A stretch of 62,612 nt of DNA, the filler included, from Rhabdomonas costata (Eukaryota): assembly GCA_019059605.1 (NCBI GenBank). It is 38 parts of 38 records of this genome, joined end to end, with 100 filler letters (N's around TTAATTAATTAA, not from the genome) between each part and the next. Parts side by side here need not be neighbours in the genome. Positions count along the whole stretch, not along the records: positions 42,909 to 44,458 come from JAHMHO010013267.1; 37 more parts are not named here. One strand, 5' to 3'. The notes below the pieces were generated by a model, which searched no databases, was not told the origin of the DNA, and was given only the letters and a program-made list of their open reading frames with translations. The translations under genes and the position numbers were made by a program. Shown piece after piece: positions 1 through 62,612 of this stretch (position 1 is the stretch's first letter; every line of letters begins with the position of its first letter).

Positions 1-172
1 TTGTGGTTATAACGCACCTTCATCTCATTGTGCGTCCACGGTGGAACAGGGTGCTGAACAGATAAATGAGGATCCGACCGAGAATAGCAGGCTTATGGGG
101 GAGGGTACTAATTACGGGATTTAATAGCAGAATTGAATATTTTTTAATGTTAACTCATTTGGTAATTGAGAT

Positions 173-1222
173 ATGAAGTTGGAATACGTCATAGACAGAG
201 TCGATACTTTGGAAGCTGACTGGCAGCAGAAGTTTGCCGAGATGAAGGATGCCTTGACAGGCTTGCAGGAGGGGATCGGGTCTTTAAAGACTGTTGATCT
301 GACACATTTAAAAACCATCGAGTCAGGCGTGCAGGACCAAAAAGGGCAGCTTGCCGCTGTGACAGACTTGCAGGGGCAGATCGATCCACTGAAAACCGAC
401 CTTCAAGCGGTACAAGGGCGAGTTTGCACTTTGGATAGCGCACTCAATGACCATGCGGGACAGCTTGTTGGCGTACATACCAAATTGGAAGGTGTACGGA
501 CACGGGTTGATGCCGTTGAGGCTGCTGTGCGGGAACAGGATCATCGGCTTGCCAGTATAAATAATGCCATTACAACCCTGCAGAGGGATGCTTCAAGGAC
601 TTTTGATCTAACGCGTCTACTAGAGAGTAGGGTGGATGCACTAGAGGGACTCAAGAGCAGAGTAGATACGCTGGAGACATTGAAGGGTAGAGTAGACGCG
701 CTAGAGGGACTCAGGAGCAAAGTAGATGCATTAGAGGGACTGAAGGGTAAAGTAGAGACACTCGAGGGCAAATTTACGGAGTCTGGGAAAGTATTGCCGG
801 ATAGCAAGTACGCCCAGCCCACACCTAGTGTTGGGGCCTGGCATTCTGGCACCTTGTTGCCCGGAACTGGTAGCACAAAGCAAGACTCACCTCAAAGTAG
901 TGCCCCTGCTTACGCAGCGACGTCGAGCCAGGTTGATAGGGTCCCTACAGGGTTGGGGAGTGCCAACGCGGGGTTACCTATCCAGCAGGACAGCGCTGCC
1001 CGTGCCCAGCTGGTGACTGCGCCTGCAGCGCAAATGCAGTGGCCGCTGCCAGCTTTTGGGAGCATTAAGCCTACCTCTCAGCCCCATTATGAGGGCCTTT
1101 CTACCCAGCGACCATACAGTGCTGTCCCGTTGGCTCCCTCCCCATATCCTACAACTACGGCCATGCCATCTTCGACCATGGGTGACGCCAGGCCCTTGGT
1201 TTGGTACGAGAAGCATCTATAG
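173..1222 (+). CDS. Intronless 349-aa coiled-coil protein with Pro/Ser/Ala-rich tail; probably retroelement Gag/ORF1-like
   Basis: Long heptad region and repeated R-h-x-x-h-E motifs (RVDALE, RVDTLE); no introns; followed by LTR-homologous sequence. Confidence 0.6.
   Translation: MKLEYVIDRVDTLEADWQQKFAEMKDALTGLQEGIGSLKTVDLTHLKTIESGVQDQKGQLAAVTDLQGQIDPLKTDLQAVQGRVCTLDSALNDHAGQLVGVHTKLEGVRTRVDAVEAAVREQDHRLASINNAITTLQRDASRTFDLTRLLESRVDALEGLKSRVDTLETLKGRVDALEGLRSKVDALEGLKGKVETLEGKFTESGKVLPDSKYAQPTPSVGAWHSGTLLPGTGSTKQDSPQSSAPAYAATSSQVDRVPTGLGSANAGLPIQQDSAARAQLVTAPAAQMQWPLPAFGSIKPTSQPHYEGLSTQRPYSAVPLAPSPYPTTTAMPSSTMGDARPLVWYEKHL
629..770 (+). repeat. 30-bp coding tandem repeat (about 4.7 units) encoding RVDALEGLKS-type decads
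   Basis: RVDALEGLKS/RVDTLETLKG/RVDALEGLRS/KVDALEGLKG/KVETLEG visible in DNA and protein. Confidence 0.9.
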
Positions 1223-1239
1223 TAGGTAGGCGGGTTGAT

Positions 1240-1462
1240 TTAGAAAGCACAGCGCGTGGCGTTTCTGTGGAGTTTTCTCATCCACACCTGAGCGAGGCCC
1301 GCTAAGCCCACGCGCTGCTGCTGCGGAATTTGTACCTGGTGCCTAAGGTAAACATGGCAAGGTGCACATAGACGTTTGACTAGGAGGTGCGGTTGTACAG
1401 TTTGCCTTCGCCCGCGTGAGGATCCCGGCCGGGGCGCTGTCGTAAGTCCCGCGGCGGTTACA
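1240..1462 (+). mobile_element. Putative 3' half of an LTR, ending ...GGTTACA
   Basis: Short blocks (AGAAAGCAC, CCACGCGC, GTACCTGGTG..AAGGTAA, CGTAAG..CCCGC) are collinear with the LTRs at 36772-37208 and 37443-37867; by-eye alignment. Confidence 0.4.
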
Positions 1463-1551
1463 GAGGCTTTCTCCAGATCTCTATCAGCCTTCTTCGTTTG
1501 GCTCTGCGCTGTGCCTGACTGACTATGCTTATCTTGGCCATGCCCCACACA

Positions 1552-1651
1552 NNNNNNNNNNNNNNNNNNNNNNNNNNNNNNNNNNNNNNNNNNNNTTAAT
1601 TAATTAANNNNNNNNNNNNNNNNNNNNNNNNNNNNNNNNNNNNNNNNNNNN
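1552..1651. other. Artificial contig spacer (44N-TTAATTAATTAA-44N); first of 37 identical spacers about every 1650 bp
   Basis: Identical N-padded 12-mer giving stops in all six frames; flanking contigs are unrelated and near-identical in length (size-sorted concatenation). Confidence 0.99.
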
Positions 1652-2463
1652 GGGTGGGGGGGCTCAGCTGGGAGTCGTGGCACAGCGTCAGCGGAGGGGG
1701 TCTCCGGTGAAGAAGGGGTGGAGTGGACCTCCAACCGGTGCATGGCCGGAGGGAAGCCGAACGAAGGTGGGACAGGACGAGAGCTGCTGCTGCTTGGCTG
1801 CTCCGCCATTGTGGCAGGAGCGTCGGGAATACCAAATGCTAGAAACAGGACCTCCCTTCGCACCCTCGGAGAGACGAAAAAAATAAGGGCCCATCCACGC
1901 CCATCGACGCACTTGCAACGACCCCACCACCCATGCACGAGGGGCGAACAATTACCTGCGTCAGGCCAAGACTTAAACATGGCGGTTGGTGCGCACGGAA
2001 AGGCACGGATAGACTACCCCAAAGAAAAAGCAGAATCTGACGCAGGAACAGTATTGGACCATACTATTCGAGATGCCACAAAAGCAGCACCGTTGTGATT
2101 AAGGGCCATTGAAATACAAGCAGAATGCAGACCCAGTCACCGATCCACCCGTTGTATTTGCCTTTCATGCCATTCCCTGCGGGTGCCATGGGACCGTAAG
2201 TAGGATCGAACAGGGTTACCAAGCACATTGCAGGCAGGTGGTGCTCATTAACCCAAAGGCATGCACACTAAACACACACACAGACACAAGTGGTAGCGTG
2301 TGCGCAAAACAGGCAGAAAGTTATCTACACATGCAACAGAAGAACGGGAGAACTGAAATTACCTCCTCACCTCACACACGCCCAGCTCTCCCACACGAAG
2401 AGAAGAGGGGACGCGGCCGGTGCTGCATGCGGCGAAGCCAGGGGGCCCTCGAAGGGTACCCAC

Positions 2464-2938
2464 CTGTTTTTAGGCGTACTTGTTCCGCAACACCACGCTG
2501 GGGATGCCGGAGAGAACCTCGGACTGCTGCTGCTTGAGCTGCTGCAGGCATTGCATCATGGCAATGCCCTGGCGGGCCAGTGCCACGGCCTCCTGTGGTG
2601 GGAAACCAGCAAAGCAGTGAGTGAGTTAGTGGGTGAGCGAACGAGCGAGTGTGTATTGTGGGACAAAGTGAGGATGGATGTCACGGGGCAAAGGCGCAAT
2701 AACACAACACATAACGTTATCTGGTGGGCATGCCCGCACAGACGGGATGCCACCATGCAGTACCGCAGGGGTTGAAAAACGGGCGTTTGGGCCAGCCCTG
2801 CTGCTCCTCTTCCCTCTCCAGTGCTCCCTCTTCCGTCTCAATGCCACACGGGGGACCTGCTGCTTTTCCTGCTCCCGGGTACGGATCTGCTGAATCTTCG
2901 TCTCAAACTTGCGATGAGCCTCCTCCTCCTTCTCAGCT
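2464..2938 (-). CDS. Two exons (2857-2938, 2464-2592) of a Gln/Glu-rich coiled-coil hypothetical protein
   Basis: AG/GT-bounded and in phase: AEKEEEAHRKFETKIQQIRTREQEKQQ|EAVALARQGIAMMQCLQQLKQQQSE... Confidence 0.5.
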
Positions 2939-3403
2939 CTGTGAAAAAATTGCATTGCACGCTTTTAACTCATGCAGGGAGGGGGGCACAACGCGACGCA
3001 GAGTTGGGCAAGTACTGGAATACACAATACACAAAATTGAAAGCACGAACACAAATAATAGAACGAAAGCGGTGCGAAGGTGCTGGCAGCAGGCAGCAGG
3101 CATGGCCTGCCACATCTGCCGGTATCCAGACTTTCGAGAGGCGGAATACCATCGCCGCAAAAGAGTTCCGGTTGCCTCTGAAACGATTTCCCACACCCCC
3201 ACNNNNNNNNNNNNNNNNNNNNNNNNNNNNNNNNNNNNNNNNNNNNTTAATTAATTAANNNNNNNNNNNNNNNNNNNNNNNNNNNNNNNNNNNNNNNNNN
3301 NNGGGGGTGGGGAATCAGCACGAGCTATTCTCGCAACCGCTGCTGCTGCTCGTCATTATGTTGCTGTGGATATCTACTTTGTTCTTCAACTTCCTACACT
3401 CAG

Positions 3404-4278
3404 GATGTACTGGATCGTGCCCTTCTCGTGGACTCTGCAGGCGCTGATGTCTTCACAGTTCCATTGTCTTGGCGATAAATGCCCTCAGACCGTGGTGTGT
3501 CGGTGAGTCCTGACACACACCGCAAACAACTCGCAGGCAAAGATGGAAGTGCGTTTGTGCGTGAGATGAATAACGTCCGCTTTGCTGTCGCTCTCTCCTG
3601 TCTACACGCACCACGGCAACCTCAGAAAGGCCAGTACTCATTCAAAATATGCTGTGCTGTGCTTCCAATGATTCGAAGTTAGCGAACCCGAAACAGGCCT
3701 AAGATTGTTGGCCTCCAGAATTATCGGGCTGGTCATTTGACTCTCGATCGGAAACTGGTTTCTTGGTGGCTCGGTCGCTTGCTAAATTACTCATATTCTA
3801 CTCACCTTGAAAAATACAAACCCTAACCAAAACGTAATACCGATTTTGAAAGCCCCAGTTTACTCGGGGGGGCAACTGCCAACTGCCATCAAACTGTACT
3901 TCCAGATTTTGACGATCTTCATATCGGCAGCGTTGTTTGTTGTTCAAAATACTGTGCTTGACCAAGCTTAGTAGTGGTGAACCCTTTAGTTTCGCCCGCA
4001 AATGTTGGAACCCTTTTCCAAAAGCAGGTGACATCTGCGCGTCCAGATCTTCGTTTAGGATGCTTCCCTCTTTCTTTTGAGGGGGCGGGGGGGCGCAGTA
4101 TATCGATCCTACCACGGGTCAGGCGCACAACATCCACGTGTGGGAGGCCTTGCGGGATGAGTATGGCCTGCGGTACGAATGGCGGTGGGCCTGTGTCGGG
4201 GTTCTAGGGCTGGTCATCCTGCTGGTCCAGGTCGCCACCCTGCTGGGGCTTCGGTTTGTGTGCCACCTGAAAAGGTGA
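3404..4278 (+). CDS. PDR/ABCG-type ABC transporter, last two exons (3404-3494, 4099-4278)
   Basis: Spliced: MYWIVPFSWTLQALMSSQFHC...|...WRWACVGVLGLVILLVQVATLLGLRFVCHLKR*, matching the PDR C-terminal pattern (LRF.NHQKR); GT-AG intron 3495-4098. Confidence 0.8.
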
Positions 4279-4589
4279 CGGCGAGCAGCACTTCCGGCCA
4301 CGCTTGCTTCCACCAAGAGAGACAGAGAGAGAGGCACCGTCCTGCGAATCGCCGTTGACTCCACATCGATAATGCCCTTCACCTCAAAACCGCGAGGTCG
4401 AAAAACGTTTCCAACCCAAAGGACAGACACTTTGGAGGAGAAGAATGTCGTTTGTTTCCTGTATTGCCCAAAGTAGTGCGCGTGCAGTTGTTTTGTGATG
4501 AAATGGGATTTGGGGATTGAGTTTTTTAAACCTCAAAAGAGCTCCAGGGTGCAACGTAAGTTGGGGTTACCTGTGGCAACAATTTTTAC

Positions 4590-4846
4590 TATGGGAAAAC
4601 ATTTAAGAATGTTACCCAATTTTTAAAGAGCCCCCAGGTCACGTCCCCGCCCCAGCCGCCCACTCCGGCCGCGGCGCGGACTGGCCTTCGCCCCTAAACT
4701 ACTGCTGTCCTACTCGTCCGCCCGTATCCCAGCCATTGGCGAGTCCTCAGCCAGAGTAGTTTTCAGCTGCTAAGCAAAAATAAACATCTAGGGGGCACTG
4801 GCAAAGCTTACCTTACCTTACCTTACCTTACCTTACCTTACCTCAC
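4590..4846 (+). repeat. Interspersed repeat ending in (CTTAC)7 (4807-4841); inverted homolog at about 50110-50267
   Basis: GAGTCCTCAGCCAGAGTAGTTTTCAGCTGCTAAGC...GGGGGCAC matches the reverse complement of 50127-50186; similarity extends upstream. Confidence 0.75.
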
Positions 4847-5417
4847 CCAACCCNNNNNNNNNNNNNNNNNNNNNNNNNNNNNNNNNNNNNNNNNNNNTTA
4901 ATTAATTAANNNNNNNNNNNNNNNNNNNNNNNNNNNNNNNNNNNNNNNNNNNNGTTTTGTGGTGCATCATCTTGACAGAAGAATGCCCCGTTTTTGACCC
5001 TTCCCAGTAGCCATCCAAAATTTCGCCATGGAACGAGACTCCGGCCACGCGCGCCGAGACAACTGCTGGCTCCACGCTCCACGGGGGAAGACCTGGTTGA
5101 CGTGGGGACAGAGTTGCCTTCAGCCTAACGCGTAATCGAGACCAGCGTTTTAGACCATGATATGGATTCGAGCCCGACTTCCGTGCCTGACAGTATTCGT
5201 ACCAGTGTTTGCCCTTTACGCCCAACTCAGTGTGTGTCTGCGTGTACCTCGCCCGCCCAGCGTTTGAAACATGGCGATGTTTCCGCTTATATGGCCCATT
5301 CTGCCACCCCATTTTTTACTGGGGTGGGGGGATGATTGCCCTCCGTCTGGTTTGCTGACAATGACATCACGTGAGATTTTTTTGTGGGGTGGGGGTGGAT
5401 GGGGAGGTGGTTGAGTT

Positions 5418-6510
5418 TCAGTGTTCCTCGGTGAGCGTTCTTTTTTTGGAGCTGCGGTTACGTTCTTGAGGAAAATGTCGGCAAACCTCTACGAGAGCAG
5501 TTGCCATACCCCTTCGCAAAGACACACCCGCCTCCCCGAACCTCGAGAGCACATAGTACAAGTCGCATCCTGGAAATGCGGGAATGTCGATCAGCTTGCT
5601 TTGGGGGAGGGGGTTCGCTCTCCCGTTTTCATACCAGGTCATTGACTTGCTGAGCCTGTGCCGCCTCACAGGGAAGGCCGTCTCGGTGCAGAGCGTCATT
5701 GAGGTTTTGTTTTGGTTGCCCCAGTGTTGGGATAGGCTGCGTGACCACCAAAGGATTGTAATTTTGTGCGCGGTAAGCCCGGATCGAAATGTCGGGGAGT
5801 CGGTCCCTATCACCACCACCACCACCGCTGCAAGCATTGCAGCGGCCGTGACGAAGCATCTGCCACACTCATCATGACCATTTTCCGTCGAGTTCCCAAA
5901 CGGCGGCGGTCTGCTGCTGGGTGGGGGTGAGAAGTTAAGAACTGGACGCTGTGTTTCGAAAAGCCTGCTGTCTGAACAAAAGACCCAGGTTTGCTTCGGG
6001 TTAGCCCTCTGCTATTGAATTCCTCGATTATAGTAGACTGGTCTTATTCTTTATTTTCCTGTTTTTGGTTTAGCTTGAGGGGATGATTGGTTGAAGTGGC
6101 ACTATGGCGCCTGGCACGGCATTTTCATATGACAGCGCCGTTAATTCGCGGCTGTTGGATATAAGGGCCTGGACGCAACCATCCCTCAGACCCAGCTTTC
6201 TGACGTTTTTGCCCGGAATGTATGGTTTTCGGTTCTGGTTGCTTGTCAGTAGCCTCATTTTTACAGCTGACTCCGCGATACCATACACCAGGCGGTCAGC
6301 ATCCCATTGTCTCTGTTGGTACGCAGCGTCCCTTTGTCGCTGTTGGTCGTCCTCTTTCTGCTTTGACATAAAAGCAGCCAGCGGTGAATTATGGCTATGG
6401 AAACACGAGTTAGCTCTGATACTCTCACAGAAAAGCTCTCTGCCGTCTCTGCTGGCGGAGTCCTGCCTCGCAGCCAGTGGCTTGGGCGATGCGGATGAAC
6501 CCCCCACCAC
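5418..6510 (-). pseudogene. Decayed LTR-retrotransposon gag-protease-like region
   Basis: Frameshifted pieces: Cys/His cluster (ECGRC..HGRCNAC), NTGATKT resembling the DTGA protease motif, and RHRLSKSMTWYENG resembling RYPLHKKLTVRVANG in the pol at about 13000. Confidence 0.4.
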
Positions 6511-7434
6511 NNNNNNNNNNNNNNNNNNNNNNNNNNNNNNNNNNNNNNNNNNNNTTAATTAATTAANNNNNNNNNNNNNNNNNNNNNNNNNNNNNNNNNN
6601 NNNNNNNNNNTTGTGTTCAATTCCTTTCCCCGTTAGGAGAAGAATAATTATCTTCCACGTGTGTTCGCTTTGCAGAGTTGGGTTCACTTTTGCCTTTTCT
6701 CTATCGCAGCAAAAGTTTCAACTCACAAAGAAAACATCTTCAAGGTAGCAGCATCCACGGTCAGTTTTATTCCTTGGTCCAAGTGCAAATGAAATCTGCT
6801 TTCGAATTACTCTTATAACGCATCGCAGGTCAACCCCAACTTCCACCACCCCATCTCCATGTTGCCAGGGGGGGGGCTTCGGAAGACCATCATCTCTGGG
6901 CTGCATGTCACTCCGCCAACCAAAACTGCACCAGGCCCACACACATTTGGCTCGGCACTGAAGCCCCCTGTACTCGTCCTTGCGCGTGATCCCTGTGACG
7001 TCCTTGCTTGCATACATCTTTCTTTTACGTTCATGGGAGGAGGTTGCTATGGGTTGACATTTGGGGGTAGATCAGTTCTTCCAACCCTCGGTGGTAACCA
7101 AAAGGGGTAACGCAGTTTATTTTATATAGCTGTGGTGGGATCAATTTGCACGGATTACTGCGTGCGCATTTCAATGTTATTTTAGTTGGTGATCCCATCA
7201 TTGGGGTGGCGTCTCCCTCCCGGTCGCTCTTGTTTTTTTTCACACCTTTTGTTGTCGCCAATGCTGAACTCAAGACGCACTCTTCCCAAGCACGTCGAAT
7301 AAACGGGACACAAGTAGAGCAAGTAGAGCGGTTGTAATGGGGTGAGTTTGAAATCTCCACCCTCCAAATGGGCCCCTCCCGAATTTGCTCCGATGATCCC
7401 ATTCCTGGCGTTGGGGAGTGTGCTGGGAAGTGCC

Positions 7435-7751
7435 GGGGGGAGGGGGTGCGTTAAACGTTTAGCACTGATATAAGGTCATAAATTTACTAACCCCCCTCAA
7501 AATACAATGTTTTTGGCTTGGGTTATTGGGACAGTATATAAGTTTGTATACGGTTGTGTATTTTTGTGCGCGGACGAAAAAGACGGAGGAAAGCGGCACA
7601 CCTCACCCCATTTTGCTGAAATAAATGCACTTAGAGGTGGCTGACACACTTTACTTAATCCTGTGTCCTAAATGAGCATCCCGAAAAATATGTCCGATTC
7701 GCACTTTTGGCACGTTAAACGTTTGGCACTGCTAAACCTGCCCCTCCCCCC
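7435..7751. mobile_element. MITE-like element with GGGGGGAGGGG...CCCCTCCCCCC termini and subterminal palindromic motif
   Basis: 11-bp terminal inverted repeat; TTAAACGTTTRGCACTG motif near both ends; same motif at 13227-13556 and 47003-47030. Confidence 0.55.
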
Positions 7752-7821
7752 ACCAAATACAATTGTCCACTCGGGAATGCGTGGGGTCTTCCGTTCTCTG
7801 CTTGCGTCCAATTCCACGCAG

Positions 7822-7992
7822 ATGAGACAGCGGATCTTCCTCAATCGCGCCGACCACGTCATGCGGAAGTCCGACATAGGGTCCTCGGGTACCCTGTACT
7901 GCGGGAGATTTGTCGGCATGCCTCCTTCCGGCGGCGTTTGTAGCAAGGATGGCGGCGTGCAGTGCGAGGCGTGCCAGGCCTTGGGCAGAGAG
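7822..7992 (+). CDS. Exon with YCGR...C...QCxxC putative zinc-binding motif
   Basis: AG/GT-bounded; MRQRIFLNRADHVMRKSDIGSSGTLYCGRFVGMPPSGGVCSKDGGVQCEACQALGRE. Confidence 0.55.
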
Positions 7993-8340
7993 GTGCTGTG
8001 CTGGTGAAATAAGGGATGAAGAGGAACGCTTCTTTCTGCGGAAAAACCTGCTATTTTTCAAGTTCTAAACTCGGTGCCTGAAACGTAGTCCCAGCGCTGG
8101 CTTTTTTTTCCTGCTCGGTTATCACTGCTTGTTGTTTGCCCGTGTCAGGAAAAAAACACACNNNNNNNNNNNNNNNNNNNNNNNNNNNNNNNNNNNNNNN
8201 NNNNNTTAATTAATTAANNNNNNNNNNNNNNNNNNNNNNNNNNNNNNNNNNNNNNNNNNNNTTTTTTGCATTTTTCTTCAACGTGGCTTCAGGGGTGGCT
8301 ACACTGGTCTTTCAGAGAATGAAACCGTACTTTACCTCAG

Positions 8341-9215
8341 GTCCGATTGCCGAGCTGTCCGCAGAGTACGCTGTGGCTCACAACTTCACCCCAACGCACC
8401 TGAGGCACGTGGCGTACCCTGGCCCCACGCGGTACTGTGGGGCCTGGGTCGTATTCAAGTGGAGTTTCTGGACTTCCGCGGATGTGCTGAAGTTTGCCGA
8501 GTTCATTGCGCATAAGGGCCTGATTCATTACAATCGCCTGGGTGTGCTTTTTTTGCCCTGAATTTTTGCGAAAGCGAACCTGCAGTATCCTCGTGTCATA
8601 AACCGGTGCGCGCTGGCAAAACAGCGGACTGCCCTGTCTGACTTTTCCTGATGCATTTCCGGCGTAGAGTTTGCGAACTCTTTTTGGTTTGGTGTACAAC
8701 TCTTGCCTTGGGTTGTTGTCTGTGATGACGCAGGGCTCAGGGTTTCGGGAGCGGGCGCACTAGCAAAGAAGCTTGCATTAAAGTAGGCCGGGGCGTTGCA
8801 CAAAAAAAATAACAACTTGGCCACCTGGTCTCCCTGTCATGATTCTCTTTTTCCTCGAAGAACACTTTGAGGAACCAGTGCCTTCTATCCACCTTCATGT
8901 GTAGGCAAGCTGGCCTTCACCTCAACGTCCGATGCGGCCCGATGTGTTCTCTTCACTTACTTTGCTAGATTTCGCTGTGTCTCCTCAGGGGAGCAAACGT
9001 TGTACGCGTACATTTTGGGGCTGTTCGCGCCTGCGGAAGCGATCCATCAGTTTGGTGGGTTCGGGCCCTTCATCCACAAGAACCGTTTCTCCATTTGGCC
9101 CAGCAAAGGGGAACCGCCAACGGAATCTTCCTACGCCAGCGACCCGTACTGCGCAAAATGGGCCAGCGAGCACGTCAGCCTTTCCTCAGGATCATCCCAC
9201 AAACTGATCCCGTGA
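8341..9215 (+). CDS. Divergent GT15 (KRE2/MNT1-like) glycosyltransferase, last two exons (about 8341-8541, 8989-9215)
   Basis: Spliced SFWTSADVLKFAEFIAHKGLIHYNRLG|EQTLYAYILGLFAPAEAIHQF resembles GT15 FWRS..Y..YF..LD..GGFFYERWGDAPVHSIA..LF.P...IH.F; phase-1 GT-AG intron. Confidence 0.55.
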
Positions 9216-9977
9216 CCGCGAGTATGGTACCTCGCTAGTTTCACTCACATCGGTCGAAAGGCGAATGCTGTCGACGTTAGAAGTCCGTTTTGAGGCGCAC
9301 CTCTGGCACCTCTGGTTTTTGAGGGAACAGCTGATCTTCTGGCATCAGCCCAGTCCTCTACGTAAAAAGGAGGTTGGCTCTTAGCCCCTCCGCACTTTGG
9401 GTGGACAGACGTTATGAAGCCTGTTCCTCGGGTCTTCGATTGCCACAGCTGAGCTGTGGACGCCTGAATGTGGACTTGATAGTGACATTTTCGCAGTTGT
9501 CGACCCCTGAGATGACAAGCTGTCGACCAAGGGTGTTGACGTGGTGCTAAAACTACGTTTGTGAACTTTGGGTGAGGGGGTTGTGCGGGGGCCTCTTTTA
9601 ATTTGACACCCATTCTCCTACCCACTACTTTTTGGTGCAAAGACTTTGTGACAAAACCCGACCACTTTCCGCTTAATCAAATTTTGGCAGATATATATTA
9701 TTTCCAGATGTAATCGCCGGGGCTTTACATAGGAAAGAAGGAAATGCTTTGTTGTTAAATGTGGACAGTAGAAGGGGTGGAAAAGCCAGTAGCAACTTCC
9801 TTTCTGTCCTGTNNNNNNNNNNNNNNNNNNNNNNNNNNNNNNNNNNNNNNNNNNNNTTAATTAATTAANNNNNNNNNNNNNNNNNNNNNNNNNNNNNNNN
9901 NNNNNNNNNNNNTTTGGTTTGTTTTTGTCGATGTGCGGGGTGGATTTTTGGTATATTGGTTTGGTGGGCACGTTCAG

Positions 9978-10803
9978 CAAGAGGACGAAGAGGAGCTTCA
10001 GGAGCTGCTGATGGAGTACCGAGACCTGCAGGAGGAGCTGGAGCGCCTGCGGCTCAACGCAGAGCGCTGGGACGAGAAAACTCAGGTATTCCAGTACATG
10101 CCTCTCCAGTGCTTGCTTGGGATGAGTGTGGGTCCGCAGGGTGCACAAGCCAAAAAAAATCAGTTGACAGAGAACCGCAGATTGAGCCGGAACTTACGGA
10201 TGCTGTACAGTGGTCGCTCTTCCGCCTCACCCCTGGACGTTTGAGACATGTTGCGGCGCACACGAACACGTCAAACTCTCAGTTTCCAGTGGACAAAACG
10301 CTGCACAAGATTGTACAATATACATGAGCCGCCAGATATGGAATTGACTGGCCTGGGTGCAATGACCAGCCCGCAGCCGTTTCCTGAGCTTCGGTCTCAC
10401 AAAACACGACACGTGAAAATAAAACAGCAGCGTACATTGTTATCGGCGTTCCTTTCGTTTCCTTTTGCTTTCTCGCGTGGCTGCTTAAAACTGTGTGCCA
10501 GGCTAACCTTACCGTACTGAATTGTTTGAGCGAAGGGGGTCGAGATCATTTATTTCAGGGAGCTGCGCTTCCCTTCAGGCGGACAACGAAGAGTGGGATC
10601 ACCATCGTGAGGCCGAGGAGAGACTTCGTGAGGCCTTTGCGGAGCTGTGTGGGCCAACCGCGCCCTCGCCTGTGACACCCAGTGTGGCCCCTGCGCCCCC
10701 GTCTCCCGCTCCACCCACCGCGGAGTTCCCAGGTTTTGTGCCGGAGCAGGAAGAAGGCACCGTTCTCAACTTCCGCGACGTCGCCGAGGGCACGGGGGGA
10801 GAG
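9978..10803 (+). CDS. Multi-exon coiled-coil/Pro-rich hypothetical protein (clearest exons 9978-10085, 10579-10803)
   Basis: AG/GT-bounded GC-rich exons: QEDEEELQELLMEYRDLQEELERLR... and ADNEEWDHHREAEERLREAFAELCG... Confidence 0.55.
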
Positions 10804-11562
10804 GTGATGTCTCTGAGATTTCTGTTTCTCATCGCAAAACCTGAAACAGCATCACCTTCGTCTTTGGTGACGTCTTTGGTTTTTTTACCCCTCCCCGTTT
10901 TCGTTTTTTCTGCTTCCCCGTATTTGCTTTCTCCCTTCGCTTACCCTATACTTTTCCACTCTTTTCTCGTGGATGCTTTTCTGTTATTTTCGTGAACAGG
11001 TCAATCCAGTACATCTGCTGTTGCTTTGGTGCATATTCAAATACCATGGCTCTCTCTCAGCGCTCTAATTAACATCGGTCGCTGGTCTGCCGTCTGTGGT
11101 CCCTCGTCTGCAAAATTCTTTGGCTTGGAACGTACGGGATTCAAAATCCCATGCAGTGACCATTTTCGTCGACTTCCTCGTCCTCTGGCGCTAATTGCCG
11201 GTATCTTCGTCCACCAAACCACTGTTGTTCGAATGTTCTGACTGCTGCGGAGAGTCCTCCGACGTCTGCCCGTCGCGCTTCATCCAACGACAGTGAGAAC
11301 GCTTTTCTTTTCACTTTTCTCCTCTCTTTTTTCCCAGCGGTGTGGTGGAAAGCCCGCTTCGCCCTCCCGGACCCCGCAAGTCCCTCCGGTGTCCCAGCCT
11401 CATGAGGTTCCCTCGTTCCCATTTCCCCGGGCCGATTCCAGCGCCAAGGACACCTCCCCCACNNNNNNNNNNNNNNNNNNNNNNNNNNNNNNNNNNNNNN
11501 NNNNNNTTAATTAATTAANNNNNNNNNNNNNNNNNNNNNNNNNNNNNNNNNNNNNNNNNNNN

Positions 11563-13113
11563 GGGTGTTATACCAGAGGTTGGATAAAGAAAAGCTCTTT
11601 GCAAATCCACAAAACTCGACTTCTGGATGTGCATACATGCACTTTTCTGGATTTGCAAAGAGCTTTTCTTTATCCAACCTCTGGTATAACACCCGCAAAG
11701 CTTCTACATGGGCTTCCAATGTCTCCGTATGGACGATAATGTCGTCCACGTACGCACATGTAGTCTCTCGCAGATCCTCAAGAACGAAGTCCATGGTTCT
11801 CTGGAACGTGGGTGGGGCATTACACAACCCAAAGGGCATGACTCTGAATTGGAACGAACCGTACATTGTCTTAAATACCGTCCTCTCCACATGCTCTGGA
11901 TGAATGCGGATCTGATGAAATCCAGCATGCAAATCTTGTTTGGAAAACCACTTCACCTTTCTCGCGTGATCAATCATCTCTTCAATTCGTGGTAAAGGGT
12001 ACGCATCTGTAACAGTAATCGCATTAAGCGGTCTGTAATCAACACACAGCCGCAACTTACCGTTGACCTTTGGAACGAACAGCACCACTGCGCCATAAGG
12101 CGAGGTTGCTTGCTCTATAAAACCAAGCTCCTGGAGACTCTTCAGCTGCTTCCGCAATTCCTCATCTTCCTCCGGGGACATTCGGTACAGCCTCTGGGCT
12201 GGTACCTTACTTTCAGACTTCAAATCAATCCTGTGGTACGTCCTCCTCGAATGGGTAACCCTCCGGGAACTGACGCTGGAAAGATGTGCGCAAATTCTTG
12301 GTTTAAATTCTCGATCTCTGGAGGTGTTGGTAACAACGCACAAGGGGGGCCACAAATGCTGTGGTACACATCTTTAATCAACTTTTCTACCTCCTTTTGA
12401 GGTGAATCTCGCAACTTCCTTTTGACCTTCCACTTCTACTCCTGAGCCCTAGCAATGGCTCGCTGGTCTTGCTTGGTTGGAACAATCTCTTCCACCTCCA
12501 GTGCAGAAACCACGACCTGTGGATGGGACTGTGGATTTGTTTCCGCACCGTGTGGAATGGTCTCCAAAAAGACTCCAACACTTTGGACGTCGGGACTGAT
12601 CGGGACGTCGCCTCCCCGATCCACTGCTATTTTGAGCTTGGGGTAGAACGACCTCTGAACGTTCTGCGGTGGGGCAATCAACGGTTTCACATGGGAAACT
12701 TCCTTTGATCTGCTTCCAACATTGCTGTGGTGGGGCATGTGATTCGAAATGAATCCACTGCTGGAAGCTCCTTGATGTCGTACATTCTTCCTCATCTCCA
12801 CACCTTGACATTTCTGCGCTTCCAATCAATCTGCGGTTGCAGCCTCGTCAAAAACGGATAGCCCAGCACCACTGGGATTGCCGTCTTGATCACTCTCAAA
12901 AGCAATTTGATTGGCATGGTACCCAACCTTCCGACAACTCGGACGAAGTGCGTCACGTGAAGTCCCTCCCCGTTCGCAACCCTCACCGTAAGCTTCTTAT
13001 GCAAAGGGTACCTCTGCAAACGGAATCTCTGGACCAACTCCTGACTTGTAAACGAATCTGAAGCTCCGGAATCCAGTAATGCCCTAACTTGGGTGTTCCC
13101 AATCCACAACCAC
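11563..13113 (-). mobile_element. pol: Ty3/gypsy LTR retrotransposon pol fragment (aspartic protease + reverse transcriptase), disrupted
   Basis: ALLDSGAS protease motif; RT motifs LRLCVDYRPLN, YPLPRI, MPFGLCNAP, YVDD; protease precedes RT; stop and frameshifts lie between the domains. Confidence 0.97.
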
Positions 13114-13213
13114 NNNNNNNNNNNNNNNNNNNNNNNNNNNNNNNNNNNNNNNNNNNNTTAATTAATTAANNNNNNNNNNNNNNNNNNNNNNNNNNNNNNN
13201 NNNNNNNNNNNNN

Positions 13214-13580
13214 GTTGGGGGGGGGGCGTTAAACGTTTAGCAATGCTAAGCCATGTTTGGAATTGTCCTTACTATGTTTTGACATACAAATAGGACAGGA
13301 GTATTTTCGGGGTGGAGGGCAGCCCCGTGGTGCCCTGAGCGGGGTGGCTGCATTGGGACGTGCCATGGAGTGATCCGCTCGTTTGCACTGCACGTTTAGC
13401 GGTGCTAAACGAACGAATCGGGCGCATTTTCGACTTTGTTTTTTTATTGTCAACTACCACTTCCGATTGGAGCCTGTTGATATTTTTTGGGCTGGAGCGA
13501 GGAGGGCAGGGGAGGTTGAACGTTTAGGTATGCTGAACGTGTTAGCAGTGCTAAGGGGTCATAATTTTTCTATCCTCCCT
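13214..13580. repeat. Second copy of the palindromic MITE-like family (three motif copies)
   Basis: CGTTAAACGTTTAGCAATGCTAAG (13227), CGTTTAGCGGTGCTAAACG (13393), GTTAGCAGTGCTAAGGGGTCATAATTT (13541), the last matching 7459-7485. Confidence 0.7.
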
Positions 13581-14385
13581 GTCTGTCTGCGATGGGGGAG
13601 GGAGGGGGGGGGGCAGAAAAACAGTATACCCAACCCCATTTTGCCATAAGTGCCTTTGAGCGGTGGCATCTCAGAGTCAATTGTGGCACGATGTCCCCTC
13701 ATTTAGGAGGGTCAAGTCAGCCCCTCTCTGCCCGCGGAGCTTCCATCGCTTTGCCCGGAGGACCTCCCTCCGGGGACCCCAGAGCCCCTCCCGTACCGCG
13801 CGGAGCCTCCCCCGCGAAGCCCCAGCGTGGCGGGCACGGAAGAGAGCTGCCCGGTTCCAGCCCCAAGGGCGGTGGCGGTGCCCCCGGTGCGACTGCACTG
13901 CAGGGTGTCCTCGTTTGGGTCGGAGGATGGGGGCAGCTCAGTGTCCAGCTTCGGAATCGGCAATGGGTTCCTCTTCTCACTCTCACTCTCTCACTCTCTC
14001 ATATTCTCGCACCACCTCAAGGACAGCATCCTTCATCACATTACCCCAAACCTCGCACACCCAGAACCCGACCCATCCTCCGATTTCAGATGCAAGCACC
14101 CCACAAAAAGTCGACTTCCACCCCACAGTCGCAAAGAACCCGACGAAGACGTCCAAGGCAGGCGGGGATGGCGCCTTGCTGACGATGACCCAACTCCTCC
14201 GGGGGTCCGAACATCAGTCACTCCAGTAAGGCATCAGATCATTCAGCTGCTCAACTCAGAGTTCACCCCTTTCACTTCACTTACACTCCCCCTCTTTCCC
14301 TCTATTTTTTCTCCCTCTCCCCGGTTTGTTTCGCCTTGTCCTTTTTCATGGTGCGTTTTATAATCATCTGCTTTCATTTGGACAC

Positions 14386-14612
14386 AATGACAGAACGTCA
14401 ACACATTCCCACTTATTAACGTTTTGAGGGGTGCGAAATTACTGCGCATTTTGCCATGCAATGTGCAGGGGAATGCCGTCACCGTGAACCATCTTATTTC
14501 GTGAACCGTCCAATTTCATTCGGAAATGACGGCAGAACGTGAACACATTCCCACTTGCCAACGTTTTGAGGAGTGTGAAATTCTGAACATTTTTTTCGTG
14601 ACGATGCCATGC
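14386..14612 (+). repeat. Degenerate tandem duplication, unit about 140 bp
   Basis: AATGAC..AGAACGT.AACACATTCCCACTT...AACGTTTTGAGG.GTG.GAAATT occurs twice (about 14386 and 14525). Confidence 0.8.
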
Positions 14613-14900
14613 TCTGACTTCACTGCGCTCCCGATTCCGATGCTGACCCCTTGGACATTCCTTCCTCTAATACCAACTGCAGTTGGATAGTGATCACTAT
14701 CGCTGTTGCGGTCTTTGCAAGAGGTGTTTAAAGTGAAGAGCCAATTTGGAGAGACAACAACACNNNNNNNNNNNNNNNNNNNNNNNNNNNNNNNNNNNNN
14801 NNNNNNNTTAATTAATTAANNNNNNNNNNNNNNNNNNNNNNNNNNNNNNNNNNNNNNNNNNNNGGGCGTGGGGTGGATGGTTTCTGATGCGTGCACGCAG

Positions 14901-15930
14901 GCGAAAATGAAGCTGGGGATGGTCTACGACCGCCGGGGGGTGGCGCTGTACAACCTGGGCAAGCCTGTGGAGGCCGCCGCGGAATTCACCAAGGCCGTCG
15001 ACGCTTGCGCTGGAGTCCCGCTGTTCCATTTCCATCGTGCTCAGGTTTGGGAGGCTGCCCAGGAGGCTGCTCTTTGCGATTATGCCTCTCATTCTTCACT
15101 GTTTTTTCACCCTTGCTCACCGCCTCTCTAGCAGGTTGTGTGTCACGTCACCGTTAGGCTGCAAGGGGAAGAAGCGGTACAAGAGAGTGGGAGAAATAAA
15201 AAGAGCACCCCGAAGGACCAAGGAGAGTCTCGCAGCCTCTTTGCCTCATATGTACAGTCAAAATTGAAGACCCGCGGCGCTTTGATTTCAGCCCGAAAAC
15301 GAGAGATCTTTCACTATTTCCTTCGCTTCTAGGCTCTTGCCATTCAGTGACACCGCAATGGTTCTTCTGGTTCTCGCGAAAGATACCGTTTCGTCCGGTT
15401 GTGGTCGAAATGGCCTGTCCTCAGCGCTGCGAGATTGCAAGGCTCTTTTTCTCTGCCGCCTTGTGCGTGTTGCTTTATGAGTGAGTGGATAGTCGTATTC
15501 TATCTCCGACAGCCCTCAGGCTTCAAGTTCCGTTTGCTCTTTTTTTTTTCAATTCATCGAAACTGGAAACACACTCGTGAAGTAATTTTGCGTGGGCTGA
15601 GGGGGCTTTTGAAGGGCAAGTGGCCTGATAGCCAATCAACAAAACTCAGATCAGAAAGTGAAGAAAGTGGCTTCGATACGCAGTGCTTTGGTTGCCTCCC
15701 TTCCTAACAGTGCCAAATCTTGGACCCCTCCACCCGACCAGAGGGTGTGCGCGACCTGCAGCGGTGCCTGGAGCTGGGCACCACTGACCGCGAGATCCTC
15801 CGAGCAGCGCACACCTACTGCCCCAGAGGCCCCGCCGGCGCGGAGTCGGCCGCCCCTGCCTCCGGGGTCAGGAGGCCCCCCGAGGTGCTGCAAAGCGTCG
15901 GTGGCAACGCCTCGTTCATCGTGATCGACG
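14901..15930 (+). CDS. TPR-containing protein, two exons (14901-15044, 15711-15930)
   Basis: YDRRGVALYNLGKPVEAAAEFTKAV...LFHFHRAQ|CQILD...GVRDLQRCLEL fits the TPR consensus; phase-0 GT-AG intron. Confidence 0.75.
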
Positions 15931-16580
15931 GTCCGCGTTTTCTTTTTCGTTCTTGGAGTTGGAGGGGGGGGAGGAAGGTCTTCCAGTAGCTCCCATACCA
16001 GCTCGGGCTTGTGTCAATGCTTGGGGTCACCCCGAGAATCGGGGAAGCACTCACTTAGATTCAACAGGATATGTGCGCTTGCCCAAAACCAGTCTCTGTA
16101 TCACAGGTTTCCTTCGGATCTTCCGTTTCCCCGTCCAACAGGTTGGGAAGACAAGACTTTGGCAACTTTCAAAACCCATTGAGAGTTGAGTACAGCAGAT
16201 GGTCGTGGCAACGCAACGTAAACAACTACATACTCGAGGAGGAAACAGTATAGTGGAGGAAAATGAGAGAGAAGTATGTAAGGGCCCGAAAAAGGGAAGA
16301 ATTTCAGGATACTGTGAATGGCCACGGGTAAACTTCAATTCTTCTCTCTCATTTTCCTCCACTATACTGTTTCCTCCTCGAGTATGTAGTTGTTTACGTT
16401 GCGTTGCCACCACNNNNNNNNNNNNNNNNNNNNNNNNNNNNNNNNNNNNNNNNNNNNTTAATTAATTAANNNNNNNNNNNNNNNNNNNNNNNNNNNNNNN
16501 NNNNNNNNNNNNNTGTGTTGTGGTCTCGTGCACTGGGAGGAAGGTGGACGGGGAAGGGGGAGGGGCGTGCACGCGCGTGC

Positions 16581-17228
16581 CAGAGAGAAGGTGGGCAGCA
16601 TGGTGTAGTTGGTGGTGTAGCCCACCATCAGCCACCCGGTGAAGATGGGGATGCTGGCGAAGTAGAAGATCGACGAAAAAATCGCCTGGATCATGCTGAT
16701 GATCCCGCGGTGGAAGATGAACTGCGGAGCATGCGGCACGGAAACAAAAGGTGCAGAAAACCCATCCAAAGGCGTCAGCTGTGTGTGCAGCTCTTCAAGT
16801 CGACCTGGGAAGCTCCAGAAACCGTTCCCTGACAACTTTAACCAGAAACAACAGATATCAATCAAGCAGGTTCCATAAGAATTCCAACCTGAGATGACTC
16901 CCAGGGGGAGGCAAAGCTATGAGCTCGTTAACCTGAACTCGATTGGCCAACAGGAAGAAAGTTTCGCTGCCCTTACAGACCGACTGGATGCACCGAGTCC
17001 CAAAAAACAAATCAGTGTGCAAGCCAAAACTACAGGAAAAATGAGGGCCGGTTCGCAAAAATCCCTTGCAGTGCAGTATAGTGCATTGAAAGATCGTAGT
17101 ATCGTAAAAATCGTGCAGCGTAGTGCATCTGAAAGTTGGAGGAACCCGCCCTACAGCAGGCAGGCCAAGCAACGTTGCCCACCGATTTTGTTGGCCGGCT
17201 TCACCATGCGATGCAAAACGGAGAGAAC

Positions 17229-17268
<40 letters not shown>

Positions 17269-17962
17269 GAGAGGGATGGCACATAAGACAGGCTTCTACG
17301 TGCCGAAAAATGAGAGCAGGGGAGAAGCAGTGACCTGGGAAAGCGTGGCGGAGCGGAGGTAGGCGTTGCGGCCGTGCCACAGGATCAGCGATTTGCAGTG
17401 GTCAAACCGCGTCAGGCTGAAGTCCGCGGCCAGGCTGGCCTGCTTGCCCTCCTTTCCGACGATCCCCAGACCCACGTGGGCGGCCTGCACAAACACAAAA
17501 TACACTGATGCATCCGTGGGTGTGCATCTGGTAATCATTCTTTCTCTCTTTGGGTGAGGAATGTGGAAATGAGTGGTGGCGCAGGAAGTCGGGTCCCGCT
17601 AGAGCCGGATCCTTGATGACGACACTCTGTCAATTAAGGGGTAAGGGGAAGAGAGAATCCCCTCTTCGGCTCGAAGAGGCTGTATGGTGGCTGCAGCCTC
17701 TGGTGGTCCCCCTGGGGAGCTGGGGGAAGTATTCATTCTCTCTCTCTCTCATTCTCTCTCCATTTTCGATAACAGAAGCAATAGAATACAAGAGGTGTAA
17801 GGAGGGTTCTTGGCTTCTTGAGAAGTGGTCTGGCGACGGAGTCTTTGAAATGGATTGGATTACTTTGACCTAGTTTGAGGGCAGGCGGGGGGGAAGGAGA
17901 GGGGAGGAGAAGTCCGGGATGACGGCAGAGGCAAACCTGAATCATGCTGACATCGTTTCCAC
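16581..17962 (-). CDS. ATP9: P4-ATPase phospholipid flippase, ATP9/NEO1 class; exons 17937-17962, 17335-17484, 16581-16721
   Basis: Spliced [32 protein letters not shown]...[68 protein letters not shown] is characteristic of ATP9/Neo1. Confidence 0.95.
17231..17266. repeat. (AG)18 intronic microsatellite
   Basis: Direct reading. Confidence 0.95.
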
Positions 17963-19816
17963 CTGAGCAAAACCAGTGTGGAAAAAAGGTACAAGACTCA
18001 AAAAATCAATCAAACACAGACCAGAAGCCTCTCGGCGCAAGAGAGAAAAAAGCGAGGACCAAAAACANNNNNNNNNNNNNNNNNNNNNNNNNNNNNNNNN
18101 NNNNNNNNNNNTTAATTAATTAANNNNNNNNNNNNNNNNNNNNNNNNNNNNNNNNNNNNNNNNNNNNTTGTGTGTGGGGGAGGATGTGGATTGTTGTGGA
18201 TACTGTTGACATTGACACTGGGAGCGATGCTAAAGGGCCCTCCGCACCACACCACCTCTACTCCCCTCTTTTGTGGGTCAACAGGGCAATGGTGATGCCA
18301 ATTTACCACCTGAATTGCAGTCAGTCGAACAAACCCATAAACCCACGTTGAAAGCCACTAGCAAATTGCTCTTTATCATAATCGTACCTGCGGCAAAATG
18401 GGAAGGGGTGTCCCCGTGGCACGTGGAAAACGAAACAACATCCCAACAGACACAAATGTCCCTACGTCAAAGAAGAAAATCTGACTTGACCCCATATGAT
18501 GAAAATCCCAGCCGTCTGTGTGCTCTTTATCGTCCATTCCAATACAGAAAAGAATCACAGTGGACAATAAACGCGATTGGACGGACTGGGTAGGGATTTG
18601 CTTGAAACGAAACGAGAGAGCAGAGGGCGCTTCACTGGGAACAGTGGTACCTTAGCTTTGCGCACGGTTGCCACGGCCGGAGCAGTGCTCTGTGCGGCAG
18701 CGCCCGACGCGGCACTGGACTCCTGAAGGGCCGAGGAGCCCCCACCGGGGCGAAGAGTGCTCATCTTGAACGGCACTCACGGCAACACGGCAACGGAATA
18801 AATCGATGGACCCAGGAAACAATACAGCTTATCTGAGGAGATCGAGAAAGCCGAGAAACCAGAAGGCTGGCGCGAAGGTTGGCGCAGAGAGTTTAAAATC
18901 ACGTCAGCCTGTTCTCGTTCTAAAAAAAATCAGCCAACCTTATCTTTTTATGTTTCTCTTCCGCATTCCCTCACCATGTTGATAACAAACATGCATTGCA
19001 TTCTGACCTGCAAGCCTACTGGCCAGAATGAGCGAAAATGTCCAAAAAAAATGCACCTGAAGTCTCCAAGTCCTACCTCGCCTGAGATCACCAAGGATCT
19101 TCTGAGCACAATTTTGACTGAATTTTCCGCTATCTCTCTGATGCTAGTGTACAATATGCAATATTTTCACGTTTTCGGCCACCGAAAGTGCCATGTCCCA
19201 GCCAAGGAGAAACACAGGAATCACACATGCAACAAAATGCTTGCGGCAACTTCTGCTTAGTCCGAGCAAACACTAGCAGTACAATCCCTGCACAACGTTC
19301 AGGTTGACGCAAAACCGTCTCGCCACTCGCCACGGCCACCACCAAAACCACGGCATGACGACACACACACGATTTTTTTCCGGACAATCGGAGGGCGGTG
19401 TCGATGGGGACTCCAAAGCTTCACCGACGCCTCATTTTCCCTAACGGACATGAGGTCGGGAGTGAGGATACTGACATGATAACACATATACACGAGGGGG
19501 GAGTGAGCCCCTCCCCGTAACACATGCCACAGAGCAACATGCATCTTTTGCCCAGCCATCGATTCGCGAAAAACTGCGCTTGTGTCAAGGTGTTGCTCGT
19601 CTAACCAACGGAGAGAAGCCCCCCAGTGCGGTTGAAGGCGGCCGCTCCCGCGCCCGCGCGGGAGCCACGAGACACCGGAGAGGCCCCGCCCAACCCCACC
19701 AAACACTCCTAACACANNNNNNNNNNNNNNNNNNNNNNNNNNNNNNNNNNNNNNNNNNNNTTAATTAATTAANNNNNNNNNNNNNNNNNNNNNNNNNNNN
19801 NNNNNNNNNNNNNNNN

Positions 19817-20375
19817 TTTTGGTTTGAACCTCACGAGGCTGTGCGGGCGCGGCTGGAAGCTGCACAGGGATGATGAGTTTTCGCTTGATGTCTGGCTGGT
19901 CTTGTCCGTTCGGCAGAGCAAGCTTCGAGGCAACGTGGTCGCTTGACCGAATGGACTGGCGGACGTCGGAGTTGTTTGTGCTGCTTGGTGGGAAGACACG
20001 GGAAGCACGAGCAGTGGCAGACGACGCAGGAAGTGGGGGATGAGGTGAGGCAAAGGGTTTGGTGCTGCCCGTGGAGGAAATCGCCATCGACAAAGCCCGT
20101 TGTGGCAGGAGGAGCCGTACCTCAGAGGATGCAGTGCCGAGCGGCTTTCGCTGCCGCGTCTTGGGAAGGCTGTCGGAGTTGACCCTCCCGGTAAAAGCAG
20201 CAGGTTGAAGTGCTGGTGGACGGGAGGAAGAGGAGGCGAGAAACCGCTGGGTTGGCAATTGCCTGGCCTTGGCAATAGTTCCCAGGTAAGAGTCCCCCCA
20301 AAGGAAGAAGGTGACGGCCCACACCAGTGGAAGGGCCACGTAGGAGAGCTGTGCTCCATGAAACACAAGCGTCAT
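19817..20375 (-). CDS. N-terminal part of a protein with signal/TM anchor and Ser/Pro/Ala-rich stem
   Basis: MTLVFHGAQLSYVALPLVWAVTFFLWG followed by about 160 aa of open low-complexity frame to the contig end. Confidence 0.45.
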
Positions 20376-21114
20376 TTTGCAGGCGTGAAAGTAGGTGCGG
20401 TGCGTGGTGTGAAAAGAAAGTGCGAGGTGCACTTCCCCTGTAGCACAGCAGCAAGATTTCAAGTTGTTCAAGTTGTTGTCAACTTTACGCGGGGTCCCAG
20501 GATGCAAACGTGAGCCAAGGGCGAAAGCAACAAAGCGGCATCAAGACGCATCACTTTTCTTCTCCGACTGGGCGAATCCATGGAGAAACGCTCGCGACCG
20601 TCGATCTTTCAGTTTTTGGCTTTCTGAATGTCCTTTCTGAGGGGCTGCCGTGTCGTTACTACCCGACTCACAGAAATAACTCCTTTGTGCATAACAAAAC
20701 CATCTCGGTTGATACACGGCTTTTCATTGAGCAGTATAAAGGAAGAGTCCGCGGTAAAACAAACAAGTACGAGCCCACACCAAGCGAGCCCACACCAAAC
20801 TTGAAGCCAAGGACACCCCGGCACCGGCATTTTTCTTTGCAGGAGATCGTATCTTATTCCCCATTGACTCCGCTTTGCTCTGGGAAGACAGCAAAGCTCG
20901 TACCGAGCTTACCAGTCAACCTGCATATGCGGTGAATTGTCCACGTGGGAACTGGGAGGCAAAATTTGTGTATCCTCACCCTACCAGTCTCAGAATTCTG
21001 GAGCGCATAAAAGTCACCTCCAAAATGTTGTTGTTGCAGAGCTGTAATGTGAAGGCAGCGCCAAAATACTCATCGGGCTCTCGAGTCCTCAAGTGAGCCC
21101 ACCAACGCTAAAAA

Positions 21115-21360
21115 TCACGGTTCCGGCGGACGGGCCCCAGCCTGAACCAGCAAGTTCACTGCTTCCTCGTTATCAAACCATCTTGCCAGCTGAGCTGGGG
21201 TCCTGCCCTTCGAGTCTTTCGCCTCCAAATTGAGCACACGGGCTCCAGCAACTGCCAGTTCGCTCTTCGAACTAGCCCCGCTCTTCCGCGAAACAGAACC
21301 ACCCCGTGGTGGTTTCTCCTTGGGATCCACCGATGCAGCTACCCCACAACCCAAACACAC
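21115..21360 (-). CDS. C-terminus of an ankyrin-repeat protein
   Basis: NLEAKDSKGRTPAQLARWFDNEEAVNLLVQAGA fits the ankyrin consensus; TGA stop. Confidence 0.75.
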   Translation of the reverse strand: MCLGCGVAASVDPKEKPPRGGSVSRKSGASSKSELAVAGARVLNLEAKDSKGRTPAQLARWFDNEEAVNLLVQAGARPPEP

Positions 21361-21664
21361 CCCACANNNNNNNNNNNNNNNNNNNNNNNNNNNNNNNNNN
21401 NNNNNNNNNNTTAATTAATTAANNNNNNNNNNNNNNNNNNNNNNNNNNNNNNNNNNNNNNNNNNNNGTTGTGGTGGACACGGAGGCGGGTTTCGCGCACT
21501 TGACATGGGAGGGCGGGTCGGACAGCCGGTAAGGCAATAAACTGGCTGTGTTTCATGCGAGACCGGAAAAACACGGGAAAATTGATATTTTGAAAATAGA
21601 GGCGGGGAGGAAAATGGGGGCAGGGCTGACAGCCATCAGGGCAGTATGGAGGACGTACGCACAC

Positions 21665-22478
21665 CTCAGGGACGTACTCCGTGGGGGGCTGCGGGCGGGC
21701 CAGGATGCCTGCCAGCTCACGCCGGGCGACACGCATCCGCGGCAAGTCCGGATTGAGTGACGGCGAGCAGGTCAGCCCGTACTCCCCGGGTGACAGCGCG
21801 AACACCACGGCATCCTTATTGCGGGTGATCCCGGGAAATGGTCAAAAATAGCGACAATTCTTTATCATAGCACCCCCCGCCCCTTCAACGTGTGTGCAGC
21901 AATTGGCGAGGAAAGAATGCAAGAGGTGTTGGAGGCACGCTCGAGGGGTGGAAGACTTATTCGGGTCATCTCCACTCCTAACAATGCGAGGTGTGATTAA
22001 TGTGCAGGGCGAGCTGCGCATGGGCTTAGTCCTCAGAGGTGCTTTGAACACGTGTAAAATAGAGTGGAGTAGAAGAAATGCCGTCAACTAACAGCTTTCT
22101 TCTTTTAAAATGTACAAGGCTGGCACGGGACCGTCTTCTCCCATGTATATTTCGCACTCCCCCACACACACACTCAAAGGAAAGCTCACCTTGGAAGAGC
22201 TATTGTAGAAGAAGGCCTCGTGGAGGTCGCCAACAATTAGGCTGAAGTTGGCCTCCGCGAAGTGAGGGGTCTTTCGGACCTGTTGGCATAGCGAGTAAGA
22301 CAAGAAGAAGAACGAATCCGTGCAAAGAGGAACAGACAGGAAGAGGGTAGGACGAGAAAGGGGCTGAAACCACACATACCATTGCCACCCTTTGAATGTA
22401 ATCCGCTGGAGACAGCGCCGCGGGGTCGCAGAGGAACTTGCTCACCACCTCCCACAGAAACTTGGGACATTCTTCCAG
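21665..22478 (-). CDS. TANGO2/NRDE-family-like protein; exons 22380-22478, 22190-22279, 21665-21814
   Basis: VVSKFL..LSPADYI..|..NFSLIVGDL.EAFFY..|..LSPGEYGLT..L....PRM resembles NRDE motifs FNLIVGD and L.PG.YGLSN..LD.PWPK; all introns phase 0 GT-AG. Confidence 0.7.
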
Positions 22479-23151
22479 CTGAATCACACCGATAGAAAAA
22501 AGAAGAACGAGTGAGTAAAGGTGTTCTGAAACCTAAGGATTCCAAAAAAGAACGGTCTTCACAACAAGCAAATGGAAAAATCGAAGAGAAAAACGTAAGT
22601 AGGGGGGGCTTCATCATGCTAACATGCGATGCGTGTGAATTCAAGGTAACCGCAAAATTTCAAGGATGTGTGCGTTGAGCGTAAGAGTGGGTTACCCCGA
22701 GAGTCCGTCCGCTTCACCCGAAACCTGAACGAGGGTAGCTGACTGAGAGCATGTGTATCTTGCGTGCGCGCGAGGAGAGTACCTCTTTCTCCCTCCGAGC
22801 GCGGTCGTCGCTACTATTGGAGCGATCCGTAGCACGGCGAGTAAAACTCCCCGCAGACACGCGGGACATCTGCATGTAGAAACAAGTGGAACACACACCC
22901 AAGGGCAGATGCATCAAAGTTCGAATGTTGAGCTGAGTCCTTTGGGGAAGTGGGCTCAGTCCCCTCCCCGCAGACAGTTCTGGCACAAGTTTGGCACTTT
23001 TGTTTGCCAACAACCCNNNNNNNNNNNNNNNNNNNNNNNNNNNNNNNNNNNNNNNNNNNNTTAATTAATTAANNNNNNNNNNNNNNNNNNNNNNNNNNNN
23101 NNNNNNNNNNNNNNNNTGTTTTGGTGGCCTGCTTGGCGCTCCCGCTTACAG

Positions 23152-24362
23152 GGCTCTCCTCTGTGCACGGTACTCCCGCCGAAGCACCCCTCCGCCGCCA
23201 CGGTGAATGAGGCCTGGCCCGACTTGCACCCTGACTTCCTTCTTCAATGCATGGCCAATCTCCCCATGCTGGGGTGTGTGCCTGGGGGCGGGGCATCGTT
23301 TGTGCTTGCGAATTCACACACGCTGCACCGAGCGATGGTTTTTGAAGTGGTTAAATTGAATTATGTAGAGTGCTCCAGTGTCCTCCAAAATGATTTTAGT
23401 ATGAAGGGGTGGCGTAAATTGTGCCCCAGCTCCTTAGATGAGTACTTTTAATTTTTGAGTACTTTTTGATAACACTAATGCTGACTGAGGACAAGCTTGT
23501 TGGTGGATTTTGGTTGGACAATGGGGCAAGTCTTAGTTTTGGGGCGCGGCGCGGCCGGAGTGGGGGGGCTTTATGGACTTTATATTGAATGCAATTGGAA
23601 CTAGCTTCCAGTGGCAATACGTACCAATTCTGCCAGCTCCACATCCGTATGTTCCAAATGCAGTTGTGCCCACGATTCACTCAACACTTTTAGGGCGGCG
23701 GATGTTAACGCCCTTCTGCCGCTTCCTGTGGACTCCCCCAACAAGCAATTCATCTCATCGCTGCAGGTCCCGCAAGCCGCCCTGGCTCTTCCTGGTCGTT
23801 GCAGATTCTGTGGGTGCGCGGCGCAGGACAAATTGTATAACATGGGCAACCGCTTTTCATGGAAAGGGTGAACCCCAGATGACCCGCTTTTGAACATGAT
23901 AAGCATCTTCATCCTGAAGACATGATCCTGTGAAAGGGCAGAACCTGCGGAGAGAAGGCTTCAGGTCGCCATTTTATCTTGATTTCAGATGAGAGGGACG
24001 GGAAAAAAGAGAGAAAGAATAATTTTTCTTTCTGCTTTGGAAAAGGCAAAGGGGTCCAAGTTCATGCGAAGTTTGTAAGCTGGGCCCCCTAAGGAGACCA
24101 CAGCAGGAAAAAAAACTACGGGCGGCCATCCTGATCCGTGTAGGGGAGCTGGTCTTGGTGCAAATGGTTGCCCTTCCTTCTCCAGTCGACCGACTTATGT
24201 CGATGCAACTTTGCCTCTGCGCTGTGCTTCAGCTTTTGGACTGCACCCCGTACACGGAGGTGCATAAGGTTGGGGTGCTGTACGTCAGCGGCAGCCCTTC
24301 CTGTTCGACCGATGTCCTGATGAACACCCGCTGCTCCAGCCGCTTCTGGGCCTTTCTCCGAG
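23152..24362 (+). CDS. TSC2 (tuberin)/RalGAP-like RapGAP-domain protein; exons about 23152-23275 and 24186-24362
   Basis: LHPDFLLQ and LQLLDCTPYTEVHKVGVLYV...DVLMNTRCSSRFWAFLRG resemble TSC2 INPSFVFLQ and [20 protein letters not shown]...ILSNEHGSYRYTEFLTG; exact junction ambiguous. Confidence 0.75.
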
Positions 24363-25209
24363 GTGCGTGACATTGTTCAGGGCTTAGATGGAGTGCCTTA
24401 GGATTTCAGCCCCACCTCTGATGTTGGCTTGCGAAAGAAGCTTCCGGAAGAAACCGGAGGTAAGCTCACCCCAATGCGCCTCATGCTAGAACATGTGGGG
24501 ACGTGGAGATAAACATGGAACAGCTCCGAGAAGAGTAGAACAGCAATGTCAAACGTTCGTACACTGGTTTTTGAGGGATTCGGCACGAGTCTTCGTAATG
24601 GCCGCTTCTCAGCATTGACTCTTTGTAAATACGTTACCCCCCCCCTCGCCACTTGCACAACACAAANNNNNNNNNNNNNNNNNNNNNNNNNNNNNNNNNN
24701 NNNNNNNNNNTTAATTAATTAANNNNNNNNNNNNNNNNNNNNNNNNNNNNNNNNNNNNNNNNNNNNTGTGGGTGGGCAAGGTGCACTGTGTGTCTTCGTG
24801 TTTTTCTCGTCGTCGCTGCACGAGTCATCGTCTTGCTTTTTCATGATTTACTGATCCCATCTCCCTTGGGGAGGCAAGCGGGCGGAACTTATTGGGGAAC
24901 ATGCGGCGGCCTCGACCCACCACTCTGCAGCATAAAGGAGTAGGATTATGTCAGCAAGATTTTCTTCACGCACTCGCTGCAGTTGGAGTGTTTGGCGGAG
25001 AAACGTACATGTTTTAGGGCTTTCTTCTGACGTGTGCGTGCTTTTCCCTGCATTTCGATGCTTTCCTCGCCGTGTTATGCCTTTGCCTATAAATGCTTTT
25101 TGTCGCTGCAGTCGATACCGTCAAAGTGGATTGAGCGTTATTTGAAGTTAAGGTACCCTGTTCGTCCACCGCTGGTTTCCTGCTTCCGATTGATTTGCTT
25201 GTGATGCAG

Positions 25210-26008
25210 TGCACATAGGATTGATCTCTGGCAGCGGCACATGGGAGGACGGTCAATTTGATGTCACGGACCAGATGCGCCCGATTTTTGAGGACCTGAT
25301 CCGGCGCTCCAGTTCCCACTACCCAACCTGTGGCCAAGTCAACGTGGGGAACGTGGTCATCCAGCAGGTGATGCGAGCACTATGCATTGAAGAAGGGTCA
25401 CCTCTTCTCTTTTTTTTTCTCGAGCAAATAGCTCCTGGGTTAACATAGCGCGTCACCAACAAACCGCCGCACAAAAGAGTCAAATGAAAGCAGGATAACT
25501 GAGAAGATAAACAAAATAGATCTAATGGGACCGAACATACCTCATCCCAGAGAGACAAGCAATAGGCAAAGCTTCAGCAGGACGGGAGACACGTTACAGG
25601 GAGGCCTGGCAGGACGCGCAAGTAGAATAGCAGGGGGGTGGGGTGGGGAGTCCCTGTGCTCCGGCCAGGATTCCTCCGAAGTGTACGAGCAGCGGTCAGG
25701 GTGGCGAGCGAGCGTGGGTGTGGGCAAAAGAGAAATGCGCAGAAGCGAACATGCAGCGATCGGTCTCACTTGTGTGCCGGGGCGCGCAAGGGGCAAAGGG
25801 CGCCACATATAATCACTCCACATGCAAACCGGAGGCAGCTCTGACGCTTCAGAAGCGAAAAAAAGCAGAGGCTATGGTAACTAACCCAGCAATGACACAA
25901 TTTTGAAGTCTTGCTCTTGCGATGTTATCGCCTCCCTCCTTTTTCTGGCAGAGTCTTGAAAATGATGCGTGTGAAAAGCAGCAAAATGCAGTCTTCCTCG
26001 AAGTGTAG
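25210..26008 (+). CDS. Hypothetical protein, probable exons 25210-25367 and 25952-26008
   Basis: AG/GT-bounded, in phase: HIGLISGSGTWEDGQFDVTDQMRPIFEDLIRR...VVIQQ|SLENDACEKQQNAVFLEV*. Confidence 0.45.
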
Positions 26009-26438
26009 CACTCCCCCTGTTCGCCACACCGGCGCCCACATCGAGCCCCCACCTAAACCCGAAGGAATGTACTTGGCCGCTTTCCCACCCTCGCACCCGA
26101 CGCCCGCCACCCGTGGCCGCCAGCCCACCGTGGAAAATGCCGCGGGACTGTCCAGTGCTCGCTCGTTGTCCAGAAGCAGAAGCAGAAGCCCGGTTGTGGA
26201 TGCTGCGACTGCTGCAGGGATTCCCTCTGAGACAACAGCCGAGCAGCGGAGGTTTCTCCATTTGCCCGCCCGACTGAACCCTCGGCTTTTCTAGTTGCTC
26301 TCTCAACCACCAAACCNNNNNNNNNNNNNNNNNNNNNNNNNNNNNNNNNNNNNNNNNNNNTTAATTAATTAANNNNNNNNNNNNNNNNNNNNNNNNNNNN
26401 NNNNNNNNNNNNNNNNTGATTGTTGGCTCTTGTTATCA

Positions 26439-27659
26439 GTGAGGACATATGTGGGCAGACTCTGTTGCGACTTGTGAGCAGAGGAAACGCTATCACTGCC
26501 GAACTGTTGAGGCTTTCAGAGCACATACCCAGCGTTTTCTACCTCGAACCAGGATCTGCTTCCGAGTATCATGCGATTCTTAACGACTTCACTTATCTCA
26601 AGGTGTGTCTCTACGCCCCGTGCTTTTCTTTTTCCGTTTCGGATTGTTTGCTCTACTTCTTCCTCCTGCAATTTTTTCTACTTTTCCTCTTGCAGGAGGA
26701 GGACCGATTTGAGAGACACATTCAAAACAACCAGGTTTGGGCGCCGCCTTCAACTGGATTGAACAGACTTACGCAATTGTTTGTCTTCTCTTCTGTTGTT
26801 CTTCAGAGGCTTTTGGACTTGGATGAAGAATTTAGAGATAATTATTTGGACCTTCTGGAGCGTTTCTACCTGCTGTTTGAAGCAATTTTCAAATACGTCA
26901 GCGGTATGTCGGATTTTTTCACGCATGCATGACCAACAGGCCTTTCTGAGTGGGTTACCCGTGTGTGAACCCATGCCTTTCATTGTTTGCATAGATTTCA
27001 ATAAGTTTCTGTCCGATGTCGATGACGGGGTGTTCATTCAGCAAACCTACGAGGTTTTTCGCTTTTTCGCTCACTTTTCACTTTTCTGGGTGGGGAGGTG
27101 GGGGAGTTCTTCTGAATAGTTTGCCGTCTTTTTTGTCTTTCTCAGACAGTGTTTATCAACCAAGATGGCCGTCAGCTCATGGCTGAAGCGTTGTACTTGT
27201 ACGGAGTTATGCTTCTTTTGCTGGACCAAAAGATCGATGGACTTGTGAGGGAGAGAATGCTGGTCTCCTACTTAAGATACAAAGTTGTTTTTCTTTTCGT
27301 TTTTGCTGCTCCATGGCTATTGAGAGTCGAATCCTGATGCATCTTCTTTTTTCTTCTTTTAGGGCACAGGTTCCGTATCGAATTTTGATGAAGTTTGCAA
27401 GCTTTGCAGGAGTACTGGCTTCTCTTTGAAGAACAAAGTGACTCCTATGCACCCTTCTGGTTATCCAGATGACTTCTTTGCGAGGTGGGTGCTCATCATT
27501 CACTTGGAACTCTTCACCCTGCAGTCACTTTCATTTATTTTGCTCTTTTTTTTGATTCAGGGTCAGGGTTAGTCCTGAAGTCATTCGTTTGATTATTGGT
27601 CGGCTTCGATCAGACGACATTTACCAGATGGCTTATCACTACCCCGCACCTGAACACAG
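26439..27659 (+). CDS. WASHC5: Strumpellin (WASH complex subunit 5), N-terminal part; exons 26439-26602, 26696-26734, 26807-26903, 26995-27053, 27146-27283, 27363-27484, 27561-27659
   Basis: Spliced product is collinear with strumpellin: [83 protein letters not shown]; six GT-AG introns of 72-93 nt. Confidence 0.97.
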
Positions 27660-27767
27660 GTTGGTCTGAAGTTTAATGGAGTTTCTGGTTTTTGTTTTGG
27701 TTTGCGTCAGCTGTGTTAACTGGACCATGGTCACAGCGATCCTGTGCCTGTGATTGTCAATTATCCA

Positions 27768-27930
27768 CCCCCCGCACAGCGATCGTTAAAAAAATAGGAC
27801 GATCGTTGAAAGTTGAAAGGATCATCGAAAAGTTTTATTTTTTAACGATTGTTATAACTAATTGTAACTACCGTACAAAAGCTTCTATTAGAACCCCAGG
27901 GGACGTGTGCATCGCTACCTAACCCTAAAC
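27768..27930 (+). repeat. Intronic interspersed repeat, homolog at about 49725-49960
   Basis: C-run followed by AGCGATCG, and CTATTAGAACCCCAGGGGAC vs ATATTAGAATCTCAGGGGAC. Confidence 0.5.
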
Positions 27931-28726
27931 AAAAACAATACTACAACTATATTGGTACCCAACACCNNNNNNNNNNNNNNNNNNNNNNNNNNNNNNNNNN
28001 NNNNNNNNNNTTAATTAATTAANNNNNNNNNNNNNNNNNNNNNNNNNNNNNNNNNNNNNNNNNNNNCGGATTGTTATGGGGGGGGGGGAGATGAAGGATG
28101 CAGGGTGCGGCCCCGAAATAAAACACTGTATGGGGAGCCCCCAGCTTGCCCCAACGCCCCACTTTTTGATAATTGTCAGCATGTGGGAGTCGCTTGTGAA
28201 GAGTCTAGAATCTTGATCATGGGCAATGCTGCACATGCGATACCCTAACCACTCAGCGGGACTGCTTCCGATGAGGTTCGTTGAGGCAGGAGCGAAAGGC
28301 ATGATAAGCAATGCTTGCGGGCCTGGGCCTGATGTGGGTCGTGGGGTGAAGGCTACTGCACTGCTGGATCATACCATTACTAACCCAGAAGCCCCCCGCG
28401 GGCGCAAGGCTTTGCTTTCACCTTGCAATGGAAAGGTCCCTGTATGAATGTCATCCAGCAGCAGGGCGGGAAGCCATCATTCGGCCAGCGCTCATCATTA
28501 TTGGTCTGCTATTCCCTTAGATCCTGCCTTACATGGCAATGTTCCCTCGGAGAGCACCACTCCTCACCTCTCTGCATCCCATGAGACACGGGGCAGAGCA
28601 GCGAAAAGTCAAGTGACAACCCCTCTCCCCCTCTCCCCTTCATCGGCTCCTTTCCTGTGCTCTCTTTCTTTGCGCCCTTGCACTGCACACAGCCATTTTA
28701 TGCACATTACGTTGATCCCCGTTCTT

Positions 28727-28790
28727 GTCCCGTTCGCTCCGACTGCAGATGCATTCTGCCTGCTTCCCAAGTCACTCGCTTGCAAAGAAC
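28727..28790 (+). repeat. Interspersed repeat, inverted homolog at about 57955-58016
   Basis: TGCTTCCCAAGTCACTCGCTTGCAAAGAAC vs TGCTTCCTAGGTCACTCGCTTGCAAAGAAC (reverse complement), with flanking similarity. Confidence 0.75.
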
Positions 28791-30571
28791 TCGGTTGCTC
28801 CATTGGACCTTGATGTGCTGGATTGCCTGTAGCTTCAGCTCTGACAATAGCCAAAAGACTCAAAGGAAGGAAACTCAAACTGCGTCTGCATCCAACAATG
28901 ATACCCAGCGGGTGCAAAGCTCAAACTACACCCCCCGGGTGCACGGTTGAGAATGAAGGCTCGTAGAGGAGGAACCAAGCCGTCCGGGAACGCACCGCAA
29001 CGCCACGGCACAAACGCAGTGAAAGTGCGCGCGGATGCGCGAGGGGAAAATAACCCAGAAGGGAGAAAGGGAAGGGGTCGTGTCAAAGTTCAGCGAATGG
29101 AAGGGGGGTGGAACCGCCAAGAACGCAGCGGCGTGTGTTTGTGTGCAAATGGAAAAGACACAACAAGAGGGAGCCTGAAGCTGCCAGGGGCAAAGAAAAC
29201 CAACCACACAGCGTGTGCGAATAGAAGCGCCTGGGAAAGGAGGTCGGGGGGCGCATGGGATGAAAAGTACAGCCACACACACGCACCAAACGAAAGATGG
29301 AAGCGCTGCAGTGGGAGAAGGCGAATGGAAGGGAGCCAAGGTGACACTCCGCAAGGGCGGAGGCTAACCGTGCACACCTTCCTCTCATACTTTGTTTTTA
29401 CTATTTTTCGGGCAACCCCAAGGGAAGCACGCCGGCGCGATAAGAACCCGCGAAGACACTGCAACTCAACATACCCGCTCGCCACTGCTATATATGTCTT
29501 TTTACAGGGGGCAAGGGCGGCACCACCATCACAAAAGGACCGGCACACACACAAGCATTCCCGGTCATTCGAAACACTCAAAAATCCCCTAACGCAGACC
29601 GTGCACACCCACAACANNNNNNNNNNNNNNNNNNNNNNNNNNNNNNNNNNNNNNNNNNNNTTAATTAATTAANNNNNNNNNNNNNNNNNNNNNNNNNNNN
29701 NNNNNNNNNNNNNNNNGGCAATGTCCGCGGGCCCAAAACTTGAAATTTTGCATGAGGGGGGGGGGTAAATTAAAATCGTCGAATTCGCCCCGGGATTTTT
29801 CCATCGCATAGCCCACCCCCACAAACCTTGGGCTTGAAGGCCCTACGGAGGTTTGAAGGGCCGACTACTCCGGGCATAAAAAAGCCTACACACAGACACA
29901 CACACACGCGGACATGTTCGTGTTTTTCTCGTATCTGAACCCTACACTACGCTACGTTTCGTTACGGGAACAGTGACTTGACGTACTGGCAGCGTGAATT
30001 CAAAAATAAGGGGGCCACAAAAGGGTTTGGGCGGGTGTTTGTTTCCCTCGCGAAAATCATGGCTACCGAATTCTCCCGTATTCCGGTATTTCTGCGATTC
30101 ATCATTTTAGTCGCCTCATGCGTTGCAACTGCGAACTGAACGATGACACTTAGACAAATCATCCACGGATAGCAGGCAATTGTTCGACATTGAAGAAAAT
30201 CGGACAGAATGAGGGGAGGGAATAGGGAGAGGCTCGACATGAAATTGCAGCGTCTCCGTCAGTAGCGAGGCTTCTTTGCCGCAAAGACAGCCACCAATCA
30301 CCAGCTGTCATTGTGGGCTAAAAAAAGAATGCAAAGAAAAGACCGCAAGCAGCTATCATTACGGACTGACCATGCACCGAAATTGATCGTGGAACAGCAG
30401 AGTAAAGACCCACCTGAGCGAAAACTGAATTTGTGAGCGTGCGTGCGAGCAGAATCGGAAGGACGTGACAGAAAAACATGCTCAAACGTAAAAGAGGGTA
30501 ATGCAAATTCACCGCAGCAGAAAATCTAGGGTATGAAAGATTGCACGATCATATGGTCAACACGTCATACG

Positions 30572-31240
30572 TCATGAGTCGTTGGGAAAGCAATGAAGGT
30601 TTTGAACCAACGACAGTTGCTTAGACCACAAGCGCATATTTGCATTATGAAGGCACCCCACACAACCAAAATCAACACCAGGGGGAGGGGATAGGAGCCT
30701 AAAGGAGGGTGGCACACCCCACGTCACAAAGCCGCCAGAGCTCAGCGCAGTACGCAGCTCCTCCAGCGCATGCTTGCCCACGTGCCCAATGAAGTTCCCC
30801 CTAAGGTCCAGGTGCATGCTCTTCCACGGCCCATGCGGCCTGGGCGAGCCCAACCGATGGGCCAGGAGACACGCCCCGGTATTGCTGACGCAGTTGTGGG
30901 GCAGCAGCAGCACCAGGGAGGCCAGGGGGGCTGTGCCAAAGCCCAGCTCGCCCAGCATAGCACAACCCGGATCGCTGATCACGTTCTCACTGAGGTCCAG
31001 GTACAAGCTGGTCAGTTTGGGGGCATTCCGGAACTGCACCAGGGCCTCCACCCCAGGCCCGTCGGTGATTCGGTTGTGGCTGAGGTTAACCTTCAGCTGA
31101 GTAAGGCTGGCACATGTGCTCAGCGTGGAGAAGGACAGCACAGCGGCGTCGCACCTATCGGGGTTCATCTGCCAAGGTCCGAGGTACAGATCGACATCCA
31201 CAAAAGTCAAGGTGCTCGCTCGAGCGCAAAGCGAGGACAA
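30572..31240 (-). CDS. RNI-like leucine-rich repeat protein (partial)
   Basis: Repeats LTQLKVNLSHNRITDG, LTSLYLDLSENVISDPG, LVLLLPHNCVSNTG, MHLDLRGNFIGHVG. Confidence 0.85.
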   Translation of the reverse strand: MSSLCARASTLTFVDVDLYLGPWQMNPDRCDAAVLSFSTLSTCASLTQLKVNLSHNRITDGPGVEALVQFRNAPKLTSLYLDLSENVISDPGCAMLGELGFGTAPLASLVLLLPHNCVSNTGACLLAHRLGSPRPHGPWKSMHLDLRGNFIGHVGKHALEELRTALSSGGFVTWGVPPSFRLLSPPPGVDFGCVGCLHNANMRLWSKQLSLVQNLHCFPNDS

Positions 31241-34200
31241 AACCCCCCAAACACACCCCCAAAAANNNNNNNNNNNNNNNNNNNNNNNNNNNNNNNNNNN
31301 NNNNNNNNNTTAATTAATTAANNNNNNNNNNNNNNNNNNNNNNNNNNNNNNNNNNNNNNNNNNNNGTGTTGGTGTGTGAAATGCTACATCCGCAGGGTAC
31401 CAACGCCCTGCTGAAATTGATCTTTCGGATCGTGCCCGAACAGGCGGAGGATTCAAACGGGTATTTTTGTCCTCTCCTTTTGAACTCTGATTTTTTCTGA
31501 CCTGTATTAGCACTCTCTTGTGTGTGTGTGTGTGTGTGTGTTTTTGCAGACCTGGAAGCTCAACGAACCTGAGGTAGGTAGGTTATGGTCTATGTGCGCT
31601 TCCATAAGTCGTGAATGGTTTTGCTTCTTTTATGATCAGTATCATGTTTTTTCAATCCGTTTGGAGGTCATCCGATGGACCATCCGCGGTATATGCGCCT
31701 TTCCTGTCCGATTACGAAATATTTTCTAGGTTGCTTCGCAACAGGGTGATGCGCACTTGTCACTCTGCCGTGGTGTCATGCGGTGCCTTTATTTCTGAAA
31801 CTTTTCCGGCATTTCACAGCTCGCGTAGGTTTCTGCTGTTTTATTCTGCATCACGGTCGGTACACTGCCTTCAGTTCACGAAGTACCGGTTCCTCCCTCT
31901 TGAGGATGCGGCCAACGACCCTCAAGCAAGTAGCCCCCCACCGCCGGTGCGATTGCTTACTTTGTACTATTGCACATTTTTTGCACCTTTTTTTCATTCG
32001 GTTATACCAGTGATCGAAAGTCTTATGGTTTTGGTTGTTGACTTCGGTGGATGTCCTTTTTGGGGAGTGTCGGTCCTTATCGGTTAAAGCTTCATACGGT
32101 TCCGCGGAATTGTGGATCCCCCCAAACTTTTCATGTAGCATTTTCTGGTTTCCCTTTTTCCAGGGAAATTCTTCGGGCGCCGATTTGATTTCTTCAGCCG
32201 ACATTGTGGTGAACGAATCCCAGTTACTTGAAAAGGTTAAAACGGCGACGCTATGTACAGAAGATCAATGTGGTGTTCCCGTAATTTAGATCCTAAAGCT
32301 CTGACTTTTCGACTTTTCCAGTAAACTTAGCACTGAACGTGGGTTGCAAATGTTTTTAAAACAATATAAGTATAAGTGGTTTCATAATAACGAATATGAT
32401 TTTGCCAACGCACTTACTGAAAGATTACAGCACCGCCGTCCACCACCACCAACAATGCGCTGTAGGACTTCAGGAAAAGGAGGAGAAGCCATTCCACGCT
32501 TTGTTTTTCGCAGATTGCATCCCTTTTGAGCTCTCACCACGGGTCCATCTCATCTCAGGTGCGATGTTTTTTGCTAACGCACTTGACGGGTGATGGGTGT
32601 CGAGCTTGGCATTCTCCATCAGGGCTATACCTTTTCCTTGATTACCTGGCTTTGTTTTGGATATGCAGTTGTGTTGAAATGGTGGAGTTTGCGGGCTGCC
32701 CGCCTTGTAGATGGCTTTTGCTGGTTTGACTTAGATTCAAGAAGCCGTTGCTTTAACAAAGGAAAACATGCAGACTGAGTCCTACGAACTCACAACCAAG
32801 GTGTCCGAAGCAGTCTGTATTTTCAATCAAAGTTAGATCAATACCGCTCTTTTTTTTTTTTGCAATTTCACCCATCAGATCGATCATTCCAGCAAAGAGA
32901 TGCTTGAAACGTTTTNNNNNNNNNNNNNNNNNNNNNNNNNNNNNNNNNNNNNNNNNNNNTTAATTAATTAANNNNNNNNNNNNNNNNNNNNNNNNNNNNN
33001 NNNNNNNNNNNNNNNGGGGGGTTGGTCTTCAAGGATTGGCCGCGCTCTGAGGCTAAAACTTGCTCTTCACCAGGCTCGCGCAGCGGAAAACGTGGATTTT
33101 CATCACGTTTCTTGCCTCCGCATCTTGGCGGGTCTCTGTTCTTCAATGCATCGAATTGTGGAACTCTTCGCCTGGTGGCAAAACGGTTTTCCACGGTTGA
33201 TTGCATGACACAGTCATAAAGTAGTTGGAAATGCCGTCGTCCTTTATTGCTGCGCTGAGTCTGTTGACATGACTATGGGCTTGTTGCTCGGAGAGTTCTC
33301 TTCTCATTAGAGTTCAGCTGTGAAGGGCAGCAGCAGTGGTAAGCGTAACACTGTGAGCAGTAGAGTGGCTCTCGTCCCTGAGGAAAATAGACAATGGAGG
33401 GGAGTAAACTGTGTGCAGTGGAATACTTCGGAAAGAAATCCAAAATGGGCATCCATACCCGCGGAAAGCGAAAAACTTTCTGCCTGCGAATGAAGTGCTT
33501 TTCGGCCTGCCGAAGGCAAAGACCAAAAAGCCGGTTTCCACGCTTTCATTGGAAAGCGTCACCACTTTTCGGTCGCGCCTGCAACCATCACAGGTCACCG
33601 TGGACCGGAGTCAGTTCGCTTGTTCTGTTGAACTTCAGGTGTAGGTGTTGCCGTTGGAGTCGGTGTGGGAAGACCCTCCGCTCTGGAAGAAGTTGTGATA
33701 GCGAAGTCCGACCCATCATCATGAGCAGCTCCTTTGTGCTCATCATCGAAAACCGTTACCATCATGGCTTCATAGTCAAACTTCACACAGGGCTCGTATT
33801 CTTCTTCTTGAGAACCAAAATAAAACACACAACAAAGGTACAAACTCCCTGACATATACTGTGTAATGAACAGGGCGCGTCGAGAATGCAGAGCACACAG
33901 ACACAGCAGCCGTCAAAACAGGCGGCACAAATTGGAGCTTGGAGCTTTTTTTGGGGTGTGTGTGTGTGTGTGGCTGGAGGAGCTACAATGCTCATCTAAA
34001 GGTTCCAGATCGATCTGGCATTTTTGGAGCTCATCGGGTTTTCGTGCAGCGCTTGATGAGTGCAAACGCTGCTTGCAGATTCAGGCTGGATGGGGTGTTG
34101 CCTACGCCAACGAAGGCGATCAGCTTCCCAACTCTCCCCTTTCTGCTTGTGTTCCTGTGCAGGTGAACGCCACGGAGAGCTCTCGACAGCTGGCCACACA

Positions 34201-35573
34201 CTGCAGAAGGGCAAAAAAGCACCACGTGAATGACGGGCTTTCCCATCCAAGGGATTCCTTCAAGCTGTTTGAATCTTGCCAGCCCAAAATGTCAAATTTT
34301 GCTCTTTCCGCAAAAAGCGCTGCTTGGTCGCGGCAAGCGCGGAAACTGAGCAGCTCTGCTCCAGGAAGCGCCCACCCTTCTGACAAGAACTTCAGAACGC
34401 GCCGTCCGCGGAAGACGAAGTCGAACCGCTGGCCTCCCAGTGTTGTGGCGAACCTTTGCGTTGGCCTTCTGCCCCTGGACAAACAAACACCAGGAATTTC
34501 CATCCTCCTTCGGTTGGTCGCACTTGGCAGAAGCAGTGTCGCACAAGCCCAACCTCCACAAACCCNNNNNNNNNNNNNNNNNNNNNNNNNNNNNNNNNNN
34601 NNNNNNNNNTTAATTAATTAANNNNNNNNNNNNNNNNNNNNNNNNNNNNNNNNNNNNNNNNNNNNTGAGGTGTGTGTTTCCGGAGGGGTGGCGCGTTGAT
34701 TTAGGAACGAACCAGAACTGGAACTGGAATATTGAGAAGGTCTTGTCACGAATCTCGTCATGATTAGAACGAAAGAACGAAACAAAATTGAACTTTGAGC
34801 ACGAGGTCATTGCATGTGAGTGCTGAACTGTGTCACGATTCTCTATGGTGGCATTTTACGCTGGGGATGACCAGTACTGTTTTTTCTTGGTCGTTGTTCT
34901 GGGGGTTCTGGGTGGGCTTGATCGCCTCTTCATCCTCGGTCTCCCGACCCGCACCAGTCGTGCGGGGCCTCACCCCTTTGAGGGCCTTTTTGAAAATGTT
35001 TGCGGGCCCTAGGGGTGCCCTTTTTGGTCTTTTGCAGGCCTGCGTACTGAGAGTACGCATTCGTCCCTGGGCTGCTTAGCATACCCTAGGGTTGAGCTCA
35101 GGCTTCATTGTTGCACCAGAGTCCACTCCCTGCTTTCCGGCTTGCTTGTTTATAAGAAGAGAGAGAGGTGAGAGACCACTGTCCCCATACTTTGCCTGCG
35201 CTGGGGCTGCTTAGCGCACCTGGCTGAGAACCAGGAGAACTTCCTGCTGGCATATAATACGGCACTATTTGTCTTTGTTCTTTTTAAGAGAAACAACTGC
35301 AGACTGGCACACCATCCGCCTGGCGGCACACGATTTCGGTGTCTGTTAGCATTTTATGGAATGTCTCCGGACCGTACTTGTGTCAGACAGTTCTTTTGCA
35401 CTCTGTTCGCATCGTTGTTCTGTAAGTCCCCGCAAAGTACAGCTATGGCTGAGCAATGCCTAGCAGCACATTTCCCCCAACACTGTGCACGCTCACGCTT
35501 AGTCAGATCAATCGGACCGTCACGCAGAGAGTCGCACAACACTCACACTCAGTGCACACGCACGCACACCCAG

Positions 35574-35726
35574 GCGGTTCTGCGAGACTTGCAGGAGTCC
35601 TTTCAGAAGGGGGACCTCCGCGCCGCGGAGGGCAATGTTGGGCGGCTGAAGTTTCTGAAGAACCTTCGCGAGATCGTTCGCGAGAAGGAGATGGGCCCAG
35701 GGTGGGTTAGCACCGAGAAGCACTGA
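35574..35726 (+). CDS. HSCB: HscB/Jac1-like Fe-S co-chaperone, last exon
   Basis: LQESFQKGDLRAAEGNVGRLKFLKNLREIVRE matches the HscB C-terminal helix pattern (AADTVRKLRFLDKL); AG acceptor, TGA stop. Confidence 0.6.
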   Translation, partial: AVLRDLQESFQKGDLRAAEGNVGRLKFLKNLREIVREKEMGPGWVSTEKH

Positions 35727-36756
35727 GGAGGGTGGGCAGCAGAGGGTGTTTGTGTGTGTGGCAGCCCGGCCGTGCACAAGCGCTCAGGACAAGGCTGATG
35801 CCGAAGATGACCAGGGGAGGAACGCGGCCTGTGCCCCTTCCCGGCGAGTTCGCTTCTTCATTGTGGTGAGGTGGCGTGCTGGGTACAGGGCCCAGGCGTT
35901 GGGGCCCAGTGAGCCTGGCTGTGTGCAACGGACTGTGGGTTTTCGAACGGTGCAGCTGTCACCGTCTGGATCTTCGAATTTGTTATTTTTCGATCGATTC
36001 TTTTCGTGCACCAAGGTCAAACCAAGGCGCGTGGTACGTCTGATTTCAAATGGTATTCCTTTTGTAACGCCGTAGAAATTCTCGGTTCTAGTTCGGCCAT
36101 GGCACCCCCCCCCCAGCAGTTCAGTTGAGGCACCCCCCCCTATGACCCGAGGCAAGAGGGAAAGTAAGGCACCACACTATCACCATCATCCTTTAGCTAT
36201 CTCGAACACAAAACANNNNNNNNNNNNNNNNNNNNNNNNNNNNNNNNNNNNNNNNNNNNTTAATTAATTAANNNNNNNNNNNNNNNNNNNNNNNNNNNNN
36301 NNNNNNNNNNNNNNNCAAGAACAATCTTGAAAGAGTTCGACGAGGAGAACGCGGTGGAGCAAAGAATTTCCAAGAAGTTCGAAGGATTCCGATGACGATG
36401 TGGTGATGGTCGAGATTGCCGCGGATTTTGAAGAAGATTACGTTGAGTGGAATCTTCAAGACTTTCTACATCGAGTTAAAGAATCAAAAAGGGCTTTGGA
36501 AGTGTTTTGTGGCTTTTTGACCTGACGTGTTAGAGTAGGAGTTTGGTGATTGCGTAAAGCAATGGGTTGATGTTTGGTGTATTTAATTTCTTCTTCCTTG
36601 AATTTGTTTGGGGTTTTGGTTGTAGAGTTGAGTTCGTAGTGTGTGAAGCGTTGGGCGGTGGAGCTGTGTATCGTAAGTCGTGCGGTGTTTGGCTGGTTTG
36701 CCTTGTTTGTACAGTTTGGCTGTTGCTGTGCTCGCCTTGCTTCGACGCACAAGCCT

Positions 36757-37208
36757 GGAATAGGGGAAAGCTGTGAAAGGCCAAAGGGCACACTCACACC
36801 CCCTGAATGGCGCGTGTTAGTTAGAAGGGGCGAAGCAGGCAGTCGAAAGCACACCCCCCACGCGGAAGGGCAGCCCACTCGCAGGCAGTTTGCCAAGAAG
36901 GTAGGGTTTTGGAGTCAAAGCTTGCGCGCCCTCGCACCATCGTAGCCCCGCCACGTTAGCAGGAAGAGAAAGCACCACAACCGTCGGGTCACCGAGGAAA
37001 AGCGGGGGTCGCGAAGGACCCCGCCACGCGCCGCGAAAGGAGGCTGAGTGTATTCAAAGCCAGGTACTTGGTGTATACCAAGATAAGCCCCGGCAGCGCC
37101 CAACGCGCGTCACAGGCGTTCGGGAAGCGGTGAGCCCCAAGCCGGGACCGCAGTCCTGTGAACCCACCAAGACAGGTAGGTGGCCAGGCAGAAGGCTTGG
37201 CCGTCACA
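36757..37208 (+). mobile_element. Polypurine tract (36757-36770) plus 3' LTR (36772-37208, 437 bp)
   Basis: GGAATAGGGGAAAG then TGTGAAAGGCCAA...TTGGCCGTCACA (TG...CA with imperfect terminal inverted repeats); an internal segment of about 44 bp recurs inverted at 39618-39661. Confidence 0.7.
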
Positions 37209-37442
37209 GCTGTGCCGTCTCACACACTGCCCCCACCACCATACTACGAAAACCTTTGTCTGGCTCACCAAACTGTACCCTTTAATTTTCTACGACAAAC
37301 CTTCTTACTGCGCATGATCAACTGTGGTAGATTTCGCCGGTTTTCCGTTACATTTGGCATTGCGTCGTTTTACGGAGGGTGCCATTTTTCAAAACCAAAG
37401 ATTGTTTTTTATTGCATTTTACATGAATTCTGAGGCATATTT

Positions 37443-37867
37443 TGTCACACTCCAACTATGCTGCGGGAACTCTTACGTGGCTCCTACCTCTTTGGGTGGT
37501 CGTGCCTCTGGATCCCACTCGAGCTGGACTGTATCCCGAGCTTTCTTGCACAAGGTGGGCGCTGCCTCGGCTTACCTAGGTGTCTTGGCACCTAGAACGG
37601 GGCGGAGGTCTCTTCCGTTCGTCTGGGGGTCGCTCTGGTGATCTCTGCTGGCGTCGCCTTTCTGAAACGGTGGCGGGGGTGCCAACCACTTTTCGATTTA
37701 CCCGCTTCGGCGTAAATCTGGCGACCTCTGGGGGCACAACTCTGCAGACCGGGGGGGTCACTTGTGGCTCGCGAAGGCTGCTTTAGGCACAGGGGGGCGT
37801 CTCTTGGCCGGGCCTTGGTGCCCACACCTTCTGGGCTGTGGAGGGGTTTCGCTGGGCGGGTCTCGCC
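37443..37867 (-). mobile_element. Related LTR in opposite orientation, ending ...GTGTGACA
   Basis: Reverse complement aligns with 37060-37190 (CCTAGGTAAGCCGAGGCAGCGCCCA vs CCAAGATAAGCCCCGGCAGCGCCCA; GAGGTAGGAGCCA vs CAGGTAGGTGGCCA). Confidence 0.6.
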
Positions 37868-37967
37868 NNNNNNNNNNNNNNNNNNNNNNNNNNNNNNNNN
37901 NNNNNNNNNNNTTAATTAATTAANNNNNNNNNNNNNNNNNNNNNNNNNNNNNNNNNNNNNNNNNNNN

Positions 37968-38086
37968 GTTGGGGTGTCCCGACGAACTGTCGCAGGGATG
38001 GCCGCGGCACGGTCCCGAGCCTGCGGGCTGAACCTTAGCCCAAGCAGCTCAGCGTGAGTGTACTTCCGCCTGCTGCTGGATGCCAT
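37968..38086 (-). CDS. N-terminus of a putative eIF4E-interacting protein
   Basis: MASSSRRKYTHAELLGLRFSP contains Y-x4-L-phi right after the start; truncated by the contig end. Confidence 0.5.
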
Positions 38087-38605
38087 TGCGCGAAGGTCAA
38101 GGGGGTTTGTGGAAAAGCTGGACACATTGTGTGCTAGTGTGAGCTCAAAAGTGTTATATTTCTCGTGTGAGCGTGAGACCGCATTAGGGCGAAAGGGAAA
38201 GTAGCCCAGCACAGAACGACTTTCAGATGAGAAAACCAGAACAATAACCTGTGAGCCTGTGAGGGAAGAGTTGCACGGAACAGAGAAGAGCAGCAGAGGA
38301 AAAAGCAGGCCACTTCGCAAAGACTGTTCCGTTTCCTCCCCAAACAGGGCTCAAGCCTCTTGCACGCCCCACTAAAATCTCCGCATTCAACGATGCACAT
38401 ACCAACCAAAGTAATTTCCGCAGGAGGCCTCGTTCGCCCCAACATCTCAGCATCCCTGAGGGGATGCAATCGAGGGTATTCCAAACCCGTTCCAAACGCG
38501 GAAAAACGTCACGTTTCATTCTAAGGCACAGTAATCCCACCTCCTATCAACTTGTACTTTTCCCATCAAAGGAGCACTGATGTAGGATGCACCTCAAAAA
38601 CCGCG

Positions 38606-38632
38606 CAGCAGCAGCAGCAGCAGCAGCAGCAG
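38606..38632. repeat. (CAG)9 microsatellite
   Basis: Direct reading. Confidence 0.95.
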
Positions 38633-38932
38633 CCAACTTCCATCCACCCCATCGCTGCAACCAAGACGTGCACAGTATCAAGGAACAATCCAATCCAGGC
38701 ACAGGACATGCATCTCATGCACAGTCAAACACGGGGTTGCATAAAAAAGGCTAGGGGCAGCACAGGGAACCCCATTCGGTTTCGAAAACCTGTGCGGCAC
38801 TGCAGTTCACATCACCGGGACCCAGGCATCAGCACCTCGAGCAAGCACACACGAACGGCACTTCCGTCGACGGGAAATGCCAAGACGCAGAGACATGAAA
38901 GCCACGAATATGAAAAGGCTGTTACAGCAAAC

Positions 38933-39142
38933 CTCTGGGCACCACCAGCCTCTGACGGGGTAGACCGCCACTTCAAACCCATCACCTCTCTGAGCATTTT
39001 TGCAGTCCGTTAAGATCGTTGTCCTTGCCACACCCACTTCCTGCCGGTTCATCTCGCAATCGAAGTCAGAAAGCAATTCTGAGTTAAAGAACCCACTTAA
39101 CTTGTCTGAGATAACAGAACCTGGCCCAGGTGGCTGCGCCAT
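38933..39142 (-). CDS. First exon of a hypothetical protein (MAQPPGPGSVISDKLSGFFNSELLSDF...)
   Basis: ACCATGG start context, upstream pyrimidine tract and AG, GT donor after 70 codons. Confidence 0.4.
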
Positions 39143-39661
39143 GGTTGGAGCTCGATCGGGAGACGTCTGCCCTTAGAAGAACGAAACTTGAGCGCCAACT
39201 GCAGACCTTAACCCGGCTCCCGTCAGAGAAGCGGTGGGAACCCGGCGGGCAAGCATGAGCAAAAAAGAAAAACAGACACTACGTGGAGAAAAACAGAGAC
39301 GAATGCTAAAGGAAGGGGGATGCAGCGCTTCTTCAGGTTCCGTCGCCCTGCCGTATTTGCCGAGCAAGCGCAGGGGAGGTGGACGCGACGGTGTCGCCAA
39401 GTTCCATCACAGAGGCCTGGGGAAAGAGGGGAGGGGAAGTGACGGTAGAGGCGTCGCAAAAACTGCCGCATTACGAAAGCCACAAAATAAAGCGAGTAAA
39501 AACACCACNNNNNNNNNNNNNNNNNNNNNNNNNNNNNNNNNNNNNNNNNNNNTTAATTAATTAANNNNNNNNNNNNNNNNNNNNNNNNNNNNNNNNNNNN
39601 NNNNNNNNTGTGGTTTTGCTTCGCCCCTTCTAACTAACACGCGCACTTCAGGGGGTGTGAG

Positions 39662-40460
39662 ATTAAGAGTGAGAACCAAGGACCCAGATTTTGCGAGAAT
39701 ATGGACAAGAAGTGGGACCACTGTAGCGCTGTGAAGGTCATGTACTATGCAATGTATGCTGTGGACGATGCAGAGTATGGACATTTGGTGGATGGACCTG
39801 TCATACTGAGGTTTACGAGGGAAGATGAAGATCGAAAAGAGGGAAGTGCGCATTGTGTGGTGGAAGAAACCCAAAATAGGATCCACTGGGGTTTCACCGT
39901 ATAGAAGAGCGGATATACAATCGTGTAGGCGATTACATCAGAGTGTCAGAAGTGGAGAATGGGAGATAAGCACAAGAGTGAGACCGTGAGGAGTGATTGG
40001 TCGTCAAAGAACAGTTGGTTTTATTCCTCACAAGCAGGTAAAGTGTCACGGCCCAGATCACGTAGGTTTGACAATAGAGAGAGAAGTCATGTAGGTGTGG
40101 CAAGAGAAGAGTCGTGGAGGTGTGTGGCAGTCCAGAGGAGAAAAAGAGAGGCAGTGTGATGATGAAGAGTGAAGAAAAGGATGCAAGCAATGAAGAGCGG
40201 ATGAGACCAAGAGAAGAAATCGGATGATATCAAGAGATGTTTGGGAGCAGCGGAGCATTCCATTGATCTAGGTTAGAGGGGAGCGTTTTCTCCCAGTTTG
40301 TTTTCAGAAGTCCGTATGATATATACGTCAGAGACAAAGAAGAACATCAAGAACAAGACCTCCGACACGCTGGAGTTCCAGAACATCAAGAAGATCAAGC
40401 AAGAAGAAAGAGAGGAGCGAGGAAGGAAAAACCGACCGACGAAAGAGGAGTGAGCTCCAG
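39662..40460 (+). pseudogene. Decayed homolog of the 42909-44458 ORF
   Basis: DFARIWT / EYGHLVDGPVILRF..EDR / WGFTV*KSGY vs EYGRILT / EYPVVNGPVQARF..ENK / FGSAVKDVY; stops and frameshifts; charged tail; by-eye only. Confidence 0.4.
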
Positions 40461-41677
40461 GAGAGGAGGTGCCATTTCTTCTTTCTTATACTACGGAAGT
40501 GCAGAAGTATTTGGTGTGGTTTGGCTGTGTTTGAGCTCTTTTTGGAACAATCTGTGTGGACGTTTTGGGTGGGATTGTGGTTGTGCCACCGCTCCCTTCG
40601 GAAGCCAAAGAGGAATGAGATAAGAGGACATTTTGGAGGCAGAGTAGCATTGGAATTGCTACTGGACCGTAGGCGGCCCATTTCACCCCAAGTAACCCCT
40701 CCAAGTTTGGCGAAGCAAGGCGGTGAGGTGAAGACCCCCCCCGGCGAATTAGTCCCAGCAAGCTGCGGAGTCCGCAGAAGAACTGTTAAGCGCAAGCAGC
40801 GCTGGCAAGCGAAGTTGTAAAGTGGAAGAGAGTTTAGTCCCATTCCGAGTGTTTGGGGTTAAAGCGACTGCGGCTGCAAGGCGTGTTTGTGGCCATGATC
40901 TAGATAGCTAGCGGCTCTGGGGAACGAAACTCTTCTCATCTAGGTAAGTTGACAGCGCTCGCAAAGCGAAAGCTTTGTCGTGATGGACTTTGGATGGGAG
41001 CAGATCGCGTGGGCTACGCAGGGAAGTTGCAAGAGCCACGAAGTAGAAGTTGGTCCGAGCCCGTAGCGCCGATACTGCCCTTGTGAACGATGGTAGCAGC
41101 GGACTTAAATTTAGGAGATTTAATCATTGCCTTCCATAGGCAGAAATTCAACAAACAANNNNNNNNNNNNNNNNNNNNNNNNNNNNNNNNNNNNNNNNNN
41201 NNTTAATTAATTAANNNNNNNNNNNNNNNNNNNNNNNNNNNNNNNNNNNNNNNNNNNNTGTGGGTTGTGTATAGAAGCTTAGAATTTCGGACTTTTCTTC
41301 GAGCGAAAAGGGGAATAAAAGCGACACGCTTTTCGCTCCCAAACAGCTCAAAAAAAAAGGGGGGGTCTTTTCCTTGTACGTATTGGACTTTATCTGAGTT
41401 CTCACGTTTATCCTGGAGCGAATATTGACATGGAAAGGCAGCGACCGTTCAGCGGTGTTAATCCTGCAAGGGTGCATACCGCTCCGCCCCCCACCCCAAC
41501 CTCCCAAAAAAAAATCCCTCAGAAAAAGCGAAGCAACACGAAACTCGGTGATCAGAACAGATCAGGATGAAGACAATGAACACCGCAAGAGCGGTCCAAC
41601 GCGCAGTCCAGGTGCAACGAGGGCACCCCCATGTGCTCAAGATGCAGTCCAACCGCTGCAGTAGTTCGTAGTTCTAT

Positions 41678-41925
41678 TTACGCCGGTTCATCCCATCCCT
41701 CCCATTCAGTGGGCGGGGTGGAAGCACTCACTCTGGGCTTTCCTGCAGGACTCGGCCCAGGCCGACGAGCAATGGGAGCAGCACCGTCTCCGTTCTTACG
41801 GCCCATCAGCACCATGCCAGACACCGGCTTTCCAGCGGAGAGCGAAGGTGTAGGCTTCATCGGTTCCGGGGGTTCTGGGGGTTCTGCAGGAGCAAGGGCA
41901 ACGAACGCAGGCTTGGAAGGCCCAC
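41678..41925 (-). CDS. Last exon of a Pro-rich protein ending ...EWEGWDEPA*
   Basis: Strong pyrimidine-tract AG acceptor; acidic di-Trp C-terminus as seen in some trafficking proteins. Confidence 0.45.
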
Positions 41926-42908
41926 CTGAGAAGAAACCCAAAAGAAGGTATACAGAATGGGTGACAGAAACCTTGTTGCAGACGCAAGAGATAACGTTTA
42001 GATTGGAGGCATCATCGACACATCGGGCGGAAGAAGCATGGCACAAAGCTGAGGCAAAAAGCATTAGGTCCAGCTTTCGCAACATGCACTGGTACAGTCC
42101 ATGAAATTTGTTAACCATTTGGTGCATCCATGTTCGAAGTTGTGGTTGACAATTGCGAACTGAGGAATTAAAACCCTCTAAAAAGCAGGAATACGGAAAA
42201 CCTTGACCTTCAGCGGACTGTTCGCGTGAAATGAGCAAAGAGGGTTATTTAGGGTAGGTTACTCGGAAGGAAAAATAAACTAAATCTCCCGACAAGGGGC
42301 CGCGGGGGTCCCCGCACCCAGAAAACCCATTGATCAAAAGTTTAGAAGCGGTTTGTTTTGAAAAAAATAGATTTTTGAGAAAATTGAGAAAATTGAGAAA
42401 ATTGAGAAAAGGACTAGCACCGACTGAAATCAAGGCTTATGTTCATACGGAAAAAGCAGCACAAAACATGCCACCACACCACCACCAATTGGTGGCAGAT
42501 ATCAAAAGAACGCAACCATCGCGGGGGTGCTATTGTAAATCCAACAACTACTCCCTACACATTTGAAACTGAAAGACACACACAGCCTCGCACACAAGCC
42601 AAAGTACAAGAGCGACTAAGACCATCACCCTACCAGCGTTAAAGCCAACAACCCAAAGAAGGAAAAGGAAAAGAAGGAGGGCACAAGAGGCTCGTCACCT
42701 CTCGCGGTAGGAAGGTCCTCAACCAACCACTGTATGAACGATGTTCCGGGGGACGACTGCGCTCTGAACTTCAAAAACCCCACGCAAAACCCACACGTAA
42801 ACACCCACNNNNNNNNNNNNNNNNNNNNNNNNNNNNNNNNNNNNNNNNNNNNTTAATTAATTAANNNNNNNNNNNNNNNNNNNNNNNNNNNNNNNNNNNN
42901 NNNNNNNN

Positions 42909-44458
42909 CAGCCGGTAGGAGACTTTAATCGTATGGGAAGAGGGTCCGGTTCGAGGTCGTTTTCGGTGGGTATGGAGCGCGGAGAGCTCACACAGAAACA
43001 GATCGAGAGAGATCAGTTGCAGTTGCCTGCAGGAGCGTTAGCGCGTAAGAAGGACCGAGACTACTGGGAGACGCTGAAGTATACACCACCAGGAGATATT
43101 TTGTCGACACCGAGTCCAGTTTTGCCTGATTCTTATCGTATTTCTCCTTTGGAGGGGAGTTTGGTGAGGCTGGAAGAGAGAATGGTCGTATTCAGGTTGT
43201 TGTTAGTACACCCGCACACCGCGATGGACTCAGAGTTTGGGGCGTTTTTCAGAGAAATTCGCTCATTGCAATTGCCAGAAGTGATAAGGCCGGACTCGTA
43301 CTGGGCAGTCGCATTAGAACTTAGGGCGTTGTGGAGAAACCTTCGTGGTATGTTTCCTGAGCACAGGTTGAAGGCAGAGTACGGGAGAATCCTGACAATG
43401 TTGAAGGTTATCACTCCGGAGACGATGCAGTACTACTCTGCTGAGGTACCGGCGTACAAGTTGTTGGCACCGCTTGTAGAGTACCCGGTGGTGAATGGGC
43501 CGGTGCAAGCGAGGTTTTGTTGCAAGTTTGAGAACAAACCAGCATTGTTGTATACGTTGGTCCCAAGGTTGAGGGTGCAGAACGATAGTTTTGGGAGCGC
43601 AGTGAAAGACGTGTACTGGTTTTTCCCTGAGGCTGTGCTCGTAGTACCTCCACAGTGGGCTGATCAGTTGCCGACCTTGGACAGAGGTCTCACGTTCGAC
43701 ATGCCGGAAGCACTAGAACCGGTGGACTCGCCCCAGTCGCAGTGGTGGGGGAGGTTCACACTCACCAAGGAGATTATGAAGGACGGCTTGCAGTTCATCC
43801 GCGGAGATCCTGTTAACAAAGTGTTGGAGATGGCAGAATTCGCATTAGTTTTGTTGAGGAGGAGGGGTTCGTATTATGACATGCAGGTGCATCGCAGCCA
43901 GTGGGGTGTTGTGGGGTGGATGCAAGACGTGTTTTTTGAGTCGTTAGTGCGGTCGGGTTTTGTGACGAAGGAAGTGGTTCTCGAAGTCCATAGGAGGTTC
44001 CCTAAGTTGTATTGCCCAGAAGGAAAGTTGGTCGAGGAGGTTGAACCGAAGGCGTATTTTCCCAGGGCGCCTGGGGTCATGTACCCAGATGGGTATGACG
44101 ACCGAAGGAGGTGGAGGCTGAGGTCGCCGTTTCCCGATAAGGAAAAGCGGTTGATCTCAGATGCAGAGTGGGCCGCAAGCGTCCCGAGTGCTGAGGGAAG
44201 GAAGCGGTTTAGAGTGAGTCGTAAAGAACCACGGGCAGATGGAGGAGATGAGGAAGACCAAGACGACCACGATGAGGGTGATGGTGACGCCCAGGGAGGT
44301 GATGACGATGACGACGATGAGGGAGCTCAATCGGATGCGGCTCAAGGTGAAGAGCAACAGCAGGAGCAGCAAGGTGAACAGATGTCGGAGACGTCAGTAC
44401 CCCCTGCAGAGGAGAACAGGTCAGGTTGCGAAGTGCAGATGGGTTCAAGTTCGTCACC
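42909..44458 (+). CDS. Intronless ORF spanning the whole contig (516 codons, open at both ends); unknown protein with acidic tail
   Basis: No stop from the first to the last base of the contig; globular Trp/Tyr-rich region then D/E/Q-rich tail; no family motif recognised. Confidence 0.8.
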
Positions 44459-44558
44459 NNNNNNNNNNNNNNNNNNNNNNNNNNNNNNNNNNNNNNNNNN
44501 NNTTAATTAATTAANNNNNNNNNNNNNNNNNNNNNNNNNNNNNNNNNNNNNNNNNNNN

Positions 44559-45988
44559 GCCACAGCTTGGGTGGAGCGGTGGCCATTCACGTCGCGGCTC
44601 GAAGGCAACTTCCGATCACAGGCTTGCTCTCTGTCTCTTCTTACGGTGGCTGTGGGGCGGCGTCAACATTGGTTTGGTTCTTCCCCGCGAATCCAAAGGG
44701 ACGACCAAAACGACTAACGACTTTCTTCGTGTAGATGGAATGGCCTTTTGAAATGTAGTCGATGGGTACCGACACAGTTCCGACACGAAAAGGAACCAAA
44801 AGCCGAAGGAACTTCATAAGCATATTGTACAAATGGACAAATGAGCAAACTGAAGGCTGGGAATAGCTGGGAATGTGCCTTCTGTGGGGTTGCTGTGAAG
44901 GGTGATATTTCGTGAGTGAGTGTAGGTTTGTGTGGGTGTGGGCAGGACTTGTGGTAATTGACGTTGTGGAGGGCACAGCGATGGACTCTCTGAAGCATAT
45001 GAACGCCTTCCTGGACGCCCGGCCATGCGCCTTCCCCTCACTGGAGAGAGCTGTGGAGTGGGCTGTGGGGTAGGGGGGCGTGCGCAATGTCGACAGTGCG
45101 CGAGTGTCTGTCCCGGGGCAGCTGCGGAAAGTAACCTCTGAGTCTGGTACGCAGATGTGTGTGTGTACATCTTGTGTGTGTGAATTTAGCGAAGCCCATG
45201 ATGAGAGATTGGGTCTGTGTGGCTCCGAGGAAAGCAAAAAGGAACGAGAATTCACGTCAGCAAGAATAGAATCGCGCAGTAGGCAACGCGCAAGCCGGAA
45301 AGGTGGCTGAGCACAAAAAGGCTTTTTGTGGGCCAATCGGGATTACTGAGAACCCACGTACGCTGTTGGTCGCAGTTAGTAAGGCGCCTCAGCGCTTATT
45401 GGTTTATTGGTTTATTGGCCCATCCAATGAGCACTCAGAGCGCAACCTACACAAGAAGAGGTCCCAAAAATTACCTCACCCATTCGGGGTGAGTTGCCAT
45501 CTGCCCACAATTGATGTAATGGGCGTGCCTTGCAGGTGGAGTGAAGTTCCAGTGGCGTACGGACTTGCGGGCCACGGAGCCCTTCTGGAAGGGCTGGTTT
45601 GAGGGCATGAGTGCTGAGTTTGTCGCGCTCCCCCCAACGGTCACCAAGCTCCTGCTCCTCGCTGGAACGGCATGTGGCCTTCCCACTCGGTGGGTCTTTT
45701 GTTTCTTGCGTTCTCATTCTTGCGTTGTGGTTGTGAGGCATCCGTGTGACAGAGCCTCACCGGCATCCAGCTTTCTTTGCTACGTTCTTTATCGGCGTGC
45801 ACTAGGATCGTCTGGACAAGGAGCTGATGATTGCGCAGATGCAGGGCAAGTTCCAGCTCGGGGTGGTGTACGGCACGGGGCACATGATGATGGAGGACAA
45901 GCCCGCCGAGGTGGCCTCCCGTCTGGCGGAGTTCCACAGGCGGCTCATCGCTGTTTCCAACTTCCACGTTCGGCCGCCACCGAAGTGA
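44559..45988 (+). CDS. PPME1: Protein phosphatase methylesterase 1; exons 44559-44621, 44946-45146, 45536-45669, 45806-45988; in-frame TAG at 45071
   Basis: (G)HSLGGAVA, IDVVEGTAMD, RN.DSARVS.PGQ, W.GWF.G.S..F, KLLLLAGT|DRLDKELMIAQMQGKFQL, GH...ED.P are all PME-1 hallmarks. Confidence 0.95.
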
Positions 45989-46442
45989 GGGATAGACTTC
46001 CGGCTTCTGGGGGAGCAGATGTTTGAAGCATTCCTTCGCGGCCCTACAACGGCCAAGGTCTACAGAGTACAGGACCCAGCTCTTGCTTTTGCACAGTTGC
46101 ACAACCCCNNNNNNNNNNNNNNNNNNNNNNNNNNNNNNNNNNNNNNNNNNNNTTAATTAATTAANNNNNNNNNNNNNNNNNNNNNNNNNNNNNNNNNNNN
46201 NNNNNNNNGACAAGACAAAGGAAGCAAACGCGATTTAGTTTCATCGCAATCTCTCGCCTCCACCCGCAGGCACGACGGTCGACAAGCCAGGTAAGTGAAG
46301 ATTCACGCACGGGAAGAGGGATGAATACCAGCAAATGCCACGAAACGAGAAACGAAGAGTTCATGCCGAACGTGAGAACGGGGAAAAATCCAACCCTCCT
46401 CCCCCTTGCGATGGGGAGCTTCTGAAACAACGAATCGAACAC

Positions 46443-47705
46443 CTGCCAACACCGATTGATCGTCCTTATAAGAGAACGCTTCCCAATTTCGTTCATTGTG
46501 CATATATGTGGGTGGTGGTGTCAATTCAGTGCTGGCCGGCACGGCAGTGAGCACAGGTGAGCGTGCACGTGTATGTAGGCAGGCAGTGATAATACAACAG
46601 AACACAACAGAGCGTAAGCAAACGTGTGAATGGTTGGGAAGGGTGAAGGGGTTGACAAAAAGCGGTCGTGAATGTGGAAGCGCAGGCATGGCAGGACACG
46701 CAGCCGCGAGAGATGATACATACGCAGGCCCGAGAAGGATACACTTCACAAGCACACACATAAATGAACAAACTCTCGCCAGAGCCCCATATCAGTCCGG
46801 TGAATCAGCTCCATATATACGCTGGGAATATGAAACATCCCAGGCGGGAAAATGGTGTGACGTAGGTCTGAGAGCTGTTTGTGATTGTCCAGTGTGTCCA
46901 CACGTAAACACGGCTGTTTCTGGCGTTTCAGCTGCTTAACTCTAGAAACTGTGACTAAACACAACTCAAGAGTGGAGGAGCCTGTTGGTTATTTTAGTGG
47001 GGGTGCTAAACGTTCGGCAGTGCTAACGAGAGCGTCGACCACTCCATGGAACGCCTCACCTCCGCACGCTCCTGCCGCGCCGCGGACTGGACTCCGCCGC
47101 AAAAATAATCTTGTCCCTTTTGTCTGCCAAATCCCAGTAACGGTAATTCAAAAGAGCCAAAAACGGTCGACGCCCTTCCCCCCTCCCGCAATACAATTGT
47201 GTAGGGGAATGGACAAACATTCTTTCAATTTCCCATTTTTGCATTTTCCGCTGAAAGAAATTGGGTCCCAGCACTCCAATTTCGTTTCTTACTTCTCTCC
47301 GCCCGCCCGCTTGACCAAACATCTGTCAAAATCTTACAAAGATTTTGAGCACGACAGGAAGCGCTGAACTCAGTAACACCCCGTATTCCTTCCGCAACAT
47401 TGCTCTCAATGTGTATGTGCGTGTGGAAGAAGAAGGGAAGCCAATCATAGACGGCGCAGGTGCACCAGAAAAAGAAAAAAACTGAGCAAAAACGGAAAGC
47501 ATGAATGAGGCACGGTGACAGACGCCAAGAAAGAGACGGCCAGAGAGGCCTTTTCACATCGCAGAGTGAAAGGACGGGTGGGAAAACCACTGCAGCGCAG
47601 CAAACCAAGTAGATCTACAATCATACCAGCAGGCATTACAGCAGAATACTCACGAAGATATGTCGGCATGTGCCAGCGCGTAGGAAAGCTCCACACGCCA
47701 ACGTG
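46443..47705 (-). CDS. Hypothetical protein, three phase-compatible exons
   Basis: HVGVWSFPTRWHMPTYLREYSAVMPA|DLRHTIFPPGMFHIPSVYMELIHRTDMGL..|TELTPPPTYMHNERNWEAFSYKDDQSVLA with AG/GT borders. Confidence 0.5.
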
Positions 47706-48791
47706 CTGCGTTCCAGATCACCGTTTTCAACAAAAATGTGCGAGCTCGCCACACCCCCNNNNNNNNNNNNNNNNNNNNNNNNNNNNNNNNNNNNNNNNNN
47801 NNTTAATTAATTAANNNNNNNNNNNNNNNNNNNNNNNNNNNNNNNNNNNNNNNNNNNNGTGTGGTTGGGTGTGGGGTGGTGGTTGGGGGCTGTGGGGTCG
47901 TTGAACCGTGAACACCAGGTTTGTGTCACTGATTTGCTGGGGTGTAGGAGTGCCAGAGTCTTCTTCTCCTTGTCCCTTGTTTCCTTAGATAACGGAGGTC
48001 AGCTGAACTTTAGCTCTGCCCAGACAGGCTTGGTGTTTGTTCGTGACTTGTTTTAATGTAGCCCTGCCCCCCTGTGACCGATTGATTTGGAGTGAGGTCG
48101 TTTCGATCAGCACACCGGGAAATTTGGTGGGGGGGTCCACAGGCGCCTCTGGACGGGGATCCCTTCTCCCATCAACCGCTCCGCCCGATACGCGCCGCTT
48201 TTGGATTGGGCGCGCTCGGGCCGGTTGGCGGTCCCTTCAGTTCAGGTTTCGTCCTCCCTTCGGCCAGCACCAGGCACAGTGAACCCTGTTCCCGTTCCCC
48301 GCGCCTCGGCCTCATCGCTGTCCCCCGAGGAGGGGGAGGGCAACAGGGTCACTCTGGAGGCTTTCTGGCGCCCAGACTGGGGCAGCCACAGCCCACTGGC
48401 GGAGCTGTGGAGTAGCTACCAGCTTGCTGTGCGCCTTTTCGGTGGGAGGTCGGCGTCTCAAGGCACAGCGGGGGTGGGCAGGAGTCACGGCCATTTGCCG
48501 GAGGTGGGTACACCCTGCTTTTCCTCATATCTGGGGTGGTTCATGCTAATTGGGAGCCACGGTTTTGGTCCATCTCTTCCTGTTCGCCGCACGACGGTCG
48601 ACGTCCGTCCCAAACTAGAGCGGGATTTTCAGTGTGTGACCTGAACTGGTAAATTTCCTCGGCATCGAAAAGCGATGAACTGGTGGAGGCTCTTCCATCC
48701 TTTTCGAGTTTCCTCTTCTTTTTGCACAAAAACAGAGAGAGAGAGAACCTGATTGAGCAGATCATGCTCCGTGTTGCTCACCCCTTCACAG

Positions 48792-49407
48792 GAGGGATCC
48801 CTTTGTGGACTCACCAGCTATTTCAACCCCTCGAGGCACCCCAACAAGCTGGAGCATTTCCGGAGATTCCGCACGGCAACATTGGCGCAAGGGTTGTGGT
48901 TACTCACCGTGCAGCTGGCTTTTGGAAAGTATGCTGGATGTGCCTGACCTTTTTGCGTCCCCTTATCGTTATCCTTATTCTTATCCGTCTCCTTATCGGG
49001 GGGGGGGGTCGGTTGATTTTTCACTTCCATATGGTATCATCTTGAAACTGGGCACGTCTAGACACTTCTTTGCGTTTCCGTGCTGGACTGAGCAACGGAA
49101 AGATGAGTTTGAGTTTGTGTTTCGCCTTTCTTCGCGATTTTTTTTTTGGCACTGTGGCCTCAAAGACTTTCGAGCGACGAGTTCCACAGATACTTTCGCA
49201 ATGGGTTTGTGAATTATTGCACCAAGTCATTCCTTCATTTTCGTCGGAAAGGGCGTATTTTTTCATCAACTTGAAATTCCGAGGGAGTTACAGCTGCATC
49301 GTTTGTGTTTCCAGTGGCTCCTTTGAGCTATTGCCGAATGACACCGACGCCTTAGTCTCTCTGCGGACCTCTTCGGCCAACGTTTTCTTTGCCAAGGAGA
49401 GCCTCCT
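48792..49407 (+). CDS. Uncharacterised, possibly glycosyltransferase-like protein (YFNP...VxLAFG...KExLL type); exons 48792-48928, 49315-49407
   Basis: Spliced LCGLTSYFNPSRHPNKLEHFRRFR...LLTVQLAFG|NGSFELLPNDTDALVSLRTSSANVFFAKESL; phase-2 GT-AG intron. Confidence 0.6.
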
Positions 49408-50460
49408 NNNNNNNNNNNNNNNNNNNNNNNNNNNNNNNNNNNNNNNNNNNNTTAATTAATTAANNNNNNNNNNNNNNNNNNNNNNNNNNNNNNNNNNNNN
49501 NNNNNNNGGTTTTGTGGGCGTTCCACGTGCAATTTGCGAAAAAACAAAAGTTCAGCATTTTCTGGTGGCAGAACTCACCCCCTCCAAACATAACTCAGGG
49601 TATAATATGGCCACAACCTTTTTTTTTGCGGTGCCAAAAAAGAGAATGTGCAATGGGGGTGGTGTGCGGAGTGGCAACGGTTGCCAGTGGTAACAGAAAA
49701 CTGGGCCGCAGTACATTAGACGCTCCCCCCCCCCCGTGCTAAGCGATCGCAACGCATGCCAAGGATCCAGAAATGCAGTAGCAGTAACTTGGATCTTGGG
49801 CCAAAACATTTTGGAGAAACCATCCCATGAAATCGTAGAGCGCATCGCTTCCTAACTCCCAGAAATCTTCTATGGGAATCCGAGGGCAACGTGCATCTCC
49901 CCCCGACCACCTGCAAATGCTTATATTAGAATCTCAGGGGACAGCCGCATCACTCTTATCCTTACGTACGAAGTGAGTAATGCCGCTACGCAAATGTGAA
50001 TAACGGGAGGGGGGCGGGGGCGAAAACTGGCATAAAACTAAATAGGTTAAAAAAACGGTCACGCAAAATACGCCAAAATACGCGTCCCCGAAATGATTTC
50101 GTTTGTGTAACTGGGTTACGTAAATTGTGCCCCCCTGGAGGCTTGTTTTCGTTTAGCAGCTGAAAACTAATGCTGGCTAAGGACTCAGGGATGGGACGGA
50201 GATCTTGAGATTCTGGAGACGTTCGAAATCTTGAGGTCCTTTAAAAACAATGTTAAATGCTCCCAAAGGAGAAGGACCCGCGGAAGGACAGCCCCGGGTC
50301 CTGTGCCTTGGATGAGATCAGCGCGCTTCAAGGTGACGCCAGAGAAAGATGTAGTTCATTTATAAAATTTCTCACGCAGCTAAGCAGATCCGAACTCCCC
50401 GAAGCACGGCTTACAATACGGCACTCCAAACGCACATCCCAAAAAGGAACAAGGGCATAC

Positions 50461-50649
50461 CGGTGCAGCCAGAAAGCGTGGAGGTCCCAGAGGAGTAGCT
50501 GCAACTTACGCTCACGGTGCCAGAGTAACCCGAAGCACAGCTCAGACCCGTGCAGCTCGCCGCTTTCACGTATCCCGGGCCACAGCCACTGCCACCGTAG
50601 AAGTAGCCCGAGGGCAGAGACGATGGCAGGGAGCAGCTCACCGTGGTCA
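50461..50649 (-). CDS. Exon of a Cys/Ser/Gly-rich extracellular repeat protein
   Basis: AG/GT-bounded; SCSLPS..GY..GCGPG..SCTGLSCASGYSGT.SVSC...TLSGCT six-Cys module. Confidence 0.6.
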
Positions 50650-51156
50650 CTGTGAGCAAAGAGACGGATAATTCACTGGACTTAGTTGGTAACCCATCAC
50701 AAACTTGGTTGGTTTCGTCACCCCATCCCCACCAGACCCCCGCCGTAGCAGGAAAACTTTCTGAAAGCTCGCTCGGTGGTGAACAAGGGTTATGGGAGAC
50801 CCAGTAACGCTGACCCGCCCTCTGGCGTTTCGCGCACGGGACCAAAATCTTGGAAAAACACGCATGTTATCAGGCTTCTATTTCCGCAAGCGTCGCTCAA
50901 GCGACGCCTTCCTGCCCTCCTCCTTGCGTCACCCAACCATCGCGAGGGTCATAACACCGACGCTCAAACCTATACGCACAGACACGCAGACATTGCAGAA
51001 GCACCCGGACAGGGCAAGCCATACGTGCGGTGCAGTCGGCGGAGGTACACAAACCCNNNNNNNNNNNNNNNNNNNNNNNNNNNNNNNNNNNNNNNNNNNN
51101 TTAATTAATTAANNNNNNNNNNNNNNNNNNNNNNNNNNNNNNNNNNNNNNNNNNNN

Positions 51157-51574
51157 GTTCCTGTGGCTTCTACTGACACGGTGCTTCAACGCGCTTGCTT
51201 GGTGTTGGCACGGGAAAGGGATATATGGAAAGGGAAATTAGGATCCGCAAAACAAAGGCCTGTCTAACAACGCAGAGCAAAACGAACCGCGCAGTTTGCC
51301 ATGTTTAACGAGGGGCAGCGTTCTTCTGATCTTCGTCCACCTATACGTCAGCATTGTGTGTTTATCGCACAAACATGCGCAAACACGTGCCCAGAAGACT
51401 TGCATTGCTTCCTTTTCCGCCCAGGTTCTCACCTTGAAGACTGCTGTCTTTCAGAGAACAGGTGTTTCTCCTGAAATGCAGCGGCTGCTCAGCAAAGGTC
51501 GCTTGCTGAATGACAGCTCGACGCTAGAATCAAACAAACTCGCTGACAACGAGCTTGTTATTCTCGTTCGAAGG
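51157..51574 (+). CDS. Ubiquitin-like domain protein (exons 51157-51180, 51425-51574)
   Basis: DT|VLTLKTAVFQRTGVSPEMQRLLSKGRLLNDSSTLESNKLADNELVILVRR fits the UBL consensus. Confidence 0.8.
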
Positions 51575-52443
51575 GTGTGTTTTCGTCGGTTATGCAGTTT
51601 TTGTTTCTTTTTCACGCGGTTGTTTTGCTCTGCATCCTGAAATCGTCGAGGAAAAAAGTACACCAAGACTTGGTTTTACTTGTTCTGTCAAGAAAAAACG
51701 TAAAACAAAAGGTAAAAACTTAAAATCCAGTGTTCCCCACAAACGCATAAAAACCCGTCAAAGATAAACAGTGAAAATTCGGACCTAAAATAGGGTGCAT
51801 TACGCCTCCAGAGAGGAAAGTGTGGAGGCGGGGGTGGAGGTGCTCAGGAAACTTTTTTCCGAGGTTTCTGGCCTCTCCGCCACCTTGTTGGCGAAGAGGC
51901 CAGAGCGTTTTTCACGCAAAATGTTGCAACACAGTTCCAACCTCCTGTATGTTGTATGCTGGCCCATTTGGAAACACTGCGTGGGCCGTGACTGATGGGC
52001 GCGGTAGATCTGCATCTCAATTTGTTTTTTGTTTCTGCTTGTTTTTACCGGCCTTGTTTTCACTTTGCTAACATCAGATGAATCGTCAAAGGGATCAAAA
52101 CGTCAAAAAAACAAAAACTCGCTGAAAAGATTGTTTAAAAAACTCGCATGGAAATTTTTCAAAAGAAACGTGTACGTGTACACCCTTTTTTGGTGTCTCG
52201 ATGTTCTGGGGTGCAAATATCATTCATGCAGCGAGGTCGGTCCTACTGCTTTCTCAGATTGTGCCAAATCTTCCCAGTGCAAATCGGCCAGGTTTGTTGT
52301 TGTATTTGCTGAAGCACTTGTTGCTTGAAGTTTTGGCGTCATCTCGAGAAAATCTTTGAACCAAGCAACCACCGCAGACCTCCTCGGTTGTGAGATTTTC
52401 TCTGTTGGTTTTGCACAGGAATGTCTAAAGCGGAATCTAAACA

Positions 52444-52446
<3 letters not shown>

Positions 52447-52496
<50 letters not shown>
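52447..52496. repeat. (AC)25 microsatellite
   Basis: Direct reading. Confidence 0.95.
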
Positions 52497-52498
<2 letters not shown>

Positions 52499-52861
52499 CA
52501 CGCGCCTTTCTTTTTGACCAATGCTCTCAGTTTCGGGTTCCGGCCTTACTCCAGAAGCGATGCAAAAGGTCCGCAGACAATTTTTCCAAGGTCTTTTCCT
52601 TTGCTCAACTTTCTGACCACCCAACCAGCCGGGACCCTGCGCTCATAGGCCATTCAAGACATTTTCGCGGGCCGCGCGGCTGTGCCAGCGTGGCCCACGG
52701 CTCCCCCCACACCCCCNNNNNNNNNNNNNNNNNNNNNNNNNNNNNNNNNNNNNNNNNNNNTTAATTAATTAANNNNNNNNNNNNNNNNNNNNNNNNNNNN
52801 NNNNNNNNNNNNNNNNTTGGGCGCTTTCTTGTACATGTTGGCTTGAGTTGTCTGCTGCCAG

Positions 52862-53992
52862 CGGTCCACCCGATGGTGCCATGGGTGGGGGCACCTCTCT
52901 GCTCTTCGGAACCGACCCCAGCATCGCCCTCCTCTCCGAGTTCACTGGGCTTGCCAACCGAACCAACTTCTCTGTGGAGTTCTGGGTGAACTGGTGGTCA
53001 ATTAGCAGCGGGGGGTCCCTCATTACCATCGGCACATATGACCCATATTTTCCGAACTTTGTGGTATTCGCCTTTCTCTCCTGGCGCACCCTCGACCCCT
53101 TTCTCCCTATATACAGAAGATGGAAATTTTCGTATGTGCCGACCGATACAGCATTGAATGTTGCATGGCCAATGGTGGCAGTGCCCCCCCCCATTGGCGG
53201 GCTTTGGTCCAATTCTGCATTATTGGCTGCCGGTCGCTCGATGTCAATGCTGACGTTTGGCGACATTTTTTGGGTTGATTGGCCCCGTATCTTTATTTTT
53301 AAACTCCCGGTGGGAACGAACGTGGCTCATGTGCTCGGGAATGGAAGATCTTTCCGTTGACTCTGCCTTTTTGTGCTTTCAGGGCACATTGCCCGTGATC
53401 CCAGGATTTCTGATCGAAAAGTATTTATCTAGTGGAATTGCGCAAGGAGTCCAGGTGGTTCCGGGACATGACTTCAGGAGTTTCGTGAACGTTTTTATCC
53501 CCTCTCCACAAATGGAATAACAATGGTTCGTTTCGCGCAAGCAATTCTGGTTGCACAGTACCGATATAAGGCAGGGAAAATGTGTTGTGTTACCTCACAG
53601 CGCGTGTTTGAGAGATGCGCGTGGCTGCTTACGGGTATGCCCGTCGCTCCCTACCCATCCCTACTTTATTTTTGGCAGGTGCAGATTGGTGAAGGAAGGG
53701 TGGTAGTGGGCTACGGAAATTCTGCGGACTTTCCAATCGGAGGAATGGCCGTGACTTATTTCCTCACTGATGTCAGCTGGTCTGTGGGCTGGCATCATAT
53801 TGCGGTGACGGTTGACCCCTATGAGATCAGTGCGTATCTGAATGGGGTGTGGCTGAACGGCACGGTGGGGTGGTGGTGGAGCGTGATGCCGAAGCACTTC
53901 CCCGAGAAGCCTCTGGCGATCTTCCTGGCGAAGTACATCCAATCGACGAGACCCGATGGGATCGACGTCGATCCCACCAGCAGCATGCGAGG
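52862..53992 (+). CDS. Laminin G/ConA-like domain protein; exons about 52862-53063 and 53679-53992
   Basis: NFSVEFWV and GWHHIAVTVD...ISAYLNG are LamG/pentraxin-like motifs. Confidence 0.75.
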
Positions 53993-54465
53993 GTATGCCT
54001 TTACTGGTACGGGTTCCTGACAGACTTGATGTTACCGCGCATTTGTGCCTAGGTTTTTTACGGTCACGTGTCCTTCGTCGTTCTTTGTTGGAAGCGCATA
54101 CAAAGGCTACCCTGAACCCTCCCCGGAGTAGCGATAGCTCCGGGCTCATTTGATTCCAGTTGCACACCAACTCCTCCAACGCTACTTTAGTGCCCATGTT
54201 AATGCCCATGTAGCAGATGTGTCGCCAAAGAAAACTCTATTTGAATGGAATCAACTCTCATCCTCTCATCCGAGTGCCTGACACAGCCATCATATAAAAA
54301 TCTCCCTAAATTCCCGCGCCCTCACCCGTCCGATAGAACGGAAAACGGAGTTTCAAAACCACAACNNNNNNNNNNNNNNNNNNNNNNNNNNNNNNNNNNN
54401 NNNNNNNNNTTAATTAATTAANNNNNNNNNNNNNNNNNNNNNNNNNNNNNNNNNNNNNNNNNNNN

Positions 54466-55189
54466 GTTTGTGGTGGCCGGGGCGCGGGCGGCGAAGCAGA
54501 AGCGCTACAATGCCCACCATGAGGAGGTCTTCGAGAAGAGATTCTGGACGGACCTGGACCGCCACACCAGGCTGTTCACCAAGGCCCACCGGTGTGCACG
54601 TTGCCCCACCACCACCACCACCATCACCACCGGGTTCTTGGAATTCGGAACATTGCACCCCAAGTCGTATGTACTTGCGAGGCGGTCAGGTGGAATTCTG
54701 TTCTTTTTCTCGCTGCTCTGCGGGTCCTTCCCAAAGCAATATCCATTCAACCCCCTTATCTGACCTTCAGCAAGATATGGAAAAAATGCACCATGCAAAG
54801 GTTGCATTCCATGCACCCTCCGAAAAGTAGACTAGACGTATGCATTTTTGCACTTTTTATCTTTGACCCTTCTTTTGACCCAAGCTGCATTTTTTTGTTG
54901 GAATCCCGCCTGTGACTGCCGCTGCCAATGACAAAATGGACCCGAGACTCCAGAATAGCATCTTTTTGCATTTTTTGAGTCCGTCTGTCAGCACTTGCTT
55001 CTTTTATTGAAATCTGCGATTACTGGTCATAGTTGCTGTAGTTGGCGAAGGCTTTTTGAGATAGTTCAAATGTTAGGCTACCTCCACGGCTGATGTGCGC
55101 TTTTTCTCAGGGACGTAATTGCTGTAATTGACGAGGGGGTGGTGCAGAAAGACGATGAGCTACAGAAGAAGGTCGAATTCTTCTCCACG
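54466..55189 (+). CDS. Hypothetical protein, exons 54466-54591 and 55111-55189
   Basis: Phase-2 GT-AG join: ...EKRFWTDLDRHTRLFTKAHR|DVIAVIDEGVVQKDDELQKKVEFFST. Confidence 0.5.
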
Positions 55190-56585
55190 GTACGCTGTAG
55201 AGCAATTAGGCAACCCTTGCCTTTTTCTTTATGTAAAGCAGGCACCGTTCATTCACCACCCACTCCGTTTGTATTTGTGGAGCATATGCGGCTTCATACT
55301 TTGCCCATTCCTTTGTATTTGATCGCGTCAGATCTGTGTTGGTGGTGGGAAGACGGGCCCGCCCCAGCTGCGCGTCTGTAACCAGATGGCCGGGGCAAAG
55401 GACCCCTTTACCCCTTTACCCCTTTGCCATCCCGCACTCGACACTCGGAATCGTTGACAGCCATCACAGGGGTCCCATTCTTCTTCTTCTTCTTCGTTGT
55501 TTGTTTCCTTCACGTTCCCAATCCAATTTCTGCATTCTCCCGTTGTCTGCTTTATCATTGCTTTTCTAACCTTCACCACCCTGAGAATCCTCAAAGTTGT
55601 CCTCAAGGTTGTCTCATCGTAAGAACGTCAACGGGGGGCTTGCTCTACCCTTTTGTATTCCGCCACTTCTTTTAAGCGGGGGCTTCTTTTTTCTTTTTTT
55701 TCAAGCTCGCTTGAAAATGTTAATCACTGCGAGCACAAACAAGCAAGGGGGCAACCCGCCCAAGGCGGTCACTTTCTCCTCTTGCTCGACTCCCCTGTCC
55801 CCCGGCAAGAAGAGAGACAGAGAGAGAGAGAGAGTGTGTGTGTGTGTGTGTGTGCCCGAAACGAAACGAAACGAGGTATTAGTATACACGGAAAACGGGA
55901 AAATGTCTGTGTGTGTGGCCGTCTGTCTATGTTTTTTGTGCGAAGTCTAGGTTGTAGCACTCTTTTCCCTTTTCCGTCGACGAATTTCCAGCGAATTTTT
56001 TCAAACCCCCCACCNNNNNNNNNNNNNNNNNNNNNNNNNNNNNNNNNNNNNNNNNNNNTTAATTAATTAANNNNNNNNNNNNNNNNNNNNNNNNNNNNNN
56101 NNNNNNNNNNNNNNTTTTTCAGTATCCGAAATCCAAAATTCAATTCAATTCAATTCATATTTCGGATACTGAAAAAAGAAGTCCCGGCAACAGCGCAGAG
56201 TGTTCAGGGTCCGCGAAAAAGGCAGTGCAATAATTTACACTGGTGGGCAAAGATTTTATTTAATGTTGAGTAATGTAATTCATTTAAGAGGCAGGAGGAC
56301 CCGTGCGCTCACCTTTCCATTTTTAGAGGCGCGTGCTTGCACACTCGGCAAGGTTCAAGTGAATGCTTGGTCCACAAAAATGACAGGGGACAACAGAAAT
56401 AAAGACACCATTGTAAGTCGAGCAGGTGGCGCACTCAAGGCTAGCATAAGCGATTTAAATATGGACGATCTGTAGATACTCTGAATTACCTGACCTCCGA
56501 ACTGTCCCCGCTTCTGGCATACTTCATACACGCACACCTCCGCTGCCCCCACTTCTCTTCCAGATGTGCTCTTTGGCATGAACAG

Positions 56586-57347
56586 GTGGGTGCCCTGCAC
56601 CGCGAGATTGTGATCGACGAGATCACCGCAGCGATCCGCAGCGTGTGGAAGCAGGTCAGCGACAAGGTGCCCATCCGCCAGTGCGAGGGCGGCACGGTGT
56701 ATGAGGACATTGCCCTGCAGAACATCCAGGCCAGGTTGCTCTCCCTCGGGCTCCCTTTGCGCTTGGTTGCAATTTCGGCAAGAGACCTGCATAGCAAAGT
56801 TTAACGTCGGTCTTCATTGTTGGGACAGGCCGTGTCAATCCCATTGTGCTACCTTATGTCTGGTCTTGCCTTGGTGGTGTTTTCCTTTGACCTTTTGAGG
56901 TCCAAGTAGATCGGTTATTATATTTTGCTCCACTTGGCGTACTCGGATTGGAAAAAAATTATCCTCACTTTATCCTCACCAGCCATCATTCTTTCTTATC
57001 GGTCCCCTTACTTCCTTTGTGGGAGCTGATTGATATGTCGTTCTCACTTCGCCTGCTGTTTTTTTGCGCAACCGTGAACATGATAATTCATCGCATAGAA
57101 GTCACCCTTTGTTCTGCCGTTTGTTATTCTACTTTCATTAGAAACACTGTTTCACCCTCTCTTTCTGCTTGATTCTCTTGTTTTCTCTCTCTCTCTCTCT
57201 CTCTCTCTTTCTTCTTTCCGTCAGGTCTCGGATGATCATGGCGTACTTCATGGCTCAGCTGATTCCCTGGTCCGTGGGCAGCGCCGGAACGATGCTCGTG
57301 CTGGGAACTTCCAACGTCGACGAGGCACTGCGGGGTTACCTGACTAA
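56586..57347 (+). CDS. NADSYN1: Glutamine-dependent NAD(+) synthetase; exons 56586-56734, 57225-57347
   Basis: EDIALQNIQAR|SRMIMAYFMAQL..W...LVLGTSNVDEALRGYLTK matches eukaryotic NADSYN1/Qns1. Confidence 0.95.
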
Positions 57348-58601
57348 GTACCGCAGCGCCTCTCAGCCTTTTGTCGCTCTCTTAATCTCCGCACTCACAC
57401 AGTAAAAACATCCACACAACGCAAGCCAGCCTTTTTCCCAAACGTTTTCTCCTCGATTTTGTGACAGCCCTGTTTCTGGTTTTGTTTAACTGAGGCACGT
57501 GCGTGTCCTGTACCAAGCCTGGTCGGCCCACAATGCACTTGACGAAACTCAAAATAAGACGGATCCTGGAAAGGCAGATATAATTCTGCATCTTCGTCCC
57601 CTTCCACCTCGTGGGTCAGTGTTTTGACAAAAGCTGCGCACATACCGCAGACTTATCTCAACATNNNNNNNNNNNNNNNNNNNNNNNNNNNNNNNNNNNN
57701 NNNNNNNNTTAATTAATTAANNNNNNNNNNNNNNNNNNNNNNNNNNNNNNNNNNNNNNNNNNNNGTTATTGTTAATTTAACTGTGACTTTTTGCATGTAC
57801 AGTATACAGTATTTATGATATTTGTAATGCATACTGAATTTTGGGTATTTTTGCTAGTTTACGTACAAAGGTTTCCAAAAAGGAAAACTTGAAAGATTAT
57901 TAAACATAATTAGTTAGGTAACTGAACCAAACGATGAATTCAGACAGAGCAGTGTTCTTTGCAAGCGAGTGACCTAGGAAGCAAAGAGAGCATCTCCAGT
58001 GGGAAGCAATCGGGAGTTGAAAGGAAACTGAACCAACACCCTTGAAATGATTGCATGATTGATTGTGCGGGGGGGGGGGAGTAGATAAAGTGTGCCAGTG
58101 TTCCCCAGGTGCGTATTCTTGGGCACGTCAAAACAGATGCAGGCTTAGGATCGACTTGTCGGGGTTCGGGGTTTGGGCAGGCGAATGGGATGACATTGGT
58201 TCAGGGCCAGAAGGCCAGCATGGAGGCCAGAGTGGGTGGCAGCGGCAGAAACGTGGCCTGGATCAACTTTTGATGACTTTTTACTGCATTGTCCAATGGG
58301 GAAACTGCTGGTGGTAACGGTTATCATTGGTTCGTTCGAGCACAGCAAGGCAAGGCGGAATGCAGGAAATTTACCGGCCAAGGACCCTCGGGTGCAAACA
58401 AAACGAAAGGGAAGGCCCCGAAGGGATACTCGCAAAGCATTCCTGATGGATTCTTTCTGGGCAACCCCACTCAATCCAACAAACTCTGGCCTCGCTCGTG
58501 TGTATGTGAGCTGAAGGTTGCGACGTTACAGCGAATAAGAAAGACAACAGACAACGAAACGGATACGCAGGAGGAGAAAAAACGAAGGGTGTGGGTGTCA
58601 C

Positions 58602-58750
58602 CTTATCGCAGGGATCTCTTCGACTTCCCAGGTGCTGTGCAGCTGCACCAGCCGCCCCTGCATCTCCAGCGCCGCCCCTACCGCAGCCCGCTCATGGTCC
58701 TTCAGGTGTCGGGGGGCATTCCACAACGCCATAATGCAATCCCCGATGAA
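58602..58750 (-). CDS. Class III adenylate/guanylate cyclase catalytic-domain exon
   Basis: FIGDCIMALWNAPRHLKDHERAAVGAALEMQGRLVQLHSTW; AG/GT-bounded; not in the ORF track. Confidence 0.9.
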
Positions 58751-59934
58751 CTGCGTGGGACAACCGGTCAAAAAGTAAGCGTCGCTTGCATTCGGTGAGG
58801 CGAAAAAAGGGCCAGTTTACAAGCGAGGTTTGCAAGGACCGAGATCCGGCACAAACCAGGAAATGTTTCCCCGCAACGAATGACAAGGCTCCGACCCCAA
58901 AACAGACCCAGGGGCCCCATGTTGGCCTCATTCACCGTTCACTCAATGCGTCCATAATGGTTCCCCGGACACTGCCATGGTACCTTGCAAGTCAGAAACA
59001 AAGAAACCATTATAAATCGCTCTTTCGCCTCACAAGAAAATAATTGAAAATCGACCAATATAGCGCTGTGCACTGCAAATCAAGATTTTGCAAAGCTGTT
59101 TATTCTTCCGAACAGCTGCAATCATGCTTCCACAAAAAACCGTCATGATCAGGTCAACTAGATCTTTTTTATCGGGGGGGGGGGGCAGCCATCATTCGTA
59201 TAACGACGCTTTAAACGAAACGTTAAAAAATTGGCAACGGAATAAAAGTGAAGAGCATACAACTGCGGTTAGCTGGAAGGTATATAGGAGATTATGCAGT
59301 GGTAAAAAAAACANNNNNNNNNNNNNNNNNNNNNNNNNNNNNNNNNNNNNNNNNNNNTTAATTAATTAANNNNNNNNNNNNNNNNNNNNNNNNNNNNNNN
59401 NNNNNNNNNNNNNGTGGTGGGTGTGTTTGGGCCGGCTGTGCGAGCACGTTTTTGGGGTATCTGCTGTTTCCGAGATATATTTGGTTATAGGAGTAAGTCA
59501 TATTTAAAGCGTCAGTCGCGGGCGTTGCGTGTGACTGTGTTTACCCATGTGTGTTTAACGGGCGAGAGCAGAGTTGTTGGAGCTCTAGAGAGCGGTGAAA
59601 CGCTCCACTCGTTTCTCAGGAACCTGCACAGGGGTGATCCGCACCACGAGAAGCCGCTAGGAAGAGGGAGAAACGAGAAACTTCACATTCCCGCTGGAGA
59701 CAAAAAGATTGTCCCCAACAACGCCTCGTGCACGCTGTGTGTATGTGTGTGTGTTTGTGCGTGTTAGAGGACAACGACAAACGCCGAGAGTAAATAGTAG
59801 TTGATGTCGGTGGTGTCGGTTTTGGAGTTTTCCGATCACCCATGGTGGAGATTATTAAGAAAAATGGGGCCAGTGTTTGTGGTAAACGGGTCGTTCTGTC
59901 ATTCTGTCATTCGCCCCCCCCCCCCTGGCAACAG

Positions 59935-60088
59935 GCCTCTGAGTTCACGCAGCACCAGTGGGCGGATAACGCCCTGGCCTGCTACCTTTTCAGCCTGGCC
60001 GGTCGGGGCACCTCGGGGCTGCATTACGTCAGCCCTACCAAAGTGGTCCCGAGGGTGCTCCACCTGCTCTCCAGAGACAGCCCTGATG
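59935..60088 (+). CDS. Exon of a hypothetical protein
   Basis: AG/GT-bounded GC-rich frame ASEFTQHQWADNALACYLFSLAGRGTSGLHYVSPTKVVPRVLHLLSRDSPD. Confidence 0.4.
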
Positions 60089-61062
60089 GTGTGATGGCGC
60101 TGGTGACGTCGGATGGCATAGGAACGGAAGCGGGATTTCGGCCCATTCCACATACGGGCCAGTGTGTTACAAGTTGTTTTCACGCAGTTCATTCTGTTGT
60201 CACGGTTGCCGCAAGTCCGGGTTTGGTTAGCCTTCGGAATGTCATCAGCATTTCGCTGGGCATTAAAATGTTGGGTTGTTGTCATTATCGATGCACATTG
60301 GTTGGCATGTCATCAACAGTCAGGGGTCTGATAGGAGGGGGGTCTAACCGAAAACATGGCGACATGTTTTTCATCTTTGTCCGAATCATCACTCACTTAG
60401 GTCACTTCGGTGGACTGACATATGATCACTGTTATGTATGCAAGCTGGACTTGACCAGAAAGGCCAGACAGCAATCTTGACCATACAGAGTGTCAGCTCA
60501 TATCAAGTAACAGGCGGTATTTCCGCGCCCCGGTTCCACCGTGCACCCTCTTTTGTTATTATTTTTTTCACTCAAACAGGAACGAAATCACACAATAATG
60601 TTCTTTAAACGGGGGCTTCTTTTATTTTAGGTGCTCAGTTGTAGAGAGCAATAAAAATGCTCATATTTTTCTTCATTTCCGATTAGCCTCTTAGTGCAAC
60701 CAAAGATATTAGGAGCTTTCGTCTCATCCGCATTCCTTCCACCCCCGCCCCTCCCAATAAACAAGCGAATGAATATCTCCTGTTTCGTCTGATGGCAATC
60801 TTTCATTTGCGCCCAACCTGTTTCTGCATAGGGGTAGTTTGGCGCACGTTGGTAGGTGGTTGGTATGATCACGCTGGTTTATGTGTCTACGACCTCGCTC
60901 GCTCTCACGGGTGCATTTATTCTCACCCGTGTACGTGCGCGTAATCACAATAAAGTGATGTGNNNNNNNNNNNNNNNNNNNNNNNNNNNNNNNNNNNNNN
61001 NNNNNNTTAATTAATTAANNNNNNNNNNNNNNNNNNNNNNNNNNNNNNNNNNNNNNNNNNNN

Positions 61063-62180
61063 CCCCCGCGCCGTTCTTCAGCTGCGAGGGCTGCAGGCAC
61101 TGGTACATCAACGCGAGGTACACCGACCAGGGTATCACCGAGCAGGACCACTGCGAGTATGCATGCGTTACCGTGTAACTCGCGCTCGGCCAGTGCAGTT
61201 GTGAGTGAGTGTGTGTGTATGTGTGTGCTGGGCGATTGTGCACAGGCTCTTTGCGCAATTTTTCTCAATGCTTGTCGTGGCTTGGCTTGTTCGGCTTGGT
61301 GACGGTGTGTGTGTTGGGCGCATTGCGCGCTGGCTGTGTGTACGTATGTACGTATGACGGTGTGTGTGTGTGTGTGTGTGTGTACGTATGCATGCGCAGG
61401 CAAGACACAGCCTTTGCAGCGGTGCGGTTGACGAAATGGAACTGACGTATAATTTCGACCTTTCTTGTGCCAGTGAGAACGACGTTTTTTTTCGGGAGGC
61501 AAGGAAGTGGAACTCATTGTGGATTCCAGAATTTGCTATTCAAAACGAAATCGATAATCGCTGACATTGTCATCTGAAATCGTTCCGAAAGGTCCATCTG
61601 CAGACATCAACCCGCAATCCACATACAGCAAACAAAGAACACAGACAGGGAGACCAGGAGGAAACGAGGCCTTGTCAAAACGGAAAGAATTAATGTCTTC
61701 GGAAGAAATACAGGGAAAGGTTGAAAAGGATGTTGGCGAAGGTGTGTAGAATCGATTATTAATCGATTATTGCTTCGCTGGTAGCTACTGGAAAATGCAG
61801 CTAGCAGGAATGGCCTAATTCGTCAGACACAAACACAAGCACAAACACACCGTCAGAAAGCCGACCAAAACGGTGGCAAAGTACATCTTGTCCTTCTGCT
61901 GCTTAAACAGCTTGAACGAGGTCACTGTGGCGAAGAACCCGAAGATGATCGTCATCACCGAGAAGGCTCGGCAGACGTTAAGCAGGGCCATGCACTGGCT
62001 GCTGTACGGGAAGTTGCTGCTGCACGAGCTGTCCCAGCACGACGACCACAAGCCCTGGTGAGGCCCAGAATTGGGGCTGAGGAAGTACCACCACTCCCAC
62101 ATACATGTGCTGGCGATCCCCACCACCCAGGTCGCGAAGAAGCACAACGCCGCCACCGCCGGCAGGAACTTCTCCAACAT
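61063..62180 (-). CDS. Amastin/claudin-like tetraspan membrane protein; exons 61851-62180, 61063-61150
   Basis: TM1, W...GLWSSC....C loop, CRAFSVMTII TM2, then IPWSVY...C...KNGAG resembling the amastin TM3-YGAGF region. Confidence 0.75.
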
Positions 62181-62612
62181 CTTTGGCTGCTAGGAGTGTG
62201 GGCTTGCTTCCAGGGGAGAGATGAGGTTTGCAACTTAAATAGTATTGCTCACAATAAGGTCGTCTGAGGAGCGCAGGAAAGAGAAATGGGCTGGGAACAG
62301 AAGGCAGGTGCGAGAAGACTGGGTAGGTGGCTGGCATCACTATTAGCACACCGACATGGAATTATGGGCTGATATGTCATGGGACTGTTTTCTCTCGTTA
62401 ACAAATAAGACAGCAGAGGTCTCTCCAATGCTGACTTTTGAGTGACAGCAAGGAATCTACACATGCGGCAAAAATAAAAATGATTACCTTCTGACAGTAT
62501 CACACAGATATCTGAGACCGGGGGTCCTCCATAAGTCCTCCGCGAAAGAAGAAAAAAGAAAAAAGTCCTCCGCGCGACTTGAAGGTGGTCCTTTCGACCA
62601 CTACCCAAACAA

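Follow-up and report, generated by a model that had tools for sequence, protein, structure and literature searches.

Third ORFs of LTR Retrotransposons

Few of the third ORFs of LTR retrotransposons that do not encode an envelope protein have a domain that can be assigned, and what these ORFs do is still to be settled. Among the described systems closest to the locus reported here, the LTR elements Juno and Vesta of bdelloid rotifers have ORF3s that encode DEDDy exonucleases (PMC5408684). As for the element type, DAM-LTR retrotransposons, including a Euglena group, are described in a 2026 preprint (bioRxiv 10.64898/2026.05.21.726589). Regarding the fold, the exonuclease (ExoN) of arenaviruses is described as suppressing innate signalling (PMC7968707).

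The DNA analysed, called the window throughout, is a stretch of 62,612 nucleotides from Rhabdomonas costata (GCA_019059605.1) made of 38 unlinked contigs of ~1,550 bp each. One of these contigs (JAHMHO010013267.1) carries part of such an ORF, with the following features:

42909-44458, + strand: middle third (about residues 412-927 of ~1,540) of the ORF3 of a DAM-LTR Ty3/gypsy element, open at both ends, placed by overlaps with contigs C53650 and C5004 and by a length tally
43014-44183, + strand: conserved orphan domain of ~390 aa, 30-49% identical between subfamilies, with no family, structure or outside homolog found
44240-44458, + strand: linker rich in acidic residues and Gln; in C5004 it is followed by a small conserved block and a predicted DEDDh exonuclease domain

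The Complete ORF3

The open frame reported in the initial annotation of this contig is real: it comprises 516 stop-free codons (42909-44456, + strand) and is open at both contig ends; in 2,000 base shuffles of the contig the longest frame had a mean of 131 aa and a maximum of 347, and the observed length is far above chance. The annotation described an ORF of 500+ aa, which holds for the frame but covers only the middle of an ORF of ~1,540 aa, three times longer; similarly, its D/E-rich tail exists as an acidic stretch, but it is an internal linker, as the frame continues for 611 codons in G000:C5004.

The full length was obtained by tiling. C5004 overlaps the end of the contig over 125/126 nt and reaches the stop after its 611 codons, while C53650 overlaps the start over 126/127 nt and extends it upstream; toward the N-terminus, C80340 is 92% identical to C53650, and C45307, 98% identical to C80340, reaches an ATG. 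The product read from this ATG resembles the N-terminus of an 868-aa frame in C818. The value of ~1,540 aa is the sum of the piece lengths in a tiling that crosses close copies (92-100% identical) and not a single molecule, with a frameshift in C45307.

From N- to C-terminus, ORF3 consists of a helical N-terminus, a low-complexity linker, the ~390-aa conserved domain, the acidic linker, a small conserved block, a C-terminal domain of ~330 aa and a charged tail; ~350 residues of linker separate the middle domain from the nuclease domain. The highest 19-residue hydropathy was 1.1-1.2 in the five pieces that cover ORF3, and the protein is predicted to have neither a signal peptide nor a TM anchor, which sets it apart from an env glycoprotein. 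An internal duplication relating the middle domain to the C-terminal one was considered and discarded (hhalign probability 0.1).

Searching the same genome at the protein level with the ORF of the contig gave 92 matches out of 111 scored candidates, mostly at 30-50% identity and many with stops, and the C-terminal domain gave 154; both figures count fragments and are lower bounds, not copy numbers. Regarding selection, dN/dS was ~0.07-0.17 for both domains in the unsaturated pairs between subfamilies (dN and dS of 0.149/1.12 for the middle domain, and of 0.024/0.359 and 0.064/0.63 for the C-terminal one), with rows chosen as stop-free pieces, a choice that favours intact copies. Distant pairs were saturated, and the ORF3 values were similar to those of the integrase controls. 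Some very recent pairs were near neutral (dN/dS ~0.8-0.9, for example 0.093/0.107), as expected of decaying copies. These values indicate purifying selection on both domains between subfamilies.

Two further frames were noted. L346, a metagenome contig of 2,224 bp from an environmental sample, is a close relative of the C818 subfamily: it has the same linker and the same nuclease start, and the middle domain is absent between the same flanking motifs. Elsewhere in the window, positions 170-1222 (+ strand) hold an intronless frame of 350 aa in which a heptad-repeat coiled coil gives way to a Pro/Ser-rich part; Pfam returned generic coiled-coil hits only, and the frame may be the beginning of a further retroelement ORF.

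The Host Element

Other contigs of the window contain parts of the same or of a related element:

36316-37208, + strand: 3' part of an LTR (solo or 3' LTR) of ORF3's own family on an unlinked contig; it ends in GGCCGTCACA at 37208, with unrelated flank beyond
39609-39661, - strand: inverted 53-bp LTR fragment of the same family, up to 96% identical to several loci
11564-13112, - strand: parts of a related gypsy element, protease-like and reverse transcriptase (RVT_1, E 5.8e-34), on a further unlinked contig

The order of the element is LTR, PBS, gag, PR, RT, RH, IN, Dam-like domain, splice acceptor, ORF3, PPT and LTR, pieced together from overlapping or closely similar contigs and not read from one molecule; the anatomy as a whole is highly probable. 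The gag matched Ty3_capsid (E 4e-8) and has a CCHC knuckle, the tail of the integrase matched SH3_Tf2-1 (E 5.6e-13) and its D-D-E residues were read; RT-RH-IN-MT pieces lie on C4206 and PR-RT-RH...MT on C822, and C2782 also informs the order. With TG...CA LTRs, a PPT and a PBS, and with gag and PR-RT-RH-IN including a DDE integrase, the element is a Ty3/gypsy retrotransposon; an origin from DIRS/tyrosine-recombinase elements, suggested by the methyltransferase, was ruled out by the DDE integrase and the TG...CA LTRs.

The Dam-like domain is fused through an acidic linker behind the gypsy integrase, and its NPPW motif is present in 5/6 of the aligned rows that cover the site. Its Pfam Dam match reached only E 0.069; judged on the motif and on its place in pol, the element classifies as a DAM-LTR, for which a Dam-like domain with an NPP-aromatic motif is diagnostic. 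C89706, which overlaps the ATG-bearing C45307 over 127/127 nt, contains the end of this domain together with two stops and the acceptor; in sister subfamilies, 11 single contigs have the Dam-like domain upstream of the ORF3 N-terminus. Other part orders occur on some contigs (C1163, C1828 and C13856), which look like deletion or chimeric products.

Downstream of the stop in C5004 there are a UTR, the PPT CCTAGCAGGGGAGGG and the LTR start TGTAACGG; among 30 loci covering this start, the PPT precedes it in 16, unrelated flanks do so in 13, and one starts inside the LTR. The LTR is ~2 kb long, although none of the fetched contigs spans it completely, and its 3' end, GGCCGTCACA, was fixed by 30 loci; beyond it, 10/30 share one PBS-like sequence, GGTAGCAGAGG, the remainder differ, and gag comes next. 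The PBS, TGGTAGCAGAGG, may pair with initiator tRNA-Met; a pattern search of the incomplete assembly for the matching tRNA end gave none. As for 36316-37208, which the initial annotation interpreted as an acidic ORF end, a GT-rich UTR, a PPT and an LTR, this stretch covers the 3'-terminal 890 bp of the ~2-kb LTR of ORF3's own family, because L208 bridges it to the LTR start region and 14 loci match both parts.

Positions of about 200-1,100 of the LTR (L131, L208) are strongly purine-rich on the sense strand, with internal deletions that vary between copies. LTRs of the family also occur inside the methyltransferase, LTR or pol pieces of other copies (L145, L142, L134 and L132), which suggests frequent nested insertion.

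That ORF3 is instead a host gene or a separate repeat, joined to the LTR only in chimeric contigs of an amplified library, is highly improbable. The contigs are indeed short and several are scrambled. G/T-only tags occur at many contig ends, that of 42909-44458 included, and at loose ends in three public runs (X1-X3); they look like the primer of a whole-genome amplification, so some of the scrambled contigs may be library chimeras. However, 11 independent contigs from divergent subfamilies agree in their order, ORF3 ends just before the PPT and LTR both in the overlaps of C5004 and in C2909, and the 92 and 154 matches are dispersed, many of them with stops.

Sister Families and ORF3-less Elements

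One contig of the window belongs to a sister family:

39698-39832, + strand: remnant (last part) of the exonuclease domain, with Lys for the Glu at the ExoIII position
40030-41158, + strand: polypurine tract (to 40043) and LTR from 40044, starting with TGTCACGG, placed by alignment with L310 and L163

The initial annotation had linked the ORF to a stretch at 39662-40460 through ordered motifs (EYGRILT/DFARIWT and others), and these resemblances are due to chance: tblastn of the ORF at E up to 10 did not return the contig with that stretch, and Smith-Waterman comparison of the two in three frames scored 27-32, equal to the 32-35 of shuffled sequences. The stretch at 39698-39832 matched instead the last 48 residues of the C-terminal domain of C5004 (E 2e-6; score 97, with 1,000 shuffles reaching at most 70). 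The PPT/LTR start, tentatively placed at about 40729 by the initial annotation, lies at 40044, with the same boundary motif as in ORF3's own family. Thus the two observations offered in support of the annotation were misread, though its core inference was right and is now directly supported: the element is of the Ty3/gypsy type and carries, between pol and its 3' LTR, a multicopy, intronless ORF3 devoid of TM segments; nor did the middle domain turn out to be single-copy or to hit a known protein.

In this sister family (L163, that is G000:C5468; L310, that is C406; and window positions 39666-41158), only the last 50 residues of the nuclease remain, ~500 bp behind the Dam-like domain and with Lys for the ExoIII Glu, and the family has itself multiplied.

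ORF3-less forms outnumbered ORF3 forms among the fetched loci by 10 to 3 at the acceptor (2 unassigned) and by 12 to 2 at the UTR (1 unassigned), in a sample biased by the choice of queries; ORF3 is therefore not needed in cis. These forms have the same LTR. Several of them (L119, L130, L146, L164 and others; G000:C25378, C22813, C263 and C5619) keep the splice-acceptor-like site after the Dam-like domain and then run into the common 3' UTR, as though ORF3 had been excised immediately after the acceptor.

Candidate Splicing of ORF3

The candidate donor is inside the LTR:

36559-36578, + strand: candidate splice donor, GT at 36572-36573, preceded by T in the window copy

The motif could be located in 22 loci, and 12 of them have G directly before the donor GT. 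An acceptor-like motif, Yn-CAG|GYGCAAG, occurs between pol and ORF3 in 14 contigs from several subfamilies, a count taken without a chance control. The ORF is held in four public runs of one sample, none of which is on record as RNA. The match of one X4 contig (depth 5) begins at the acceptor AG, and the 22-nt overhang that this contig carries upstream lies in the LTR directly before AG|GT; the five exact genomic hits of the overhang all continue as LTR. Contigs of runs X1 and X3 read through the acceptor unspliced. This one contig, from one run of unrecorded kind, hints at an env-like splice from the LTR donor to the ORF3 acceptor; because AGGT is common to donor and acceptor, a microhomology-mediated deletion in the DNA would also explain it. 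A spliced subgenomic RNA is the likely template for ORF3 translation.

The C-terminal Domain

A profile built from 51 genomic pieces retrieved 37 proteins among 1.84 billion, some of them near the copies of this genome and some only 26-28% identical; the ten homologs that were looked up came from ENA and JGI assemblies. The AlphaFold2 model, based on an alignment of 63 rows (28 proteins and 35 genomic pieces), had a pLDDT of 74 and a pTM of 0.81; prediction from the single sequence gave a pLDDT of 35. In a structural search of 48,161 chains, the top 23 rows had Z values of 10.5-8.0 and are DnaQ/DEDD-fold domains; those at Z 10.5-9.2 were the DinG exonuclease, the LCMV and Lassa nucleoproteins (NP), Cas2-DEDDh, Plex9, RNase T, DnaQ and Maelstrom. 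A second structural comparison placed Lassa NP on top (Z 11.2, rmsd 4.0, 160 aligned). Foldseek returned no hit at E up to 0.001, its best being RNase T (1.8e-3), and ranked arenavirus NP with it at the top; in its viral library, small ichnovirus and adintovirus proteins were the best hits. The domain was negative in Pfam, in PDB by sequence and profile, in PHROGs, in a search of longer proteins, in IMG/VR and in prokaryote genomes. Look-alikes among the tyrosine recombinases of the ESM Atlas (at most 141/256 features shared) were overturned by the predicted fold, and one homolog candidate (P0028) was a spurious repeat hit.

Regarding the active site, residues 14-306 of the model aligned with 17-206 of RNase T, bringing D20, E22, H281 and E286 onto D23, E25, H181 and D186, in a register taken from the range offsets that assumes a gap-free stretch between each motif and the ends of its range; these four RNase T residues are those given in PMC3942315. 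Accordingly placed by the model, a putative ExoI D-x-E and a putative ExoIII H-x4-acid are in register, and E206 may be the ExoII residue, judging from its position. Conservation in own and outside rows, respectively, was 6/6 and 6/6 for D20, 7/8 and 5/6 for E22, 23/26 and 18/20 for E206, 16/18 and 8/10 for H281, and 18/18 and 8/8 for E286, and the set is retained even in the homologs that are only 26-28% identical. The candidate ExoII and ExoIII positions are Glu, not Asp, which departs from a strict DEDD; the rotifer ORF3s are DEED, so the acid is kept despite Glu at those positions. The distant homologs P0012, P0031, P0043 and L347 (23-28% identity in the nuclease domain) have all the motif residues; the contig of P0012 was not recovered, and a second metagenome scan gave two contigs, L346 and L347, the latter too short for context.

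On this model, the C-terminal domain has with good confidence a DnaQ-like DEDDh 3'-5' exonuclease fold, while the fold does not pick RNA over DNA, because arenavirus NP, DinG and DnaQ domains lie within 1 Z unit.

Could the domain be catalytically weak or dead, a zinc-stabilised RNA-binding module like metazoan Maelstrom, making ORF3 a scaffold for element RNA? Maelstrom structures scored Z 8.6-9.8, two of the acidic positions are Glu, and E113, H263, H267 and C282, well conserved in own and outside rows, make a possible zinc site by their sequence; C260, checked for an ECHC tetrad, is present in only 8/22 own and 3/9 outside rows. Yet all five active-site positions are kept across homologs that are 26-28% identical, whereas Maelstrom has no DEDD motif (PMC7968707), and this explanation is distinctly unlikely.

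The Orphan Middle Domain

The domain at 43014-44183, searched in Pfam both as a single sequence and as a 33-row profile, gave only weak WSD hits (best E 0.001). Nothing was found in PHROGs, in a PDB profile search, in the ESM Atlas, in IMG/VR, or among 5.8 billion proteins of longer and near lengths, all of which count as weak negatives. The initial remark that the ORF has no recognisable motif is thus true of this domain, but beyond the end of the contig the same frame encodes the predicted DEDDh exonuclease. The domain remains an orphan of 390 aa under selection.

Its position upstream of the nuclease raises the case of a captured viral nucleoprotein-like gene, in which the middle domain would be an RNA-encapsidating core followed by the DEDDh domain, the whole packaging or shielding the element RNA. 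Arenavirus NP is the top structural match of the C-terminal domain, the orphan domain of ~390 aa is suitably placed, and LTR elements capture viral genes at the env position (PMC5408684). Against this, neither PDB (E up to 10) nor Pfam gave arenavirus NP for the 33-row profile, about 350 linker residues separate the two domains, and the best viral fold hits are the small ichnovirus and adintovirus proteins, with no relative in IMG/VR; such an origin is quite improbable.

Proposed Function

The reading preferred here, at somewhat less than even confidence, is that the ~1,540-aa env-position ORF3 of this methyltransferase-bearing Ty3/gypsy element blunts host silencing, as its predicted DEDDh nuclease may degrade dsRNA or small RNA derived from the element. 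The ORF3 mRNA would arise when the transcript that starts in the LTR is spliced past gag-pol; the soluble protein would then use the predicted nuclease on element-derived RNA, with the middle domain, at a guess, serving for binding or as a scaffold so that the nuclease reaches its substrate, and ORF3-less sisters would benefit in trans. Both the RNA substrate and the counter-silencing role are inferred by analogy with the arenavirus nucleoprotein. This role is favoured for three reasons: in its fold the domain comes nearest to that of arenaviruses, which is described as suppressing host sensing (PMC7968707); ORF3 stands apart from pol; and the element can do without it in cis.

With the same anatomy, the nuclease might serve replication, either trimming the 3' ends of the element RNA or primer, or proofreading the cDNA of an unusually long element. 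DinG, DnaQ, RNase T and TREX domains are within about 2 Z units of the best match, 3'-end processing was proposed by Rodriguez et al. for the rotifer DEDDy ORF3s (PMC5408684), and the nidovirus ExoN proofreads (PMC7968707). However, ORF3 stands outside pol as a separate, probably spliced unit, and many sisters share the LTR but lack ORF3, which makes a replicative role rather doubtful.

Returning to counter-silencing, its fullest version would be a protist LTR lineage with an adenine methyltransferase and a spliced counter-silencing gene, encoding an active arenavirus-NP-like DEDDh exoribonuclease and a 390-residue domain of new fold, derived from a virus and lent in trans to ORF3-less sisters; taken with all its parts, this is fairly unlikely. 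If true, a retrotransposon would encode an enzyme that suppresses RNA silencing, with the Maelstrom fold turned against the host. ORF3 also offers a handle on the wider question of third ORFs: a compact predicted nuclease, five named residues that can be mutated and a conserved splice acceptor, with natural ORF3-bearing and ORF3-less sisters that share an LTR and allow comparison.

Comparison with Known Systems

The literature search, to which subscription papers and the supplements of the DAM-LTR preprint were out of reach, returned no report of a DEDDh or arenavirus-like ORF3.

Like the DAM-LTRs of the preprint, the R. costata element has a Ty3/gypsy pol with a Dam-like NPPW domain; unlike them, as far as the preprint describes them, no chromodomain or DNMT was seen after its integrase. 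The main text of the preprint does not use the word exonuclease and, in the parts examined, describes no third ORF; its supplements might list further domains. ORF3 would add a second host-interaction enzyme to these recently described elements.

As for the arenavirus NP, its C-terminal exonuclease (PDB 3mx5, 3r3l, 4o6h) shares with the ORF3 domain the predicted DEDDh fold (best Z 11.2), and also an H-C-x-x-x-acid ExoIII pattern and candidate zinc ligands (PMC7968707); the ORF3 domain differs in its ~15% identity, in a long insertion that follows the first strand, in having Glu at two positions and in being encoded by a retrotransposon. The MAEL domain of Maelstrom (PDB 4ybg, 5af0, 9nhd) has the same predicted fold (Z 7.6-9.8) and a similar layout of candidate zinc ligands; metazoan Maelstrom is a host factor against transposons that has no DEDD, whereas the ORF3 domain keeps the acidic set and is carried by a transposon.

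The closest parallel is with Juno and Vesta (PMC5408684). In both cases Ty3/gypsy elements have, behind pol and before the 3' LTR, a non-env ORF3 with a DEDD-family exonuclease, predicted here; the ORF3s lack a TM segment, are present in some families and absent from relatives, and have no proven activity in either system, and a Cys-His-Cys motif in some of the rotifer ORF3s counts as a further likeness. The rotifer proteins are RNase D-like DEDDy enzymes that profiles detect, whereas the R. costata domain is a predicted DEDDh whose best match is arenavirus NP and which is invisible to sequence profiles; here, the nuclease is at the end of a protein of ~1,540 aa with an orphan domain. Moreover, the rotifer ORF3s showed no significant departure from neutrality within the genome, whereas purifying selection is indicated here between subfamilies. 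In conclusion, exonuclease ORF3s are already known from rotifers, as DEDDy enzymes, and what is new is the predicted DEDDh type, which extends such ORF3s to a distant eukaryote by what looks like a separate capture.
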